Part shown: one piece after another, positions 1-64,000 of the stretch | How the letters are laid out: each line of letters opens with the position of its first letter | Position numbering within the stretch: position 1 is the first letter of the stretch | Assembly: GCA_964362175.1 (NCBI GenBank) | Contig: CAYIDD010000002.1 | Location: 45,939 to 109,938 of the forward strand | DNA from: an uncultured Candidatus Saccharibacteria bacterium | Lineage (GTDB): Bacteria; Patescibacteriota; Minisyncoccia; Phycocordibacterales; UBA2100 | Direction of reading: 5' to 3' | Length of the DNA: 64,000 nt | Program-made: the position numbers and the translations under genes | The notes under the pieces: generated by a model | Database searches by the model: none | Seen by the model: the letters and a program-made list of their open reading frames with translations, nothing else | What the model was told of the DNA's origin: nothing

Positions 1-1448
1 AATTCATGCTCAACGTCGGCATCGAATACCTTACACTCGACCGCAAGGCCAATACGCTTTCGGGCGGCGAGGCGCAGCGTATCCGGCTCGCTTCCCAGCT
101 CGGGAGCGGCTTGGTGGGAGCTCTCTACGTTCTCGATGAGCCGACCATCGGTCTGCATCAGAGGGACAACGATAAGCTTATTCATACTCTCAAACACCTA
201 CGGGATCTCGGGAACACGGTATTAGTCGTCGAACACGATGAAGACACCATCTTTGCGTCAGACTACATTATCGACCTCGGGCCGGGTGCCGGCGTACACG
301 GGGGAGAGGTCGTCGTGTCGGGATGGCTTGAGGATCTGCTTACGGCAAAAACCAATAAATCTGGTTCACGCACGCTCGGATATTTGCGCGAAGAAGAGCG
401 CATAGAAATACCCGAGAAGCGTCGTACGGCCGATAGGGGGAAAATAAAGATACGCGGTGCCAACAAATTCAATATCAAGGGGATGAACGTCGACGTACCA
501 CTCGGAAAGTTCGTCGTTGTTTCGGGGGTTTCGGGTTCCGGAAAGTCCACATTTCTCTATGAGATACTGCATCGTAATTTGCAGGCGCGATTCGACAAGC
601 GGTATCGCACGGCAAAAACCTATAACGCCGCCGAATTTTCCGGCACGGAATATCTCGGGCGAGCGATATTGATAGACCAATCTCCTATCGGCCGTACACC
701 ACGCTCAAATCCCGCTACATACACCGGCGCCTGGACGCACATACGCGATATGTTCGCCATGAGCGAAGAGGCACGAGCGCGCGGCTGGGGGCCGGGGCGA
801 TTCTCATTCAATGTAAAGGGTGGGCGCTGCGAAGCGTGTCAGGGGAACGGGCTCGTGGCCGTGGAAATGCATTTCCTTCCGACCGTGTACGTAACCTGCG
901 ACGTGTGCAACGGGAAGCGATTCATGAAAGAGACATTGGAAGTGAAGTACAAAAGGAAGAGCATTCACGATGTGCTTTCGATGACGGTCGAAGAGGCGTA
1001 CGCATTCTTTGAGGATATTCCTGCCGTAGCCGATCGCATGCAGAGCTTGCTCGATGTGGGACTCGGGTATCTTGAGCTCGGGCAAAGCGCGACGACGCTC
1101 TCCGGAGGCGAAGCGCAGCGCGTGAAAATTGCCTCGGAGCTGTATCGCCCGTTCATCACGAAAAGTGTTTATCTTCTGGACGAACCCACGGTCGGGCTTC
1201 ACTACGACGACGTGGCGAAACTCATCGATATTTTGCAAAAATTGGTAGAGCGGGGAAATACCGTCATTACCATCGAGCACAACCTCGATGTATTGAAATG
1301 TGCCGATTACATCATCGACATGGGGCCGGAAGGCGGGGCAGGGGGCGGGAATATCGTCGCCAAAGGTACGCCGGAGGAAGTATCAAAGACGGACGGCTCA
1401 CACACGGGATACTATTTGAAGCGAATCTTGAAAAAGAGCGGGAAGTAG
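1..1448 (+). CDS. uvrA: Excinuclease ABC subunit A, C-terminal part (5' end lies outside the window)
   Basis: Two ABC signature motifs (LSGGEAQR twice), CxxC zinc-finger pairs and a C-terminal Walker B region. The ORF is open from the window edge. Confidence 0.9.
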   Translation, partial: FMLNVGIEYLTLDRKANTLSGGEAQRIRLASQLGSGLVGALYVLDEPTIGLHQRDNDKLIHTLKHLRDLGNTVLVVEHDEDTIFASDYIIDLGPGAGVHGGEVVVSGWLEDLLTAKTNKSGSRTLGYLREEERIEIPEKRRTADRGKIKIRGANKFNIKGMNVDVPLGKFVVVSGVSGSGKSTFLYEILHRNLQARFDKRYRTAKTYNAAEFSGTEYLGRAILIDQSPIGRTPRSNPATYTGAWTHIRDMFAMSEEARARGWGPGRFSFNVKGGRCEACQGNGLVAVEMHFLPTVYVTCDVCNGKRFMKETLEVKYKRKSIHDVLSMTVEEAYAFFEDIPAVADRMQSLLDVGLGYLELGQSATTLSGGEAQRVKIASELYRPFITKSVYLLDEPTVGLHYDDVAKLIDILQKLVERGNTVITIEHNLDVLKCADYIIDMGPEGGAGGGNIVAKGTPEEVSKTDGSHTGYYLKRILKKSGK

Positions 1449-1454
1449 GGGCTC

Positions 1455-4400
1455 TTACTTTTCCATTTTGTACTCTTCCCACGGCTTCGTCTTTAATCCA
1501 TCGCCCTCGCCCGTGGCCCGGCCACGGGCGAGGCTTTTTTGCTCCGCGAGCGCCATCACGAATGCTTCGGCGAGCTGCCGATTTGTGAGAAGCGGAATAT
1601 TCATGTCGACCGCCTTGCGACGGATGGTGAAGCCATCGGTGCTCTCGCTCGCCCCCGGACAGGTGGGGATATTGATGATGAGATCAAGGGCCCCCGCATT
1701 CAGAATGGTTGCAACGTTCGGCTCTTTTTTTGTGCTTATTTTGTAGACCTTCTCGCACGCGACATCGTTCTCTCGAAGGAAATCTGCCGTGTGCTCCGTG
1801 GCGATGAGGTTAAACCTCATCGTGGAGAGGGTTTTCATCGTGGATAGCAACTTGACCTTGCTCTCTTCACCCCCGACTGAGACCAAAATGTTCTTCTTCG
1901 GCAGTCGGAAACCGGCGGCCATCATTGATTTCAGGAGTGCTTCGGAATATGAGTCCCCGAAACAGGCGACCTCACCCGTCGAAGCCATCTCGACATTTGA
2001 GCGTGGGTCGGCTCCTTTGATGCGACTGTAGGAAAATTGCGGCGACTTCACGGCGACAAGGTCGAGCTCCAGAGTCCGGTAATTGCCGGAAATATCTTTG
2101 CCGAGCATTGCCCAAACAGCTTTTTCAATGAGGTTATAGCCTGTTACCTTGGAAACGAACGGGAAGCTGCGCGAGGCGCGTACATTGCACTCGATCACCT
2201 GAAGATTGTTGTCTTTCGCGATGAATTGGATGTTAAAGGGTCCGGTGATGTTGAGCGCCTTTACTATTAATTTCGTGATATGTTTTGCCCTTCGGGTGGT
2301 CTCGATGTAGGTTCTCTGTGGCGGCAACACGACCGTCGCATCGCCGGAGTGCGTCCCTGCATTTTCAACGTGCTCGGTGATCGCATAGAGTTTTAGGTTC
2401 CCTTTTGCAGCCACTCCGTCAATCTCGATCTCGCGCGCGTTCTCGATGAATTTTGATATGACCACCGGATGGTCGGAGGAGACATCGGCCGCGCGCTTCA
2501 AGAATTGGAGAAGGGAAGCCTCATCATACGCGATCTTCATCGCCGCACCTGAGAGCACGTATGAGGGGCGTACGAGGACCGGATAGCCCATTTTTGCCGC
2601 TATCTTCGCGGCGTCCGCATGCGTCCGCACCTCCGACCACGCAGGCTGATCCACGCCGAGCGTGTCGAGAAGCTTTGAGAACACGTGACGATCTTCAGCT
2701 CTGTCGATATCCCTTGGATCCGTTCCGAGGATCCTCACTTTTCTTTTGTGCAGTTTGAGCGCCAGGTTGTTCGGGATCTGCCCGCCGGTCGAGACGATAA
2801 CGCCTTTCGGGTCTTCAAATTCGATGATGTCGAGTACGCGTTCAAGCGAGAGTTCGTCAAAGTAGAGTCTGTCGGACATGTCGTAGTCCGTAGAAACAGT
2901 TTCCGGATTCGAGTTGATCATTATCGTGCCGAAGCCTTCGTGCTCAAGTGTTTTTAAGGCTTGTACACAGGACCAGTCGAACTCTACTGAGGAGCCGATC
3001 GCGTACGGACCACTCCCGAGTACGACCACTTGATCTTTCCCGCGGGAGATATCATTTTCTGTGCCGTGGTAGGTCATGTAGAGATAGTTGGTCTGTGCGG
3101 GGAATTCACCCGCCAGAGTATCGATCTGTTTGACCACCGGACGTACCTTGAGGCGGATACGCGCAGAGCGTATGTCTGTTTCCGTTTGCCCCTTCGTGTT
3201 CCCTATCTGAGCGTCGGAAAAGCCGGCTTTTTTTGCCCGCCGCATCGTATCCACAGTGAGCTTTGAGCGCTGAAGTTCCTTTTCGACCTCAATAATATTT
3301 TGCATTTTGGCAAGGAACCACGGGTCGATCTTTGAGAGTGCGCGTATCTTTTCGATAGACTCGCCCTCCCGAAACGCCTGCGCAAGCGCAAAGATGCGGC
3401 GTGTGGTCGGCTCCTGTATCTCCTTTAGGCAATCGGACACTTCGAAATCTTTTTTATTTTTCTGCGCCGTAAAACCGAGAGCGCCGATATTGAGCATACG
3501 CAGCGCCTTTTGAAGAGTTTCTTCGAACGAGCGCCCGATCGCCATCACTTCGCCGACACTTTTCATTTCAGTACCGATACAGGATGCCGCATTCTCGAAT
3601 TTTGCGAGATCCCACCGTGGCATTTTGAGCACAAGATAATCAAGCGCGGGCTCGAAACAGGCGGTAGTTTTTCCCGTGACAGAATTTCTGAGGTCAGTGA
3701 GTAGGTGTCCGAGTGCGAGTTTGGCAGCTACGAATGCGAGCGGATAGCCAGTGGCTTTTGAGGCAAGTGCCGATGAGCGTGAGAGACGCGCATTCACTTC
3801 AATGACGCGGTAGTCACTACTCCCCGGATGAAGCGCATACTGAATGTTGCACTCGCCGACGATGCCGAGGTGGCGGATAGTCTTGATCGCGATCTCGCGA
3901 AGGTTGTGATACTCGGCATTCGAGAGCGTCTGCGATGGTGCAACGACGATAGATTCACCCGTATGAATGCCCATAGGGTCAATATTTTCCATGTTGCAGA
4001 CCGTGATGCAGTTGTCCGCACGATCACGGACCACCTCATATTCGATCTCCTTCCATCCGCCAAGATATTCCTCTATCAGCACTTGCGAGGTTGAGCGGAA
4101 AACTTCGGGAAGCTTTGCCGAAAGTTCTGCAGCGTTTTTCACCATGCCCGATCCCTCACCGCCGAGCGCGAATCCGGAGCGCATCATGACGGGGTAGCCG
4201 ATCTCCTGCGCGGCTTGAAGTGCTTCGGCGACAGTGGTGGTGGCATGGCTGCGGGCGGTTTTTACGCCTATCTCATCCAAGCGCTTTACAAACAGATCAC
4301 GATCTTCAGTATCGCGGATCGTGGAAACGGGAGTACCGAGAACGCGCACATTGTATTTTTTTAGCACGCCGCTTTTTTCGAGCGAGAGACCGAGGTTGAG

Positions 4401-4676
4401 GGCGGTTTGTCCGCCGAACGAAAGAAGTATGGCATCCGGCCTTTCTTTCTCGATGACTTGGGTCGCAAAGTATTCTGTCAGAGGAAGGAAGTAGACCGTG
4501 TCGGCAAGGCCATTGTCGGTCTGAACTGTCGCGATGTTCGGATTTATCAGGATTATACGGATCCCCTCCTCTTTAAGTGCTTTGATCGCCTGTGAACCGG
4601 AGTAATCGAATTCACCCGCCTGACCGATCTTCAAGCCCCCTGAACCCAGTAGCAGTGCTTTTTTCGGTTTTCTCAT
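1455..4676 (-). CDS. carB: Carbamoyl-phosphate synthase large subunit
   Basis: 1073 aa. N-terminus MRKPKKALLLGSGGLKIGQAGEFDYSGSQA. Duplicated ATP-grasp halves and an MGS-like C-terminal domain. Confidence 0.95.
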   Translation of the reverse strand: MRKPKKALLLGSGGLKIGQAGEFDYSGSQAIKALKEEGIRIILINPNIATVQTDNGLADTVYFLPLTEYFATQVIEKERPDAILLSFGGQTALNLGLSLEKSGVLKKYNVRVLGTPVSTIRDTEDRDLFVKRLDEIGVKTARSHATTTVAEALQAAQEIGYPVMMRSGFALGGEGSGMVKNAAELSAKLPEVFRSTSQVLIEEYLGGWKEIEYEVVRDRADNCITVCNMENIDPMGIHTGESIVVAPSQTLSNAEYHNLREIAIKTIRHLGIVGECNIQYALHPGSSDYRVIEVNARLSRSSALASKATGYPLAFVAAKLALGHLLTDLRNSVTGKTTACFEPALDYLVLKMPRWDLAKFENAASCIGTEMKSVGEVMAIGRSFEETLQKALRMLNIGALGFTAQKNKKDFEVSDCLKEIQEPTTRRIFALAQAFREGESIEKIRALSKIDPWFLAKMQNIIEVEKELQRSKLTVDTMRRAKKAGFSDAQIGNTKGQTETDIRSARIRLKVRPVVKQIDTLAGEFPAQTNYLYMTYHGTENDISRGKDQVVVLGSGPYAIGSSVEFDWSCVQALKTLEHEGFGTIMINSNPETVSTDYDMSDRLYFDELSLERVLDIIEFEDPKGVIVSTGGQIPNNLALKLHKRKVRILGTDPRDIDRAEDRHVFSKLLDTLGVDQPAWSEVRTHADAAKIAAKMGYPVLVRPSYVLSGAAMKIAYDEASLLQFLKRAADVSSDHPVVISKFIENAREIEIDGVAAKGNLKLYAITEHVENAGTHSGDATVVLPPQRTYIETTRRAKHITKLIVKALNITGPFNIQFIAKDNNLQVIECNVRASRSFPFVSKVTGYNLIEKAVWAMLGKDISGNYRTLELDLVAVKSPQFSYSRIKGADPRSNVEMASTGEVACFGDSYSEALLKSMMAAGFRLPKKNILVSVGGEESKVKLLSTMKTLSTMRFNLIATEHTADFLRENDVACEKVYKISTKKEPNVATILNAGALDLIINIPTCPGASESTDGFTIRRKAVDMNIPLLTNRQLAEAFVMALAEQKSLARGRATGEGDGLKTKPWEEYKMEK

Positions 4677-4677
4677 A

Positions 4678-5712
4678 TCACTTTTTCAAAGATGCGATGA
4701 ATTCATTGAATATCCATGTGGTGTCGGTCGGTCCGGGAGAGGCTTCGGGATGAAATTGCACCGAACGCCACGGCTTTGATCGATGACGGATGCCCTCGTT
4801 GCTTCCGTCGTTCGCATTCGTGAACCATTTTTCCCAACCGGCAGGAAGCGATTTCGCATGCACCGCGTAGCCATGATTTTGGGAGGTAAGGTAACAGCGG
4901 CCAGTTTTTGCTTCTACGCATGGCTGATTTTGACCGCGATGCCCATATTTGAGCTTGTATGTTTTTGCGCCTGCGGCGAGCGCGAGGAGTTGATTGCCAA
5001 GGCAGATGCCAAGAATGGGTTTTTTCTCAGCCATCGCCTTCTTGATGGTTTCGATGGTTGCGGTGCATTTGGTAGGGTCGCCAGGACCGTTGGAAATAAA
5101 AAGTGCATCATATTTTTCATTTGTAAGATCGTAATTCCACGGCACACGAATGACCGTTGTCTCGGGGCGGGTGAGGGAGCGGACGATGTTTTCTTTCATG
5201 CCGCAGTCAATTGCGACGATCTTTATCGGGCCGCCGCCGTATACTTTTTTCTTCTTGGGGCTCACGCGCGCGACAAGATCCTCTTTGTTGGGGTCGGTAA
5301 ATGTGCCACGTTTTCCTGAATTGGCGAGTTGTCCCAACATTACACCGCGTTCCCGAAGACGTTTGGTGAGCGCCCGTGTGTCGATGCCGGTAATGGCGGG
5401 AATTCCGGATGCCTTCAGCCATGAGGCGAGTGATCGCTGTGCATCGTGATGAGAGTATTCGGGAGAATACTGTGCGACGACCAATCCAGCCACCTGGATC
5501 TTAGGAGATTCGAATGTGTCCGGTGCAGGTACGCCATAGTTGCCGATAAGGGGATATGTGCAAACAAGTATCTGTCCGGCGTACGAAGGGTCTGTAAGGG
5601 TCTCTACATAGCCTGTCATGCCGGTGTTAAATACTACTTCTCCGGCGGCCGACACATCGGCACCAAAACTTTCCCCTTCGAACACCGTGCCGTCTTTGAG
5701 GTAGAGCTTCAT
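4678..5712 (-). CDS. carA: Carbamoyl-phosphate synthase small subunit (glutamine amidotransferase)
   Basis: The 344-aa C-terminal part of the 602-aa track ORF ([18 protein letters not shown]...; GATase motif GICLGNQLL) is CarA. The ATG at 5712 is in frame and lies 2 nt upstream of carB. The N-terminal 258 codons of the track ORF are non-coding extension. Confidence 0.9.
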
Positions 5713-5871
5713 GCAAGAAAAAACCCGCGATCTGCGGGCAATCGGGAGAGATAAAAAAATACACCCATGCGGGTGTTCTCTGCGAGAAACTTTCCGGAGG
5801 TCATTAAAACTGAAGTGTAGCAAATTCATTGTCGCTGTCAAGCTTGGGGTGTTTTTGTGTATACTCCCCCC

Positions 5872-7095
5872 ATGACACGTAACGAACTGCAAAAATCCAA
5901 GCTTCCCGACAAGCCCGGAGTGTATATATTCCGCGGGAAGGGAAGAAAGATACTCTACATCGGAAAGGCGACATCGCTCCGAGATCGCCTGCGAAGTTAT
6001 TTTTCGTCCAATATTGCCTCTATCCGCAGCAGCGCGATCGCAAAAATGGTGGAAGAGGCTCGCTCGATCTCGTACAAAACCACAAAGTCGGTGCTCGAAG
6101 CGCTCATTCTTGAGGCGAACCTCATAAAGCAGCATCAGCCGCCGTACAATCTCGATGAGAAAGACAACAAAAGTTGGAATTACGTAGTCATAACGAAAGA
6201 GAACTTTCCCCGAATATTGCTTGTGCGCGGACGAGAACTGTATCAGAAATGGGATCTGAAGGATGTCGCACGTACATTTGGACCTTTTCCACACGGCAAA
6301 CAATTGCAGGAGGCAGTGAAAATCGTTCGGAAAATATTTCCGTTCCGCGACAAATGTACACCCTGTGGAGGTCCCGACGTGGTATGCAAGCCGTGCTTCA
6401 ACCGGCAGATAGGGCTGTGCCCTGGTGTGTGTTACGGCGAAGTATCGAAAGAAGAATATGCGCGCACCGTTCGGAACATCCATCAATTATTTTCCGGGAA
6501 CTTTAAGGGGCTCAAACGGCAACTTGCGCGTGACATGAAAGCAGCGGCGGAGGGGGAGCGCTTCGAGGCGGCATCCAGACTGCGCCAGCAAATTTCGGCG
6601 CTCGAACATATCCGCGACGTATCGCTGATAAAAAATGGATTGCCATCGAGCGGCGGAGGCACTCGCATTGAGGCCCTCGATGTGGCGCACACCGGAGGGT
6701 CTGAGACCGTTGCGGTGATGGTCGTTGTCAGCAACGGAGAGGCGGTAAAGAATGCATACAGAAAATTTAAGATACGTACCGCGGCAAATGACGATATTGC
6801 GGCGCTCAAGGAGGCACTAACTCGTCGCCTCACTCATCCGGAATGGCCTCTACCGCGGGTGTTCGTCGTTGATGGGGGCGTGGCCCAAATGAGAGCTGCA
6901 GCGTTGGTTTCCAAGGAAGCCGGGGTTGCTATTCCTATCGTGGGGGTCGTAAAGAATGAGTTCCACAAGCCGGAACGCCTCATCGGGGACGCGCGGGCCA
7001 TCGAGGCGTATGAAAAGGATATTCTGTTCGCGAACAGCGAAGCCCACAGGTTCGCTCTTCAGTGGCACCGCACGCGCCGTGACAAGATATACTGA
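5872..7095 (+). CDS. uvrC: Excinuclease ABC subunit C, short form lacking the C-terminal HhH domain
   Basis: GIY-YIG motif ([18 protein letters not shown]), the UvrBC-interaction region and the RNase H-like endonuclease domain are present. It is only about 407 aa from the ATG at 5872; the track start at 5857 is a GTG overlapping the -10 box. Confidence 0.85.
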
Positions 7096-7100
7096 GTACC

Positions 7101-7535
7101 ATGTATTGGACCTATGTACAAATACTCACGTTTCTCTCTATCCTCGCGGTTATATTTGGCGGGGGATATGTAGCATATCGAAACGCGACAACGCCGGAAA
7201 CAATGGATCTGTATGCTGCCGCAGACCTTGATCTTTCCCGGTTTCCCCCCACCGTCTGCAGGACCTCATGGAGTTCATTTGAGGCAGCCGGAAGCGCGGT
7301 TGCGTATATTGTGGAAGGTAAATTTCGTATGGATGTGCAAATGGTCGCGGGAAAAGATACGGCCGTCTACCATATCGTAAAGCTCCCCGGCAAAGCTATA
7401 GAGGCTTCGGGCAAGCGAAATAACGTTGAGAATATTGATCCCGCAGATATTGTATTACCGGAAGCGGAATTACGTACCGTTGCACAATGTGATCCGTGGT
7501 GGTTCCCCAACCGGTCTTTTTTCAACGTCTTGTGA
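7101..7535 (+). CDS. Hypothetical membrane-anchored protein
   Basis: 144 aa with an N-terminal TM helix (ILTFLSILAVIFGGGYVAY) and no recognisable domain. It has its own TATACT -10 box 7 nt upstream. Confidence 0.5.
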   Translation: MYWTYVQILTFLSILAVIFGGGYVAYRNATTPETMDLYAAADLDLSRFPPTVCRTSWSSFEAAGSAVAYIVEGKFRMDVQMVAGKDTAVYHIVKLPGKAIEASGKRNNVENIDPADIVLPEAELRTVAQCDPWWFPNRSFFNVL

Positions 7536-7578
7536 TCCGCATGATATTGGTACGGAAGTGTGATGGTACAATATCGGA

Positions 7579-8547
7579 ATGACACGGATGTCGGTCGGAA
7601 TTTTGCGCGGTGGAACATCAAGTGAATACAATCTGTCGCTGAGATCGGGTGCCGCGATCCTCAGTGCACTTCCCGATGATCGATACGATACGCGCGATAT
7701 TTTTGTAGACAGGCGTGGATACTGGCATTTACGGGGCACACCGATGGACGCCGCACGCGCGCTTTCCCAAGTTGATGTCGTGCTCAATGCACTGCACGGG
7801 GGGCCTGGTGAGGATGGTACGGTGCAGCGCATTCTCGAACGCGCCGGCATCCCGTATGCGGGTTCGCGCGCCTCCGCCTCCGCGCTCGCGCTCAATAAAA
7901 TTCGCGCGCGAAATGTTCTTGAAAAAGCCGGCATACGAATGCCGCGCGCTTCGTCGTTCACCATGCAAGACGATCTTACTACCGGACAGATGGCGCAGCT
8001 CGTGTTTGCCCGATTCGGCCCGCCCTACGTTGTGAAGCCCCCCAGCGAGGGGGCGGCAACCGGAGTTCGCATTGCGGGGACATTGTTGGACCTGCCCGAT
8101 CTTCTGGGAGACGTGCTCGATGCATACGGCGCGGCCCTGGTGGAAGAGTATGTGCGCGGACAGGAGGCGAGTGTCGGTGTCATCGAAAATTTCCGTGGGG
8201 AAGATCTCTACGCGTTGCCTCCGGCGCATGTCGTCCTTCCGGAGGGGTTCCACTTCATGGAACTGCGGCACCACGAAGAGGGAATGTTGCGGCACATGGT
8301 GCCAAGCAGTTTTCATCATGACGAAAAACAGGCTCTTTCAAATATGGCGCGTGCTGCTCACAGGGCACTCGGCTTGTCGCATTTCTCGCGCGCGGATATC
8401 ATCCTGACGTCCCGCGGCCCGTATCTCTTGGAAGCGAATGCGATTCCCGGTCTCTACAGGGGAGCATCTTTTCCGGCGATGCTCGAATCCGTGGGTTCCT
8501 CCGTACGCGAATTTCTCGAGCACGCGATACATTTGGCTCGGAAATAA
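7579..8547 (+). CDS. ddl: D-alanine--D-alanine ligase
   Basis: 322 aa. N-terminus MSVGILRGGTSSEY, HGGPGEDGTVQ motif and an ATP-grasp C-terminal domain. Confidence 0.9.
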   Translation: MTRMSVGILRGGTSSEYNLSLRSGAAILSALPDDRYDTRDIFVDRRGYWHLRGTPMDAARALSQVDVVLNALHGGPGEDGTVQRILERAGIPYAGSRASASALALNKIRARNVLEKAGIRMPRASSFTMQDDLTTGQMAQLVFARFGPPYVVKPPSEGAATGVRIAGTLLDLPDLLGDVLDAYGAALVEEYVRGQEASVGVIENFRGEDLYALPPAHVVLPEGFHFMELRHHEEGMLRHMVPSSFHHDEKQALSNMARAAHRALGLSHFSRADIILTSRGPYLLEANAIPGLYRGASFPAMLESVGSSVREFLEHAIHLARK

Positions 8548-8554
8548 AAAATTG

Positions 8555-8580
8555 AACCCTGCGGATTATGCCGCAGGGTT
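8555..8580. terminator. Bidirectional rho-independent terminator between convergent ddl and the pfkB-family kinase gene
   Basis: AACCCTGCGG-attatg-CCGCAGGGTT, a 10-bp perfect stem with an A-run upstream and a partial T-run downstream. Confidence 0.6.
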
Positions 8581-8609
8581 CGTTGTTGTCAGTGTTCGGT
8601 GAAGAACAT

Positions 8610-9524
8610 TCAGGCAGCCAGGCGAATGTCGTACTGCCGGAGCGTTTGGTACACTTGCCCGAGCGTAGGCGGTTCGTTTCCGAACCGCTGGATTTTGTGG
8701 GCCACGGCCGCGGTTGCAAATCGGAGATGGCGCTCCCAGGCTTGATCTGGGTACGTCAGATAGGAGTAGATGCGAGCGCCATTGAAGATGTCGCCGGAGC
8801 CGTTCTCGTCGATCACCGATTCTTCGGGAACCTTCAGTGCGTTCATATGCGTAATTGGTCCGTCGTCGACGAAGTATCGAAGGCCGTCCGCACCGAGTGT
8901 CACTATGCCGACCTCAGCATGTCGACGGAGATCAGATAGCATCCCATCCACGCTCTGTCCCATATCATCGCAGAAGCGCGCTGAAACAGTTGCGTGGGTG
9001 ATACGCGGCAAAAGTTTTTCGATACCCGGTCGAGCCCTTCCAAAGTCGCTTGATCTAGGAATGCCCAGGCGTTCTGCCTCGCCAAGATAATACTCTGCCG
9101 CGTCGAAGTGCCGACCGTCAACGTGGACGAGTCGGCAATTTTCGATGTTAAGCAGAGGAAAGTCCTGTAAGTAGCTTTCTCCCTCAGGCGGACTGATGAT
9201 CACGCGACCGGATTCGTTCGGAAGAATGATCGCGCTTGGCGTTTCTTCCATCAGCCGCGGATGCCAGTAGATACCGGCCTCCTTTACCACCTGCTCGATC
9301 ATTAAGCCCGCGATGTCCTTGCCGATGCCGCTGATGACATCGGGCTTGAGACCGAATACGGCGCAGGTCACCGCTGCCGTGAAAGCGTTGCCGCCGGAGC
9401 GAAAAGCTTTCTTTAACGCCACCGTTTTTTGGTCGCCCGTGGGAATGCTCTTGACGAGCGCCACGTCATCAAGGATCGCCTGACCGATAAACAGAACGCT
9501 TCCTCGAAGTTGGGTACGGTCCAT
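8610..9524 (-). CDS. PfkB/ribokinase-family carbohydrate or nucleoside kinase
   Basis: 304 aa. GG motif near the N-terminus and a C-terminal DENGSGDIFNGA (DTxGAGD-like) anion-hole motif. Confidence 0.7.
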   Translation of the reverse strand: MDRTQLRGSVLFIGQAILDDVALVKSIPTGDQKTVALKKAFRSGGNAFTAAVTCAVFGLKPDVISGIGKDIAGLMIEQVVKEAGIYWHPRLMEETPSAIILPNESGRVIISPPEGESYLQDFPLLNIENCRLVHVDGRHFDAAEYYLGEAERLGIPRSSDFGRARPGIEKLLPRITHATVSARFCDDMGQSVDGMLSDLRRHAEVGIVTLGADGLRYFVDDGPITHMNALKVPEESVIDENGSGDIFNGARIYSYLTYPDQAWERHLRFATAAVAHKIQRFGNEPPTLGQVYQTLRQYDIRLAA

Positions 9525-9658
9525 GGTTACTCCTCACCTGTTGCCGCTGTGCATTTTTTGAGCGCTATGAACTGACCGAATACTGTTCTAATCAAAAGCA
9601 TTGTCAATACCTTCCGCTTTGCGAATATGGTGAAGTCTGGTAGTTTAAAGCTTCGACT

Positions 9659-9733
9659 GGGCCAGTAGTTCAGTGGTAGAATGCCTCATTTGCAATGAGG
9701 AGGTCCGGGGTTCGATCCCCCGCTGGTCCACCA
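9659..9733 (+). tRNA. tRNA-Ala (anticodon UGC), CCA encoded
   Basis: Cloverleaf: acceptor GGGCCAG/CTGGTCC with the G3:U70 alanine identity pair. Anticodon stem CCTCA/TGAGG with loop TTTGCAA gives anticodon TGC. T-arm CGGGG-TTCGATC-CCCCG. Confidence 0.9.
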
Positions 9734-11991
9734 TGCATATCGTTGTTCCTATAAAAAACCTTCACGAACACATCGCTACGTTAGCACGGACCACGCCAAA
9801 AAAGATCGCGCTTGTCGCGACGGACGAACGGGGGACTACCACCGAGAAGATCACGTATGCCGACTTGCTCGAAAAGGTAGAAGCGGCGGCGGCGGAGTTG
9901 AGAGATCTCGGTTTGCAAAAGGGGGATCGTATCGCGCTCGCATTCCGTAATTCGCCCGCACTTCTTATATGGAGCTGGGCCGCATGGGCGATGGGCATAG
10001 TGACGGTGCCCATGGACACAAAGCGGGACACTCCGGAACTCTACGCGTATAAGATCAATCTCAATAAAGCGAAGGTGTTGATCCTTGAGCGGGGGATACA
10101 GGTAGATAAACTACCTGGCGTTCGTGTCAAAGTACATCTGGAATTCCCTTCCGAAGGAGGGTCCGCCTCTGGCGGAAAAGGTGCACCGGTTGCATGGGAG
10201 AAGGGGCTCTCGCATCAATCGCTCGTTCTCTTTACCTCCGGCACGACCGGCCATCCGAAGGGGGCGATGCTCTCCCTCGAGAATCTCATCGTCAATGCGA
10301 GCGGTATCTGTGAATGGTTACGGTTCACCGAGAATGATGTATTTCTCGTAAATCTGCCCCTGCACCACATCAACTCCACCACGTTCTGCCTCTCGACGCT
10401 CCTTGCGGGCGGTACGATCGCCATACCGCCGCAGTATTCGAATTCGCATTTTTGGGAGCAGAGCGGCAAAACGGGCGCTACCGTTACGTCTGTGGTGCAA
10501 TCGATCGTATTTGATCAGCTGAAGCGCGAAAAGGAGTTCGCGGCCGGGAAAAAACATGTAAAACTGAATAAAATACAAATAGGCTCTGCTCCGGTACTCG
10601 CACAGTCGGTGCAGGAATTCCAGAAGAAATTTGGCATCCGTCTCTATCAAGGCTACGGACAAACGGAGACGGCGCTTCGGGTGACCGGCGTTCCAATGGA
10701 CATTTCGGAGGAGCTCCACGAAAGACTTGTGGAGGAAAATTCCATCGGGACACCTATGCAATGGGCCGATCTGCAGGTATCGGACGATGAGGGAAAGCTA
10801 CTCGACGAGGGAGAGGAGGGGGAACTCATCGTCAAAGGTCCCGCGATCATGGAAGGGTACCTCGGACGCGAACCGGCGTTCCGCAACGACTACTTCCTTA
10901 CGGGGGACATCGGCTACTACCGTGTTATCGAGGGCCGGAAATATTTTTATCTCAAAGGCCGCAAACGGGAAATCATCATCAAGGGTGGTATCAACGTCTC
11001 GCCAGTCGCTGTCGAAAATGCTCTCAAGAAAATATCAGGAGATATAGATCAGGTACACGTTGTCCCCGTGCCTGATGAACGATATGGCGAGGAGGCTGGC
11101 GCCGTCATCTCATGGAAAACCGGTATAGATGAAATGCGCGCGAAACGGTACCTCAAGAGCACACTACTCCTCGGTACGCGATACCTCAGTGCATACGAGA
11201 CGCCCAAGTACATAACATCACTTTCAATAAGCGAGCTTCCGATGACCTCCACCGGAAAAGTGCAACGCGGCGTTCTGAAAGGCACCATTCCGTATGAAAA
11301 ATTCGAGTCAATATTCGGTCTCCTCAAGACACCTAAGTACCGCTTTACTGTGTTGCACCGCTATTCACGATGGACGGAGCCCTCATATGAACTACACAAA
11401 CGTTGCTGGGGGGATATTGCCGGCACGAGGGAGGAGTATGAAAAGAATATCCCCAAACAGCTCATTATCCTTGCGGCAAGGCCGGACGACACGATCGTCG
11501 GACAGATCGCCGTCGTTCGTACGAGCCTCCCGGAAAAGGAGCTTCTTCAAAAAAAATATGATGAATTGATCCCAGAAGCATCTGATCGTGAGGGAAATGC
11601 GCTTGTATGCGTTTCCATTTGCAACGCTGAATACACGCCAAGACCCATTCCTTCGGTGAATTTAATCCCGAAACCCGATGAGGTCCGCGCATATCTTTTA
11701 GGCGGGAACGACCCCGTCATGCGATTCCACGAAAAGCCGAAAGGAGGTCTTGCCGAGGGTGCAAAGCTTGTCGACGTCATTGAGAGTGGCCGGCCCAAAG
11801 ACAAAAGCTCGCTCGGATACAACATGCTTCTCAAATATCCGGAACCGAAAAATATTGTCATCCATACGCACGCACCCGTCCCCAACCAGCTCATTGAGAT
11901 GGTGCTTCTTCTTGCGGGCGATCTCGGTATCAAAAATGTGTACGCCTACTCGCGTCCTGGCGGCTTGGCGTCGTATGTATCCACAGGTTGA
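9733..11991 (+). CDS. AMP-forming acyl-CoA synthetase/ligase fused to an extra C-terminal domain of about 220 aa with no recognised family
   Basis: Motifs TSGTTGHPKG, YGQTE, GEL..KG.....GY and C-terminal TGKVQR of adenylate-forming enzymes end near residue 530. A further ~220 residues follow. The ATG at 9733 shares its A with the tRNA CCA; the track start at 9673 is a GTG inside the tRNA. Confidence 0.8.
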   Translation: MHIVVPIKNLHEHIATLARTTPKKIALVATDERGTTTEKITYADLLEKVEAAAAELRDLGLQKGDRIALAFRNSPALLIWSWAAWAMGIVTVPMDTKRDTPELYAYKINLNKAKVLILERGIQVDKLPGVRVKVHLEFPSEGGSASGGKGAPVAWEKGLSHQSLVLFTSGTTGHPKGAMLSLENLIVNASGICEWLRFTENDVFLVNLPLHHINSTTFCLSTLLAGGTIAIPPQYSNSHFWEQSGKTGATVTSVVQSIVFDQLKREKEFAAGKKHVKLNKIQIGSAPVLAQSVQEFQKKFGIRLYQGYGQTETALRVTGVPMDISEELHERLVEENSIGTPMQWADLQVSDDEGKLLDEGEEGELIVKGPAIMEGYLGREPAFRNDYFLTGDIGYYRVIEGRKYFYLKGRKREIIIKGGINVSPVAVENALKKISGDIDQVHVVPVPDERYGEEAGAVISWKTGIDEMRAKRYLKSTLLLGTRYLSAYETPKYITSLSISELPMTSTGKVQRGVLKGTIPYEKFESIFGLLKTPKYRFTVLHRYSRWTEPSYELHKRCWGDIAGTREEYEKNIPKQLIILAARPDDTIVGQIAVVRTSLPEKELLQKKYDELIPEASDREGNALVCVSICNAEYTPRPIPSVNLIPKPDEVRAYLLGGNDPVMRFHEKPKGGLAEGAKLVDVIESGRPKDKSSLGYNMLLKYPEPKNIVIHTHAPVPNQLIEMVLLLAGDLGIKNVYAYSRPGGLASYVSTG
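10156..10181 (+). repeat. Palindromic mini-element copy 1, in-frame in acs (encodes EGGSASGGKG)
   Basis: GGAGGG-TCCGCC-tct-GGCGGA-AAAGG. It matches 24 of 26 nt of the nspC copy. Confidence 0.7.
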
Positions 11992-12070
11992 TTTCAAAGG
12001 GTCTCGTGATACTGTGGAGGTACTAACTCATTGTTCGTTCATCAGCTCAAGCTCAGGAAAGGGGGCCGAA

Positions 12071-12226
12071 ATGGCCGATACCCAACACGACTCGAAGATC
12101 CCGACTTCATCCGACCCCAAGCAGAACCCCGTTTCTGCGCCGAACATACAACCGGTCGCCAAGCCGCCGGTTGAAAAAGCGGACCAACACATGAGTCAAG
12201 AGGCGCTCAGGGGTCTCAACAGCTAG
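12071..12226 (+). CDS. Small hypothetical protein (51 aa) with a canonical SD
   Basis: ATG preceded by AGGAAAGGGGG about 6 nt upstream and followed by a strong terminator. Proline/lysine-rich and low complexity. Confidence 0.35.
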   Translation: MADTQHDSKIPTSSDPKQNPVSAPNIQPVAKPPVEKADQHMSQEALRGLNS

Positions 12227-12268
12227 GCACCAGCGCCGAGCGTATTGTTCATTGCATACCTTCCATTA

Positions 12269-12306
12269 CACCACCAAGGTCCTATGATCTTGGTGGTGCA
12301 TTTTTT
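12269..12306 (+). terminator. Rho-independent terminator
   Basis: CACCACCAAG-gtcctatgat-CTTGGTGGTG followed by TTTTTT. Confidence 0.7.
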
Positions 12307-12480
12307 GTATGTGCATTTTAGCGTCATTTTGAGCCATATAATCAAGATTTCCACGGCTTAGATCTCCTGTCATTGCTTATTTCGGCGGATGCGGTAGGAT
12401 GTTTGCGAATGTAAGTTTTCCATACAAGTACGTGGAAAGGTTGGTTTACATCATTTTAGAGGAAACACACACAAAGAATC

Positions 12481-12828
12481 ATGGCTAAGAAGCTATACGT
12501 CGGCGGGCTGCCCTACAGCACGACCGATACGGAGCTCAAAGATGCTTTCGCGCAAGCGGGGACCGTCGAATCTGCTGTCATCATCATGGATAAGATGAGC
12601 GGCCGTTCAAAGGGTTTCGGCTTCGTTGAGATGTCTTCCGATGAGGATGCACAGAAGGCGATCGATATGTGGAACGGTAAGGATTTCGGCGGACGCTCTC
12701 TCACGGTAAATGAAGCGCGTCCGATGGAAGACCGACCGCGACGCGACTTTCGTAGCGGCGGCAATGACCGCGGCGGTTACGGAGGCGGACGGGGAGGCAA
12801 TGGAGGAGGTGGCGGCAGAAGCTGGTAA
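12481..12828 (+). CDS. RRM-type glycine-rich RNA-binding protein
   Basis: RNP2 LYVGGL and RNP1 KGFGFVEM motifs, with a C-terminal RGG/GGYGGG tail. Confidence 0.9.
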   Translation: MAKKLYVGGLPYSTTDTELKDAFAQAGTVESAVIIMDKMSGRSKGFGFVEMSSDEDAQKAIDMWNGKDFGGRSLTVNEARPMEDRPRRDFRSGGNDRGGYGGGRGGNGGGGGRSW

Positions 12829-13005
12829 GCGCTTCGCGCTTTTCACGTCGCCGCTCGCGGATCGTGAAAGTTCACTTTCACGATACCACTCGCTCGACGC
12901 GATAATCTTACCTCGTTTGTTTTTGGACGGCCCCCGAAAGGGGGCCGTTCGCGTTCACCGACATATCCACACAAGATTTCGAAGAAGTCCGATATTTCAT
13001 TCATA

Positions 13006-14217
13006 ATGGTGGCATCCGGTATGCGAGCTCAATTCGTGCGTGAACCAAGTCTGGCGAACCCGCTCCGTTCTGTTCGTGCACTCGAGCTCCACCGTTTCCT
13101 CTTGCGCGCGGCGCTGGCGGGGGTGAACATATTCGCATGGATGTTCGTCTTTCAGTATTTCTACCTCGTCGAAGCGGACATCGCGCACGCACTTGCGCGC
13201 ACCGCGCTCCTGTACGCGCTCTCACAGACCATCACATGCCTCGTCACTCCGTATGCCGCGCGGCGTCTTCGCGCGGGCGCGCGCAGCGCACTGATCCTGG
13301 GAACGCTCCTCGCGGCGGTCGCGTTCTTAACACTGAGGACGATGTTTGATGGATTCTGGCTTTCCGCATTCGCCACTGATGCGGTGCTAGGCTTCGCGCT
13401 CGCGATCGGACTGTACCGCGCGTTGTATTGGGTCCCGTATTCGGTCGAAGCCGCGGCGCATTTTCAAAAAAAACCATTGCTCATCGCGGAATTCCTGATC
13501 GCGTGCGCCCCTCTCGTCGGCGGCCTCTTCATCGCGGGGATCGGTATGGGGTTTGTGTGGATCCTGTACATCGGCGCTGCAATCATCGCGCTTTCTGCAA
13601 TTCCGGCATTTTTCATCCGCAATGTCCACGAAATATTTTCGTGGGGGTATCGCGAAACATTTTTACAGCTATTTGAATTTGAGAATCGGAGGATCGTGAC
13701 GGGGGGATTTTTGGAAGGCATTTCCGGTGCGGCAACGCTCCTCTTTTGGCCGCTTGCGGTATTTTTGATCGTTGATCAGTCATTCGGCATGCTCGGTATC
13801 ATCCTCACGCTCACGTTCTGGGTAGCGATATGGATGCGGAGGTTCATTCGCAGGATGCTGCGACGTCTCCGTCTTACCGGATCGTCAGCCGCGAATATCG
13901 TTTTTGCAATTACGCCGTGGCTGTTCCGTCTCGCCGTCGCCACCCCCCTCGGCATTATTTTTGTCGACTCATTTTTCTACACAACGACGCCGCGGCGCAT
14001 GGGGATCGATCCGCTTGCTTTTGAACAGGTTGCCGATGGAGGATCATACGTCGACGAGTTCACGGCCCTAAAGGAAGTTGCTCAAGCGCTTGGCAGGATC
14101 TCACTCTGTATTTTGGGGGCAACCGCCGTGCTTCTGGTTTCGGTTCCGACCGCGCTCGCGATGGTATTTTTTATCACGGCGCTTTCCGCAGCTGCGGGGG
14201 CGTATCGGTCGCGTTAG
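13006..14217 (+). CDS. Polytopic membrane protein, possibly an MFS-type transporter
   Basis: 403 aa with about 10-12 predicted TM helices and no diagnostic motif seen. Confidence 0.5.
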   Translation: MVASGMRAQFVREPSLANPLRSVRALELHRFLLRAALAGVNIFAWMFVFQYFYLVEADIAHALARTALLYALSQTITCLVTPYAARRLRAGARSALILGTLLAAVAFLTLRTMFDGFWLSAFATDAVLGFALAIGLYRALYWVPYSVEAAAHFQKKPLLIAEFLIACAPLVGGLFIAGIGMGFVWILYIGAAIIALSAIPAFFIRNVHEIFSWGYRETFLQLFEFENRRIVTGGFLEGISGAATLLFWPLAVFLIVDQSFGMLGIILTLTFWVAIWMRRFIRRMLRRLRLTGSSAANIVFAITPWLFRLAVATPLGIIFVDSFFYTTTPRRMGIDPLAFEQVADGGSYVDEFTALKEVAQALGRISLCILGATAVLLVSVPTALAMVFFITALSAAAGAYRSR

Positions 14218-14232
14218 TTACAAAACAAAAAA

Positions 14233-14268
14233 CCGCGTAAGGGGACGTACATAACATCCCTTACGCGG
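14233..14268 (-). terminator. Rho-independent terminator for the minus-strand 131-aa gene (bidirectional context)
   Basis: CCGCGTAAGGG ... CCCTTACGCGG 11-bp stem overlapping the stop codon. On the minus strand it is followed by TTTTTTGTTTTG. Confidence 0.65.
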
Positions 14269-14656
14269 CTCCAACATTCCCACGCGGTGGCCTCGCTTGT
14301 TTCGGCAGGTCAGAAAAGAGCATGGGTTGTTTCGTCTTCTTCCACGCCTTCTCAAAACGTTCGATCAGCTTGGCGAGTTTTCTTTTCCGTTCGGCAAGTT
14401 TGCGCTTACTGCGATAGGCTCTCGTTTTAGCCGCCTTCTTCGCCCACTTTGAACGGATTGCCAGTTCGACACGCCCGGTTGCCTTTTCGATCTCAAGGGG
14501 TGTCGGAGCATCATTCGGAACGTAATACTCGATGCGCAGATATGCCCGGATAGCATCCTTCAGGCCTCGTTTGTGCTTGAATGCCTCAGCGGTCTTTGCT
14601 TCCTTCCATTGGTAACTTCGGAAGAAAGCTACTACCAGCTCGTCATCTGGCTGCAT
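14261..14656 (-). CDS. Hypothetical basic protein (131 aa), second gene of an SD-bearing two-gene module
   Basis: ATG preceded by GGAGG at 7 nt. K/R-rich C-terminal helix (KTRAYRSKRKLAERKRKLAKLIERFEKAWKK). Followed by a terminator. Confidence 0.5.
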   Translation of the reverse strand: MQPDDELVVAFFRSYQWKEAKTAEAFKHKRGLKDAIRAYLRIEYYVPNDAPTPLEIEKATGRVELAIRSKWAKKAAKTRAYRSKRKLAERKRKLAKLIERFEKAWKKTKQPMLFSDLPKQARPPRGNVGAA

Positions 14657-14861
14657 GGCGCGGCCTCCGTGGCTCTGCGTTGTACCCGCGCATCTTCGTG
14701 CGGATTTGCCGCATGATGCGCTTGAGGTCGGGGCGATATGTCACGCCAGTACCACGAGCCACTTCGGCCGTGACATTGAAGAAACGCAATCGAGAACGGT
14801 CACTCGACGCAAACCACTTCTCCGCCGCCCTAGCGGTCAAAAGCTCAATGTTTGCTTTCAT
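14643..14861 (-). CDS. Hypothetical small protein (72 aa), first gene of the module
   Basis: ATG preceded by AGGGAG at 6 nt and a sigma70-like promoter TTGTGT-N17-TAGAAT (plus-strand coordinates about 14894-14922). Overlaps the next ORF by 14 nt. Confidence 0.45.
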   Translation of the reverse strand: MKANIELLTARAAEKWFASSDRSRLRFFNVTAEVARGTGVTYRPDLKRIMRQIRTKMRGYNAEPRRPRHAAR

Positions 14862-14933
14862 GTTCGGCTCCCTGTGCCGACTGCAGGAACGCGATTCTAC
14901 TGCATGGGACTATCCCACACAACGACTAACATT

Positions 14934-15389
14934 TCAAGATTTTAAAATATTTTGCACGACCTCCTTCACATCACTTCCATCCGCACCACCCGCAAACTCT
15001 TTCATCACGACACCCATGAGTTTGCCTGCGCCCGAAGCATCGGTGACGCCGAGCTCTGCCATTTTGGCACGCGCGACTTTTTCTATTTCGTCGTGTCCCG
15101 CCGTCCGCGGTAAATACTCCTCGATAACTTTCAGTTCGTTCGACTCTTTCTCCGCGAGTTCGGGTCTTCCACCTGCGGCAAATTGTTCGGCCGAATCTTT
15201 CCGCTGTTTTGCAAGCCGTTTCAATACCACCACCGCCTCGGCATCGGACATTTCTTCGGTCGGTTTCCTACCCTTGGCAACGAGTTCGTTGGTAAACGCT
15301 GAAAGCGCCCCGCGCAGAGTATCGCGCTTGAGGCCATCTTTTGCCTTCATCGCGGCAGTCATGTCGGCGCGGATTTTTTGGGTCAGCAT
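14934..15389 (-). CDS. yqeY: GatB/YqeY-domain protein
   Basis: The C-terminal 151 aa of the long minus-strand track ORF matches the YqeY domain (MLTQKIRADMTAAMKAKD...GKLMGVVMKEFAGGADG). ATG at 15389. The upstream part of the track ORF is non-coding. Confidence 0.75.
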   Translation of the reverse strand: MLTQKIRADMTAAMKAKDGLKRDTLRGALSAFTNELVAKGRKPTEEMSDAEAVVVLKRLAKQRKDSAEQFAAGGRPELAEKESNELKVIEEYLPRTAGHDEIEKVARAKMAELGVTDASGAGKLMGVVMKEFAGGADGSDVKEVVQNILKS

Positions 15390-15446
15390 GGCGGGATTAT
15401 AACCCAGTAGGCGATCGTACTCAATCGCATGTGCTAGAATCGCGAC

Positions 15447-16523
15447 ATGGAATCGCTCGTTGTTGGCCTCCTTGTGTTGATCGTGGCCCTTCTTGCATAT
15501 CTGCTTTGGTTCCGCAGAACGCCGCAGGAGACGCAAGGCATGGTCTTGCTTCAGCAGCGCATACAGGAGTTGGAGCGAAGTTTGGAAAGCAAACTTGGGG
15601 AGGGCACTAACCGCATGTTCGAATCCATGCGCGCACAATTTGGCGAGTCGCAGCGACTTGCGGGCGATATCAGGGATCTGGTCGCCAAACAGCTCACCGA
15701 GGTGCGTATCGAACAAACCAAAACAAATGAGTCGACGACGCGCTTCATGTCTATCGCCGAACAGCTCGCGAATTTGGAGAAAGTGCTCAAGCATCAAAAA
15801 CAGAGAGGAAATCTCGGCGAAGCATCGCTCGAGCTCATTCTCGGCAATATTTTGCCCCCCGGTTCGTACAAGATGCAATACGAATTTCCGGGAGGGGAGA
15901 CGGTAGACGCCGTTATTGAAACAAAAGAAGGTGTCATTCCGATAGATGCGAAATTCTCGCTCGATAATTATCAGCGACTGGTAAACGCGATAGATGATAC
16001 ACAACGCGCGGAGTTGGAAAAACAATTCAAGAATGACCTCAAGCTTCGCATAGACGAGACCTCAAAATACGTGCGGCCCAAGGACGGCACCTTGCCCTTT
16101 GCCTTCATGTACATCCCAGCCGAGGCTATTTATTACGATCTCCTCATCAATGAGGTGGGTTCGGTCAAGGTGAATACGCGCAATCTCATCGATTACGCGT
16201 ACAACGAAAAGAAGGTCATCATCGTCTCGCCCACGACCTTCGCAGCCTATCTGCAGTCCGTTCTTTACGGCTTTAAGGCGTTCAAGATCGAGGAGACGGC
16301 CAAGGATATAGCGAAAAACGTGGAAGCACTCGGTCGGCACCTGAATGCATATCAGGATTACTACAAAAAACTCGGTGCGTCTCTATCCACAACAGTGAAC
16401 CATTTCAACGCCGGCTCGAAGGAACTCGGCAAGATTGACAAAGATGTTCTCCGTATAACAGGGGAGTCGGCCGAGCTCGAAACACCACTTTTAGAGAAGC
16501 CAACCCTTGCAGGGGAAGGGTAA
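15447..16523 (+). CDS. rmuC: DNA recombination protein RmuC
   Basis: 358 aa with an N-terminal TM segment, coiled-coil and a conserved RmuC C-terminal region (FAFMYIPAEAIYYDLL). Confidence 0.8.
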   Translation: MESLVVGLLVLIVALLAYLLWFRRTPQETQGMVLLQQRIQELERSLESKLGEGTNRMFESMRAQFGESQRLAGDIRDLVAKQLTEVRIEQTKTNESTTRFMSIAEQLANLEKVLKHQKQRGNLGEASLELILGNILPPGSYKMQYEFPGGETVDAVIETKEGVIPIDAKFSLDNYQRLVNAIDDTQRAELEKQFKNDLKLRIDETSKYVRPKDGTLPFAFMYIPAEAIYYDLLINEVGSVKVNTRNLIDYAYNEKKVIIVSPTTFAAYLQSVLYGFKAFKIEETAKDIAKNVEALGRHLNAYQDYYKKLGASLSTTVNHFNAGSKELGKIDKDVLRITGESAELETPLLEKPTLAGEG

Positions 16524-16544
16524 GCGGGTTATAGTGTCCCCTTC

Positions 16545-16868
16545 ATGGCTAAGATAGCTATCATCGAGACAGGTGGGAAACAGTATGTTGTCACGCAGGA
16601 CAGCGTTTTAGATGTTGAGAGGATAACCGGCGTAAGCGGCGCCGGTTCCAAGATTTCTTTTGATAAGGTGCTTCTTACGGATGACGGGGAGGAGACCAAG
16701 GTCGGCGCGCCGTACATCAAGGGCGCCAAAGTCTCAGCCGAGCTTGTGGAGGAGGGGCGGGATGCAAAGGTGACGGTCATTAAATACAAGCAGAAAAGTC
16801 GCTATTTCAAAAAGGCGGGACACCGCCAGCCGTACGCAAAGGTACGCATTACGGCACTGCCGCAGTAA
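16545..16868 (+). CDS. rplU: 50S ribosomal protein L21
   Basis: N-terminus MAKIAIIETGGKQYVV, 107 aa. Confidence 0.9.
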   Translation: MAKIAIIETGGKQYVVTQDSVLDVERITGVSGAGSKISFDKVLLTDDGEETKVGAPYIKGAKVSAELVEEGRDAKVTVIKYKQKSRYFKKAGHRQPYAKVRITALPQ

Positions 16869-16937
16869 TCCCCAATAAAAGATGCCGGCGCTTGGTAGTT
16901 ACGGGTTATTTGAGATAAGCTCTAATGGCTGTACCTC

Positions 16938-17651
16938 ATGCCCATCTCACCCCTGCTTTTTGTCCTGACCTCATCGATTGTCGTCGCGGGCTTCGCGGGT
17001 CTGGTCGTTTTTCTCACGTCATTCCGAAAGGGAAGTATTTTCGCCAATCCGTTCTCACGTGACTGGGGCTTGGGCCTTCTCCTTTCATCTCTGATCAGAA
17101 TACCGACCGCCTCGGCGGTCGCAGGTATGCCGTTGAGTTCGACCATTGATGGCATGGCTCCGTATTATGCCGTGGGATCGGTCGCTTTGATCGGAGCACA
17201 CGCGCTGTTTTTTCGCGGGACCGTGCGATTTTTTACAGACAGCAGGTTTTGGATCAATTATTTCCCCCTTCTTTCCTTCCTATGTGTCAATGCGGTCGTT
17301 TTCTACTCTCTACAAGTTCTTCATCTGGGGCCCGGTTGGATAATTGTGGAAGTGGCAACGGTGGTCTCGCTGAATATCCTGTTCCTCGTTGGCGCCAACT
17401 ACAAACTCATTTGCGGGGAATGTTCCCACAGAGAGCGGGTCGGTTCCTGGCTCTTCGTCATCGGCTGGGTCATGTTTCTCCTTGCGCACACGTATATGAC
17501 ATTCATGCTCCACCGATATCCGACCGATTTTTGGTTCTTTGCTATAACATCCTTCCCGACAATTTTCATTTATAGCGGCTATACGATCTCGTACCTCTTA
17601 CTGCTGTCGGGTTTTATTCTCAACTGTACCTATAAGCGAAAAAGCACGTGA
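16938..17651 (+). CDS. Hypothetical polytopic membrane protein
   Basis: 237 aa, about 7 TM helices and no family recognised. Confidence 0.5.
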   Translation: MPISPLLFVLTSSIVVAGFAGLVVFLTSFRKGSIFANPFSRDWGLGLLLSSLIRIPTASAVAGMPLSSTIDGMAPYYAVGSVALIGAHALFFRGTVRFFTDSRFWINYFPLLSFLCVNAVVFYSLQVLHLGPGWIIVEVATVVSLNILFLVGANYKLICGECSHRERVGSWLFVIGWVMFLLAHTYMTFMLHRYPTDFWFFAITSFPTIFIYSGYTISYLLLLSGFILNCTYKRKST

Positions 17652-17666
17652 GGAACGTGTCATAAC

Positions 17667-18269
17667 TCACCGCCTGTTTTCCAGAGCACTTTTCAGAGTA
17701 TCCGAATCGGCATATTCAAGCTCGCTGCCAGTCGAAAGACCGCGGCCAAGGGTCGTAATACGCCATGGGGCGTCGCCCCGTTGTTTTTCAAGTTCCTCAC
17801 GCATATGAACTGCGGTGACATCGCCTTCCGGATTCGCGGGAAAGGCGAGAATTATCTCCTTCAGATTTTTTCGTCCGGAAATTGACTTACGTAAGGATGA
17901 AACACGGAGACCGTTGGTCTTTTCCGATGCAAGCGAGATCGTGCCACCGAGGACGAAGTAGTGCCCGCGGAATGTCCCGCTTCGCTCAAGTGCCGCGAGA
18001 TCGGCATCGGACGCAACGACGGCAAGGAGTGACGTGTCGCGCTGGAGATTCGAGCACATGCCGCACGTCTTTTTTTCGCCCGCGTGAAAGCGCATGCAGG
18101 AGGGGCACTGGTATACAGAATCGGACAAACCCTCAAGTGCATCAATAAGCTCCCGTCGCAGGGAGGGTGTGCTGCGGAGCAAGAACTGCACGAAGCGTTG
18201 TGCCTGGCGCGGCCCGATGCTCGGGAATTTTACGAACAAAGAGACGAGCCGCTCAAGGGAGTCGCTCAT
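17667..18269 (-). CDS. recR: Recombination protein RecR
   Basis: N-terminus MSDSLERLVSLFVKFPSIGPRQAQR, a C4 zinc finger (CPSC...CGMC) and a Toprim domain. ATG at 18269, 5 nt after the dnaB stop. Confidence 0.9.
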   Translation of the reverse strand: MSDSLERLVSLFVKFPSIGPRQAQRFVQFLLRSTPSLRRELIDALEGLSDSVYQCPSCMRFHAGEKKTCGMCSNLQRDTSLLAVVASDADLAALERSGTFRGHYFVLGGTISLASEKTNGLRVSSLRKSISGRKNLKEIILAFPANPEGDVTAVHMREELEKQRGDAPWRITTLGRGLSTGSELEYADSDTLKSALENRR

Positions 18270-18273
18270 GAGA

Positions 18274-19749
18274 TTAGAATGGCGAACCACCCTCGACCTC
18301 GGTTTCTGATATGAAATCTCCAAAGTCGCTCTTTTCGACTGACCGGAACGTGGTTTTTTCCTCGTCGAAACGCAAGTCTACCTTACCTGTTGGGCCATTT
18401 CGGTGTTTTTCGATGAGAATTTCCGCGATGTTGGTCTTTTCCGCTCCGCTGTCGGCGTTCATCTTGTCGTCGCGGTGAATGAACATGACCACATCCGCAT
18501 CCTGTTCGATCGAGCCGGAGTCTCTGAGATCGGAGAGCCGGGGACGCCCGCGGCGCTGTTCAACGGCGCGCGACAACTGAGAGAGAGCGAGCACGGGCAC
18601 ATCGAGCTCGCGCGCCATTGATTTGAGCGATCGTGAGATCTCGGTTATTTGCTGGACCAGGTTATCGCCGCCGCGGGAATGCGCGGGCGTAATGAGTTGG
18701 AGGTAGTCAACGATAATAAGTTGCAGACTCTTTTCGAGCTTCAGGCGGCGCGCTATGGAGCGCATTGAGAGGATCGTGGCACCCGGCTGATCATCGATGT
18801 AGATCGGCGCTTCGGAAAGCGCGGCCATACCTTCCTGCAAGCGCTGGAAATCCTCCTCTTTTTTTATCTTGCCGGTCCGTAATTTCCATGAATCAACATT
18901 TGACTGGGCGGAGAGCATTCTGTCCGTCAACTGCTGCGAGCTCATTTCGAGAGAGAAGATGCCGACAGCGGTTCCGTGTTTGATCGCCGTTTTGCGCGCA
19001 ATGTCGAGCGCGAGCGCGGTTTTACCCATCGAAGGTCGCGCTGCCAGTATGATAAGGTCGGATTTTTGGAAACCGGAAAGGCGGCTGTCGAGCTCGGGAA
19101 ATCCGGTCGATACGCCGCGCATGGCGTTCTCGTGTTTCTGGAGATGCTCAAGACGCTCCCACGCCTCGGTGAGTTCTTCTTTGATGACGCTGAATTTACG
19201 GAGTGAGGGAGCGCTCGCGACCGAAAAGATCGCCTGTTCCGCCTCTTCGAGGATCTCCTCAACGGCGCGGTCCTCGCTGTAACCCAATTCGCTGATCTGC
19301 CAGCCAACCGACAGGAGCGAACGCAAAATAAACTTGCTCTGAACGATGTCTGCGTAGTGTTTCGCGCTTCCGGGTGAAGAAGAAGAGGCGACGAGTTCCG
19401 ATAGATACGCTGATCCGCCGACATCGGAAAGTTGTCCGAGGTCCTTGAGTCGGTTTGAAACTGTTATGAGGTCTATCGACTGACCCTTTTCGTATAAGGT
19501 CAACATCGCGTCATAGATGCTGCGATGTTGACCGGCGTAAAATGAATCCTGTCGGATGATGTCCGCAACCTCGTACATGGCCTCGTGATTTATCATGAGC
19601 GCGCCGAGAAGTGCCCGCTCTGTATCGAGGCTCTGCGGTGGCACACGCATTCCCGAGGCGGGAGCGGGGGGAAATGCCGCGTGCTGCGGAGCACCCCCCC
19701 TGCCATGGGTTTTATCCCGATTGTGATCCGAAGCCGATGCCATAAGCAC
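18274..19749 (-). CDS. dnaB: Replicative DNA helicase DnaB
   Basis: 491 aa. N-terminal PPQSLDTERALLGALM and Walker A GFQKSDLIILAARPSMGKTALAL; RecA-like C-terminal domain. Confidence 0.9.
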   Translation of the reverse strand: MLMASASDHNRDKTHGRGGAPQHAAFPPAPASGMRVPPQSLDTERALLGALMINHEAMYEVADIIRQDSFYAGQHRSIYDAMLTLYEKGQSIDLITVSNRLKDLGQLSDVGGSAYLSELVASSSSPGSAKHYADIVQSKFILRSLLSVGWQISELGYSEDRAVEEILEEAEQAIFSVASAPSLRKFSVIKEELTEAWERLEHLQKHENAMRGVSTGFPELDSRLSGFQKSDLIILAARPSMGKTALALDIARKTAIKHGTAVGIFSLEMSSQQLTDRMLSAQSNVDSWKLRTGKIKKEEDFQRLQEGMAALSEAPIYIDDQPGATILSMRSIARRLKLEKSLQLIIVDYLQLITPAHSRGGDNLVQQITEISRSLKSMARELDVPVLALSQLSRAVEQRRGRPRLSDLRDSGSIEQDADVVMFIHRDDKMNADSGAEKTNIAEILIEKHRNGPTGKVDLRFDEEKTTFRSVEKSDFGDFISETEVEGGSPF

Positions 19750-19960
19750 ATCCTATCATTCGTTCGGTTTACGAAATATGGGGCGCATCGAAAGTATCGG
19801 CGTATAACAGTGCTGATAAGGTGTTTACACAGTGGGGATATGCAACTAGAATGCCAAAGCCCCGTATGCCTTGACGCCACCCGTTAATTTTGATACAACG
19901 TAAAACACAAGAACAGAAATAGTCAAATAAGCCCGAAAAACCCTTGTATACAGCCAAATT

Positions 19961-20983
19961 ATGCTTTCTTTCTCACCGAAATCAATCGCAAAAGACCTCC
20001 TTGCAGGGCTTCCTGAGCGTTCCCGCCGAGTACTTACCGACCGTTTCGGTCTTGCCGGAAAGGGTGAACGACGTACGCTGGATGCCATCGGGCAGGAATA
20101 CGGCATCACACGAGAGCGTATCCGACAGATCGAGAACCACGGGATCTCAAGCGTGCGTGATTCTGATGCCTACGGCTCTCTCGCGCAGAATTGGGAGCAT
20201 CTCAAAGCGGCGATCGCAACGCTCGGCGGGGTCTTGGCTGAAGAGACTATTCTTCAGGAGCTTTCCAAAAACGATATGGACCGTAATCACGTTCTCTTCC
20301 TTCTCACGGTGGGGCATCATTTCAACGACAGGCGCGAGGACAGTGATTACAAAGCACGATGGCATGTCGACGAGCAGCTTGCCGAGCAGGTGGAGGCGGC
20401 TCTCGGGAATCTCTACGCTTCTCTCGAACCCAACAAACTCACTCCCGAAGAGGAATTTCTTGAGCTTTTCGCAAAATACCTGAAACAGGAAGGGGTGAAA
20501 AATCGACCGCCGGAGGTTTTGCCCCGCTGGCTCCTTATTTCGAAACGGATCGGTCGCAATCCGCTCGGTGAATGGGGGAGACAGGATTCCCCGCATGTGC
20601 GTATCAAGAACACGCGTGATTTCGCATATCTTACGCTCAAGCGCCACGGTTCTCCGATGCACTTCACGGAGGTCGCGAAAAATATCGAAAAATTGTTCGG
20701 CCGCAAGACACACCCCGCGACCACGCACAATGAGCTCATTAAAGACGGTCGTTTTGTGCTCGTCGGCCGCGGTCTCTATGCGCTCAAGGAGTGGGGGTAT
20801 CAACCCGGTGTCGTGCGCGATGTCATCAGCGGTATTCTTGATCGGGAGGGGCCCCTGACACGCGAAGAGATCATCGAGCGCGTGAAGCGTGAGCGCTACG
20901 TGAAAGATGCGACCATCGCGGTCAATCTTCAGAACGGCATGTTCACGCGACTGCCGGACGGTAGGTACGCGCTTGCGAAATAG
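19961..20983 (+). CDS. DNA-binding protein with an N-terminal sigma-70 region 4-like HTH and a C-terminal HARE-HTH (RpoE delta-like) domain
   Basis: N-terminus RVLTDRFGL...RTLDAIGQEYGITRERIRQIENHGI resembles sigma region 4. C-terminus HFTEVAKNIEKLFG...LIKDGRFVLVGRGLYALKEWGY resembles HARE-HTH. Confidence 0.55.
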   Translation: MLSFSPKSIAKDLLAGLPERSRRVLTDRFGLAGKGERRTLDAIGQEYGITRERIRQIENHGISSVRDSDAYGSLAQNWEHLKAAIATLGGVLAEETILQELSKNDMDRNHVLFLLTVGHHFNDRREDSDYKARWHVDEQLAEQVEAALGNLYASLEPNKLTPEEEFLELFAKYLKQEGVKNRPPEVLPRWLLISKRIGRNPLGEWGRQDSPHVRIKNTRDFAYLTLKRHGSPMHFTEVAKNIEKLFGRKTHPATTHNELIKDGRFVLVGRGLYALKEWGYQPGVVRDVISGILDREGPLTREEIIERVKRERYVKDATIAVNLQNGMFTRLPDGRYALAK

Positions 20984-21055
20984 AGTTCGGGTTTCATCCC
21001 TGCGGGATTGTTAATAAGCGGCTTTTTCAGTGTCGCGAGATGGTAGAATCGCCAC

Positions 21056-22483
21056 ATGGTCTTCATAGGCGACTATGAGCAACAGGGGGTGATCACCACC
21101 GGTGATGTACGGGGCATTATCTCGGGGTTTCTTCATCTTGATCTACACAAGATAATCGACGGAACGGTGGGAAACTACTGGGGCATTTCGCGCGCGCTCC
21201 AACTCAGCATTCTCTTTTGGGGATTTATGGGTATCCTGTGGATCCAGATTCCCCACCTACCACTTTTTGCGGCTCAATGGCTTCTCGGAACAGCGCCTAT
21301 TTGGATGCCTATAGTGACGCTGGTCACAACATGGAAGATCTGGCTGTGGTATTCGCGCAGCATGTATCTCTTTAAGCGGGATTCGATGCTTCTCGAGGTG
21401 AAGATGCCGCGGGACATTACGCGTTCGCCGCGGGCGATGGAAAATGCGCTCTCGAAGCTTTGGACCGACTCGGGTGAGACGACATTCCTGAACCGCGTGT
21501 GGCAAGGTCAGTGCAGACCGTATTTTTCTCTGGAAATCGCTTCGTTCGGCGGCGAGATCCATTTCTATATATGGACGTGGCGTAACTGGAGACAGGTCGT
21601 GGAGTCAATGATGTATGCATACTATCCGGAGGTCGAGCTTGTGGAGGCCGAAGATTATGCCTCGAAGTTCAAATTCGATCCGGACACGCAGGAATGTTTT
21701 CCCACCGATTGGCGCTACGAGCCGCGCAACGACGCGTATCCCATACGCACCTACGTCGAATTCGAGCTCGATAAGGACCCCAAGGAGGAGTACAAGATCG
21801 ATCCTCTCGCAGAGGTGCTTGAGCGCATGAGTGGTCTCAGGCCAGATGAACAGATGTGGATACAGATAATCATCACGATGTGCAGGGATACTCGCGCAAA
21901 AAAAGGCGGGCATTGGTGGGAAACGGAAAATCGTTACACCGCATTGATCAAAGAAGAGATCGATGTGCTTCGCAAAGAGACGACCTCTGCCGATCCGGGT
22001 GATCGATCCGCACCTGATGCATGGAAGTCAATGGCTCGCGTCCCGATGCATCGCTACACGGAATTGATCAAGGCTATGGACCGCAACATGGGCAAGCACC
22101 CCTTCAACGTCGGCATGCGCGGCGTGTATATCTCGGATGCGAAGAATTTTGCGGGGCCGGGCTATACCGGCATGCGCTGGATATGGCGCCCTGTGGGAAA
22201 TCCGCAATATATGAACCAATTGCGTCCGCGTCGCTGGGGCAACCCATTCGACTGGCCGTGGCAGGATTATAAAGACATCCGGTGGCGCCTGATGCAGCGC
22301 AGATTTTTCGATTGTTATCGCAGGCGCTCCCATTTTTATTCTCCGTGGATCATGCCGCACAATATGATGAGCACCGAGATCATCGCGACACTGTGGCATC
22401 CGCCAAGCGCCGCGATCGGCGTTCCCGGCCTTGAGCGTATTCCCGCAAAGAAGGCGGAGCCGCCATCGAATTTGCCGAAATAA
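21056..22483 (+). CDS. Hypothetical Trp-rich membrane-anchored protein (475 aa)
   Basis: Two N-terminal TM helices, then about 370 aa that are W/R/Y-rich. No Walker or other known motif. Own TAGAAT -10 box 6 nt upstream. Confidence 0.5.
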   Translation: MVFIGDYEQQGVITTGDVRGIISGFLHLDLHKIIDGTVGNYWGISRALQLSILFWGFMGILWIQIPHLPLFAAQWLLGTAPIWMPIVTLVTTWKIWLWYSRSMYLFKRDSMLLEVKMPRDITRSPRAMENALSKLWTDSGETTFLNRVWQGQCRPYFSLEIASFGGEIHFYIWTWRNWRQVVESMMYAYYPEVELVEAEDYASKFKFDPDTQECFPTDWRYEPRNDAYPIRTYVEFELDKDPKEEYKIDPLAEVLERMSGLRPDEQMWIQIIITMCRDTRAKKGGHWWETENRYTALIKEEIDVLRKETTSADPGDRSAPDAWKSMARVPMHRYTELIKAMDRNMGKHPFNVGMRGVYISDAKNFAGPGYTGMRWIWRPVGNPQYMNQLRPRRWGNPFDWPWQDYKDIRWRLMQRRFFDCYRRRSHFYSPWIMPHNMMSTEIIATLWHPPSAAIGVPGLERIPAKKAEPPSNLPK

Positions 22484-22508
22484 ATTTTTAGTGTTGTATT
22501 GGTCTGCT

Positions 22509-23543
22509 ATGCCGCATCTGAATTCGATTTTGCAAAAAGCGTTTGATAGGGGTCATGTCCTGCTCGCGCGGCTTTCAACGCATTGGAAAGAGCACACGAA
22601 CAGGAGAACCGTGGCCATCATTCTTTCTGTCGGGGTATGTGCGACATCCGCGTATCTCTTCGGCATACGCCCGCCGGACAACTTTCCCGTGAATTCGCTC
22701 GTGTCAGTTCCGGAAGGATCCTCCCTGCAGGAAGTGGCGCGGAGGCTTGAGGTCGACGGGGTCGTACGTTCCGACGCGGTCTTTCGCGTACTTATCAGCG
22801 TGATGGGGAATGCACGGAACGTGCGCGCCGGTGACTACCTCTTTAAACAGCCTCGAGATGCGTTTGGGGTCGCCTACGCGCTTTCTACGGGCGCGTTCGG
22901 TCTTGAGCCGATCAGAATACGTATTTCTGAAGGCATGATGACAAAAGAAATGGCCGCCCTGCTCGACAGACAATTTGAACGTTTCGACGCGAAGAACTTC
23001 CTCGCAGAAGCGCAGCCCCAGGAAGGATATCTCTTTCCTGACACGTATTTCTTTATGCCCAATGCGACCGAGCGAACGATCATTCAGGCAATGCGCCAAA
23101 ATTTCGACCAACACCTTTCAGAGATCGAGCTGCGCCTCGCGAGCTCAACACATTCTCTCAAAGACATCGTTATTATGGCCTCCCTCATTGAGCGTGAGGC
23201 GCGCGACCCCAAGGACCGCCGTATCATTGCTGGCGTACTGTGGAATCGGCTCGCGCGGAAGATGCCACTACAGGTGGATGTGACGTTCCTCTATACGATA
23301 GGGAAAGATACATTCCAGCTGACGACGGTAGATCTCATTTCCGATTCCCCCTACAACACCTACAAGAACAAAGGACTCCCACCGACCCCCATCGGCAGCC
23401 CCTCGCTCGATTCACTGCTCGCCGCGGCAGAACCTACGAAAAATAACTACCTGTTTTACCTTGCGGACCACAATGGCGTGACGTATTTCAGTAGAACGTA
23501 CGAGGAGCATTTGCGGAAGAAACGACTGTATCTGGGGACGTAA
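22509..23543 (+). CDS. mltG: Endolytic murein transglycosylase MltG (YceG family)
   Basis: N-terminal TM, then a YceG-like domain (DIVIMASLIEREARDPKDRRIIAGVLWNRL; LQVDVTFLY). Confidence 0.8.
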   Translation: MPHLNSILQKAFDRGHVLLARLSTHWKEHTNRRTVAIILSVGVCATSAYLFGIRPPDNFPVNSLVSVPEGSSLQEVARRLEVDGVVRSDAVFRVLISVMGNARNVRAGDYLFKQPRDAFGVAYALSTGAFGLEPIRIRISEGMMTKEMAALLDRQFERFDAKNFLAEAQPQEGYLFPDTYFFMPNATERTIIQAMRQNFDQHLSEIELRLASSTHSLKDIVIMASLIEREARDPKDRRIIAGVLWNRLARKMPLQVDVTFLYTIGKDTFQLTTVDLISDSPYNTYKNKGLPPTPIGSPSLDSLLAAAEPTKNNYLFYLADHNGVTYFSRTYEEHLRKKRLYLGT

Positions 23544-23560
23544 TAGTGTATTCTGGCGCG

Positions 23561-24616
23561 ATGACGCAAAAGGTGTTCGTAGGACTTTCGGGCGGGGTCG
23601 ATTCCGCCGTTTCGGCCGCTCTTTTGAAAGAGCGGGGGTATGACGTCGTTGGCGTATTCATCAAAATATGGCAGCCGGAATTTCTGGAATGCAACTGGAG
23701 GGAAGAGCGGCTTGACGCGATGCGCGTTGCCGCGATACTCGACATCCCGTTTCGCGAGGTGGATCTTTCCGCGGAATACAAAAAAGAGGTTGTCGACGAT
23801 ATGGTGCGGGATTATGCCCGCGGTATTACACCGAACCCCGATGTACTATGCAATCGCCACATCAAATTCGGTGCGTTCGTCGCATGGGCCACTGAAGAGG
23901 GGGCGGATCATATTGCGACCGGGCATTATGCACAGATCAGGCAACGTGAGGGCGATTTTGAGCTGTTGCGTGGACGTGATGCGGAGAAGGATCAATCATA
24001 TTTTCTTCACACCCTTGATCAAAAACAGCTGGGACGCGCGCTCTTTCCCGTCGGAGCTTTGCTGAAAAAGGACGTTCGGGAAAAAGCGCGACGGCTTGGT
24101 TTGCCTCAGGCGGAAAAACCCGACAGTCAGGGATTGTGTTTCGTGGGGGAGGTTTCAATGGCTGATTTTCTTTCGCGCTTCATACCACTCGTTCCGGGTC
24201 CCGTTCTTTTGAACGGCTCCGCAATAGGGGAGCACCAAGGGGCCGCGCTCTATACGGTGGGACAGCGGCATGGGTTTTTGACGCATCGGGCGCCGCTGCC
24301 AGGACCGTACTACATCACGCGGATCGATGTCTCCACGAATACACTCTTTGTTTCTCTCAAGCGTTCCGATGCCGCCCGCTCTTCCGTATCGCTTGAACGC
24401 ATCCACTGGATATCCCATGAGCGAACGCTCCCCCTCAAAGCCTGCGCGCAGGCGCGGTATCGTGAGCAGCCGGTCGTCACCACGCTTTCGAAAACCCCGA
24501 AAGGCATCCTCGCCACATTCGAGGAACCCCACATCATCTCTCCCGGACAATCGCTTGTTCTATATGATGCTGAGGTGTGTCTGGGGGGCGGCATCATCGC
24601 AAAGTCGCGTCTGTGA
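23561..24616 (+). CDS. mnmA: tRNA 2-thiouridylase (tRNA-specific 2-thiouridine synthase)
   Basis: PP-loop VFVGLSGGVDSAVSA, conserved catalytic Cys and a C-terminal beta-barrel region. Confidence 0.9.
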   Translation: MTQKVFVGLSGGVDSAVSAALLKERGYDVVGVFIKIWQPEFLECNWREERLDAMRVAAILDIPFREVDLSAEYKKEVVDDMVRDYARGITPNPDVLCNRHIKFGAFVAWATEEGADHIATGHYAQIRQREGDFELLRGRDAEKDQSYFLHTLDQKQLGRALFPVGALLKKDVREKARRLGLPQAEKPDSQGLCFVGEVSMADFLSRFIPLVPGPVLLNGSAIGEHQGAALYTVGQRHGFLTHRAPLPGPYYITRIDVSTNTLFVSLKRSDAARSSVSLERIHWISHERTLPLKACAQARYREQPVVTTLSKTPKGILATFEEPHIISPGQSLVLYDAEVCLGGGIIAKSRL

Positions 24617-24659
24617 ATAGCTCGACATACGGGCGTTCGCACAGGCTACAATGGAAGCG

Positions 24660-25058
24660 ATGCTATTGCGCATGATGTGGTTTACCGCGATCTCAGTGGT
24701 AATTTCTTATGGGATATATCTTTTGGTAGGGAACACGCTCTACGCACGAGCGTCGGGGGCCTACGAGCCCATTCTCGTTCGGGATGTCATCGGCCCCGGC
24801 TCGCACTATTTATCCGGCATGATCATGGTGCCGACGCCGTGCGATGAGTTGTATGTGCGGACACACGCTGTTTCGAGCACCACTTTTCTCCTTTCGTTCA
24901 AGACATGGCGGGAGCCCTCGGTTAGTTGCACGGAAGATCGGACGCCGCGACCATTTCACGCGACCTTGTTCGGGCCCGCCACGGGGGTGAACTTTGGCGC
25001 GACTCTCGATGGGGTCGGCCAGCCCATCGTGGTACTGCCTGCCGTACCCATCGAGTGA
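24660..25058 (+). CDS. Hypothetical membrane-anchored protein
   Basis: About 132 aa with an N-terminal TM helix. A TACAAT -10 box overlaps the first track ATG, so the second ATG at 24660 is taken as the start. Confidence 0.4.
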   Translation: MLLRMMWFTAISVVISYGIYLLVGNTLYARASGAYEPILVRDVIGPGSHYLSGMIMVPTPCDELYVRTHAVSSTTFLLSFKTWREPSVSCTEDRTPRPFHATLFGPATGVNFGATLDGVGQPIVVLPAVPIE

Positions 25059-25064
25059 TCTTTC

Positions 25065-25967
25065 ATGTCTCACATTTCTTCGCACGCGCAGTTACAGCCG
25101 ACACACAAGGCATCGTCTCACGGAAGAGTGCGAATGCCCGGCACGCCCAGCATACTTATTACCAAGGCGGATGGAGAGCAGGAAGCATTCGATCCCGCCA
25201 AGCTTGAGCATTCTTTGCAGCTGGCGGGCGCTTCCAGCACCATGCGCGCTCGTGTGCTCGCGCATGTCATGCGCGAATTGCGTCCCGGCATGATGACGGA
25301 AGACATCTACCGCCATGCGTTCGACATTTTACGTCGCGAGGAAGTGACGCCGGTCGCAGCCCGCTATTCCATCAAACGCGCGGTTTTTGCACTTGGCCCT
25401 TCCGGATTTCCTTTCGAGCAATTTTTGGCGGAAGTATTGCGCGCCCATGGATGGAAGGCGCAGACAGGTGTCGCGCTCATGGGACGCTGCGCTCCGCACG
25501 AAGTGGATGTGTTCGCCGAGAAGGGCGACAAGCGGATCGGTATTGAGGCGAAATTCCATAACGATGCGGGTGGCAAAACGGACATCAAGGATGCGTTGTA
25601 TGTGCACGCGCGATACGAGGATCTCAAGAAGACGCCACTCGCCTCTTCACGTGTAGACGAGGGATGGCTTGTCACGAATACACGTTTTACGCGCAACGCC
25701 ATCCGCTACGCGCAGTGTGCGGGACTCACGCTTCTCGGATGGGATTACCCCCGAACCCGAGGGCTACTCACGCTTATCGAGGAGGCGCGAGTGCATCCGC
25801 TGACCTGTCTCACAACGCTCACGGAAAATGAAAAACAGAGGCTCTTGGAACAAAAGATCGTTTTGTGTAAGCACGTCCAAACTCCGCACATTCTTCGCGA
25901 ATTCGGCGTGAAGCCTGACCACATCCCCAAAGTGTTGGAAGAGGCGAGACAGTTATGCGGTATCTGA
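25065..25967 (+). CDS. ATP-cone domain fused to an Mrr-like restriction endonuclease catalytic domain
   Basis: N-terminal ILITKADGEQEAFDPAKLEHSLQLAG (ATP-cone). Central HEVDVFAEKGDKRIGIEAKFHN (D-x(n)-E-x-K Mrr_cat core). The start may be the downstream ATG at about 25134. Confidence 0.6.
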   Translation: MSHISSHAQLQPTHKASSHGRVRMPGTPSILITKADGEQEAFDPAKLEHSLQLAGASSTMRARVLAHVMRELRPGMMTEDIYRHAFDILRREEVTPVAARYSIKRAVFALGPSGFPFEQFLAEVLRAHGWKAQTGVALMGRCAPHEVDVFAEKGDKRIGIEAKFHNDAGGKTDIKDALYVHARYEDLKKTPLASSRVDEGWLVTNTRFTRNAIRYAQCAGLTLLGWDYPRTRGLLTLIEEARVHPLTCLTTLTENEKQRLLEQKIVLCKHVQTPHILREFGVKPDHIPKVLEEARQLCGI

Positions 25968-26026
25968 TTGAGCACAATCACCTACTGGGTGATAGAATAC
26001 GCGGTATGAGAGGAGCTACTGTATTC

Positions 26027-26509
26027 ATGGATCCGACGTTCGTGATGTTCGGGAAGTTGCTTCTTGCAATGGTGCTCGGCGGGATCATTGGTACGGAGCG
26101 CGCCGTGCTCGCAAAGCAATCCGCGGGAACGCGGACCTTCGGTCTTGTATCACTCGGCGCATGCCTCTTCGTCATCACCGGAAACTACGTCGACAGCGTA
26201 TATCTAGGCGTCGTCAACTTCCAACCGATGCAGATCGCCGCAGCTGTCGTCACAGGCATCGGATTCATCGGCGCCGGACTCATCATATTTCGCAATGACG
26301 CCGTACACGGCGTCACCACCGCTGCAGGCCTTTGGATCGCCGCCGGCGTCGGAGTCGCTGTGGGATTCGGCCTGTATGCAGTTGCCGCATTCGCGACCAT
26401 ACTTTCGCTCATCATGTTCACGGGTATGTGGTACGTCGAAAATCGGTTTAAGCATTGGTTTGCAGAGCATGCGCCGGATATACGCGAGACAGGCCCCTCA
26501 AGCCCATAA
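26027..26509 (+). CDS. MgtC/SapB-family membrane protein
   Basis: LLLAMVLGGIIGTERAVLAKQSAGTRTFGLVSLGACLF matches the MgtC N-terminal signature. Start ambiguous (ATGs at 25955, 26003 and 26027). Confidence 0.65.
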   Translation: MDPTFVMFGKLLLAMVLGGIIGTERAVLAKQSAGTRTFGLVSLGACLFVITGNYVDSVYLGVVNFQPMQIAAAVVTGIGFIGAGLIIFRNDAVHGVTTAAGLWIAAGVGVAVGFGLYAVAAFATILSLIMFTGMWYVENRFKHWFAEHAPDIRETGPSSP

Positions 26510-26532
26510 AGGGGAAGTGGTATACTGCCGCG

Positions 26533-27318
26533 ATGAGTTTGTTTAAAGCCTATAATCCCAACAGAAGTGCTGATTGGAACTACGGGGGCAACAAGTGGCG
26601 CCTCTCGCGCTCAAAGATCGATCTTTACATCGAGTGTCCGCGTTGCTTTTATCTCGATAATAGGCTCGGCACCGGACGGCCGCGTGGTCCTGCATTTACC
26701 CTCAACGTCGCGGTCGATGCGCTTTTGAAAAAAGAATTCGATGTGCATCGTGCCGCTAAGGAAGCGCATCCACTGATGACAAAATACGGTGTTGATGCGG
26801 TGCCGTTTGAGCATCCAGCACTCAATACATGGCGTGAAAACTTCAAGGGGCTTGAGCACAAGCATGAGACCGGTCTTACTGTCTCGGGCGCAGTGGACGA
26901 CGTTTGGGTCGATCCAAAGGGTAATCTTATCGTTGTCGACTACAAGGCAACCTCCAAAAACGGCACCATCGAAACACTTGCGGATTCCTCGTGGGAAGAG
27001 CAGTACAAACGGCAGATGGGCGTGTATCAGTGGCTTTTGCGCAAGAATGGCTTCTCCGTATCGGATAAGGGCTACTTCGTGTACGCGAACGCAAGCTCGG
27101 ACAAAGAGGCTTTCGATGGCCAGCTCGAATTTGAAGTGACGCTTGTTCCGTGTGAAGGGAGCGCCGATTGGATAGACGACATCCTTCCAAAAATCAAGGC
27201 ATGTCTCGACGGCGACGATCTACCAGAAATCGGACGATACTGCGAATTTTGTTCGTACCGCGAAGCTGCCGGCAAAAAACTGCAGGATCTCGTGAAGAAA
27301 CAAAAGAAACCCTCATGA
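26533..27318 (+). CDS. Cas4-like PD-(D/E)XK nuclease with a 4-Cys Fe-S cluster motif
   Basis: N-terminal CPRCFY and C-terminal CEFCSY cysteine pairs. VVDYKATSK (D..K) and QMGVYQWLL (Q..Y) nuclease motifs. Confidence 0.65.
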   Translation: MSLFKAYNPNRSADWNYGGNKWRLSRSKIDLYIECPRCFYLDNRLGTGRPRGPAFTLNVAVDALLKKEFDVHRAAKEAHPLMTKYGVDAVPFEHPALNTWRENFKGLEHKHETGLTVSGAVDDVWVDPKGNLIVVDYKATSKNGTIETLADSSWEEQYKRQMGVYQWLLRKNGFSVSDKGYFVYANASSDKEAFDGQLEFEVTLVPCEGSADWIDDILPKIKACLDGDDLPEIGRYCEFCSYREAAGKKLQDLVKKQKKPS

Positions 27319-27566
27319 TTTTCTCCGAAAAAGTCCGCGCGATCATCAGCAAGATTCCCAAAGGGAAATCAATGACGTACAAGGAAGTTGCCGCAAAGGC
27401 GGGAAATCCAAAAGCGGCGCGGGCGGTGGGTGCCATCATGCGCTCCAATTACAACCGTGATATCCCGTGCCATCGTGTCGTGCGCTCCGACGGCTCGCTT
27501 GGAAGCTACAACAGGGGTGGTACTGTCCGGAAAAGAGAACTTCTGAAAATGGAAGGCGCCTTATAA
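27315..27566 (+). CDS. Mini MGMT/Ogt-family methylated-DNA--protein-cysteine methyltransferase DNA-binding domain protein (83 aa)
   Basis: IPCHRVV active-site motif. Its ATG overlaps the stop of the upstream nuclease gene as ATGA. Confidence 0.75.
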   Translation: MIFSEKVRAIISKIPKGKSMTYKEVAAKAGNPKAARAVGAIMRSNYNRDIPCHRVVRSDGSLGSYNRGGTVRKRELLKMEGAL

Positions 27567-27630
27567 AAAGTTCAGCCCCCGCGAACGCCGCGGAGACTGA
27601 AGTCGTTGGCCGGTTGTCCGGCGAATGGAA

Positions 27631-28113
27631 TCACCTTCGGGGAAGCTCGAGGGCAATGAAACTGTCGCCCTTCTCGTTCCTTCCCATGCGGTAGGGTTTC
27701 CACCCACGGTCACACATCATGCGCATCCCGCTGAGGTTTTCGCCTGTTGCAATCACGCGACCGGGGCGATTTGAGACCCACTCCAGTCGGTGGACATAGA
27801 GCCGCTCCCAGATACCACGTCTGCGGTACTTGGGGTCGACCACTGCGAGCGCGAAATACATCGCGTCGCGGTCTTGACCGTCGGGGCTTGAGTGGTGGTC
27901 AGTGATGCATGCCGCGCCGACGAGTTTGTTGCCGACGAACGCGCCGAAGGCAACGAGGGCGTGCGGGATTTCTTCCATCCCACGTTTTGGGTATGGATCC
28001 TGCGGGGTTCCCCAGGATACGTTATCCAAGAGCCATGCCCACCTTGCGATTGCCGCTGCATCCCGCCTGCTCTTCGGATCAATCTGCCGAATCACGACTT
28101 TCTCGATCTTCAT
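27631..28113 (-). CDS. GNAT-family N-acetyltransferase
   Basis: 160 aa from the ATG at 28113. Contains a KYRRRGIWERLY motif-A-like segment. Confidence 0.6.
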   Translation of the reverse strand: MKIEKVVIRQIDPKSRRDAAAIARWAWLLDNVSWGTPQDPYPKRGMEEIPHALVAFGAFVGNKLVGAACITDHHSSPDGQDRDAMYFALAVVDPKYRRRGIWERLYVHRLEWVSNRPGRVIATGENLSGMRMMCDRGWKPYRMGRNEKGDSFIALELPRR

Positions 28114-28202
28114 GACACTCCCGTCATTGATAGTGGAATATTCCCTGCAACCGGCTGATTCCGGAACAGGACTGTGGCGCAATATGTGGTAATATCCGAC
28201 TC

Positions 28203-29378
28203 ATGTCAAACGAGCAAACCGTTGGTCAGTTCGCCAAAGCTCATCCGGAAATACGGACACCGTACTATCTCATAGACGAATCACTACTTCTGAAGAATCT
28301 TGAAAAGATCAAATACGTACGCGAAAAAAGTGGTGCGAGGTCGGTTATGGCACTCAAATGTTTCTCGACATGGTCAGTCTTCCCGCTCATGAGCAAATAC
28401 ATGGACGGGACCACGTCGAGTGCGCTTTATGAGGCACGACTCGGGCATGAGAAATTCGGAGGGGAGACACAGGCGTACAGTGTGGCGTGGTCGCAGAAAG
28501 ATATCGATGAAGTAAAAACATTCGCCGACAAGATCATATTCAACTCCATTTCGCAGCTGGACCGTTTCTACGACGAGGTGTCCTCCGGAGGAGGATCCGC
28601 CTCCGGCGGAAAAGGCATGAACATCGGCTTGCGGGCCAATCCCGGTATCAGTTACTCCCACTTCGATCTCGCTGATCCCGCTCGCAAGGCAAGCCGACTC
28701 GGTGTGAGAGACATCGCCGCAGTCGAAAAAGTTGCCGACAAAATACGGGGCCTGATGTTCCACGTAAACTGCGAGAACACGGATTTCGATGCTTTCTCGA
28801 AGATAGTCGACCAGATAGGTGAGAAGTACGGGTCGCTTCTCAAAAAAATGGAATGGGTGAGCCTCGGAGGCGGTATAGCGTTTACAAATGAAGGATACCC
28901 GCTCGACAAATTTTGCGAACGACTGAAAAAATTTGCGAACGACTACGACGTGCAGGTATATCTCGAGCCGGGTGAAGCTTCGGTCCTCGGTTCGGGTTTC
29001 TTGGTGACGCAAGTTCTTGATGTTGTGAAGAACGAGGCCGACATCGCCATTATCAATGCTGCCGTCGAGACTCACATGCTCGACAATCTCGTCTATCATG
29101 AAGATGCAACGCTCGCCAACCCCCAAAAGGGTCCCCACCGCTTCATGGTCGCCGGTAACACGTGTCTCGCGGGCGACGTATGGGGGACCTATGACTTGCC
29201 CGAACCGTTGAAGGTCGGTGATTATGTCGTGTTCGACAATGCGGCGCGCTATACAATGGTCAAGATGAGCTGGTTCAACGGTGTGCAGATGCCGAGTATC
29301 GTCGTGAAGCGGCTCGATGGAAAAGTTGACGTGGTGCGGGAATTTACATACGATGACTTCCGTAAAAGCCTGTCGTAA
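28203..29378 (+). CDS. nspC: Carboxynorspermidine/carboxyspermidine decarboxylase
   Basis: N-terminus TPYYLIDESLLLKNLEKIKYV...ALKCFSTWSVF; PLP-dependent fold III decarboxylase, 391 aa. Confidence 0.8.
   Translation: MSNEQTVGQFAKAHPEIRTPYYLIDESLLLKNLEKIKYVREKSGARSVMALKCFSTWSVFPLMSKYMDGTTSSALYEARLGHEKFGGETQAYSVAWSQKDIDEVKTFADKIIFNSISQLDRFYDEVSSGGGSASGGKGMNIGLRANPGISYSHFDLADPARKASRLGVRDIAAVEKVADKIRGLMFHVNCENTDFDAFSKIVDQIGEKYGSLLKKMEWVSLGGGIAFTNEGYPLDKFCERLKKFANDYDVQVYLEPGEASVLGSGFLVTQVLDVVKNEADIAIINAAVETHMLDNLVYHEDATLANPQKGPHRFMVAGNTCLAGDVWGTYDLPEPLKVGDYVVFDNAARYTMVKMSWFNGVQMPSIVVKRLDGKVDVVREFTYDDFRKSLS
28581..28615 (+). repeat. Palindromic mini-element copy 2, in-frame in nspC (encodes SSGGGSASGGKG)
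   Basis: TCCTCC-gga-GGAGGA-TCCGCC-tcc-GGCGGA-AAAGG, two tandem perfect 6-bp hairpins. Confidence 0.7.
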
Positions 29379-29392
29379 TCCTGACATCAGAA

Positions 29393-30757
29393 ATGAAGCC
29401 AAATGTTCGACTGAGCGTTGAGCGAAGAAGTACTGAGGCCAGCAGGCCGAATGTACTGATCGTGGGTGCCGGAGCCGTGGCCCACGTAGCGGCTCACAAA
29501 GCCGCGCAGAACAATGATGTTCTAGGGGATATTTGCATCGCGACACGCAAACGCGCTAAAGCGGACAAAATAATCGAAAGCATCAAGCGTAAAAAGAGCA
29601 TCAAGGATAAAAAGGGAAGGATATATTCCCGTGAAGTGGATGCGATGAATATTCCGGCGATGGTGAAGCTCATCAAAGACACCAATTCATCAATTGTCAT
29701 CAATCTTGGTACCGCGTACATCAATATGTCGGTCTTGGAGGCGTGCATCCGCGTCAGATCTGTCGGCGGTTGTCCGGTGACCTATATGGATACCGCCATC
29801 CACGAGGACCCGACCAAAGTCGCCGAGGATCCGCCATGGTATGCGAATTACGAGTGGAAAAAGCGCGCCGCATGCAAAAAGGCAGGCATCAACGCCATTC
29901 TCGGCGTCGGATTCGATCCGGGTGTCGTGAACGCCTATGCCGCGCTTGCGGTGAAGCATTACCTCGACAAAATAGACAGCATCGATATTCTGGACGTAAA
30001 CGCTGGCACGCACGGCCGGTACTTCGCGACCAACTTCGATCCCGAGATCAACTTCCGCGAGTTCAAGAAAGTGTGGACGTGGATAAACCGCAAGTGGGTG
30101 GAGCGCCCCGTGCACAGTGAACGATGGGATTACACTTTTCCGGTTGTAGGCTCACGCCCCGTCTACCTCAACGGCCACGACGAGCTACACTCGCTCTCAA
30201 AAAACATCAAAGCAAAAAGTATTCGCTTCTGGATGGGCTTCGGCGACCATTACCTCAATGTTTTCGGAGTTCTCCGCAATCTAGGGCTTCTTTCGGAAAA
30301 GCCAGTCATAACAGCCGAGGGGGTGAAGGTGGTACCGCTCAAGCTCCTCAAAGCGGTGTTGCCGGACCCCGCATCACTCGCGAAGACCTACACGGGATAC
30401 ACCTGCATCGCCGATCTCGTAAAGGGGTGGTATGACGGCAAGTGGCGCGAAGTGCTCATCTGGAACAACTGCGACCATGCGAAGTGCTACAAGGAAGTTG
30501 AGTCACAGGCTATCTCATACACCGCTGGCGTGCCGCCCATCGCGGCTGCAATGCTCGTGGCAAAGGGGATCTGGAACCCAAAAACTATGGTCAACGTCGA
30601 GGAATTGGACCCCGACCCGTTCTTGAAACTTCTGGGAAAGATAGGGTTGCCGACAAAAGTGAAAGACATCACTCCAAAGAACGGCAAACCAAGTAAGGAC
30701 GGCATGCCCGCCTCGGCTGCCAAATCCAACAGCATCAAGACACACTACGTGTGGTAA
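29393..30757 (+). CDS. Carboxynorspermidine synthase/dehydrogenase (saccharopine dehydrogenase family)
   Basis: Rossmann VLIVGAGAVAHVAAHK. Saccharopine-dehydrogenase-like C-terminal region. Adjacent to nspC. Confidence 0.75.
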   Translation: MKPNVRLSVERRSTEASRPNVLIVGAGAVAHVAAHKAAQNNDVLGDICIATRKRAKADKIIESIKRKKSIKDKKGRIYSREVDAMNIPAMVKLIKDTNSSIVINLGTAYINMSVLEACIRVRSVGGCPVTYMDTAIHEDPTKVAEDPPWYANYEWKKRAACKKAGINAILGVGFDPGVVNAYAALAVKHYLDKIDSIDILDVNAGTHGRYFATNFDPEINFREFKKVWTWINRKWVERPVHSERWDYTFPVVGSRPVYLNGHDELHSLSKNIKAKSIRFWMGFGDHYLNVFGVLRNLGLLSEKPVITAEGVKVVPLKLLKAVLPDPASLAKTYTGYTCIADLVKGWYDGKWREVLIWNNCDHAKCYKEVESQAISYTAGVPPIAAAMLVAKGIWNPKTMVNVEELDPDPFLKLLGKIGLPTKVKDITPKNGKPSKDGMPASAAKSNSIKTHYVW

Positions 30758-30760
30758 TCC

Positions 30761-31450
30761 ATGAATAATGAAGCACGGGAGGCGGATGTGAAAATAGAGT
30801 CTTCGTGGAAAGCAGTGCTCAAAGATGAGTTTGGACAAGATTACTTCAAGGCGCTCACAGAATTCGTCAGAGGCGAATATCAACACACTATCGTCTATCC
30901 GCCGCCGAAAAGTATTTTTCGCGCGTTCGAGCTTTGCCCGTTCGATAAAGTAGAGGTCGTCATTCTCGGCCAAGACCCGTACCACGGCGCTCACCAAGCC
31001 AACGGCCTCTGCTTCGCCGTAAGCGAAGGTGTGCCCCTGCCGCCGTCGCTGCAGAATATTTTTAAGGAGATAGCGGGCGATTTGGGACAAAAATTGGTCC
31101 ACAAAACAGGGGATTTGGAGCGCTGGGCCAAACAAGGAGTCCTGCTTCTCAACGCCACACTCACAGTGCGTGCGCGCACGGCGGGTTCGCACCAAGGGAA
31201 GGGATGGGAGGAATTCACCGACGCGGTCATCCGCAAACTTTCCGAAGAGCGTGAGGATCTTGTCTTCATCCTCTGGGGCAACTACGCCAAATCCAAAGGC
31301 GCGCACATCGACCGCGCCAAGCATCGTGTCATCGAATCTGCCCACCCCTCACCCTTTTCAGCATCAAACGGCTTCTTCGGCTCAAAACCTTTCAGCAAAA
31401 CCAACGACTATCTGGTGGAGCACAACAAAAAACCGATTGAGTGGCTATAG
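30761..31450 (+). CDS. ung: Uracil-DNA glycosylase, family 1
   Basis: GQDPYHG water-activating motif and HPSPFS leucine-loop motif. Confidence 0.9.
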   Translation: MNNEAREADVKIESSWKAVLKDEFGQDYFKALTEFVRGEYQHTIVYPPPKSIFRAFELCPFDKVEVVILGQDPYHGAHQANGLCFAVSEGVPLPPSLQNIFKEIAGDLGQKLVHKTGDLERWAKQGVLLLNATLTVRARTAGSHQGKGWEEFTDAVIRKLSEEREDLVFILWGNYAKSKGAHIDRAKHRVIESAHPSPFSASNGFFGSKPFSKTNDYLVEHNKKPIEWL

Positions 31451-31474
31451 GGCAAAATAAGTTAGAATGAAGGC

Positions 31475-31870
31475 GTGATTGCACTAGAACCAACACCAAG
31501 GCCCGAACTATCACTTGAGGAGGCAGTGCAGAGTGCACTATCCAGAAGTGGCATCGGTGATACTTCGAATAATTTTAATGGTGTCAGAATGTCACTGGAG
31601 ATTCCAGAATTCTGGTCGAAAATTAAACCTGTCAGGACGTATGAGGAGTACATTCGGAACAAATACGAACGCCGACCGGATATTGCAGATAGGGTCCTTA
31701 AAGAATCTGACAAGGTGTTTGTTGCTAACTACGATGTGGCGGTCGCTAAGATCAACGATGCTATTGGAACAGGAGTAGGCAACGAGGAACAAGCTCAGAA
31801 AGTGCAATTGTTCTGTGAGGAGGCTCGAAAAGTCGTGGTGGATTTTTGCGGAACAATCGAACGCAATTAG
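31475..31870 (+). CDS. Hypothetical protein (131 aa) in a locally low-GC segment
   Basis: No recognisable domain. Local GC is visibly lower than the flanks. Confidence 0.4.
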   Translation: MIALEPTPRPELSLEEAVQSALSRSGIGDTSNNFNGVRMSLEIPEFWSKIKPVRTYEEYIRNKYERRPDIADRVLKESDKVFVANYDVAVAKINDAIGTGVGNEEQAQKVQLFCEEARKVVVDFCGTIERN

Positions 31871-31878
31871 CAGAGATT

Positions 31879-33159
31879 TTACACACGCAAAGACGAAAGC
31901 AGCTTGTCTTTGTGCAAATGCGGGCCGATGATGGCGAGGTTGAGGGCGTTGGTCTTTAGGATGTCCTGCGCCACGCGTTGAATATCGTCGACTGTTACTT
32001 TGTCGATGTGTTTGATGACTTCCTCTAGGGGACGGACCCTTCCGAGCGTGATCAGGGAAGTTGCGGCGTTCTGGGCTATCTCGTCGCTCGTTTCGAGCGA
32101 AAGGGTAAGGGTTCCCTTGATGTAAGACTTGGCCTTCTCAAGCTCGGTCGCGGATATTTTCGTCCGCTTTATCTTTTTGAACTCCGTGAGAATAGTCTCG
32201 ATGGTTTTCTCAAGTTTTGAGTGTTCCACGCCAGCCTGCACGACGAAATATCCAACATCTGGATATTTGTCGGCCCATGCATGCACGGAATAAGCGAGCC
32301 CGCGCTTCTCGCGCACTTCGAGGAAGAGCCTGCTGCTCATGCCGCCGCCGAGTATCGTCGTGAGGACCGCTAAGGCGTATTCGTCTTTGTGCTCGTACGG
32401 GTAGGCGGGCACGCCGAGCATGAGTTGCGTCTGGTCGGTCTTTTTCTCTTTTATGGAGACGCGCGGTGCGCTCTGCGAACCGGAAAAGGGGAGGAAACTG
32501 GGGGCGGGGGCAGGTTTGAGGCGGCCGAATTCCTTTTTTACTTTCGCGAGCACTTTGACGGATGAGAACGAGCCTGCGATGCAGACGACCGTATTGGCGG
32601 GTACGTAGTTACGTTTCAAATACGTCGCGAAGTCTCTGCGTGAGAATGCGCGGATATTCTCTTTCGGCCCTAATATCGTGCGGCCGAGCGCGTGCTCACC
32701 GAAAATGAGTGCATCAAAGACGTTGTCTACTATGCGCATCGGCATGTCCTCGTACATGTCGATCTCTTGGATGATGGCGCCGCGCTCTTTTGTGATTTCT
32801 TTTTGCGGCAACATTGAATTGAGAAAGATGTCGCTGATGACATCGAGTGCGGTATCGAGGTAGCGCGCGCTTACCTTGGCATAATAGGCAGTTCTGTCTT
32901 TCGAAGTGAATGCGTTGTAGATGCTGCCCGTCGCGTCGAGCTCTTCGCTGATGGCGCGCGCGGTGGGGCGTTTTTTGGTGCCCTTGAAGAACATATGTTC
33001 GAGAAAGTGTGCAAGGCCGTTTTCTTGCATATTTTCGTAGCGCGAGCCAGTGCCCGACATCACCACCACGGTGGCGGTGGTCGTGTCCGGCATAGGAGAA
33101 AGGACGACGCGAAGACCATTCTTCAGAGTGTGGATGTCGTATTTCATTTCGCTGAGCAT
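31879..33159 (-). CDS. M16-family zinc metallopeptidase (insulinase-like)
   Basis: HFLEHMFFKGT (HxxEH) zinc-binding motif. About 426 aa from the ATG at 33159. Confidence 0.8.
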   Translation of the reverse strand: MLSEMKYDIHTLKNGLRVVLSPMPDTTTATVVVMSGTGSRYENMQENGLAHFLEHMFFKGTKKRPTARAISEELDATGSIYNAFTSKDRTAYYAKVSARYLDTALDVISDIFLNSMLPQKEITKERGAIIQEIDMYEDMPMRIVDNVFDALIFGEHALGRTILGPKENIRAFSRRDFATYLKRNYVPANTVVCIAGSFSSVKVLAKVKKEFGRLKPAPAPSFLPFSGSQSAPRVSIKEKKTDQTQLMLGVPAYPYEHKDEYALAVLTTILGGGMSSRLFLEVREKRGLAYSVHAWADKYPDVGYFVVQAGVEHSKLEKTIETILTEFKKIKRTKISATELEKAKSYIKGTLTLSLETSDEIAQNAATSLITLGRVRPLEEVIKHIDKVTVDDIQRVAQDILKTNALNLAIIGPHLHKDKLLSSLRV

Positions 33160-33211
33160 AGTACCTTTCGCTCTGTTGCACAAACGACTGAGACACGATA
33201 CGTTTACTCAA

Positions 33212-35134
33212 ATGACGATAAATGAAATTCGCACGAAGTATCTTGAATTCTTCGAGGCTCGCGGGCACACCATTATTCCCTCGGCGCCCATCGTGCCGCA
33301 GAACGACCCGACGACACTTTTCACCGGAAGCGGTATGCAACCGCTCGTACCCTATCTTCTGGGCCAGCCGCATCCGAAGGGGAGTCGCCTCGTGAACAGC
33401 CAAAAAAGCTTTCGTGCCGAAGACATTGAGGAAGTGGGGGATAATCGGCACACGACATTTTTTGAGATGCTCGGCAACTGGTCGCTTGGTGATTATTTCA
33501 AAAAGGAACAGTTGCTGTGGTTCTTCGAATTTTTGACCGAAGAGATAGGGCTCGATCCGAAAAAACTGTACGTGACTGCTTTCATCGGCGACGAAAAAAA
33601 TAACGTTCCGCGCGATACGGAATCTGCGGAGATATGGACGAAACTTTTTGCGAGTAAGGGAATTGACGCAAAAGTCGTTGCCATCGGCTCTGAGGCAGAC
33701 GGATATCGCTTAGGTATGCAGGGCGGCCGTGTATTCTTCTACGACGCGAAGAAAAATTGGTGGAGCAGGGCCGGAGTGCCGGAAAATATGCCCGCGGGAG
33801 AGCCCGGCGGACCCGATTCGGAGGTGTTTTATGATTTTGGCACGCCGCACGACCCGAAATTCGGCATCGAGTGCCATCCCAACTGTGACTGCGGGCGCTT
33901 TCTGGAAATAGGGAACTCAGTTTTCATGCAGTATCTCAAGCAACCCGATGCTTCATTTGGACTGCTTCCCAAACGAAACGTGGATTTCGGCGGCGGGCTC
34001 GAGCGCATAGCTGCTGCGGCAGCAGGAGACCCTGACGTGTTCGCCATCGATGTATTTGCCGAAACGATAGGCCTTCTTGTGCACTTCTCCGAAAAAAATT
34101 ATGAAGACAGTCGATACAAGCGCTCGTTCCGCATCGTTGCCGACCACATGCGTGCGGCCACCTTTATGCTCAGTGCCGGCGTGCGTCCTTCGAACACGGA
34201 GCGTGGCTATGTGCTGCGCCGATTGCTCCGCCGCGCGGCGCAGCACGCGCAAAAGCTCGGCGTCGAGCACGGGGAGGGCAGGGAAAGTATGCTCGTGAAA
34301 TGCGCCATGAATTTTATCGAAAAATACAAGCAGGCGTATTCCGAGTTGGAAAGTGAGGAGGCGTACCAGCAGATCACCGATGAGATCTGGAAAGAGGAGA
34401 AGCAATTCGCGCACACACTTGAAAGCGGCATGAAGGAATTCGAAAAAGTCGCGCGGACAGGCCACATCTCGGGCGCTGCGGCATCGACGCTGTTCACCAC
34501 GCACGGATTCCCGTTCGAAATGACGACAGAACTTGCGAAAGAGCGCGGTATCGATGTCGACGAGGAGGGCTTCAGGGCGGAGATGAAAAAGCACCAGCAA
34601 CTCTCGCGGGCTGGAAGCGAGCAGAAATTCAAAGGAGGACTTGCGGATACGTCCGAAAAAACAACCCGCTTGCACACGGCGCACCACCTTCTGCTCAAAG
34701 CGCTGCAGATGGTGCTGGGTCCTGCGGTAAAGCAGCGCGGCAGCAACATCACGCAAGAGCGCCTGCGTATCGACTTCTCTTACGGAGCCAAGACGACGCC
34801 TGAGCAGATAAAAGAAGTCGAGCGGATAGTGAACGAAAAGATCAACGAAGCGATACCGATGACCCGTTCGACACTGCCCAAAAACGAGGCGGAAAAACTC
34901 GGCGCCGAGCACGAATTCGGCGCAAAATATCCCGACATGGTCTCTGTCTACTCATTGGGCCCCAAGGGAGCAACGCAAGAAGATCCCCAATTCGACAAAG
35001 CGTTCTCAATAGAATTCTGCGGCGGGCCTCACGTTCTGAATACGCGTGAAATAGGGGAGAGTGGCGTCTTCAAAATCAAAAAAGAAGAAGCGGTTGCCGC
35101 GGGGATCCGTCGCATCAAGGCGGTGTTGGAATAA
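33212..35134 (+). CDS. alaS: Alanine--tRNA ligase, short form lacking the C-Ala domain
   Basis: N-terminus MTINEIRTKYLEFFEARGH, class II core, editing domain (HTAHHLL...CGGPHV). Ends right after the editing domain at about 640 aa. Confidence 0.85.
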   Translation: MTINEIRTKYLEFFEARGHTIIPSAPIVPQNDPTTLFTGSGMQPLVPYLLGQPHPKGSRLVNSQKSFRAEDIEEVGDNRHTTFFEMLGNWSLGDYFKKEQLLWFFEFLTEEIGLDPKKLYVTAFIGDEKNNVPRDTESAEIWTKLFASKGIDAKVVAIGSEADGYRLGMQGGRVFFYDAKKNWWSRAGVPENMPAGEPGGPDSEVFYDFGTPHDPKFGIECHPNCDCGRFLEIGNSVFMQYLKQPDASFGLLPKRNVDFGGGLERIAAAAAGDPDVFAIDVFAETIGLLVHFSEKNYEDSRYKRSFRIVADHMRAATFMLSAGVRPSNTERGYVLRRLLRRAAQHAQKLGVEHGEGRESMLVKCAMNFIEKYKQAYSELESEEAYQQITDEIWKEEKQFAHTLESGMKEFEKVARTGHISGAAASTLFTTHGFPFEMTTELAKERGIDVDEEGFRAEMKKHQQLSRAGSEQKFKGGLADTSEKTTRLHTAHHLLLKALQMVLGPAVKQRGSNITQERLRIDFSYGAKTTPEQIKEVERIVNEKINEAIPMTRSTLPKNEAEKLGAEHEFGAKYPDMVSVYSLGPKGATQEDPQFDKAFSIEFCGGPHVLNTREIGESGVFKIKKEEAVAAGIRRIKAVLE

Positions 35135-35195
35135 TTACTCACACATAACTCGGGAGTGCGCCTCTATGTACCCGTAGGCACGATATACTGACGAA

Positions 35196-36362
35196 ATGTT
35201 CGGAACACATCTCGGGCGCGGGCGCGGGAAGATAGTCGCTGTCGCCGATATTGGAAGCGGAAGCGCGGGTGTCGCAATACTCGGCATTCATCCCGGCGAG
35301 CCGGTATCGGTCCTTGCTGCCGAACGCGCCATCCTTTCCATGGAGGATCGTGGGGAAGAGGCAACAACGACGGGGGTCGCCGATCAACTCGTAAAAGCGG
35401 GAGAAGCCGTCAGAAAAAAATTCACTAATCTGGGCAAGGATGCACATCCCATACATGAACTCTACGTCATCATACGGGCGCCGTGGAGCCATTCCGAGAC
35501 GAAACGTGTCTCGACGACATTCAAAGAGCAAATCACGGTTACCGATCATATGATCGGCGAGCTTGCCGAGCGAGCGCTCGCCGAGGTGAGGGAGCTCGAT
35601 CGTGGGAACTTTCTGGAAGCCAAGGTGATACGGGTCGAGCTCAACGGGTACTCGTGTGCGAAACCCGTGGGCAAGCACGCAACGGAGATCTCGGCATTTG
35701 TGCTGATAAGCGGTTGGCACTCGACCATCCGCGCCAAAATAGAGGCGTCTTTGCAAAAGGTGTTTCCCCACCTTTCCCCCGCATTCCGCTCTTCAGTATG
35801 GGCGGCGATCGCGGTGTTGCGGGAGGGAATGTCGCAAGAATATGATTATCTCATCGTCGACATGTCGAGCGAGGGGACAGCATTCGTGGCGATCCGCGAT
35901 GGTGTCGCCACCGAACACATGCTTATTCAGGAGGGGGTGCGCACCATACTGAAACGTGTCTCCGGATCGGGAATGCCTGAAGAGGCTCTGAACCTCATCC
36001 GCATGCTTTCGTCGGATCAATGCTCGAGCGCCGCGTGCGAGGCTACCCGCGAGTCGCTCGCTCGTGCGGAGCCGGAACTTGTACGGGTCTTCGGGGAAGC
36101 GCTCGGCACATGCGCATCGGAACAACGATTACCAAACACGCTCATTCTATTCGTTCATCCCGATGTTGCCACGTGGCTTTCGCGTTTCTTTTCACGTATC
36201 GACTTTTCGCAATTCACGAAAACGGCGCAACCGTTCCAGGTGAGGATCGTCGGCACTACTGACCTTTCGACATGGGTGGCACCGTCGGGCGGCATGGTAT
36301 TGGATCCGGGACTCGCGCTTGGAAGCGCACTTGTCAACATCGAGAAGCGGAGGGGGCAATGA
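35196..36362 (+). CDS. Actin-like (ASKHA-superfamily) ATPase, FtsA/PilM/Ppx-like
   Basis: Phosphate-1 VAVADIGSGSAGVAILGI and phosphate-2 LIVDMSSEGTAFVAI motifs, 388 aa. Exact family unresolved. Confidence 0.5.
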   Translation: MFGTHLGRGRGKIVAVADIGSGSAGVAILGIHPGEPVSVLAAERAILSMEDRGEEATTTGVADQLVKAGEAVRKKFTNLGKDAHPIHELYVIIRAPWSHSETKRVSTTFKEQITVTDHMIGELAERALAEVRELDRGNFLEAKVIRVELNGYSCAKPVGKHATEISAFVLISGWHSTIRAKIEASLQKVFPHLSPAFRSSVWAAIAVLREGMSQEYDYLIVDMSSEGTAFVAIRDGVATEHMLIQEGVRTILKRVSGSGMPEEALNLIRMLSSDQCSSAACEATRESLARAEPELVRVFGEALGTCASEQRLPNTLILFVHPDVATWLSRFFSRIDFSQFTKTAQPFQVRIVGTTDLSTWVAPSGGMVLDPGLALGSALVNIEKRRGQ

Positions 36363-36383
36363 GGTTTGGTATACTGAGTCGCT

Positions 36384-37736
36384 ATGGCTAAGGACTATTT
36401 TCAAGACATTATGCCACCGTCCCACGACCCCGAAGAGGCGCGGGAGATCCCGATCCGCCACAGCGACGAGGATGAGATCGAGGTACAGACAGAGCTCGTT
36501 CGCGGTATACGCAATATCTCATCCCCCGCTCGAATGCGTCCGGCCCCTCGTCCTGTTCAGGTGCCGGTCGGAGATGAACGCGAGATCCACCGACCCTCTC
36601 GTCTCTGGATCTGGGCCGTGGCGGCAGTTCTGGCGTTGGTCCTCTCTGTCTTTGCTCTCCTCATGTTCCGCTCAACGAGCGTGACCATTACGCCCAAATC
36701 ACGTCTCACATCCTTTACCGATACGATCCTTTACAATGCGTATCCTGCCGGTGCGGCGGACGGGTCGCTCCCATACACGGTTCAGAGTTTTGATATAGAG
36801 GATTCGGAAGTTGTTCCTTCCCAGGGGACGGTTCATGTTGAGAGAAAGGCTTCGGGAAGCATCACGGTATTCAATGAGCATTCCAGCGCGGTCGTGCGTC
36901 TGATCAAAAATACCCGCTTCGAGACGCCTGAGGGCCTCATTTTCCGGACCCCTGCGGATATCGTCGTACCAGGAAAGACGAGCGCCGGGCCGGGGACCGT
37001 GAACGTGACGGTTGTCGCAGATCAGGTGGGGGAAAAGTACAACATCGGGCCTGTTGCGCGCTTTAATCTGCCGGGGCTCAAATCGGGGGAAATGTATACG
37101 AAGGTTTACGCAAAATCGAACACTGCCATGTCGGGGGGATTCGCGGGTGAGGAGCCGGGTACAGCGCCCGGAGCACTCAACGCCGCTATCGCAGCGGTGC
37201 GTGGTCGGCTGGAATCCAACGCCCGTGAATCCGTACGCACGCTTATCACTGCGGACTCCGTCGCGTTCCCTGAGATCGTCCGGATCACCTATCAGTCGCT
37301 GCCGAACACACAGGAAGCCGGGCCCGGTGTACGGATCCATGAAAAAGCGCACGTCGAGGTTCCTATATTACCGGCGGATGTCTTTGCCGCGATCATCGCT
37401 CAATCCACGGCTGCGGATACGGGCAATTCGTCCATAAAACTCATTCCAGGCAAGGATTTTGGGGCTCGTTTGGCGACCACGGCCCCCATCTCCCTTGGGG
37501 CTGATCCACTTACATTCGTCTTGATCGGCCAGGCCCGTTTGGTGTGGAACGTCGATGAAAAAGCGCTCGCAGAGGCTCTTGCGGGCCATGACAGCGACGC
37601 GTTCCAGACCATCGTCAACGGTTTCTCGGGCGTTCAGGAAGCACATGCAAGAATAGAACCATTTTGGAAAAAAGCATTCCCCAAAGACGCGGCGGATATC
37701 AAAATAACGATCAAGGAATTCGAGATGGAGCCGTAG
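36384..37736 (+). CDS. Bitopic membrane protein with a large extracytoplasmic domain (450 aa), probably in an operon with the upstream actin-like ATPase
   Basis: About 75-aa acidic cytoplasmic N-terminus, single TM (LWIWAVAAVLALVLSVFALLMF), then a 350-aa beta-rich domain. Starts 21 nt after the previous gene. Confidence 0.5.
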   Translation: MAKDYFQDIMPPSHDPEEAREIPIRHSDEDEIEVQTELVRGIRNISSPARMRPAPRPVQVPVGDEREIHRPSRLWIWAVAAVLALVLSVFALLMFRSTSVTITPKSRLTSFTDTILYNAYPAGAADGSLPYTVQSFDIEDSEVVPSQGTVHVERKASGSITVFNEHSSAVVRLIKNTRFETPEGLIFRTPADIVVPGKTSAGPGTVNVTVVADQVGEKYNIGPVARFNLPGLKSGEMYTKVYAKSNTAMSGGFAGEEPGTAPGALNAAIAAVRGRLESNARESVRTLITADSVAFPEIVRITYQSLPNTQEAGPGVRIHEKAHVEVPILPADVFAAIIAQSTAADTGNSSIKLIPGKDFGARLATTAPISLGADPLTFVLIGQARLVWNVDEKALAEALAGHDSDAFQTIVNGFSGVQEAHARIEPFWKKAFPKDAADIKITIKEFEMEP

Positions 37737-37784
37737 CGTTTGACGAACTCCTCTCCAGCTGCTATATTTCTCCCCGCAGATCGT

Positions 37785-37991
37785 ATGTCCGAACCAGAGG
37801 TTGTTACGGGAGTTGTCGATGAGGCACTTCCCAATACTCTATTTCGGGTCAAGCTCGAGGGCGGAGAAAGCGTATTAGCGTACCTTGCCGGCAAGATGCG
37901 TCTGCACAGGATCAAGGTGCTTGTCGGTGATCGCGTTGAGGTCCGACTCGATCCGTACGGAGGCCGGGCCCGTGTCACCAGGCGTTTATAA
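37785..37991 (+). CDS. infA: Translation initiation factor IF-1
   Basis: The 68-aa C-terminal part of the track ORF (EVVTGVVDEALPNTLFRVKLEGGESVLAYLAGKMRLHRIKVLVGDRVEV) is IF-1. Confidence 0.9.
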   Translation: MSEPEVVTGVVDEALPNTLFRVKLEGGESVLAYLAGKMRLHRIKVLVGDRVEVRLDPYGGRARVTRRL

Positions 37992-38082
37992 GATCTTCGG
38001 TCCCAAAATTTTTGAAGCTCAAAAATCCGGGTGCATTGAAAAGACTTCCGAGTTCACAAGGTTCACCAAAAATCTCTAACAC

Positions 38083-38196
38083 ATGAAAGTAAAGTCTTCA
38101 GTAAAAAAGATCTGCACCCATTGCCGCACGGTCAGACGCCGGGGGCGTGTGTGGGTCATTTGCAAAAATCCACGACATAAGCAGCGACAAGGATAA
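38083..38196 (+). CDS. rpmJ: 50S ribosomal protein L36
   Basis: Not in the ORF track because it is only 37 aa. Manual translation gives [37 protein letters not shown]. It lies between infA and rpsM. Confidence 0.9.
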
Positions 38197-38208
38197 CCCA
38201 ATCATCAC

Positions 38209-38589
38209 ATGCGTATCGCAGGAATAACCATACCGGACACAAAACGGCTTGAGATCGGGCTGACCGCCATTTATGGCGTCGGTCGACCGCGCGCGCTTTC
38301 GACGTTGGCCGGATTGGAGATCGATGCCGGTAAGCGCCCGAAGGATCTGACGCCCGTCGAGGAAACCGCCTTGCGCGAGGCCATCGAAAAATTCTCTCTC
38401 GAGGGCGAACTGCGCCGGGACATCAGTTCCAACATCCGCCGTCTCAAGGACATCAAATCATACCGCGGCAGTCGCCACGCAAAACACCTTCCGGCGCGCG
38501 GACAGCGTTCAAAGACCAATTCCCGCACCGTTCGGGGCAACGTACGTAAGACGATGACCAGCGGACGCCGTAAGCTCGAAAAGACATGA
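38209..38589 (+). CDS. rpsM: 30S ribosomal protein S13
   Basis: MRIAGITIPDTKRLEIGLTAIYGVG. Confidence 0.95.
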   Translation: MRIAGITIPDTKRLEIGLTAIYGVGRPRALSTLAGLEIDAGKRPKDLTPVEETALREAIEKFSLEGELRRDISSNIRRLKDIKSYRGSRHAKHLPARGQRSKTNSRTVRGNVRKTMTSGRRKLEKT

Positions 38590-38610
38590 TCCAAAAAAAT
38601 AATTGAATCT

Positions 38611-39045
38611 ATGGGAAAGAAACGCATCATTCGAAAATCAGGCGGCACCGTCGACCAGGGACTCAAATCCCGCTCTCTCGCGCGCGTCGCGAAGAAGAAT
38701 ATCATCGCGGGCACGCTCCATATCCATGCGACGTACAACAATACAAAAGTGTTGCTCACCGATAAGACTGGCAATGCTATTGCATGGTCTTCTTCCGGCG
38801 CACTCGGTTTTTCCGGTGCCAAGAAAGGCACTCCGTTCGCCGCCGCAAAAGTGGGGGAGCTCGTAGGGGACAAAGCCGCCATTATCGGGGTCAAGGAGGT
38901 GGATGTCGTCATCCGCGGCGTTGGCGCCGGTCGGGAGTCTGCGCTTCGTGGATTCGCGGGAAAAGGCATCGAAGTCACCCGTATCGCCGACGATACGCCG
39001 ATCCCGCACAATGGCCCTCGTCCGCCGAAGCCTCGACGTGTATAA
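38611..39045 (+). CDS. rpsK: 30S ribosomal protein S11
   Basis: GTLHIHATYNNTKVLLTDKTGNAIAWSSSG. Confidence 0.95.
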   Translation: MGKKRIIRKSGGTVDQGLKSRSLARVAKKNIIAGTLHIHATYNNTKVLLTDKTGNAIAWSSSGALGFSGAKKGTPFAAAKVGELVGDKAAIIGVKEVDVVIRGVGAGRESALRGFAGKGIEVTRIADDTPIPHNGPRPPKPRRV

Positions 39046-39059
39046 TCCACACCAATCAT

Positions 39060-39677
39060 ATGTTGCTCATCAAATCAAAATTTAAGATCGCCAAGCGTCT
39101 CGGCGCGGCTATTTTTGAGAAAACGCAGAGCCAAAAATTCGCGCTCTCTGAAGCGCGCTCGCCTGCAAAGAGGGGCCGCGGTGGCAGAGGGGGCGGAAGC
39201 GATTACGGTCGCCAACTCCTTGAGAAGCAGCGCGTCCGGTTTACCTACGGCCTCTCCGAACGCCAGCTTTCGAACTATGCTGAGGCGGCGTTTGCCCAGC
39301 CCGACCCGTCCACGAGCCTTCATCGAGCGCTTGAAATGCGCGCGGATAGCGCGGTGTATCGCGCAGGACTCTCTCCGACGCGACGCGCAAGCCGACAGGC
39401 TGTTTCTCACGGCCACATCACGGTAAATGGAAAACGGATAACAACGCCCTCCTACCACGTTCGCAAGGGTGACGTGTTGGCAGTGAGAGAGGGGAGTCGC
39501 ACCAGCCCGCTGTTCTCAACGCTCGCCGAGAATAAGGAACAAAACACCCGCCTTGTCCCGCAGTGGCTCAATGTCGATCTCAATCTTTTGAAGGCAGAGG
39601 TTGTGGGAGAGCCTTCATATAATCAGATCGAGGTTGGGCTCGACTATCCGACAGTATTTGAGTTTTACAGCAGATAG
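39060..39677 (+). CDS. rpsD: 30S ribosomal protein S4
   Basis: The C-terminal 205 aa of the track ORF (LLEKQRVRFTYGLSERQL; S4 domain HGHITVNGKRI). ATG at 39060 is in frame. Confidence 0.9.
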   Translation: MLLIKSKFKIAKRLGAAIFEKTQSQKFALSEARSPAKRGRGGRGGGSDYGRQLLEKQRVRFTYGLSERQLSNYAEAAFAQPDPSTSLHRALEMRADSAVYRAGLSPTRRASRQAVSHGHITVNGKRITTPSYHVRKGDVLAVREGSRTSPLFSTLAENKEQNTRLVPQWLNVDLNLLKAEVVGEPSYNQIEVGLDYPTVFEFYSR

Positions 39678-39721
39678 GTTATAATTGCTGGCGATTTTTA
39701 CTATTAGCTTGACATCTTTAT

Positions 39722-40702
39722 TTGTTTATGTCCGACTACCACATCGCACTGCCAAGCAAGCCCCGCGTCGTCTCTGAATCAGAGCGAAGTGGTATCTACG
39801 AGGTCGACGGTCTCTACCCCGGGTATGGTTATACGCTGGGCAATTCCTTGCGCCGTATTATTCTCTCCTCGCTTCCGGGAGCTGCCGTTACGCACGTAAA
39901 GATCCCCGGTGTTGCACATGAGTTCTCGACCATCGAAGGCGTCAAGGAAGATGTCGTGACCATACTCCTCAATATCCGCAAAATACGACTCAAATTGCTC
40001 ACTGATGAACCCCAGACGATCTCCCTCTCGATCAAAGGTCCGAAAGAGGTAACCGCGGCTGATCTCAAATTGCCCGGACAAGTCGAGATCCTCAATCCGG
40101 AGCAGCACATTGCGAGTGTGACTGGTAAGGCGAATCTTGAGATCGAGCTTCGTGCCGAGCGGGGACTTGGTTACATCCCGAAAGAGGCACACCAAAAAGA
40201 GCGTGTCGAGATCGGCACGATTGCGCTCGACGCGATCTTCTCTCCCATCCGCCGCGTGAACTACGAGGTGGAGAACATGCGTGTCGGAGACCGCACGGAT
40301 TTCAATCGTCTACGCATTGTTATCGAAACCGATGGCACCATCGCGCCGCGCGAGGCGCTTGAAAACGCGATCGAGACCATGATCCATCAGCTCCGATCGA
40401 TCGTCGGTTTCAAAGAGGACGAAGCTCCCGAATCAATGGCGCTGCCGGAAAGCACGCGCGGGGCCCGCGAAGACAAAGCGACAGCGCTCGATGCAGAAAT
40501 TCTCAAGACCCGTATTACCGAGCTTTCGCTTCCACAACGCGTAGAAATGGCGCTCGACAACGCCTCCATCCGCACGGTGGGCGGCCTCGTACGAAAGCGC
40601 GAAGATGATCTGCTTGCGATCGAGGGTTTGGGCCAGAAGGGGTTGCAGGATATCAAGCGCGCGCTTTCCAACATGGGTCTCACACTCCGCACTGATAAGT
40701 AA
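39722..40702 (+). CDS. rpoA: DNA-directed RNA polymerase subunit alpha
   Basis: N-terminal domain ...[33 protein letters not shown] plus a C-terminal domain. Confidence 0.95.
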   Translation: [326 protein letters not shown]

Positions 40703-40720
40703 ACTGTAACAAAATCTAAC

Positions 40721-41077
40721 ATGCAGCACCACAAGCGCAACAGAAAATTGGGACGCGAGAGGGGGCAGCGCACGGCGCTCCTGCGCTCTCTCGCGCGCTC
40801 ACTCGTGCTTGAGGAGGGCATTACGACCACCGTTGCGAAAGCCAAGGAACTTCGTCCCTTCATCGAGCGGCTCGTCTCCACCAGCAAGAAAAATTCCCTC
40901 GCCTCCCGTCGCGTAGTTGCCGCCCGCATGGGGGGCGCCGCCGAGGTCGTGAAGAAACTTCACGGGGAGATTTCGGAAAGATTCGCGAAGCGCTCCGGCG
41001 GTTATACGCGCATCGTGCGTCTTGGAAGAGTGGGAAAGCGCGCTATCGAATCCGCGCGCATCGAATTCGTGAAATAA
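40721..41077 (+). CDS. rplQ: 50S ribosomal protein L17
   Basis: MQHHKRNRKLGRERGQRTALLRSLARSL. Confidence 0.95.
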   Translation: MQHHKRNRKLGRERGQRTALLRSLARSLVLEEGITTTVAKAKELRPFIERLVSTSKKNSLASRRVVAARMGGAAEVVKKLHGEISERFAKRSGGYTRIVRLGRVGKRAIESARIEFVK

Positions 41078-41081
41078 CAGT

Positions 41082-41438
41082 ATGAAGACACAATCGACAT
41101 ATCAGATAGACGCAGCGGGAAAGACGCTCGGCCGCGTCGCTTCAGAGGCGGCAAAAGCACTCATGGGTAAAATGCGCGCCGACTACACTCCGAACATCGA
41201 TTCGAACGTGAAGGTATCGATCGAAAACGCGGGCAAATTGTATATCCGTGAACACAAACGCACCCAAAAAATATATACGACGTATTCCGGCCACCCCGGA
41301 GGTCTGAAGCGTGAAAGTCTTGCTTCGCTGAGCGCGCGCAAGGGTCGTGGAGAAGCTATTCGTCGCGCCGTGGCCCGAATGCTGCCGCGCAACACCATGC
41401 ACACCCCACGTTTGAAAAATTTAATCATCACCGAATAA
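41082..41438 (+). CDS. rplM: 50S ribosomal protein L13
   Basis: YQIDAAGKTLGRVASEAAKALMGK. Confidence 0.9.
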   Translation: MKTQSTYQIDAAGKTLGRVASEAAKALMGKMRADYTPNIDSNVKVSIENAGKLYIREHKRTQKIYTTYSGHPGGLKRESLASLSARKGRGEAIRRAVARMLPRNTMHTPRLKNLIITE

Positions 41439-41440
41439 TT

Positions 41441-41836
<396 letters not shown>

Positions 41837-41860
41837 AAAAAGCAAACTGCTTTGCTTTTT
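41837..41860 (+). terminator. Rho-independent terminator after rpsI
   Basis: AAAAAGCAAA-ctgc-TTTGCTTTTT, 10-bp stem with a T-run immediately after the stop codon. Confidence 0.75.
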
Positions 41861-42009
41861 CTTGACGCTTCGACGGCCGGAGCGATGTTTCGCCAGTGGG
41901 CGAAACCGCGAGGCGGGGTCGCGACCGAGCCGCGCTGGCGCGGCGAGAGTTGTGACGGAAGCGCTAGATTTCTTTTCTTGAAAGTCTGCGCGTGCTATAC
42001 TCGCCCGGC

Positions 42010-42573
42010 ATGAAGAAGGAGCATAACGGTGGGGCTCCTGAAGAGGAGCTCCCGGAAGTCGATTTTGAACCCGAGGAAGAAATGGGGGGTATTGTCGCTG
42101 CGCAGGCAAAACTAAAAAAGCTCAAAGTCGAGCTTGCGAAGGCGAAACAGGAGCGGCAGGAATACTTGGATGGCTGGCAGCGGTGTAAGGCCGACTCAAT
42201 AAACACACGGAAGGAGAGCTTCACGAATGCCGAACGCATGGGTGTGCGCGCGAAAGAGGCGCTCGTTGAGGAGATGATCCCCGTCCTGGATGGTTTTGAT
42301 ATGGCCGCCGGCTCACCGGCATGGGAATCGGTAGATGCGCAGTGGCGGAGCGGTATCGATCAGATACGAAATCAGCTTCTCGACGTACTTTCGCGCAACG
42401 GGGTTGAGCGATTTGGCAAGATCGGCGATGTTTTCGACCACGCAATGCACGAGGCGGTGGAAGAACGTGACGACATGGCGGGTAAGTCAGGCTCCATCGT
42501 GCGCATTTTGCGTTACGGATACAAAATGAACGGACGGATCGTGCGTCCGGCGCAAGTCATCATGAAAAAATAG
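42010..42573 (+). CDS. grpE: Nucleotide exchange factor GrpE
   Basis: Coiled-coil N-terminus and a conserved C-terminal beta domain (FDHAMHEAVEE...VRILRYGYKMNGRIVRPAQV). ATG at 42010; the track start at 41992 is a GTG overlapping the -10 box. Confidence 0.9.
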   Translation: MKKEHNGGAPEEELPEVDFEPEEEMGGIVAAQAKLKKLKVELAKAKQERQEYLDGWQRCKADSINTRKESFTNAERMGVRAKEALVEEMIPVLDGFDMAAGSPAWESVDAQWRSGIDQIRNQLLDVLSRNGVERFGKIGDVFDHAMHEAVEERDDMAGKSGSIVRILRYGYKMNGRIVRPAQVIMKK

Positions 42574-42612
42574 TGCCAAATACTTGACAAGCACTACTTC
42601 CGAGCGTATACA
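42571..42612 (+). promoter_or_regulatory. dnaK promoter: consensus -35 TTGACA (42584-42589), 17-nt spacer, -10 TATACA (42607-42612). A 6-bp inverted repeat TAGTGC ... GCACTA (42571-42596) overlaps the -35
   Basis: Direct sequence reading. A 53-nt leader runs to the dnaK ATG. Confidence 0.55.
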
Positions 42613-42665
42613 ATATTCTCCATCGGTAAATCGTGCTTAACAAAATAATCTCGAACAAATCGCAT

Positions 42666-44552
42666 ATGGCAAAAATACTCGGCATAGACCTCGGTACGAC
42701 CAACTCCGCGATGGCGGTCGTCAAGGGCGGCGAGCCGGAGATCATAGAGAATGCGGAGGGTGCGCGCACGACGCCTTCGACCGTTGCCATTTCCAAGACC
42801 AACGAGCGTTTGGTCGGTCTTTTGGCGAAGCGCCAGGGCGTCACGAACCCAAAGAACACCGTATACCAGATAAAGCGCTTTATCGGTCATAATTTTGACG
42901 AAGCGGCGGTCGGGAAAGATCGTGCGGCGGTGCCGTTTGAGACACAAAAATCCGCAAATGGCGGGATCGAGGTGAAAATGGGGGACAAATGGCACCGACC
43001 CGAGGAAATTTCGGCGATGATATTACAGAAATTGAAGCAGGATGCGGAAGCCCGGTTGGGGGAGACGATAACGGAGGCTGTCATCACCGTTCCGGCCTAT
43101 TTTAACGACTCCCAGCGTCAGGCGACAAAAGACGCGGGCAAGATCGCGGGCTTGGACGTAAAGCGCATCATCAACGAGCCGACCGCCGCCGCGCTTGCCT
43201 ATGGCTTCAACAAAAAGAAGAACGAGAAAATCGCGGTCTTCGATTTTGGCGGCGGCACCTTCGATGTTTCCATACTCGAGGTGGGGGATGATGTGATCGA
43301 AGTTCGCTCGACCGATGGCGACGCACACTTGGGCGGCAGGGACATCGACCAGAAAATAATGGAATGGCTCGCGGAACAATTCAAGAAAGAATCGGGCATC
43401 GATGTGCGCAAAGATCCATTGGCGCGCCAGCGACTCGACGAGGCCGCTGAAAAAGCGAAGATCGAGCTTTCGAGCGCCGTTGATACCGAAGTCAATATTC
43501 CGTTCATCACGTCGACCGACGCGGGACCTCAGCACCTACTTATCAAAATGAGCCGTGCGAAGTTGGAGGAGCTCTCAAATGAGTTCGTAGAACGGGCGAT
43601 GACAATTACCAAGCGCGCCATCGAAGCATCTCCGTTCAAAGTGGACGACCTCAACGAAGTCATTCTTGTCGGCGGACAAACACGCATGCCAGCCCTGCAG
43701 CAAGCGGTCGAAAAATTCTTCGGCAAGAAGCCCAACATGAGCGTGAATCCGGATGAGGTGGTCGCTATCGGCGCGGCAATTCAGGGTGGTATTCTCCAGG
43801 GTGACGTGAAGGATGTGCTCTTGCTTGATGTCATCCCGCTTTCTCTCGGCATCGAGACTATGGGCGGAGTTGCCACCAAACTCATTGAACGTAACACGAC
43901 TATTCCCACATCTCGCTCACAGACATTCTCGACCGCCTCTGACAATCAACCATCGGTCGAAATACATGTCGTACAAGGCGAACGTCCGATGGCAGGAGAC
44001 AACAAATCGCTCGGCCGCTTCAATCTCGACGGCATCCCGCCGGCGCCGCGCGGTACGCCGCAAATAGAGGTTTCCTTTGATATCGACGCCAACGGCATTC
44101 TCTCCGTGAAAGCAAAGGACAAGTCGACCAACAAGGAGCAATCCATCCGCATCGAAGCGACATCCGGTTTGTCGGACGTCGAGGTGGAAAAGATGCGCAA
44201 GGACGCCGAGGCAAATGCCGACGCAGACCAAAAGAAGAAAGAGCTTGTCGAGGCACACAATGCCGCCGATCAGGTGCTTTATGCGGCAGAAAAAGCGCTG
44301 AAGGAACACGGGGACAAGGTGGGCGAAGACATAAAAAAGAATGTGCAGGAGAAGCTCGATGCCCTCAAAGCCGCGCGCGGAAGTGGCGATGTCGCGGCCA
44401 TCAAGTCTGCCGCCGAGGCACTCTCAACGGCCATGAGCACCATCGGGGAGGCGATGTCGAAAAATCCTCCACCGTCCGCCGAAGGCGGATCCTCCTCTGG
44501 AGGAAAGGACGACCAAAAACCGCCGGAGAGTGGCGACGCCGATAAGAAGTAA
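42666..44552 (+). CDS. dnaK: Chaperone DnaK (Hsp70)
   Basis: [26 protein letters not shown] and substrate-binding domain. The G/S-rich C-terminal tail contains a copy of the palindromic mini-element. Confidence 0.95.
44475..44508 (+). repeat. Palindromic mini-element copy 3, in-frame in the dnaK C-terminal tail (encodes [12 protein letters not shown])
   Basis: TCCGCC-gaa-GGCGGA-TCCTCC-tct-GGAGGA-AAGG. Same two hairpin modules in the opposite order. Confidence 0.6.
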
Positions 44553-44562
44553 AATGCGCCGC

Positions 44563-44592
44563 TTGCTCCCTACCTCTAGCGGGCACTATAAT
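44563..44592 (+). promoter_or_regulatory. dnaJ promoter: -35 TTGCTC (44563-44568), 18-nt spacer, -10 TATAAT (44587-44592), 7 nt upstream of the dnaJ ATG (leaderless geometry)
   Basis: Direct sequence reading. Confidence 0.5.
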
Positions 44593-44599
44593 TAAGTAC

Positions 44600-45673
44600 A
44601 TGAAGAACTATTACGAGATACTTGGCATAGCCAAGGGCGCGAGTGACGAGGAGATAAAGAGTGCATTCAGAAAGCTGGCCCACAAGTATCATCCGGATAA
44701 GAAAGGCGGCAACGAGGCGAAGTTCAAAGAGGTGAGCGAGGCTTACTCGGTGCTTTCCGATAAGAAGAAGCGCGCTGAATATGATACCTACGGCAAGACG
44801 TTCGCCGGAGGTGGGGGGCCACAAGGCGGGGGTTTCGGAGGATTCGATTTCTCCAATTTCCAAGGATTCGGCGGACAGAACGGGCAGGCATTTGAGTTCG
44901 ACTTGGGCGATATATTCGGCGATGTATTCGGCGGAGGACAGGCCCAGGCGCGTCGAGGGCGTGATATTTCGATAGACCTTGAACTTTCATTCCGTGAGGG
45001 AGTTTTCGGTGCCGAGCGCCGCGTTCTCCTCTCTAAAATGAGCGCCTGCGATGTTTGCGGTGGCACCGGCGCGAAGAAAGGCGCGAAGATGGTGACGTGT
45101 ACGGGCTGCAACGGCAAGGGCGAAATACGCGAGTCACGCAATTCTTTCTTCGGCACCTTTACATCATCGCGCTCCTGCCCGCGCTGTCACGGCCGCGGGG
45201 AGATACCGGAGATCCCCTGCGATTCGTGCCGCGGCGAAGGCGTGCGCAAGCGCGAAGAGGAAATACATGTGGTGGTTCCCGCAGGCGTCGAAGACGGCGA
45301 GATGATACGCATGCCCGGCCGCGGAGAAGCCGCGACAGGGGCGAGTGCGGGAGATCTCTACGTCAAACTTCACATCAAATCCGACGCGCGATTCTCGCGC
45401 GATGGCAACAATCTCGTTACATCACTCCCCGTGCGGCTCACCGACGCTCTCTTGGGCAGGGAATATAGTATCGATACGCTTGATGGCAAAGAGACCATTT
45501 ATGTAAATCCGGGCATCGCGCATGGGGAAATTATTCGCGTACGGGGCAGGGGGGTACCACACGGCCGGGGAAGTCGCGGCGACCTTTTGGTGCGCGTTGA
45601 TATCGAATTCCCGAAAAAACTCTCGAAAGGTGCGCGTGAATTGATAGAAAAATTGCGCACAGAGGGGCTCTAA
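44600..45673 (+). CDS. dnaJ: Chaperone DnaJ
   Basis: J-domain with HPD (KYHPDKK), G/F-rich region and four CxxCxGxG zinc-finger repeats. Confidence 0.95.
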
Positions 45674-45712
45674 AATGGGTTCATACGCCCAGAAATGTAG
45701 TAAGATAGCGAG

Positions 45713-46201
45713 ATGGACTTCCACGCATGGTGGGCTTTGGCGGAACAGTGGCCGACGGATTGGATCATTATCGGCGCACTGGTCACCTTTGTGGCACTCG
45801 ACGCGCTCCGTTCCGGCTCCGCCCGCGCGGCCGCTCTCGCTTTATCACTTCCCGCGGCGCTGGTTGTGACGAACGCATTGCCGCAAGCATTCTTTCTCGG
45901 TCCCCTTACTGCGGAATTCACCGCGCCCATGATACACGTGGCGATATTTTCCGGAATATTCGTACTTCTCTATTTTGCAACGCATCGAAGTATCTTCACG
46001 TTCTCGGTCGGTGGAGGCATTATCCAATCTATCGTCGCGGGTATCGCAGCGATCATCGTTCTCATTCTGATTTGGCTCCAAATTCCCACGCTTGATTCGG
46101 TGTGGAATTTTGGCGGACAGGTGCGTGCTGTCTTCGCTCCGGCCTATCAATTTTGGTGGTTCTTTGTGGCTTTCCTCGGTCTGACTTTTGCGAGGAGTTA
46201 A
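45713..46201 (+). CDS. Hypothetical polytopic membrane protein
   Basis: 162 aa, about 5 TM helices. Confidence 0.45.
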   Translation: MDFHAWWALAEQWPTDWIIIGALVTFVALDALRSGSARAAALALSLPAALVVTNALPQAFFLGPLTAEFTAPMIHVAIFSGIFVLLYFATHRSIFTFSVGGGIIQSIVAGIAAIIVLILIWLQIPTLDSVWNFGGQVRAVFAPAYQFWWFFVAFLGLTFARS

Positions 46202-46430
46202 TTATTGGCGGTCCCCCTTGGCCAGCGCGGGGTTTCGCCTGTGAATTGTGTCTCTGTTCCGATATATACTACAAACCATGCAAAACCCGATTTTTCCGCT
46301 AGTCGCTTGGATTCGCCGACACAGCTAGTCTTTTGCACCGCATATCACTTCCCAGAGCTTGCGGGGTTAGGGGCCACTAAACGAACACGGGGGGCTTGTT
46401 TTATACCTTTTTTGGTATAGTGTTTGATCG

Positions 46431-47078
46431 ATGGGGATGGTCGAGTCGGGAATCATTGCCGCAGCGCTTCAGGTTGCAGGATACCTTTTTTATGGCTCCA
46501 AGGTCCTTCGCGAAGATATACTCCCGAATCCGGCATCCTGGTTGATGTTTGCCTACGGAACTCTATTTCTCTTCATCGTCGAGTGGGATCGGGATGCGAG
46601 TTTCGCGATCCTAGCGCTTCCTGCGGCCTGTGCGATCTCCAGTATTGCAGTCGCCCTCTATACCCTGCGGAAGCAACGCGGGTGGTGGCCGGAACATATT
46701 CTCGAGAAATTTTCATTCGGGCTCGACATCCTCTTGACGGTCGCGTATGTTTCTGCCTGGTTTTTCTTTACGGGAGATCTTATCAGTGCGGATATGAGAG
46801 AGGCGGCTACGATAATTATTCTTTTATGTTGGAACGTGGGTATATTCACGTCCTTTTTCCCGCTGCTGCGCCAGGTGTACCACCATCCGAGGACAGAGCA
46901 TGCACTTCCGTGGATAGTCTGGACGGGCGCGTACGTCATGCTTGCAACAGTTACGGTGATGGAAGTAGGTGGTATCAATGAGCTTTTCTTATACCCCGTT
47001 ATCAACGCCTGCGTACATGGACTCATCGCCATCCGTACGGCATACTGGCACCACTCTCACGGACTCTCCATAGTATGA
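46431..47078 (+). CDS. Hypothetical polytopic membrane protein, translationally coupled to the downstream SET-domain gene
   Basis: 215 aa, about 6 TM helices. Its stop overlaps the next ATG as ATGA. Confidence 0.5.
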   Translation: MGMVESGIIAAALQVAGYLFYGSKVLREDILPNPASWLMFAYGTLFLFIVEWDRDASFAILALPAACAISSIAVALYTLRKQRGWWPEHILEKFSFGLDILLTVAYVSAWFFFTGDLISADMREAATIIILLCWNVGIFTSFFPLLRQVYHHPRTEHALPWIVWTGAYVMLATVTVMEVGGINELFLYPVINACVHGLIAIRTAYWHHSHGLSIV

Positions 47079-47554
47079 AACGAATAAAAGTGTTCAAAAG
47101 CTCTATTCACGGCCGAGGTATATTTGCCGACGAGACAATCTCCAAAGGCGAGCGCATTACCTACATCCGCGGGCCCATAAAACAGAAAACTCCTCGGGGT
47201 CCGCGCGACTCAAAAATTATCGGTAACTGGATCGGTGTTGCAAAAGATACTTGGATCAAACCGGAGGCACCGTATATGTACCTAAACCACTCCTGTAATC
47301 CTAACTCCGCATTGATAACCAAGCGTTTACTTATCGCACTTCGACCGATAGCGCGAAACGAGGAAATTACTATGGATTACTCATTGACCGATAGTGATTT
47401 GCACTGGGGGATACGTTGTTCGTGCGGGGCCAGAAATTGTCGCAAGCATATTCGAGCAATACAAACGCTCTCTCCCCGGATTTTTCGGCACTACCTCCCG
47501 CATATACCGCCCTACTTTCAGAAAGTGTACGCAAAGGCCCACACCCACGGATAA
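47075..47554 (+). CDS. SET-domain protein (putative lysine methyltransferase)
   Basis: NHSCNPN pseudoknot motif and EEITMDY; post-SET-like CSCGARNC cysteine cluster. 159 aa. Confidence 0.7.
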   Translation: MKRIKVFKSSIHGRGIFADETISKGERITYIRGPIKQKTPRGPRDSKIIGNWIGVAKDTWIKPEAPYMYLNHSCNPNSALITKRLLIALRPIARNEEITMDYSLTDSDLHWGIRCSCGARNCRKHIRAIQTLSPRIFRHYLPHIPPYFQKVYAKAHTHG

Positions 47555-47606
47555 TTGTTCGACAAGTTGCCTTTGAGGATCTCTAAGCTCCTCGTATACT
47601 TGTGCC

Positions 47607-49406
47607 ATGGTGAATGGAAGATCTCGGATGCTGTACGCTGCACTACTTGTTGCCGTTGCAATATCCGTGGGAGGGATTTTTCTGCGGTCTTTTGTTTTTC
47701 AGAGTTACGCGATCGATGTCAATGAATCGGTCATCAGTCATGGGGAAAGTTCGCGCCAGCTCATCGCAAACGATGCGCTGGCGTGCGAGTGGGCACCTGA
47801 TCCTTTTTTAATATTTTCTGCCAACGTATTTTCACCCCTGATTTACTATTCCCACCTGTTCCCCGCTTTAGCGAGCGTCCTGCTCGGATTCTTTATTTGG
47901 CGACAACGGAAAAAATCGCTTTTGAATGGGTTATTCGTATTTCTCGTCAGTATATTCGCCGCGTGGTCGCTGTATGATCTCGTCCTGTGGGCTACGGCAA
48001 ATCCCGACGTGACCATTTTTGTATGGTCAGTGCAGATATTTCTCGATGTCGGCGTGTATATGAGTGCCGGGTACCTCTGCTATGTATTCTTCTATGAACG
48101 AGATCTGTCGTTCACGATGAAGGTTATTGCCGTCGCGGCGCTCATTCCCGTCATCTTTCTTGCTCCAACTGCACTTAATCTTGCTTCTTTCGATTACACT
48201 ACCTGCGACCGTGAGGCGACCGAAGGAGGATTGTGGCACTACGTCTATCTGTTCGAGATTCTCATCGTGCTTTGGGTGGCTGCGCACGCCGTCCGCGCCT
48301 TCCGCGCCGCAACAACTCCAGAGCGCAAAAAGCAGATACTTTCATTCGCCCCCGCAATCATTCTGTTCCTCGTCGCCTTCTCGTGGGGCAACATCGTAGG
48401 CAGTCTTACCTCGGATTGGTCCATCCCCCAATACGGACTTTTTGGGATGCCTATCTTCCTTGCCGTAACGCTGTACCTCATCGTCAAATATCAAACCTTC
48501 CAAGTACAGACGATCGCCGCCTCAGCACTCGTGAGCGGCCTCTGGACACTTCTATTCTCCATACTTTTCCTAGCGGACATGGAGACTGCGCGCCCGGTCA
48601 TTGTGATAACGCTGGTATTCTTCGCGATGATGGGGTTGCTCTTGGTGCGGAGTGTGCGTCGCGAGATTGCACAACGCCACTTGATCGAGAAGCAGGAGAA
48701 AGAGCTGGAGATCGTGAACAAGCAGCAGGAAAATCTACTCCACTTCATGAGCCACGAGGTCAAGGGGTACCTAACCGAAGGGCAGGCGGGGTTTGCTTCG
48801 ATAGTCGAAGGGGATTATGGCGCAGTGCCGGATTCTCTCAAGACGATGGCGACGAACGCGCTCGTGAAAGTACGAAAGGGTGTGGCGACTATCATGGACA
48901 TCCTGAAAGCATCCGATATGAAAAAGGGTACGGTGGCGTACAAAAAAGACTCCTTTAACTTTAGGAAAGCGGTGGAAACCATCGCGGGTGAACAAAAGGC
49001 GGCTGCATTGGAAAAAGGTCTTGGATTTGAGGTGAACATCGCGGAAGGGAAGTACGTAATGACGGGGGATGCGGAGAAGGTGCGCGACCACGTCATCCGC
49101 AATCTTATGGACAATGCTGTCCGCTACTCTCCGACCGGTACGATCCATGTCGAGCTTTCCGACGGAGGAGGGAAGATACGCTTTTCAGTAAAAGACAACG
49201 GGGTCGGTATCACAGAGGAAGACATGCAACATCTCTTTACTGAGGGCGGTCATGGAAAGGACTCGATAAAGGTCAACGTCCATTCGACTGGCTACGGCCT
49301 CTTTATCGCGAAACAGGTCGTCGACGCCCACGGCGGCAAAATTTGGGCGGAATCAGAGGGGGAAGGCAAGGGTGCCACGTTCATTGCAGAATTTCACGCC
49401 ATATAG
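47607..49406 (+). CDS. Sensor histidine kinase with an N-terminal polytopic membrane sensor domain. No cognate response regulator is present in the window
   Basis: About 8 TM helices. HisKA H-box FMSHEVKG. HATPase_c N, G1 and G2 boxes (DNGVGI, GYGLFIAKQVVDAHGG). Confidence 0.8.
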   Translation: MVNGRSRMLYAALLVAVAISVGGIFLRSFVFQSYAIDVNESVISHGESSRQLIANDALACEWAPDPFLIFSANVFSPLIYYSHLFPALASVLLGFFIWRQRKKSLLNGLFVFLVSIFAAWSLYDLVLWATANPDVTIFVWSVQIFLDVGVYMSAGYLCYVFFYERDLSFTMKVIAVAALIPVIFLAPTALNLASFDYTTCDREATEGGLWHYVYLFEILIVLWVAAHAVRAFRAATTPERKKQILSFAPAIILFLVAFSWGNIVGSLTSDWSIPQYGLFGMPIFLAVTLYLIVKYQTFQVQTIAASALVSGLWTLLFSILFLADMETARPVIVITLVFFAMMGLLLVRSVRREIAQRHLIEKQEKELEIVNKQQENLLHFMSHEVKGYLTEGQAGFASIVEGDYGAVPDSLKTMATNALVKVRKGVATIMDILKASDMKKGTVAYKKDSFNFRKAVETIAGEQKAAALEKGLGFEVNIAEGKYVMTGDAEKVRDHVIRNLMDNAVRYSPTGTIHVELSDGGGKIRFSVKDNGVGITEEDMQHLFTEGGHGKDSIKVNVHSTGYGLFIAKQVVDAHGGKIWAESEGEGKGATFIAEFHAI

Positions 49407-49438
49407 AATAAGTGTTTTTTCTGCTATTATTTGCCAAT

Positions 49439-50380
49439 ATGCAGAAAAAACGCCTCTTCACTGGCCTTCAGCCCTCCGGCCCCCTCCACATTGGCAACTA
49501 TTTGGGGGCGCTCAAACAAACGGTTGAAATACTCAAAGATTCTGATGGGCTCGTGATGATAGCCGACTACCACGCCCTGACGACACTTCGTGCACCGGAA
49601 GAGCTGCGAAAGAATATATTGGGAGTAGCGCGGGATTACATTGCGGTCGGGCTTGATCCAAAAAAGATCGCTATTTTCAAACAATCGGACGTACCGGAAC
49701 ACACGGAGCTTGCGTGGATATTCGATTGCCTCGTAACCGTCCCATTTTTACAGCAAGCGCACGCGTACAAAGACAAAGTTGCAAAAGGTCTTGACGCGAA
49801 TGCGGGACTTTTCACATACCCGATGCTTATGGCAGCCGACATCCTGCTCTACGATACCGATGTGGTGCCTGTCGGTGCCGACCAGCGACAGCACGTGGAA
49901 TACGCGCGTGAAGCTGCTGCAAAGTTCAATACGGCGTTCGGGGAGACATTCAAAGAACCACAGGAGCGGATACTGGAGGCTGTTGCAGTCGTGCCGGGCA
50001 CCGACGGAAAGAAAATGAGCAAGAGTTACGGCAATACAATACCACTTTTCGGAACGCGGGAAGAGATACAAAAGGCGGTGATGGGCATCGTCACGGACTC
50101 AAATGCGGAGAGCCCCGAAAATGTATACAACATCCACAAATTCTTCCGCTCCGGCGACGAGCTCGTAACGCTCTACAAAGAGAACAAGGGAAAATACAAA
50201 GCCCTCAAGGAAGCGCTTATCGAGGACATTGAGGCAGTGGTGGGCCCGATGCGGGAAAGGCGTGCAAATATCTCCGATTCCGATGTGAAGGCAATACTCA
50301 AAGACGGAGGGGAAAGAGCCCGCGCTCAAGCGGCAGTAAAAATGGCCGATGTACGGGCAAAAGTAGGAGTCACGCTTTAA
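49439..50380 (+). CDS. trpS: Tryptophan--tRNA ligase
   Basis: Class I motifs: PSGPLHIGNYLGAL (HIGH-like) and KMSKS. 313 aa from the ATG at 49439. Confidence 0.9.
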   Translation: MQKKRLFTGLQPSGPLHIGNYLGALKQTVEILKDSDGLVMIADYHALTTLRAPEELRKNILGVARDYIAVGLDPKKIAIFKQSDVPEHTELAWIFDCLVTVPFLQQAHAYKDKVAKGLDANAGLFTYPMLMAADILLYDTDVVPVGADQRQHVEYAREAAAKFNTAFGETFKEPQERILEAVAVVPGTDGKKMSKSYGNTIPLFGTREEIQKAVMGIVTDSNAESPENVYNIHKFFRSGDELVTLYKENKGKYKALKEALIEDIEAVVGPMRERRANISDSDVKAILKDGGERARAQAAVKMADVRAKVGVTL

Positions 50381-50384
50381 TACT

Positions 50385-51785
50385 ATGCAACGAACATTTA
50401 TAAAAGATCTGCGCGAACATATCGGTGAAACCGTCCTCATCAAGGGCTGGGTAGCCGTGCGGCGCGACCAAGGCAAGATGGTCTTTTTTGATCTCCGCGA
50501 TATGACGGGGGAGGTGCAGGGTGTCGTGCTTTCGGGGAGCCCCGCCATAGGGACAGCAAAAAACACAAGCAGGGAGAGTGTCGTGAGCGTTACGGCCGAG
50601 GTGAAAAAGCGTCCCGAAAAGAACACGCAGACGGGCAAACTCAACGGCGACATTGAGATCGTGGTGAACGAACTCGTGGTGGAAAGTCCCGCGGCAGTGC
50701 TTCCTTTTGAGGTCAACGAAGATACGTCCGGTATCGGGGAGGAGGTGCGGCTCGCGCACCGATACCTAGACCTGCGTAGCGAACGCATGCAGCGCAACAT
50801 CCGCTTGCGGAGCGAATTCGTCCGCCGGTGCCGTGAGTTCCTCTTTGGACAGCAGTTTACCGAGATCGAGACCCCGCTTCTGACCGAGTCGACCCCCGAA
50901 GGCTCCCGCGATTTCGTCGTACCATCGCGCTTGCACCCCGGCAAATTCTACGCCCTGCCGCAATCACCCCAGCAATACAAACAGCTGCTCATGGTCGGCG
51001 GATTCGAGCGCTATTTTCAGATAGCGCGCGCCGTGCGCGATGAAGACTTGCGGGCTGATAGAGGATTCGAGCATACTCAGATCGATGTCGAGATGTCGTT
51101 CGTGAGCCAAGAGGACGTGATGAACACCGTCGAGACTATGATAACGACTGCCGTCGAGGGAATGGGCTATACCGTCAAAGAAAAACCCTTTCCCCGCTTC
51201 ACGTATGCGGAAGCAATGGAAAAATTCGGTGCCGATAAATTCGACCTCCGAACAGAAGATGAGAAGCAGCGGGGGATACTCGCGTATGCGTGGGTCTACA
51301 AATTCCCGTTCTTCGAAAAGACTACCGAGGGAGGATGGACGTTCACACACAATCCGTTCTCGATGCCGCTCCCCGAACACGTTGAGGATCTTTTGCAGAA
51401 AAAAAATGTTGGGGAGATTTTGACTACCCAGTACGATCTTGTCTGCAATGGATTCGAAGCAGCTGGCGGAAGTATCCGCGCGCACAAACCAGAGCTTCTC
51501 AAGGCGGTATACGAGATCATGGGCTATTCAGAAGAGGAGACGCGTGAACGCATCGGCCATATGCTGGATGCATTCCGATACGGAACGCCGCCCCACGGCG
51601 GCATCGCGATAGGGGTCGAACGCATTATCATGAACCTTACGGGCGAGTCGCATCTGCGCGAGGTGCAGGCATTTCCCATGACGCGCGGGGGGCAGACGGC
51701 AGTTATGAGGGCGCCCAAGCCGCTCACCAAAGAGCAATTGGAAGAGCTCGGTATTCAGATAAAACCCGGAAAGAAACATGACTGA
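50385..51785 (+). CDS. aspS: Aspartate--tRNA ligase, short (archaeal/eukaryote-like, GAD-less) class IIb type; asparagine specificity cannot be excluded
   Basis: N-terminal OB-fold anticodon-binding domain and class II motifs 1-3 (FRNE-like region, GGSIR). 466 aa, without the bacterial insertion domain. Confidence 0.7.
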   Translation: MQRTFIKDLREHIGETVLIKGWVAVRRDQGKMVFFDLRDMTGEVQGVVLSGSPAIGTAKNTSRESVVSVTAEVKKRPEKNTQTGKLNGDIEIVVNELVVESPAAVLPFEVNEDTSGIGEEVRLAHRYLDLRSERMQRNIRLRSEFVRRCREFLFGQQFTEIETPLLTESTPEGSRDFVVPSRLHPGKFYALPQSPQQYKQLLMVGGFERYFQIARAVRDEDLRADRGFEHTQIDVEMSFVSQEDVMNTVETMITTAVEGMGYTVKEKPFPRFTYAEAMEKFGADKFDLRTEDEKQRGILAYAWVYKFPFFEKTTEGGWTFTHNPFSMPLPEHVEDLLQKKNVGEILTTQYDLVCNGFEAAGGSIRAHKPELLKAVYEIMGYSEEETRERIGHMLDAFRYGTPPHGGIAIGVERIIMNLTGESHLREVQAFPMTRGGQTAVMRAPKPLTKEQLEELGIQIKPGKKHD

Positions 51786-52506
51786 GAAATTTGCGGTAAC
51801 GACACCGACTTTCGCCGGCCCGCTCGAAACGCTTCTCAATATGATCGAGGAGCGCAAGATGTCTGTTTCCGATATCTCACTCGCAGAAGTCACGGATGCA
51901 TATCTTGCGCACGTTGAAAAATTGCCGGAGCTCCCTCTCGGAGAAACGGCTCAGTTCATTTTAGTCGCTTCCACGCTTCTCCTCATCAAATCACGCTCGC
52001 TCCTACCCACACTTGAACTCTCCGAAGACGAGCGCGAGAGCGTTGAGGAGCTTGAGCGCAGACTCGCACGTTATGCGCTTTTCCGTAAAGCGGCAAAACT
52101 ATTGCGCCGGGAGTGGGGGAGGGCACTGCTCCTCCTTGCGCGTCGCGCCCCGCTTCGCCCCGCCGTGTTCAGTCCGGCTGATGCCGCACTCGCCTCGATC
52201 GCAGGAGCCGCACGGCGCTTGGTAAGCATCCTGCCGAAGCCTGAGGCGCTTGCAAAGGCCGCCGTGGCTCCCGTACTCGCGCTCGAAGACGTTATCGTCC
52301 ACATGAAAAAGCGTCTCACGAGCGCCTTCAGGGCTCGTTTTAGCGAGCTGACCAAGTCGCGCAGCCGGAACGAGGTCATCGTCTATTTTCTCGCCATGCT
52401 TGAGCTCGTGCGCGGCGGACATGCGAGCGTCTCACAGGAAAAACTTTTTGAAGACATCACGATCGAGATAGAAAATGTGACTGGCGCTCCGCGCTACGGA
52501 ACATAA
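51778..52506 (+). CDS. scpA: Segregation and condensation protein A
   Basis: Conserved ScpA N-terminus (FAGPLETLLNMIEERKMSVSDISLAEVTDAYL). Its ATG overlaps the aspS stop as ATGA. Confidence 0.8.
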   Translation: MTEKFAVTTPTFAGPLETLLNMIEERKMSVSDISLAEVTDAYLAHVEKLPELPLGETAQFILVASTLLLIKSRSLLPTLELSEDERESVEELERRLARYALFRKAAKLLRREWGRALLLLARRAPLRPAVFSPADAALASIAGAARRLVSILPKPEALAKAAVAPVLALEDVIVHMKKRLTSAFRARFSELTKSRSRNEVIVYFLAMLELVRGGHASVSQEKLFEDITIEIENVTGAPRYGT

Positions 52507-52507
52507 T

Positions 52508-53125
52508 ATGGCGAACAATATCGCATCCCGTATCCATGCATTCCTCTTTAGCGAGGGGGGTTCGCTCGCAAAACGTAAGCTCGCACAGCTCGTGGAAATC
52601 AAAGAATCGGAGCTCCCAGGTGCGCTTCAAGAGCTTTCCGCACGGCTCGAAGGAAGCGGGCTCGCTCTCATACAGACAAATACCGAAGTTACTCTCGCGG
52701 TAGCTCGCGAGACTTCTGTCGCGGTACGGGCGGCATTCGAACGTGAGCTGGGGAGCGCCATTGGAGACGCCGGCCTCGAAGTTCTGGCGATCGTTCTCTA
52801 TCGTGGACCATCCACACGCGCTCAGATCGATTACATTCGCGGTGTGAATACAAGCTCTACGATCCGCACACTGCTGGGAAGGGGGCTTCTTGAGCGCACG
52901 GGAAATCCCGATGACGGCCGCGAGTACCTGTACCGTCCGACCGTTGAGCTCCTTGCGCACATCGGCGCGCGTACCGAAAACGAACTACCCGATTACGAGA
53001 ATATTAGGACGGAATTGACGGCTTTTGAGGCCCTCGATCGCGGCCCCGGCGAGACAACGCACACGACCGATGGATCTCCCGATATGCCACCAAAAGAACA
53101 CCATGGAAGAAACGATGCCGACTGA
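52508..53125 (+). CDS. scpB: Segregation and condensation protein B
   Basis: Two winged-helix repeats (LEVLAIVLYRGPSTRAQIDYIRGVNTSSTIRTLLGRGLLE). Confidence 0.8.
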   Translation: MANNIASRIHAFLFSEGGSLAKRKLAQLVEIKESELPGALQELSARLEGSGLALIQTNTEVTLAVARETSVAVRAAFERELGSAIGDAGLEVLAIVLYRGPSTRAQIDYIRGVNTSSTIRTLLGRGLLERTGNPDDGREYLYRPTVELLAHIGARTENELPDYENIRTELTAFEALDRGPGETTHTTDGSPDMPPKEHHGRNDAD

Positions 53126-54083
53126 ACAGGTGTCTGCGGAAGGACGGAGACAATCTCCTCCTCCATGGCCGACGGCCGTTGTGTTCGCGCTGCTTTTCGT
53201 TTCGGCGGCCGCACTCTCAGCCATATATTTTTTTGAAGATGCGCGTCTTCAAAATCCCTCCCAAACGGCAGCTGCGGCCGCCGCCAATCCGTTCGCAGAC
53301 ATCGCCCTGGAAGCAGACAGCGTGGTCGTAGTGGATCTCGCGACCGATCATATTCTCTATTCCCGAAACCCCGATGTGCAACTGCCCCTCGCCTCGTTGA
53401 CCAAAGTACCGATGGCGTTCGTCGCCTCAGAGGTGCTGCTGCCGGACGCGATCCTCACCATTCCCGAACACGAAACGCCGGACGGGGCGTCGATCCGCTT
53501 ACCTGCCGGATTAAAATTCCTCGCTCGGGACCTCATGGATTTTACGCTGGTTGCCTCCTCGAACGAGGGGGCGGAGATCGTGGCTTCAGCCGCGCGGGGG
53601 GGGATCAAAAGAAAATATCCCGAGGCCGATCAGAACCGTACCGTGCTGTGGCGCATGAACAACCTTGCGCGTAATCTCGGACTCACACGTACATATTTTT
53701 TGAATCTGAGCGGACTCGATCTCAGCACAACGCAAGCTGGCGCGTATGGATCCGCCAACGACACCGCCCGTCTTTTTGCATATATTGCGTCAACCTCTCC
53801 GCACATATTCGAGCAAACATCACGCAACGAGGTTCAGATCCGCGCGCTTTCGGGCGAAACGATACGAGCGGTGAATACCGACGAGGCGCTGCCGTCCATC
53901 CCCGGCCTCATCATGGGGAAAACCGGATATACAGACCTCGCGGGCGGCAACCTTGCCATCGTGTTTGAGGTCGGTCCGGCACGTCCGGTCGCGATCGTTG
54001 TTCTTCATTCTTCGCTTCAGGGCCGTTTCGACGATGTGCGTAAGCTCGTGGCGGCAACACAAGCCGCGATTGCCGCACAATAA
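53103..54083 (+). CDS. D-alanyl-D-alanine carboxypeptidase (S11 peptidase, PBP5/6-like)
   Basis: SLTK (SxxK) active-site motif and an N-terminal membrane anchor. The ATG at 53103 overlaps the scpB 3' end by 23 nt in another frame. Confidence 0.75.
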   Translation: MEETMPTEQVSAEGRRQSPPPWPTAVVFALLFVSAAALSAIYFFEDARLQNPSQTAAAAAANPFADIALEADSVVVVDLATDHILYSRNPDVQLPLASLTKVPMAFVASEVLLPDAILTIPEHETPDGASIRLPAGLKFLARDLMDFTLVASSNEGAEIVASAARGGIKRKYPEADQNRTVLWRMNNLARNLGLTRTYFLNLSGLDLSTTQAGAYGSANDTARLFAYIASTSPHIFEQTSRNEVQIRALSGETIRAVNTDEALPSIPGLIMGKTGYTDLAGGNLAIVFEVGPARPVAIVVLHSSLQGRFDDVRKLVAATQAAIAAQ

Positions 54084-54116
54084 ACTGATAACTATACCCG
54101 TAGTACAATACCCACC

Positions 54117-55181
54117 ATGCTCCCACCTCTCGTCCTTGTCCTAGTGCCCGCAGCAATTGCCTTTTTGGTCGGTATTATTGCGACCCCGATCCTCACCCAC
54201 TACCTGTACGCGTACAAAGCATGGAAAAAACGCCCCGGCAAACAAGCCTTCGACGGCAATGTGGCACACGAATTTAATCGTCTCCACGCTGAAAACGAAG
54301 TGCGCGCACCGCGCATGGGTGGCATCGTGGTGTGGGGTTCGGTCGTGATCACCACCCTTGGGATCTCCGGCATCGCGTATCTTTTTCCATCTCCCTCCAT
54401 CTTCCAACTTGATTTTCTGAGCAGAAGCCAGACGTGGTTGCCGCTCGCGACACTGATCGTCGGAGCATGTGTGGGACTCCTTGACGACATGATGGTCATA
54501 CGCCCGAACGGCGAGGGGTTGCGCTTGAGACATCGCCTCCTGATCGTAATAACCCTCTCCTCCTTCATCGGATGGTGGTTCTGGGAGAAGCTCGACGTGA
54601 CCGCCGTCAACATCCCTTTCTCCTCTCCGTTCGAATTGGGATGGTTCATTATTCCGTTTTTCGTCTTCGTCTCGCTTGCACTCTACGCGTCTGGAGTCAT
54701 CGACGGCATCGACGGTCTTTCGGGCGGCGTGTTCGCTTCGATCTTTGCCTCATACACCATCATTGCGTTCGCTCAGGGACAGACGGACCTTGCGGCGTTC
54801 ACCGCGTGTATTCTCGGCGGCCTCCTCGCGTTCCTGTGGTTCAACGTGCCGCCTGCGCGGTTCTACATGAGCGACACCGGCACAATGGGGCTCACGCTTG
54901 CGCTTGGCACTATCGCGTTCATGACCGATGACCTCGGCGGGGGATTCGGTATCGCCGTGCTGCCCGTCATCGGAGCGCTTCTCGTCGCAACCGTGCTTTC
55001 GGATGTTGCGCAGCTGTTCTCAAAAAAGTTCTTCGGAAAAAAACTGCTCCGTATAGCGCCACTCCACCATCACTTCGAGGCGATCGGATGGCCCGGACAT
55101 AAGGTCGTGATGCGCTATTGGATACTCTCCATCGTATTTGCCTTCGCGGGAGTCATTGTCGCGCTTTCCGCGCTCTCTTGA
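54117..55181 (+). CDS. mraY: Phospho-N-acetylmuramoyl-pentapeptide transferase
   Basis: DDMMVIR and IDGIDGLSGG motifs, 10 TM. Confidence 0.9.
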   Translation: MLPPLVLVLVPAAIAFLVGIIATPILTHYLYAYKAWKKRPGKQAFDGNVAHEFNRLHAENEVRAPRMGGIVVWGSVVITTLGISGIAYLFPSPSIFQLDFLSRSQTWLPLATLIVGACVGLLDDMMVIRPNGEGLRLRHRLLIVITLSSFIGWWFWEKLDVTAVNIPFSSPFELGWFIIPFFVFVSLALYASGVIDGIDGLSGGVFASIFASYTIIAFAQGQTDLAAFTACILGGLLAFLWFNVPPARFYMSDTGTMGLTLALGTIAFMTDDLGGGFGIAVLPVIGALLVATVLSDVAQLFSKKFFGKKLLRIAPLHHHFEAIGWPGHKVVMRYWILSIVFAFAGVIVALSALS

Positions 55182-55206
55182 ATTCGTGAGTGGTACTATT
55201 CAGTTC

Positions 55207-56310
55207 ATGCGAGGTCGTTTGGATAAAACACTGCTTTTTCTGCTCATCGCCCTGATCGTCGGGGGATGCTTTATCTTTGCTTCGGCGGCATTTGGGTTGC
55301 TTGCGCGCGGACAAAGTGGCATGACCTCAATCGTTTTGAACCACCTCGTACTCGGCGTGGGCCTCGGCCTTGTCCTGCTCGTCATGCTCTCCGTGTTTGA
55401 CTACCGCCATTGGCGCATCGTCGCGCCGTACCTGTTCGGCCTTTCCCTTTTCGCAACGGCGCTCGTGTTCGTGCCACAGATCGGTTTTACACACGGGGGC
55501 GGAACCCGCTGGCTCGATATTTTCGGACTCTCGGTGCAGCCTTCGGAAGCACTCAAAATAACCTCCGTGATCCTCGCGGCAGCATATTTTTCCGCTGTCC
55601 GGGGCCGCGCGGAATCTCTCACGCGGGGCTTGGGCGGCTTTTTTGCCATTATCGCACCTTCTGCTCTTCTGCTTCTTCTTCAACCTGACATTGGAACACT
55701 CTTTATCATCTGCATTCCGGTCTTTGCGGTGTATGTGGCCGCAGGCGCGCGATGGCGCGACATCGCGATCGCGGCGATCGTAGCGCTCATATGCCTCTCG
55801 GCCATCCTGTATTTCAAAGATCATGCGCGCCAGCGTCTGATGACCTTTCTCGACCCCTCGCGGAACCAGCAGGCTTCCGGCTATCAGATACGACAATCGC
55901 TGATCGCCATCGGCTCCGGCGAATTTTTGGGGCGCGGCTTCGGGCAGGGCGTGCAGAAATTTACATACCTGCCGGAACCGATGGGGGATTCTATATTCGC
56001 TGTAGCGGCCGAAGAATTGGGGTTTGTGGGCTCCGTCACAATCGTTCTTACCTTTCTTGGGTTCGTATTGCGGGGGTACGGCATCGCCGCTCGCGCCCCT
56101 GACTTTTTCGCCGGCCTTCTCGCGGTTGGGATTTCCACCTACCTCGTAAGCGAGGCATTCATCAATATCGCTGCCATGCTCGGGGTCGCGCCCCTCACGG
56201 GCATCCCGCTTACGTTCGTCTCGCAAGGCGGCACTGCCATGCTCGTATCTCTCGCGAGTGCCGGTATTTTGCTCAATATCTCCCGTCATCGTCGGGCGTC
56301 AAACGCATAA
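55207..56310 (+). CDS. ftsW: SEDS-family peptidoglycan glycosyltransferase FtsW/RodA
   Basis: Polytopic SEDS topology with conserved C-terminal PLTGIPLTFVSQGGTAML. Confidence 0.8.
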   Translation: MRGRLDKTLLFLLIALIVGGCFIFASAAFGLLARGQSGMTSIVLNHLVLGVGLGLVLLVMLSVFDYRHWRIVAPYLFGLSLFATALVFVPQIGFTHGGGTRWLDIFGLSVQPSEALKITSVILAAAYFSAVRGRAESLTRGLGGFFAIIAPSALLLLLQPDIGTLFIICIPVFAVYVAAGARWRDIAIAAIVALICLSAILYFKDHARQRLMTFLDPSRNQQASGYQIRQSLIAIGSGEFLGRGFGQGVQKFTYLPEPMGDSIFAVAAEELGFVGSVTIVLTFLGFVLRGYGIAARAPDFFAGLLAVGISTYLVSEAFINIAAMLGVAPLTGIPLTFVSQGGTAMLVSLASAGILLNISRHRRASNA

Positions 56311-56407
56311 GATACGCAAAGGAAGAGCCGTCACCGACGTTTGGATCCCCTGGGGGAAGCCGCTAGAATGACAGTGGTTGGCCTCCCGCATATGATAAAA
56401 TACCCCG

Positions 56408-57550
56408 ATGCGCATCGTGCTCATCGGAGGGGGGAGTGGGGGGCATTTTTACCCCCTCATTGCCGTCGCGGAGGCGATTGAGGACATATGCCTCGAGCGC
56501 ACACTCCTTGAACCCGAACTCTACTATATCGGTCCGCCGGCATTCGATGCAGAAGCGCTTCTGGAGCACGACATTGTATATATCCCCGGCAGTGTGGGCA
56601 AAATGCGCCGGTACCCAAGCGTTCTGAACGTCTTAAGCGTTTTTTCCAACGCGATCGGCATCATCCGCTCCACACTGCAACTCTTCCGTCTGTACCCTGA
56701 CGCGATCTTCTCGACCGGCGGTTATGCCTCATTTCCCACCCTCTACGCGGCGCGTATCTTGCGTATTCCCGTCATTATCTACGACGCCGATGCCGTGCCG
56801 GGAAGGGTCTCTCTGTGGTCTTCCACATTTGCGCGCTATATCGGACTCGCTCATCCGGACGCAGCGGAAAAATTTCCTAAAAAAGTACACGGCAAAATAG
56901 CACGTATTGGACATCCCATACGAAAAGAGATCATCGCCCCGACCAAAGAGGGCGGACACGAATTCCTCCATCTCAATCCCTCCATCCCCACCATTTTTAT
57001 AATGGGCGGTTCCCAAGGCGCACGCGCCATCAACGAGGTCGTGCTCGATGCATTGCCGGAACTCGTATCGGAATTTAACGTTGTTCATCAGGCGGGGACG
57101 GCAAACCTGAAGGAAACGAGTGATATTTCTTCAGTAATCCTCAAAAACTCCCGCTTTGCGGAGCACTACAAAATATTCGGCCTCCTCAACACGCTTGCGC
57201 TGCGCATGGCGGCGGGCATCAGTTCACTCGTCGTGGCGCGCGCAGGTTCGGGCACCATATTTGAAATAGCAAGTTGGGGCCTGCCCTCGATCCTCATCCC
57301 CATCCCAAAGGATGTATCGCACGATCAGATAGAGAACGCCTTTTCGTATGCCCGTTCCGGAGCATCAGCTGTCGTGGAGCAACAAAATCTCACTCCCCAC
57401 CTCCTCGTATCGGAGATACGACGCGTTATGGGCGACGAGGCACTACGCTCAAAAATGGCCGGCGCTGCTCGCGCATTTGCGCGTCCCGATGCTGCCCGAA
57501 AGATCGCAACCATGCTTCTCGAAATCTCCATAGCGCATGAGCCCGTATAA
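56408..57550 (+). CDS. murG: UDP-N-acetylglucosamine--N-acetylmuramyl-(pentapeptide) pyrophosphoryl-undecaprenol N-acetylglucosamine transferase
   Basis: MRIVLIGGGSGGHFYPLIAVAEA; GT-B fold. Confidence 0.9.
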   Translation: MRIVLIGGGSGGHFYPLIAVAEAIEDICLERTLLEPELYYIGPPAFDAEALLEHDIVYIPGSVGKMRRYPSVLNVLSVFSNAIGIIRSTLQLFRLYPDAIFSTGGYASFPTLYAARILRIPVIIYDADAVPGRVSLWSSTFARYIGLAHPDAAEKFPKKVHGKIARIGHPIRKEIIAPTKEGGHEFLHLNPSIPTIFIMGGSQGARAINEVVLDALPELVSEFNVVHQAGTANLKETSDISSVILKNSRFAEHYKIFGLLNTLALRMAAGISSLVVARAGSGTIFEIASWGLPSILIPIPKDVSHDQIENAFSYARSGASAVVEQQNLTPHLLVSEIRRVMGDEALRSKMAGAARAFARPDAARKIATMLLEISIAHEPV

Positions 57551-57553
57551 CGT

Positions 57554-58876
57554 ATGAACGTCCGCGTGAGATTTCCTCCCAGCCCCACGGGCTATTGCCA
57601 CGTCGGTACTGCCAGAATGGCGATCCTGAACTATCTCTTTGCACGCAAACAGGGCGGAAAAATCATCTTTCGCAGTGAGGACACCGACAAGGAGCGAAGT
57701 AAACGGGAATTCGAGGCCGACATCATGGAGAGCATTACGTGGCTCGGACTTTCGTGGGATGAATTCTATCGGCAATCAGAACGTACCGCCGTGTATCGAG
57801 CGGCTCTTGAACGACTCATCGGAGAGGGAAAGGCCTACGTTTCAGAGGAGGAGAGTAAGAAGGAGCCGGGCGTCATGGTGAAGCCGGTGCGACTCAAGAA
57901 TGCCGGTAAAAAAATAACGTTCACCGACCTCATCAGGGGGGGGATAACGTTCGACACGACGGAGCTTAAGGATTTTGTGATCGCGCGCTCCATAGACGAC
58001 CCGTTGTATCACCTTGCGGTCGTCGTGGATGACGCGGATATGGACATAACCCATGTGATCCGGGGAGAAGATCATATCTCGAATACGCCGCGACAAATAT
58101 TGATCCAAGAGGCACTCGGATTGCCTCGACCCGCGTATGCTCACTATCCACTCCATCTCTCCGCGGAGCGGTCAAAGCTCTCGAAGCGCACGGGCGATGT
58201 CGCGGTGCGCTCCTACCGTGAAAAAGGATATCTTCCCGAAGCGCTCCTCAACTATCTCTCTGTCCTCGGCTGGACACCGCCTTCGGGTAACGAGATCCTG
58301 TCGCTCGAAGAAATGATCACTGAATTCGAACTTCGCGATATCCACAAAAGCGGAGCGGTATTCGATATTGAAAAATTGAATTGGTTCAACCACTCATATC
58401 TCGCGCGCCTGTCGATCGGAGAATATGAACAACGACTCGTTGAGTTTGCGGGAGCGAAGGGGAGCAAACTTCCGGACATTGAGCGAATATCCCACGATCT
58501 CCAACAGCGCGGACGAACGCTTGAGGAGGCACTCCAGCTGTATGAGGACGAATACAAGGGCCTGCAGTCGGCTCCACGCTACGACGTCGCGTTACTCCTG
58601 CGCGGCGCAAAGGTGGACGCGGGTACGGTAAAGAAACACCTCCAGTTTACGTCTACTGCATTGGGCGCCGTGCCCGACGATATGGAATTCAGTGCCGAAC
58701 GCGTCAAAAAAGAGATCTTCGACTATGCGACGGAACATGGCAGAGGCTCGGTCCTCTGGCCACTGCGCGTCGCACTTACCGGAAGAGAGAAGTCCCCCGA
58801 TCCATTCACGGTCGCGGGGTATCTGGGCAAAGAAGAAACCCTTCGGCGCATCAACAATGCAATAGGGATGGTATGA
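57554..58876 (+). CDS. gltX: Glutamate--tRNA ligase
   Basis: PSPTGYCHVGTARMAIL (HIGH region variant) and KLSKR (KMSKS). Confidence 0.9.
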   Translation: MNVRVRFPPSPTGYCHVGTARMAILNYLFARKQGGKIIFRSEDTDKERSKREFEADIMESITWLGLSWDEFYRQSERTAVYRAALERLIGEGKAYVSEEESKKEPGVMVKPVRLKNAGKKITFTDLIRGGITFDTTELKDFVIARSIDDPLYHLAVVVDDADMDITHVIRGEDHISNTPRQILIQEALGLPRPAYAHYPLHLSAERSKLSKRTGDVAVRSYREKGYLPEALLNYLSVLGWTPPSGNEILSLEEMITEFELRDIHKSGAVFDIEKLNWFNHSYLARLSIGEYEQRLVEFAGAKGSKLPDIERISHDLQQRGRTLEEALQLYEDEYKGLQSAPRYDVALLLRGAKVDAGTVKKHLQFTSTALGAVPDDMEFSAERVKKEIFDYATEHGRGSVLWPLRVALTGREKSPDPFTVAGYLGKEETLRRINNAIGMV

Positions 58877-60162
58877 GCGTATCCCGTTCCACGTATACGA
58901 TACTCGCCGTTCTCATGATCCTCGTGCTTTCGGCACCCGATACCTTCGGCGGAGAACTAAGCGCGGAAGAGTTGCAACGACAGATCAACGAGCACAACGC
59001 CCAGATAGCCGCGCTCGACAAAGAGATCGCGCAATATCAGGTGCAACTCGACGCAGTGGGAACCAAGAAAAAAACACTCCAGAACGCACTCTCGCAGTTG
59101 GATCTGTCCATAAAGAAGACCAACGCTTCCATAAGTTCGACAAAAAGCAAAATAAAAACGACCCAGTTGGAAATCCAGCAACTCGCCAACGGTATCGCGC
59201 GTAAGGAAACGTCCATCGAAACGGGGGGACGGGGTTTGCAGGAATCACTCCGGCGCCTCAACGAGACCGAGACGGAGCCCCTCGTGGTTCGCATACTTGC
59301 CGCCGGTGATATATCGGATGCTTGGGTTGATGCGGACGCGACGCAGACGCTTCAAGTGGCGATCGGTGAGCAGATCGATAAACTTTCGGTTGAGAAACAA
59401 TCACTTACCGACAGCAAAACGGCCACGGAAAAAAAGAAAGCGGAGCTTGTGAAGCAGCAAAACACGCTCTTGGCACAGCAGGGTTCTCTGAACGCCCAGA
59501 AAAAGGCGCAAAGCGAGCTCCTTGCACAGACCAAGTCGCAGGAATCCACCTATCAGTCAATACTTGCGCAAAAACAAGCGGCTCGCGCAAGCTTCGAGGC
59601 GGCCCTCGGGGATCTTAAAGCACAGTTCCAGCGCGCTGTTAATCCCTCAGATATTCTTGCTGCGGGCAAGGGAATATTGCGTTGGCCTGTCGACAACGTT
59701 CGCATCACCCAGCAATTCGGCAATACCACTTTTGCCGCCGCGGGCGCGTACAACGGCAAGGGTCACAATGGCATTGATCTCGCAGCCCCCATCGGCACGC
59801 CCCTCAGGGCTGCGCTCACGGGCAGGGTGCTTGGCACAGGCAATACCGATAGCGTGCGCGGTTGCTATTCGTTCGGTAAATGGGTGATGATACAACACAA
59901 CAACGGGCTCAACACCATGTACTCGCACCTTTCGCAGATCAATGTGTCTACGGGACAATCGGTGGGAACGGGAGAGATCATCGGCTATAGCGGGGAAACG
60001 GGTTATGCCACGGGCCCGCACCTGCACTTCGGCGTCTATGTGTCATCGGCGACACAAATAGTAAAGCTCGGCTCGGCCACCAACTCCACAACTCCCTGCG
60101 CCCAGGCCGTGATGCCCGTGGCCCCCCTTGCCGCCTACCTGAACCCGATGAATTATCTGTGA
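58873..60162 (+). CDS. M23-family metallopeptidase with an N-terminal coiled-coil (EnvC-like)
   Basis: Signal/anchor, long coiled-coil (QLDAVGTKKKTLQNALSQLD...) and C-terminal HNGIDLAAPIGTPL...HLHFGVY M23 motifs. Confidence 0.85.
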   Translation: MSVSRSTYTILAVLMILVLSAPDTFGGELSAEELQRQINEHNAQIAALDKEIAQYQVQLDAVGTKKKTLQNALSQLDLSIKKTNASISSTKSKIKTTQLEIQQLANGIARKETSIETGGRGLQESLRRLNETETEPLVVRILAAGDISDAWVDADATQTLQVAIGEQIDKLSVEKQSLTDSKTATEKKKAELVKQQNTLLAQQGSLNAQKKAQSELLAQTKSQESTYQSILAQKQAARASFEAALGDLKAQFQRAVNPSDILAAGKGILRWPVDNVRITQQFGNTTFAAAGAYNGKGHNGIDLAAPIGTPLRAALTGRVLGTGNTDSVRGCYSFGKWVMIQHNNGLNTMYSHLSQINVSTGQSVGTGEIIGYSGETGYATGPHLHFGVYVSSATQIVKLGSATNSTTPCAQAVMPVAPLAAYLNPMNYL

Positions 60163-60818
60163 CGTTTTCCGTCGCGGGACCACTCTACTGTTTTCATTGC
60201 GCGCAATTCTACGCGTGCAGCTTTTCGCAGTAGACGGAGATTTTTTTTGGGTGCAATAGGGAAGTGGCGAGAGTCGTCGAGGGCGTCTACGAGCCACACG
60301 AGGTCCTCTTCCTCCGTGACCCACTTTTTGGGAGCGAATTTTGATAGGTCGTAGGGCGCAGAATAATTCCGGAGCGATTTTTTACCGTTCCATTCAAGAT
60401 ACTCATGGAAATACGATAGCGCGAGCTCGCGCGGGGATCCGTACACCGGATCGCGGTAGCGGAGTATTGCGTGATTGGTCTTACTTATCGCACCCCAGCG
60501 GCCGGCCTGCTTAAAAAGAGTGACCACATGATCCTCATCTTCGGGAACCGTCTGAAAATCCATCAAAATCGGTTTGTGGCCGTGGAAAGCCAAGGCGGCC
60601 GCTGCCAACAAAGCACCCTCAAAACAATGTGCTGTTTTTGCGCGAATAACTCGTCGCGGAGACATATACGTCTCGCCTCTGCGTTCAAAATTTATCGGGA
60701 GTGTGTCTAAATAATTTTGGATTTTTTGCGGAGTCGCGAGTCCCCTGAAAAATTTGTTTTCGGAGGGGGAGAGGATGATCCCCATTTCCTTTACGTAACT
60801 CATGCGAACATTAAACAT
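60153..60818 (-). CDS. Hypothetical protein with a putative Cys-His (papain/transglutaminase-like) motif
   Basis: 221 aa. AHCFEGALLAAAALAFHGHKP suggests a catalytic Cys...His pair. Family not recognised. Confidence 0.45.
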   Translation of the reverse strand: MFNVRMSYVKEMGIILSPSENKFFRGLATPQKIQNYLDTLPINFERRGETYMSPRRVIRAKTAHCFEGALLAAAALAFHGHKPILMDFQTVPEDEDHVVTLFKQAGRWGAISKTNHAILRYRDPVYGSPRELALSYFHEYLEWNGKKSLRNYSAPYDLSKFAPKKWVTEEEDLVWLVDALDDSRHFPIAPKKNLRLLRKAARVELRAMKTVEWSRDGKRHR

Positions 60819-61223
60819 TATATGGGATATGGGCGCAGTCAGTCGGCTGACCCATACCGAAAAGTCAGCTCTAGCAGTATACTCAAATCTTGGATTCTGG
60901 GGTAGACGAAGAGTTCGGGGGACGCGGGCGGGGGGCGTGGGTGAATGGGGCGGGAAAACCTACCTCTCGATGCCCAAACGAAGCTCCTGAGGCATTTTAG
61001 AGCCCGTCATGAGCGAGGGTGGGAGGCGCGCGATGCACAGGTCTGTACTAAATTATACGTCGCAAAAGATATATTGTGCGACGTGCCATATCTCGGCGTC
61101 CCGACATATTAGACCACACCCCTGTCAACACTCTCTCCCCCTATGTAAGCCGCGGGTGGAAAATAAATCCGAAGCCGTAAGAATAAATTTGTTTAGAAAT
61201 ATCCTACACATGATTTCTCCTGC

Positions 61224-61252
61224 GAAAAAAATCGGGTCAGAAAAAGAGACCC
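61224..61252 (-). terminator. Rho-independent terminator for the minus-strand exonuclease gene
   Basis: Minus strand reads GGGTC-tctttttct-GACCC followed by GATTTTTTT. Confidence 0.6.
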
Positions 61253-61299
61253 ACCACCCTCCCCTATGGGGCGCCTACCCAAAAAAGAGATTTTTTAGA

Positions 61300-61896
61300 T
61301 TACGCGACTTTCCATGGAATTTCGAATTGGGAAAATTCCGGTAGCAATTTTCTGCCGTACAACAATCGTGCAATGACTTCCGCGTGACACAGTGCACCGG
61401 TAAGAGCGTTGTGAGGAGACGGTTCCTCCGGGATACCGCAGTAGTTGAGGACCGCGTCCAGATTAAGTGCCGAACGGCGATGTTTGACCGGCGGTTGTAT
61501 TCCTTTGTGCACCATGTGGACATAGCACATGGTGTGCGTGTCGAGCGTGCGGTGTGCGAACGGCCACTCTGTGTGTCCGGCACGCTCTGCCGCCTCTTTC
61601 AAGAAATCACGATCGAAGGAAACATTCTGTCCGGCGAATGTTCTTTCCTCCACACCCTCGCTCCATGCGAGAAATGCGTGGGTGAGATCCGCCTCGCTCG
61701 GTTTCGACGCATCATTGATCTGATCGCGTGTAAAACCATTTATCTCGAGCGCCTCATCCATGATATGTGCGCCATCCCATACGCGACACTCCATGTAAAA
61801 ACGGTTCGTCGGATTTGCAAGATCGAGAGCTCCAATACTCACAATGGAGTGTTTCTTGGGTTCGACACCCGTTGCCTCGACATCAAGGACGATCAT
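61300..61896 (-). CDS. DEDDh-family 3'-5' exonuclease (DnaQ/epsilon-like)
   Basis: Exo I motif VLDVEATG and Exo III motif HNALTGALCHAEV. 198 aa. Confidence 0.8.
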   Translation of the reverse strand: MIVLDVEATGVEPKKHSIVSIGALDLANPTNRFYMECRVWDGAHIMDEALEINGFTRDQINDASKPSEADLTHAFLAWSEGVEERTFAGQNVSFDRDFLKEAAERAGHTEWPFAHRTLDTHTMCYVHMVHKGIQPPVKHRRSALNLDAVLNYCGIPEEPSPHNALTGALCHAEVIARLLYGRKLLPEFSQFEIPWKVA

Positions 61897-61932
61897 GTAC
61901 GGAGTATAGCCTATCGCCTAAAAACACTGAAA

Positions 61933-62295
61933 TCACTCGAGTCCTTGGCAGTTTTTTGCGGGTTGATATCCCGCAGCGCGAGCGGACTTTTCACTTGCAA
62001 ACCAGATCTGGTTTTGAGGAAGTATCTTCGCCGCACCGGAGCACCAGGGGTAGTAATATGCGTTGCCCGTGCGGGCTGCCATCAAAAGACCACCCGACAC
62101 GAGGGCTCGCGGCCGCGCATCCACAGAGGCCTGCGCTATTGAAACAGGGGGCTGTACCTCCTCTAGCGCCGACAGACGACCCAGCCCGAAGGAGGAAAAC
62201 GCTACGAGGAAGACAATGACAACAAGACCCCATTCGTGTATGCCGCCCTCAAGAAGAAACTTGATTTTCTGCCCCCATTCGTGTATATTTGGCAT
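61933..62295 (-). CDS. Membrane-anchored protein with an Ada N-terminal-like (metal-binding fold) domain that keeps only two of the four Cys
   Basis: N-terminal TM. YYYPWCSGAAKI...NQIWFASEKSARAAGYQPAKNCQG aligns with the Ada FCRPSC...FYA...AAGFRPCKRC pattern. Confidence 0.45.
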   Translation of the reverse strand: MPNIHEWGQKIKFLLEGGIHEWGLVVIVFLVAFSSFGLGRLSALEEVQPPVSIAQASVDARPRALVSGGLLMAARTGNAYYYPWCSGAAKILPQNQIWFASEKSARAAGYQPAKNCQGLE

Positions 62296-62321
62296 GTTAG
62301 ATTTTCAGCAGTAACAGCATT

Positions 62322-62594
62322 ATGGCACATACCAAAGCAGGAGGAACAGCGCGCAACCTCAACGATTCAAACCCAAAGTATCTCGGCGTTAAGCGCTCTG
62401 ACGGTCAAAAAGTCGGCGTGGGCGAGATAATCGTGCGTCAGCGCGGTACCGCCATCATGGCGGGGAAAAACATCGGGGTGGGTGTGGACCACACGCTCTT
62501 TGCACGAATTGCGGGAACGGTCCATTTTCGTACCAAGAGAAAAACCAACTTCGACGGACGCTCCGCGAGCCGTCGTATCGTCGACGTGATCTAA
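62322..62594 (+). CDS. rpmA: 50S ribosomal protein L27
   Basis: [29 protein letters not shown]. Confidence 0.95.
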
Positions 62595-63037
62595 GCATTC
62601 GCGATTATCGCGAGCGCTATCTCCGCCTTTATCTCACCGGACTGAACAACGACGGTGTGTTCGCCTGTTTGTTTTATCGGCCTCGGCAGCACTATCGCCT
62701 CTTCCGGAATTCGTGCGCCCTTTTGCTCAGAGAGCGCCTTTACAATATCTCCCGCCACGATCGATCTGAATAGGCCGCCTTTTTCTGTAGCACGCGCAAA
62801 AATGGTGATACGAGCCCCCTCAACACTTTGGATAGCCGATGTGAGCGCTCTCTGTGCCAGTTCACGTGCGTCCCCCTCCCTCTTTGCGGCCGCTGCGTGG
62901 GCGGCGACTTTCTCCGGCGTCGCCTGGATGGCAAGTCCGCGCGCAATAAGAAAATTAAGCGCATATCCGTCGGAAACTTCCTGTATCGTCCCATGCTGCC
63001 CCACTTTTGCGACATCTTTGAGCAGGATGACTTTCAT
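62591..63037 (-). CDS. rplI: 50S ribosomal protein L9
   Basis: [31 protein letters not shown]. Confidence 0.9.
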
Positions 63038-63039
63038 AG

Positions 63040-64000
63040 TTACATGCCCTTAAGCATCTCAACGGCTTTATCGAGCTGCGGATCCTTGCCTGCTTCCGCA
63101 TCTTTTTCGGATATCTCCACTTTCACATCCGGCACTATTCCATCCCGAGGAATTTGCATGTCATCCGGTCCGAGCCATCGGGCAACCGTGATCTTGAGCG
63201 CTGTCTTCGGAGTTATCTCCACCAATTCCTGCACGGAACCTTTCCCGAATGTGTTGGTTCCCACGATCTTTCCCACGCCGTGGTAGCGAAGCGCTGCGGC
63301 AAGAATTTCCGAGGCAGAAGCAGAACCGCGATCGGTAAGAATGATCATTTTCAGGTGTTCGTTGAACACATTGTAACCGAGAGAGCGGTGCGCGACGTTG
63401 CGCGTATGCCCCGCATAGTCTTCGGTTACCACGATCTTCCCGCTCGGCAAGAACCAGCTCGCCATATCCACGGCGGCCTCCAGATATCCACCGGGATTTC
63501 CGCGCATATCAAGAATAAGCCTGCTGTATCCCGATTCAACAAATTCACGAAGCGCCGAACGGAAAAGGTCAGGCGCATTGGAGGTGAAGGTCATCAGTTG
63601 GATAACGAACACGCCATCCGGACGCTTGGTCGTGACGACGGTCGGCACGTTGATGACGTCGCGCACGACCTTGACCTCTTTCGGCCCGTCTACGGCGGGG
63701 CGCTGAATTATGAAGGTAACCGTTGTCCCCTTCGGGCCGCGAATTTTGTGTACGGCTGTACTGACGTCCATCCCTTCGGTCGAGACCCCATCGATCTTCA
63801 AAATGAGATCTAGGGCTTTTATGCCGGCCCTGTCCGCGGGTGTCCCCTTCAGCGGCGAGACAACTGTGAGTACCTGATCGCGCACCGCGATCTCCATCCC
63901 AACACCCTCAAAACTCCCGCTCATTTCTGTGGTGAACTCTTCGTTCTCGGCCGGAGGCAAGAAGAATGTATAGGGGTCGTTCAAAGATGCGGCAAGACCC
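63040..64000 (-). CDS. ctpA: Carboxyl-terminal processing (tail-specific) protease, S41 family; partial, the N-terminus lies beyond the window end
   Basis: PDZ domain and S41 catalytic region (GNPGGYL, ILTDRGSASASEILAAAL; Ser/Lys dyad). Confidence 0.85.
   Translation of the reverse strand, partial: GLAASLNDPYTFFLPPAENEEFTTEMSGSFEGVGMEIAVRDQVLTVVSPLKGTPADRAGIKALDLILKIDGVSTEGMDVSTAVHKIRGPKGTTVTFIIQRPAVDGPKEVKVVRDVINVPTVVTTKRPDGVFVIQLMTFTSNAPDLFRSALREFVESGYSRLILDMRGNPGGYLEAAVDMASWFLPSGKIVVTEDYAGHTRNVAHRSLGYNVFNEHLKMIILTDRGSASASEILAAALRYHGVGKIVGTNTFGKGSVQELVEITPKTALKITVARWLGPDDMQIPRDGIVPDVKVEISEKDAEAGKDPQLDKAVEMLKGM

What the first reader, a model, noticed from the sequence alone, without database searches (positions are those of the whole stretch)
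35196..37736. Actin-like ATPase followed by a bitopic membrane protein with a large external domain: candidate novel cytoskeletal or envelope system
The 388-aa protein has ASKHA phosphate-1 and phosphate-2 motifs (VADIGSGSAGV; VDMSSEGTAF) but does not clearly match FtsA, PilM, MreB or Ppx. Twenty-one nt downstream is a 450-aa protein. It has an acidic 75-aa cytoplasmic N-terminus, one TM helix and a 350-aa beta-rich extracytoplasmic domain, and is unlike PilN (no INLLP motif) or FtsQ. The dcw fragment later in the window (mraY-ftsW-murG) lacks ftsQAZ. So this pair could be a divergent divisome or pilus-assembly module, or something new.
Basis: partly seen in the sequence, partly recalled or inferred. 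Interest (0 to 1): 0.55.

Follow-up and report, generated by a model that had tools for sequence, protein, structure and literature searches.

The report
FtsA-like protein plus baseplate-like membrane partner
Two adjacent genes found in every sampled Kaiserbacteria-type (candidate phyla radiation) genome encode an unannotated, very divergent relative of the cell-division/pilus actin-like proteins FtsA and PilM, and a single-pass membrane protein whose outer part resembles a phage baseplate wedge protein; they probably form one complex across the membrane, but what it does is not known.

Summary
ORF A (35196-36362, 388 aa) and ORF B (36384-37736, 450 aa) are real, conserved genes of a Patescibacteria (Kaiserbacteria-type) genome.

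B has a disordered N-terminal tail with two conserved short motifs (MAKDYFQDIxPP and RGIRNI), one TM helix, and a 355-aa ectodomain. The ectodomain aligns along its length with phage baseplate wedge proteins (Mu gp47 type). Only its beta-barrel matches by sequence.

B follows A in 83 of 83 related loci (79 species). That whole region is syntenic, so adjacency alone is weak evidence of a link.

Best reading: B's tail tethers A to the membrane, as PilN does for PilM and FtsN does for FtsA. This is inferred and was not tested. The process served (division or envelope scaffold most likely) is unresolved. I could not check whether canonical ftsA, ftsZ or pil genes exist elsewhere in these genomes.

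Verdict: a new variant of a known kind, of moderate interest.

The parts
35184..35189 (+). -10-like hexamer TATACT ending 6 nt before the ATG of A (leaderless-type promoter candidate)
   Evidence: Read from the sequence. The same element sits at a fixed -12 to -14 before the first genes of other transcription units in the window and is absent before genes internal to operons.
35196..36362 (+). Gene A: 388-aa FtsA/PilM-class actin-fold protein, in no annotated family
35241..35273 (+). Phosphate-1 loop VADIGSGSAGV (residues 16-26)
   Evidence: D18 is present in 72 of 81 family members and G20 in 49 of 81. The hhalign alignment places it on residues 7-17 of E. coli FtsA.
35481..35720 (+). Approximate IC (SHS2-type) subdomain, residues about 96-175, which defines the FtsA/PilM class
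35616..35675 (+). Conserved IC block EAxVxRVELNGYxTxxPxGK (residues 141-160)
   Evidence: Mean column conservation 0.70-0.72. T154-P157-G159 align to E. coli FtsA I143-P146-G148, next to the FtsN-peptide contact region and the I143L suppressor site described in PMC7613929.
35850..35885 (+). Degenerate phosphate-2 position LIVDMSSEGTAF (residues 219-230)
   Evidence: Aligned to VVDIGGGTMDIAV of E. coli FtsA. D222 is present in 62 of 81 members and the glycines are mostly lost.
35937..36113 (+). Helical IIB-like region (residues 248-306) with conserved PEExLxLxRM, DQCxxxAC and AEPELVRxFGEA
   Evidence: Secondary structure of the model and conservation. The subdomain assignment is inferred from position relative to FtsA.
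36186..36236 (+). Most conserved stretch of A: FFSRIDFSQFTKTAQPF (residues 331-347), the family signature
   Evidence: Block conservation 0.87. D336, F337, T341 and P346 are invariant. The genome scan used it as a search pattern.
36370..36375 (+). -10-like TATACT in the 21-nt A-B spacer, 8 nt before the ATG of B
   Evidence: Sequence. An extended -10, TG(A/G)TATA(C/A)T, is conserved at this place in most of 80 related loci.
36384..37736 (+). Gene B: 450-aa single-pass membrane protein
   Evidence: ORF. AF2 model. 459 homologues. Directly downstream of A in 83 of 83 loci.
36384..36419 (+). Tail motif 1, MAKDYFQDIMPP (residues 1-12), at the extreme N-terminus
   Evidence: M1, D4, Y5, F6, D8, I9 and P11 are invariant or at least 90% conserved among 40 sequences. 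The core Y-x-x-D-I-x-P persists in the most divergent members. Not found in other ORFs of the window or the loci.
36501..36518 (+). Tail motif 2, RGIRNI (residues 40-45)
   Evidence: I42 and R43 are invariant; R40 and I45 are at least 90% conserved. It is retained as RSIRNI, RSIRDF or RSIRHI in divergent members. It lies in a stretch with pLDDT below 50, between linkers of variable length.
36597..36665 (+). Single transmembrane helix (residues 72-94)
   Evidence: The only hydrophobic peak (Kyte-Doolittle 19-residue mean up to 2.75). Flanking K+R averages 3.55 on the N side and 2.30 on the C side, with the N side higher in 32 of 40 sequences. Helix in the model.
36666..37733 (+). Folded ectodomain (residues 95-450), phage baseplate-wedge (gp47/J)-like
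36846..37151 (+). Baseplate_J / GlxA-type beta-barrel (residues 155-256)

Best explanation
A and B are the two halves of a lineage-specific complex that spans the membrane. A is a soluble cytoplasmic protein with the FtsA/PilM actin fold, including the extra IC subdomain. Unlike FtsA it has no amphipathic membrane-targeting helix. Its nucleotide-binding motifs are partly decayed, so it probably works mainly as a scaffold and not as an active ATPase. B is inserted with its N-terminus inside the cell. Its disordered cytoplasmic tail carries two conserved short motifs. I infer that these dock A onto the membrane, most likely in the IA-IC cleft, in the way the N-terminal peptides of PilN and FtsN dock PilM and FtsA. 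On the outside, B displays a domain descended from, or sharing ancestry with, phage baseplate wedge proteins. Through A, events in the cytoplasm (oligomerisation, or binding of a third partner) would be coupled to the position or clustering of this surface domain. The most likely process is organisation of envelope growth or cell division, with A acting as an FtsA-equivalent that uses a protein anchor. What is shown: the folds, the motifs, the lack of an anchor on A, the strict co-occurrence, and the core-genome location. What is inferred: the A-B contact, the topology, and the process.

For: Weak sequence signals point to FtsA, not PilM. The family profile hits only FtsA chains in the PDB (E 0.0017). 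PF14450 (FtsA) is the commonest weak Pfam hit (5 of 42 members) and PilM_2 is never hit.

No anchor on A: 77 of 81 family members end 6-9 residues after position 380, inside the last helix of the fold.

B's tail: two conserved motifs sit in an otherwise variable, disordered tail and are unique to B. Motif 1 is at the extreme N-terminus. That is also the part of FtsN (residues 1-8) seen in the IA-IC cleft of FtsA; PilN binds the same cleft of PilM (PMC7613929).

One of A's best conserved blocks (residues 141-160) aligns to the FtsA IC-subdomain region around I143.

Co-occurrence: B lies directly downstream of A on the same strand in 83 of 83 loci from 79 species, with identity to A as low as 33%. 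One database protein is an A-B fusion.

Rate covariation: after removing the trend shared with neighbouring genes, A-B has r = 0.37, the second highest of 78 pairs, and each is the other's best partner.

Core role: the pair sits between alaS and infA-rpsM-rpsK-rpsD-rpoA in every genome. There are no relatives in viral contigs and no hits to defence-system models.
Against: The surrounding 20 or so genes keep the same order in all relatives, so adjacency and co-occurrence could reflect frozen synteny within one lineage.

Both genes have their own -10-like element, so they need not be one transcript.

The rate-covariation signal is modest. It may partly arise because both proteins evolve fast and their distances saturate.

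The positive-inside bias is only moderate, 3.55 against 2.30 K+R.

For a divisome role: the pair is not next to ftsZ or any dcw gene. No ftsZ was seen in the window or its flanks. A evolves far faster than FtsA normally does. Many CPR bacteria have a canonical ftsA, and I could not establish whether these genomes do.

Sequence homology to FtsA is not demonstrable by standard criteria (hhalign probability 11.8%).
Confidence: 0.4

Rival explanations
1. PilM-PilN-type alignment module. A is the PilM and B a replacement for PilN/PilO of a type IV pilus or competence pilus machine encoded elsewhere in the genome.
Confidence: 0.12
2. Surface apparatus. The working part is B's baseplate-like ectodomain, acting in attachment to a host cell, as a phage receptor or decoy, or as a ring-forming surface structure. 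A only clusters or regulates it from inside.
For: The ectodomain aligns along its length with whole phage wedge proteins and shares their barrel by sequence. A and B evolve 2-8 times faster than their neighbours, which is typical of proteins at a host or phage interface. CPR bacteria are commonly episymbionts (established knowledge).
Against: No other tail, baseplate or fibre gene is nearby. The pair is present in every sampled genome at a fixed core-genome position, with no relatives in viral contigs and no defence-model hits. Wedge proteins of this type are structural and do not bind receptors themselves (established knowledge of T4 gp6, Mu gp47 and P2 gpJ). The cytoplasmic protein A evolves faster than the exposed protein B.
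Confidence: 0.2
3. The two genes are not functionally linked. They are neighbours only because gene order in this part of the chromosome is frozen in this lineage.
For: The whole stretch Mrr-MgtC-PDDEXK-UDG-M16-alaS-A-B-infA-...-dnaK-dnaJ keeps the same order in nearly all loci. Each gene has its own promoter-like element.
Against: A needs a membrane anchor and B offers conserved cytoplasmic peptides with no other evident partner. Both families appear confined to the same lineage and both lack any other annotation. In the rate-covariation test each is the other's best partner. The spacer is short, with a median of 36 nt.
Confidence: 0.1
4. Inverted topology. B's baseplate-like domain is cytoplasmic, as in T6SS and cytoplasmic contractile injection system baseplates, and contacts A directly. 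The N-terminal tail is outside.
For: The positive-inside bias is only moderate, and the C-flank has conserved R and K residues. TssF-type baseplate proteins act on the cytoplasmic face of the membrane (established knowledge).
Against: A 70-100-residue tail with about 25 charged residues and an Arg-rich cluster next to the helix is unlikely to be exported without a signal peptide. In 32 of 40 sequences the N-flank is the more positive one. No sheath, tube, TssE, TssG or TssK genes are nearby.
Confidence: 0.08
5. A is a metabolic ASKHA enzyme (sugar kinase, Ppx/GppA, acetate kinase type).
For: Three of 42 members give weak Ppx-GppA Pfam hits (best E 8e-4). The phosphate-1 Asp is mostly kept.
Confidence: 0.02

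Closest known systems
FtsA with FtsN (divisome; PDB 7Q6D, 7Q6I; PMC7613929)
   Different: About 12% identity, and no FtsA Pfam or NCBIfam hit at threshold. A has no C-terminal amphipathic helix. The pair is not in a dcw/ftsQAZ context. The partner has a baseplate-wedge-like ectodomain, not FtsN's linker and SPOR domain. The nucleotide motifs are degenerate. The family evolves much faster.
PilM with PilN (type IVa pilus alignment complex; PDB 2YCH, 3JC8, 5EOU)
   Different: No hit to the PilM_2 model. The motif is KDYFQDIxPP, not INLLP. The tail is 70-100 residues with a second motif, not about 20-30 residues. There is no PilN/PilO-type periplasmic domain, no pilO, and no pilus genes nearby.
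Baseplate J / gp47 / gp6-type wedge proteins of contractile tails (Mu gp47 9KI1, cyanophage A-1(L) wedge 8KEA, phi812 9EUF); TssF of T6SS is the cellular analogue
   Same: B's ectodomain (about 355 aa) is the size of a whole gp47-type protein and aligns along its length with such proteins in Foldseek (probability 0.99-1.0). The beta-barrel is also recognised by Pfam PF04865 and PHROG phrog_6.
   Different: B carries an N-terminal cytoplasmic tail and a TM helix. No other tail or baseplate gene is in the neighbourhood. B sits at a fixed core-genome position in every genome. Global superposition is poor (TM about 0.2). Sequence similarity is confined to about 100 residues.
GlxA beta-barrel domain (Streptomyces membrane-anchored radical copper oxidase, PDB 4UNM)
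   Different: B has no copper-oxidase propeller domain. The similarity is limited to one barrel whose function in GlxA is itself unknown.
GspL/EpsL (type II secretion)
   Same: The same principle: a PilM-like actin-fold domain coupled through one TM segment to an outside domain (from established knowledge; not tested here).
   Different: In GspL the two parts are one polypeptide. No GspL chain appears among the listed fold matches, and there are no secretion genes nearby.

Membership tests
Actin/ASKHA fold superfamily | Two RNase-H-like lobes (actin fold) | tested here: met
Actin/ASKHA fold superfamily | Intact phosphate-1, phosphate-2 and adenosine nucleotide-binding motifs | tested here: inconclusive
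   Phosphate-1 Asp is present in 72 of 81 members. Phosphate-2 Asp is present in 62 of 81, with the glycines mostly lost (DMxSExT). The adenosine GG is replaced by (A/T/V)-H-P-D. T. maritima FtsA also has a degenerate phosphate-2 (NLGYNFT) and, by established knowledge of its crystal structures, still binds ATP. So nucleotide binding cannot be ruled in or out.
FtsA | Actin fold with a IC (SHS2) subdomain in place of IB | tested here: met
FtsA | Recognised by curated FtsA sequence models (PF14450, PF02491, NCBIfam ftsA) | tested here: not met
   No hit at E up to 1 for the window protein. Only 5 of 42 relatives give sub-threshold PF14450 hits, best E 0.0018. hhalign probability to E. coli FtsA is 11.8%.
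FtsA | C-terminal amphipathic membrane-targeting helix after a linker | tested here: not met
   The protein ends at residue 388 inside the last helix of the fold (371-387). In 77 of 81 members only 6-9 residues follow position 380.
FtsA | Encoded with ftsZ (ftsQAZ / dcw cluster) | tested here: not met
   The neighbours are alaS and infA/ribosomal protein genes in all 83 loci. There is no ftsZ or ftsQ in the 64-kb window or in the fetched flanks.
FtsA | Binds the FtsZ C-terminal peptide and tethers the Z-ring | not testable with these tools
   The FtsZ of this genome could not be retrieved. The likeness of B's motif 1 (DYFQDIxPP) to the E. coli FtsZ tail (DYLDIPAFL) is only a loose lead.
PilM | FtsA-like fold without a membrane anchor | tested here: met
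PilM | Recognised by the PilM_2 model (PF11104) | tested here: not met
   No hit in any of 42 family members at E up to 10.
PilM | Followed by pilN (INLLP-type N-terminus) and pilO, within a pilus gene cluster | tested here: not met
   The downstream protein has a different motif and a different ectodomain. No pilus genes were found in the window or the loci.
PilN / FtsN / FtsQ-DivIB (single-pass partners) | Characteristic outside domain: PilN ferredoxin-like, FtsN SPOR, FtsQ POTRA | tested here: not met
PilN / FtsN / FtsQ-DivIB (single-pass partners) | N-in single-pass topology with a conserved extreme N-terminal peptide that binds the actin-like partner | tested here: inconclusive
   The conserved N-terminal motif and single TM helix are shown. 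N-in orientation is favoured but not proven. Binding was not tested.
Baseplate J / gp47 wedge proteins | Recognised by PF04865 or phage wedge profiles | tested here: met
   PF04865 23.3 bits against a cut-off of 21.1, covering residues 155-256 only. 22 of 40 relatives hit it. phrog_6 E 4.1e-7.
Baseplate J / gp47 wedge proteins | Whole-protein, multi-domain fold similarity | tested here: inconclusive
Baseplate J / gp47 wedge proteins | Encoded within a contractile-tail, T6SS or contractile injection system gene set | tested here: not met
   No tail, sheath, tube or other baseplate genes were found in the window or in 83 loci. No relatives in IMG/VR.

The most novel reading that the evidence does not exclude
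Kaiserbacteria-type CPR bacteria have turned a whole phage baseplate wedge protein into a permanent cell-surface structure. It is anchored by one TM helix, and its cytoplasmic tail recruits a private, nucleotide-independent FtsA-like protein. Wedge proteins form 12-copy rings and FtsA can form 12-membered mini-rings on membranes, so the pair might build a ring-shaped complex across the envelope. Such a complex could replace the missing amphipathic-helix FtsA in division or mark the contact site with the host. This would be a cytoskeleton-to-surface coupling device with no described counterpart.
Probability: 0.2. Interest if true: 0.8.

Novelty: new variant of a known kind. Interest (0 to 1): 0.55.

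Why it matters
FtsA and PilM are the only well-described members of the actin-fold class that has a IC subdomain. Both work by being coupled to the membrane and to single-pass partners. This is a third, unannotated branch, with 2659 cluster representatives in a 1.84-billion-protein library. It has lost FtsA's own membrane anchor and sits next to a partner with an unprecedented ectodomain, one related to phage baseplates.

If A turns out to be the FtsA-equivalent of these reduced genomes, it would show a different way of anchoring the division machinery in CPR bacteria, whose cell biology is almost unexplored. If it is not, it is a new surface system of organisms that live attached to other cells. 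It would also be an example of a phage structural protein being co-opted into the core genome.

Either way, both families can now be given informative names in place of 'hypothetical protein' and the misleading 'baseplate J/gp47 family protein'.

Tried and rejected
- **Sequence family searches for A.** Pfam, NCBIfam, PDB sequences, PHROGs and PADLOC gave nothing at threshold.
- **PilN, FtsQ or FtsN identity for B.** Rejected.
- **Prophage or contractile injection system origin of the locus.** Rejected. There are no other tail genes, the pair sits at a fixed core position, and there are no relatives in IMG/VR.
- **Defence system.** No PADLOC hit.
- **Reaching relatives in a different gene context.** The third homologue search, using the most divergent member (L078), found only 6 proteins. 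The two divergent representatives I looked up lie in the same synteny. The weak tail of the 2659 representatives could not be listed; it may be largely gene fragments from short contigs, which is my guess.
- **Looking for ftsA, ftsZ or pil genes in the same genome.** The window has none. Two flank look-ups added only housekeeping genes.
- **AFDB fold search.** The library was not available.
- **Literature.** Seven full-text searches found no description of this pair or of FtsA in Kaiserbacteria.
- **Other proteins with B's motifs.** None in the window or the loci, so there is no sign that A is a hub for several partners.
- **Rate covariation.** Supportive but modest.
- **Residue-level co-variation between B's tail and A.** Not attempted. 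With about 80 related sequences and essentially one deep split, it would not be interpretable.
Full report
**Observation.** A is 35196-36362 (+, 388 aa) and B is 36384-37736 (+, 450 aa), separated by 21 nt. Both are identical to deposited proteins of a 'Patescibacteria group bacterium' MAG: P0001, 'hypothetical protein', and P0121, 'baseplate J/gp47 family protein'. Named homologues come almost only from Candidatus Kaiserbacteria / Paceibacterota MAGs.

The window is a typical reduced CPR chromosome segment. alaS lies upstream. Downstream are infA, rpsM, rpsK, rpsD, rpoA, rplQ, rplM, rpsI, grpE, dnaK and dnaJ. Further on, mraY, ftsW and murG are followed by gltX and an M23 peptidase. There is no ftsQ, ftsA, ftsZ or pilus gene in the 64 kb.

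**Protein A.** No Pfam, NCBIfam, PHROG, PADLOC or PDB-sequence family is matched. An alignment of 42 relatives (A1) gave a confident AlphaFold2 model (pLDDT 93, pTM 0.90).

So A belongs to the FtsA/PilM structural class, the one with a IC (SHS2) subdomain.

At the sequence level the relationship is barely visible:
- The family profile hits only FtsA chains in the PDB (T. maritima FtsA E 0.0017, through the IC region).
- hhalign to E. coli FtsA is collinear (residues 11-262 onto 7-251) but has only 11.8% probability.
- Among 42 members the commonest sub-threshold Pfam hit is FtsA (5 members, best E 0.0018). PilM_2 is never hit.

These weak signals lean towards FtsA, not PilM, but they do not establish membership.

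Two defining FtsA features were tested and not met. There is no C-terminal membrane-targeting helix: the chain ends in the last helix of the fold, and 77 of 81 relatives have only 6-9 residues after position 380. There is also no ftsZ/dcw context.

The nucleotide site is partly decayed across 81 species-level sequences. The phosphate-1 Asp is present in 72 of 81. The phosphate-2 Asp is present in 62 of 81, with the glycines mostly gone. The adenosine GG is replaced by (A/T/V)-H-P-D. One divergent member (L078) keeps a canonical LIDCGVGGTDIV. This suggests descent from a normal ATP-binding ancestor.

The best conserved parts of A are not the nucleotide loops. They are FFSRIDFSQFTxTxQPF (331-347), AEPELVRxFGEA (291-300), PEExLxLxRM (261-270) and RVELNGYxTxxPxGK in the IC subdomain (141-160). 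That IC block aligns to E. coli FtsA residues around I143-P146-G148. According to PMC7613929, this is the neighbourhood of the IA-IC cleft where residues 1-8 of FtsN bind. PilN binds the same cleft of PilM.

**Protein B.** The model (pLDDT 85.7) shows a disordered N-terminal 70 residues, one helix at 72-94 (the only hydrophobic peak), and a well-folded beta-rich domain at 95-450.

The tail varies in length and sequence except for two short motifs:
- MAKDYFQDIxPP at the extreme N-terminus. The core Y-x-x-D-I-x-P survives in the most divergent members, for example MARNYMQDITP and MKTYMHDIDP.
- R-(G/S)-I-R-(N/D)-I, further along the tail (residues 40-45 in the window protein).

An Arg-rich stretch follows, directly before the TM helix. 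The motifs occur in no other ORF of the window or of 83 related loci.

Flanking charges favour an N-in orientation (K+R 3.55 against 2.30; the N side is higher in 32 of 40 sequences). A 70-100-residue, highly charged tail is also unlikely to be exported. Even so, the topology is inferred and not shown.

Foldseek aligns 339-379 columns, essentially the whole ectodomain, with whole wedge proteins of similar size (Mu gp47 is 356-359 residues). Probability is 0.99-1.0 and E is 1.7e-6 to 3.5e-4, but TM is only about 0.2. I read this as likely homology of the whole ectodomain with a different domain arrangement, and I rate it inconclusive.

No PilN, PilO, FtsQ (POTRA) or FtsN (SPOR) similarity was found. 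The gene is not in a phage or injection-system context. Neither A nor B has relatives in IMG/VR viral contigs.

**Distribution and linkage.** A full HMM search of 1.84 billion cluster representatives found 2659 relatives of A (2050 at E of 1e-10 or better, 569 at 1e-30 or better). Many of the listed ones are fragments.

A scan of one genome per species returned 79 loci, all Kaiserbacteria/Paceibacteria MAGs, with identity to A down to 33%. In all 83 loci held, B lies immediately downstream on the same strand, with a median spacer of 36 nt. One database protein (P0319, 868 aa) is an A-B read-through fusion.

The surrounding 20 or so genes keep the same order in nearly all loci. Adjacency is therefore not independent evidence of a functional link.

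Both genes also carry a -10-like TATACT 6-8 nt before the ATG. In this window that spacing marks the first genes of transcription units and is absent before genes internal to operons. Before B the element is conserved as TG(A/G)TATA(C/A)T in most relatives. B can probably be transcribed on its own.

A crude rate-covariation test on 53 loci and 13 gene families gave A-B a residual correlation of 0.37. That is the second highest of 78 pairs, and each is the other's best partner. This is supportive but modest, and it is possibly inflated because both evolve fast (mean Kimura distance 1.26 and 0.90, against 0.14-0.68 for neighbours).

**Most likely mechanism.** A is a soluble FtsA/PilM-class protein with no way of reaching the membrane by itself. 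The next gene encodes a membrane protein whose only conserved cytoplasmic features are two short linear motifs, one at the extreme N-terminus.

This is the logic of PilM-PilN and of FtsA-FtsN, where an N-terminal peptide of a single-pass protein lies in the IA-IC cleft (PMC7613929). I therefore propose that B tethers A, and that the pair couples a cytoplasmic scaffold to a baseplate-wedge-like surface domain (confidence 0.4).

The process is less certain. A division or envelope-growth role is favoured by four things: the slightly better match to FtsA, presence in every sampled genome, the core-genome position, and the absence of pilus genes. The rivals are a pilus-alignment role (0.12), a surface/host-interface role centred on B (0.2), no functional link (0.1), inverted topology (0.08) and a metabolic enzyme (0.02).

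B's motif 1 (DYFQDIxPP) loosely resembles the E. coli FtsZ C-terminal peptide (DYLDIPAFL). I treat that as a lead only.

**What could not be done.** The AFDB library was unavailable. Whether a canonical ftsA, ftsZ or pilMNO coexists is therefore unknown. Seven literature searches found no description of the pair.

**Verdict.** A is a new, unannotated branch of the FtsA/PilM class. B is a membrane-anchored baseplate-wedge-like protein. Together they are best described as a new variant of the known 'actin-like protein plus single-pass partner' design, with an unprecedented ectodomain and an unknown cellular role. Interest 0.55. The most novel reading not excluded is a co-opted baseplate ring coupled to an FtsA-like scaffold (probability about 0.2, interest 0.8 if true).

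Noticed in passing
window 35184-35189, 36370-36375; also upstream of genes starting at 7579, 15447, 21056, 44600, 47607, 54117 and of 61896(-): A -10-like hexamer (TAnAnT, often TATACT or TAGAAT) sits at a fixed -12 to -14 from the ATG of the first genes of transcription units and is absent before genes internal to operons. This suggests widespread leaderless or near-leaderless transcripts in this genome. Before B it is conserved as an extended -10, TG(A/G)TATA(C/A)T, in most of 80 related loci.
   Followed up: partly
window 33050-35134 (alaS): The mechanical ORF starts at a GTG and overlaps the divergent M16 peptidase gene. The likely true start is Met55 (nt 33212, MTINEIRTKY...). That gives an AlaRS of about 640 aa, much shorter than the roughly 875-aa E. 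coli enzyme (length from memory). Relatives-663 aa.
   Followed up: partly
P0319 (metagenome protein, 868 aa): A natural read-through fusion of an A homologue and a B homologue, joined by ...SHAGEWYTLDSM-TKEYFDDITPP.... It could be a real fusion or a lost stop codon or sequencing error.
   Followed up: no
window 36021-36038 (A residues 276-281): Two Cys residues conserved in at least 90% of sequences, in DQCxxxAC within the helical IIB-like region of A (C276, C281). They could form a disulfide or a metal or redox site.
   Followed up: no
L078:3910-5058 (A homologue of a divergent Kaiserbacteria MAG): This homologue keeps a canonical phosphate-2 motif, LIDCGVGGTDIV, where most of the family has VDMxSExT. 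L074's homologue has lost the phosphate-1 Asp (IVSAASDG). The nucleotide site is therefore evolving differently in different sublineages.
   Followed up: partly
L001:9698-9889, L003:9743-9916, L004:118-291: A small ORF of 57-63 aa with no Pfam hit is called between alaS and A in some relatives. The window has only 61 nt there, so it is not a constant part of the locus.
   Followed up: no
window 35196-37736 compared with neighbours, across 53 loci: A and B evolve 2-8 times faster than the flanking housekeeping genes, and the cytoplasmic protein A evolves faster than the exposed protein B (mean Kimura distance 1.26 and 0.90 against 0.14-0.68). This is unexplained.
   Followed up: partly
window 12481-12828; 47075-47554; 21056-22483; 13006-14217; 16938-17651; 45713-46201; 46431-47078: Other features of the window: a glycine-rich RRM-type RNA-binding protein, judged by eye from its sequence only (12481-12828); a SET-domain protein (47075-47554); and several membrane proteins with no Pfam hit, including a 475-aa Trp/Arg-rich protein just upstream of yceG/mltG.
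   Followed up: no
L086:1623-5006: Just beyond the right end of the window, the LeuRS gene product (1127 aa) carries extra NUDIX hits and faint hydrolase Pfam hits, suggesting an inserted or fused domain.
   Followed up: no

Follow-up and report, generated by a model that had tools for sequence, protein, structure and literature searches.

A bacterial SET-domain methyltransferase paired or fused with a seven-helix membrane protein of SWEET/PQ-loop-like fold

Introduction

SET proteins of bacteria are mostly treated as secreted effectors that were borrowed from eukaryotes. The characterised prokaryotic representatives either target host chromatin after secretion or act on proteins of the nucleoid, and we know of none that has a conserved membrane partner, a membrane fusion or a link to a two-component system. 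The locus studied here raises the question of what a SET enzyme might do at a bacterial membrane. It is located in a DNA stretch of 64,000 nucleotides (the window) from a Patescibacteria MAG, whose habitat is Hainich groundwater (0.1 µm fraction). A small SET domain is encoded directly downstream of a polytopic membrane protein, and the two genes overlap.

Results

Organisation of the locus

The cassette and its immediate surroundings consist of the following features:

45713..46201, + strand: small multi-TM protein, 162 aa, the upstream membrane ORF
46413..46421, + strand: extended -10-like element TGGTATAGT, by direct sequence reading, about 10 nt 5' of the ATG of the 7TM gene
46431..47078, + strand: 7-TM membrane subunit, 215 aa, hydrophobic; unannotated family with a SWEET/PQ-loop/KDEL-receptor-like fold
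47075..47078, + strand: ATGA stop/start overlap of the 7TM and SET genes, by direct sequence reading
47075..47554, + strand: SET-domain methyltransferase, 159 aa; core SET, Cys-rich post-SET and two-helix C-terminal extension
47607..49406, + strand: multi-TM sensor histidine kinase, 599 aa, with a HATPase_c match

The two ORFs and their ATGA overlap, which had been proposed from the sequence alone, were recovered at these positions, and the overlap is consistent with translational coupling. The small membrane protein and the orphan multi-TM kinase that the same reading had placed at the flanks are present as well. The cassette is bordered by dnaK, dnaJ and the 162-aa membrane ORF on the 5' side, and by the kinase gene, trpS and aspS on the 3' side. 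The kinase is the only histidine kinase encoded in the 64 kb. It matched HATPase_c with 88.1 bits and contains an H-box-like FMSHEVKG, and its orthologues have a HisKA match in Pfam. A search of the window for receiver domains (small REC profile derived from four sequences, E <= 1; tblastn) gave no match, and the kinase is therefore a local orphan.

The largest intergenic space nearby is a 229-nt gap (46202-46430) on the 5' side of the 7TM gene. TGGTATAGT, which is located at the end of this gap, is possibly a weak candidate promoter that would give rise to a near-leaderless transcript; the site was absent from the list of a consensus promoter scan. A structured leader or riboswitch was rejected, because the gap had no Rfam match (E <= 1) and folded no better than shuffled sequence (z = 0.59). 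The SET and kinase genes are separated by 52 nt. Just 5' of the kinase start, positions 47573-47600 contain TTGAGG-16-TATACT, which is a consensus match only.

Homologues of the 162-aa protein are found upstream in CPR loci. It was considered as a universal fourth component and rejected, as it is restricted to CPR and the upstream proteins in two other loci (L090, L031) are unrelated to it. Because its synteny with the cassette is limited to CPR, the protein is possibly an accessory component, but not a core part.

The SET domain

The SET ORF matched the Pfam profile SET (PF00856) with 47.9 bits (cutoff 22.4) over positions 1-105 of 105. It contains the motifs IHGRGIF, NHSCNPN, EEITMDY and C-x-C-x4-C; all elements of the minimal SET domain with Cys-rich post-SET that had been read from the sequence are thus present. 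The ORF could be aligned to MLL1 across SET and post-SET (E 1e-13, 54.7 bits), and GxG, NHS/C and the Tyr of ELxF/YDY, i.e. the SAM-binding and catalytic motifs, align with those of MLL1. Among 31 homologues, G15 of the GxG motif, N71-H72-S73-C74, E97, D101 and Y102 are invariant, as are C115, C117, C122 and R123 in the post-SET segment. The putative post-SET zinc-binding cysteines C74, C115, C117 and C122 all belong to this invariant set.

Structure prediction, which had been suggested as a check of completeness, yielded an AF2 model with a pLDDT of 93.6 and a pTM of 0.87 that contains the SET beta-fold. With this model, Foldseek retrieved 357 SET structures from the PDB at E <= 1e-3; MLL1 was the first match (E 5e-10), joined by MLL2-4. 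BurB followed close behind the MLL enzymes (TM 0.63-0.65), and its sequence match to the SET ORF (E 3.6e-8, 36.6 bits) is confined to residues 70-133. According to sequence and model, the fold is complete and the enzyme is predicted to be catalytically competent.

Only three residues precede the first SET strand, and flanking domains are absent. In the family, the position of the Phe/Tyr switch is variable (M, Y, F, I, C), a two-helix C-terminal extension with the motif IQxLPxxxFxxYxPxIPxYF is conserved, and the SETs that partner a 7TM protein are uniformly basic (pI 9.0-10.3). The KMT2/MLL enzymes (MLL1-4, SET1) are the best match in sequence and structure, and GxG, NHSC, ELT-x-DY and the Cys3+1 zinc site are common to both. 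Their activity depends on WDR5/RbBP5/ASH2L and on the flanking N-SET and WIN elements. In contrast, the SET protein of the window comprises only 159 aa, has neither an N-terminal flank nor WRAD-type partners, and possesses its own two-helix C-terminal extension and the variable switch position. It resembles the KMT2/MLL subfamily without being a member of it: it lacks flanking domains, it is bacterial, and its partner is a 7TM protein. To our knowledge, no 7-TM partner or fusion exists among eukaryotic MLL-type enzymes.

BurB is a Burkholderia SET enzyme that S-methylates methionine; its acceptor is a free metabolite, and the acceptor of a SET domain need not be a lysine (PMC12542666). Like the SET of the window, it is a minimal bacterial domain (about 160 aa) of comparable fold. 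However, BurB is soluble and encoded in a biosynthetic gene cluster, whereas the window SET is partnered with a 7TM protein. The residues of BurB were also compared in an attempt to tell protein substrates from small-molecule ones, which proved uninformative: methionine is held via main-chain atoms, so that a comparison of residues cannot place the window SET in either substrate class.

The membrane protein

The partner had been described as a 6-TM protein of unknown family. The AF2 model of the 215-aa protein (pLDDT 91.9) displays seven helices instead, with a predicted topology that places the N-terminus outside and the C-terminus in the cytoplasm. The protein is indeed unannotated; what had been missed is its fold, which is the seven-helix transporter fold of SWEET, PQ-loop and KDELR proteins. 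Its structural neighbours are SWEET13, SWEET2b, cystinosin and the KDEL receptor, at a sequence identity of 6-9%. None of 61 family members matched Pfam MtN3_slv (PF03083) or PQ-loop (PF04193) at E <= 1, and an internal repeat of TM1-3 and TM5-7 was undetectable by sequence (hhalign probability < 1%). The protein thus has a SWEET/PQ-loop fold, yet is outside those sequence families. In contrast to SWEET, PQ-loop (cystinosin, PQLC2) and KDEL receptor proteins, the family is bacterial and coupled to a SET domain or a kinase. Weak matches to 7TMR-DISM_7TM occurred in 4/61 members (best E 0.007), and the window protein was not among these.

The family comprises 583 sequence clusters. With a mean column identity of 60%, it is more strongly conserved than the SET family (44%). 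Forty positions are invariant; they are mainly polar and aromatic and cluster where TM1/2 and TM5/6 end on the cytoplasmic side. The conserved motifs of this side are PNPxSW and PLLRQVYxHPxTE..PW. The family alignment contains no invariant lysine in the cytoplasmic loops, which makes methylation of the 7TM protein itself unlikely, and self-methylation was dismissed.

Some patescibacterial loci contain tandem, diverged 7TM paralogues in front of a single SET gene, namely L006 (5107-5697 and 6001-6600), L008 (730-1377 and 1501-2094), L050 (5004-5639 and 5763-6401) and L064. The second copy is about 44-47% identical to the window protein. This arrangement hints at a heteromeric membrane part.

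Pairing and fusion

Whether the pair is conserved had been named as a check. In 23/30 genomic loci with a 7TM homologue, tblastn located a SET gene directly downstream on the same strand; these include all loci from Patescibacteria as well as alphaproteobacterial ones (Caulobacter segnis, Hyphomicrobium, Hyphomonadaceae). A further 52 metagenome loci were then included and the loci were scored by profile HMM, which gave 57 informative non-redundant loci from Patescibacteria and Alphaproteobacteria. SET is directly downstream of the 7TM gene in 48/57 of these, 5 of which have both in a single ORF, and no more than 4 kb away in 54/57; for low-GC, CPR-like loci the count is 39/40. Since the scan was run with alignment A1 and not with the 61-sequence alignment A3, the sample of loci leans towards members that retain WLMFAYGT. 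Of 51 non-redundant pairs, 16 overlap by exactly 4 nt and 5 form a fusion; in most others the two genes are at most 100 nt apart. The recurrence in 48/57 loci and the 4-nt overlap in 16/51 pairs argue against a chance adjacency. The pairing is conserved in both phyla, and some members have the two domains in one polypeptide.

Based on Pfam, 7TM-SET fusions are present in at least 11 representative clusters of the 7TM family. Fused ORFs were found in L018, L022, L025 and L026. Furthermore, one CPR genome (L089) encodes a 375-aa 7TM-SET fusion at the orthologous locus, in the order grpE-dnaK-dnaJ ... fusion-HK-trpS-aspS, and the cultured sphingomonad Aquisediminimonas profunda possesses a fusion (WP_219893865.1) that is annotated merely as "SET domain-containing protein". 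As the C-terminus of the 7TM domain is predicted to be cytoplasmic, the fused SET domain would reside in the cytoplasm. From the fusions we infer, with strong support and high confidence, that the 7TM protein tethers the SET domain and that both form a complex. SET homologues of 33-35% identity (P0107, P0111) have no 7TM neighbour; the association is therefore specific to one SET subfamily.

Association with sensor kinases

The order 7TM, SET, kinase was observed in every CPR locus examined, even where the other flanks differ. The kinases that follow SET in these loci are multi-TM proteins of 545-600 aa and orthologous to the kinase at 47607..49406. That a kinase is present next to the pair had been stated before; what had been missed is that it is no bystander, but a third component conserved in CPR. 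A search with the sensor region of the kinase revealed more than 224 homologues across Patescibacteria, some of which match HisKA_7TM. The idea that its TM region is a diverged 7TM paralogue was discarded, since hhalign gave a probability of 0.6% and the regions are unrelated.

Three distant kinase homologues (L094, L095, L096) were inspected, and a SET gene precedes each of them. In L095 and L096, the order is 7TM, SET, small TM peptide, kinase. In L094, a Magasanikbacteria locus of unrelated context (4027-7223), the order is EamA-like 125-aa protein, partner-type SET, kinase, receiver, and there is no 7TM gene. As synteny is broad in CPR (dnaK-dnaJ ... trpS-aspS), part of the kinase adjacency there could be inherited order. 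In L094 and in L019, a stand-alone receiver is encoded after the kinase.

Two minor features of these loci are worth recording. The 125-aa EamA-like protein of L094, a four-helix, transporter-like membrane protein, is in the place of the 7TM protein and may substitute for it. An ORF of 49-75 aa is located between SET and kinase in L095 (4804-5013), L096 (4840-4989), L004 (5686-5898) and L015 (4704-4931); those of L095 and L096 each contain a hydrophobic, single-TM-like stretch. The ORFs found at this position in some CPR loci could encode a further small subunit.

Where alphaproteobacterial loci lack a partner-type SET next to the 7TM domain, this domain forms a fusion with TM-CHASE4-TM-HisKA-HATPase (L016, L011, L019), or the 7TM and the CHASE4 kinase are adjacent or frameshifted (L010, L029); P0125 consists of 7TM plus CHASE4. 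Where the 7TM-SET pair is present, a CHASE4 kinase may be divergent to it (L021, L023, L024), and in A. profunda a CHASE4-GGDEF-EAL protein is divergent to the 7TM-SET fusion. Fusions without a nearby sensor gene occur in L022, L025, L026 and L090. The two groups of alphaproteobacterial CHASE4 kinases gave no BLAST match to each other and only a weak hhalign match (E 3e-4, probability 40%), and their orthology was rejected. As the relationship between the groups is distant, the CHASE4 link holds at the level of domain architecture. Taken together, the 7TM-SET, 7TM-sensor and SET-kinase links each have independent support.

The loci with a 7TM-CHASE4 kinase contain a different SET subtype at a distance of one or two genes. 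It is encoded on the opposite strand in L010 (8633-9229, -), L029 (8645-9241, -), L011 (8603-9199, -) and L030 (6348-7040, -), i.e. near 7TM-CHASE4-kinase fusions or, as may apply to L030, stand-alone 7TM genes. In L010 and L029, NHA/NHG replaces NHSC and the post-SET cysteines are absent. The SET of L030 keeps NHS and ends soon after the catalytic Tyr.

Discussion

SET domains and SWEET/PQ-loop folds are already known; what appears to be new is the obligate pairing or fusion, the 7TM family and the linkage to sensors. The libraries Pfam, NCBIfam, PADLOC and PHROGs contain no entry for the pairing, for the 7TM family or for its linkage to sensor kinases or CHASE4. We found no description of a SET-7TM module in the literature, which is no proof that the module is unpublished. 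An MLL-like SET domain with a full post-SET is here the obligate partner of, or fused to, a conserved 7-TM family. The occurrence of this module in Patescibacteria and Alphaproteobacteria, together with its linkage to their own sensor kinases, points to an endogenous, membrane-associated role.

The reading that we favour, to which we assign about an even chance on the grounds of genomic context and predicted structures, is that a ligand-sensing 7TM protein holds and gates a cytoplasmic SET enzyme within a sensor-kinase cassette. The overlapping genes would encode two halves of one membrane-bound unit. The 7TM domain would bind, and perhaps transport, a ligand and would hold the basic, MLL-like SET domain against the cytoplasmic face of the membrane. 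As some proteins combine the 7TM domain with SET and others with a CHASE4 kinase, and as it is also encoded beside CHASE4 sensors, it behaves as a sensory input module; by this logic of domain architecture it would be the input of the unit. SET would then act as the output enzyme, and the conformation of the 7TM domain would control the access or activity of SET. In Patescibacteria, the unit would work with the downstream multi-TM histidine kinase. The methyl group may be transferred to a lysine of a protein that resides near the membrane and acts in the same pathway, with the kinase or its partner as the first candidate.

There are precedents for such a use of transporter folds. The KDEL receptor is a receptor and not a transporter. 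PQLC2 recruits the C9orf72 complex in a conformation-dependent manner, which makes a transporter fold act as a receptor (PMC7039192). Ks-Amt5 combines an Amt domain with a histidine kinase, and Sd-Amt1 combines one with a diguanylate cyclase (PMC5764959, PMC11152129). The architecture 7TM-CHASE4-HisKA-HATPase follows the same logic, although the folds are different (Amt versus SWEET/PQ-loop-like).

A more far-reaching version is possible, although we consider it clearly short of an even chance: the module may represent a new class of bacterial signalling, in which a 7-TM receptor of SWEET/PQ-loop fold uses a SET lysine methyltransferase as output or adaptation enzyme that methylates the co-encoded kinase, the CHASE4 sensor or a partner. 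We know of no SET methyltransferase that has been described as the output attached to a transporter-fold sensor. If true, such a system would be a lysine-methylation counterpart of the CheR/chemoreceptor methylation and would extend bacterial transmembrane signalling by a methyltransferase that acts in output or adaptation. It would also assign an ancient, cell-autonomous bacterial role to MLL-like SET domains and offer a testable case on the origin of the SET/MLL catalytic module of eukaryotes. In addition, a function would be assigned to a widespread "hypothetical" membrane family, whose genes belong to the small number of signalling genes that genome-reduced CPR bacteria have retained. The fusions in the culturable Caulobacter segnis and in A. 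profunda make the system experimentally tractable.

The same core data are compatible with transport-coupled chemistry, given the transporter-type fold and a relative, BurB, that acts on a free amino acid. The 7TM protein would then be a true transporter, at whose cytoplasmic mouth SET methylates the cargo; this could be an amine or thioether, e.g. a basic amino acid, that is methylated on entry or before export, and CHASE4 or multi-TM sensors would monitor the same compound. Most members of the SWEET and PQ-loop families are transporters, as are the nearest fold neighbours SWEET13, SWEET2b and cystinosin. A fusion of transporter and enzyme suits substrate channelling, and some fusions have no sensor nearby. 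Moreover, the free-methionine enzyme BurB (PMC12542666) is structurally as close as MLL (TM 0.65), with a sequence match of E 3.6e-8. However, the SET sequence is nearer to the protein-lysine methyltransferase MLL (54.7 bits) than to BurB (36.6 bits), and the 7TM domain is also fused to histidine kinases without a partner-type SET, as is typical of sensory input domains. In addition, the neighbourhood of the pair contains no recurrent genes for biosynthesis or catabolism in the loci examined, and the KDEL receptor acts as a receptor with the same fold. We regard transport-coupled methylation as less likely than the favoured reading, but as its main rival. Another alternative is that the 7TM protein is a passive anchor, which only localises a protein lysine methyltransferase with general membrane-proximal or ribosomal targets, while the adjacency of the kinase reflects inherited gene order alone. 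Conserved adjacency and fusion demonstrate tethering and not regulation, the synteny around the cassette is broad in CPR loci, and a basic SET domain (pI 9-10.3) would suit acidic lipids or targets. Yet seven helices with 40 invariant positions are needless for anchoring, and SET and kinase are adjacent outside the synteny block, in L094. As the 7TM protein is conserved more strongly than the enzyme (60% versus 44%) and was independently fused to CHASE4 kinases, a mere anchor fits poorly, and we judge it improbable.

The least probable explanation, to which we give hardly any weight, takes up the remark of the sequence-only reading that bacterial SET proteins are often host-interaction or chromatin-mimic effectors: the SET protein would be secreted to modify proteins of the CPR host. 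Many CPR bacteria are episymbionts, and the closest sequences are eukaryotic MLL SET domains. A precedent is the secreted histone methyltransferase NUE of Chlamydia (PMC2904774). However, in the fusions the SET domain follows the cytoplasmic C-terminus of a 7-TM domain, and the module also occurs in Alphaproteobacteria, including Caulobacter segnis and the cultured A. profunda; both observations leave the idea of a host effector unsupported. Furthermore, secretion-system genes do not recur nearby in the loci examined, and the module is coupled to the bacterium's own sensor kinases. Of the related proposal of a membrane-tethered effector, the tethering is borne out by the conserved pairing and the fusions; the effector part is not.

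Like the window SET, the characterised Legionella RomA/LegAS4 and Methanosarcina Go1-SET are small prokaryotic SET methyltransferases; these enzymes are soluble. The same is true for Chlamydia NUE, which is likewise a small bacterial SET methyltransferase, but is soluble and secreted to host chromatin (PMC2904774). The module considered here would be a gated, membrane-held SET enzyme according to the favoured reading.

Its origin was also considered with respect to mobile elements. A defence-system or phage origin was rejected, as neither PADLOC nor PHROGs yielded a match for the 7TM protein, SET, the upstream ORF or two fusion proteins. The surroundings of two individual loci are nevertheless to be recorded. 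In L090, a 7TM-SET fusion (7121-8941) is found beside a BubE / ThiF-DUF6791 / Multi_ubiq set, a KAP NTPase and T4SS-like genes; this region with its ubiquitin-like genes looks like a mobile or defence island. In L031, the distant SET P0111 (5001-5486), which has no 7TM partner, belongs to a compact same-strand block (242-10295) that looks phage- or mobile-element-like and encodes two AAA ATPases, UDG, Thg1, a nucleotidyltransferase, HU and a DksA-type zinc finger. An upstream gene for a 156-aa protein overlaps the start of P0111.
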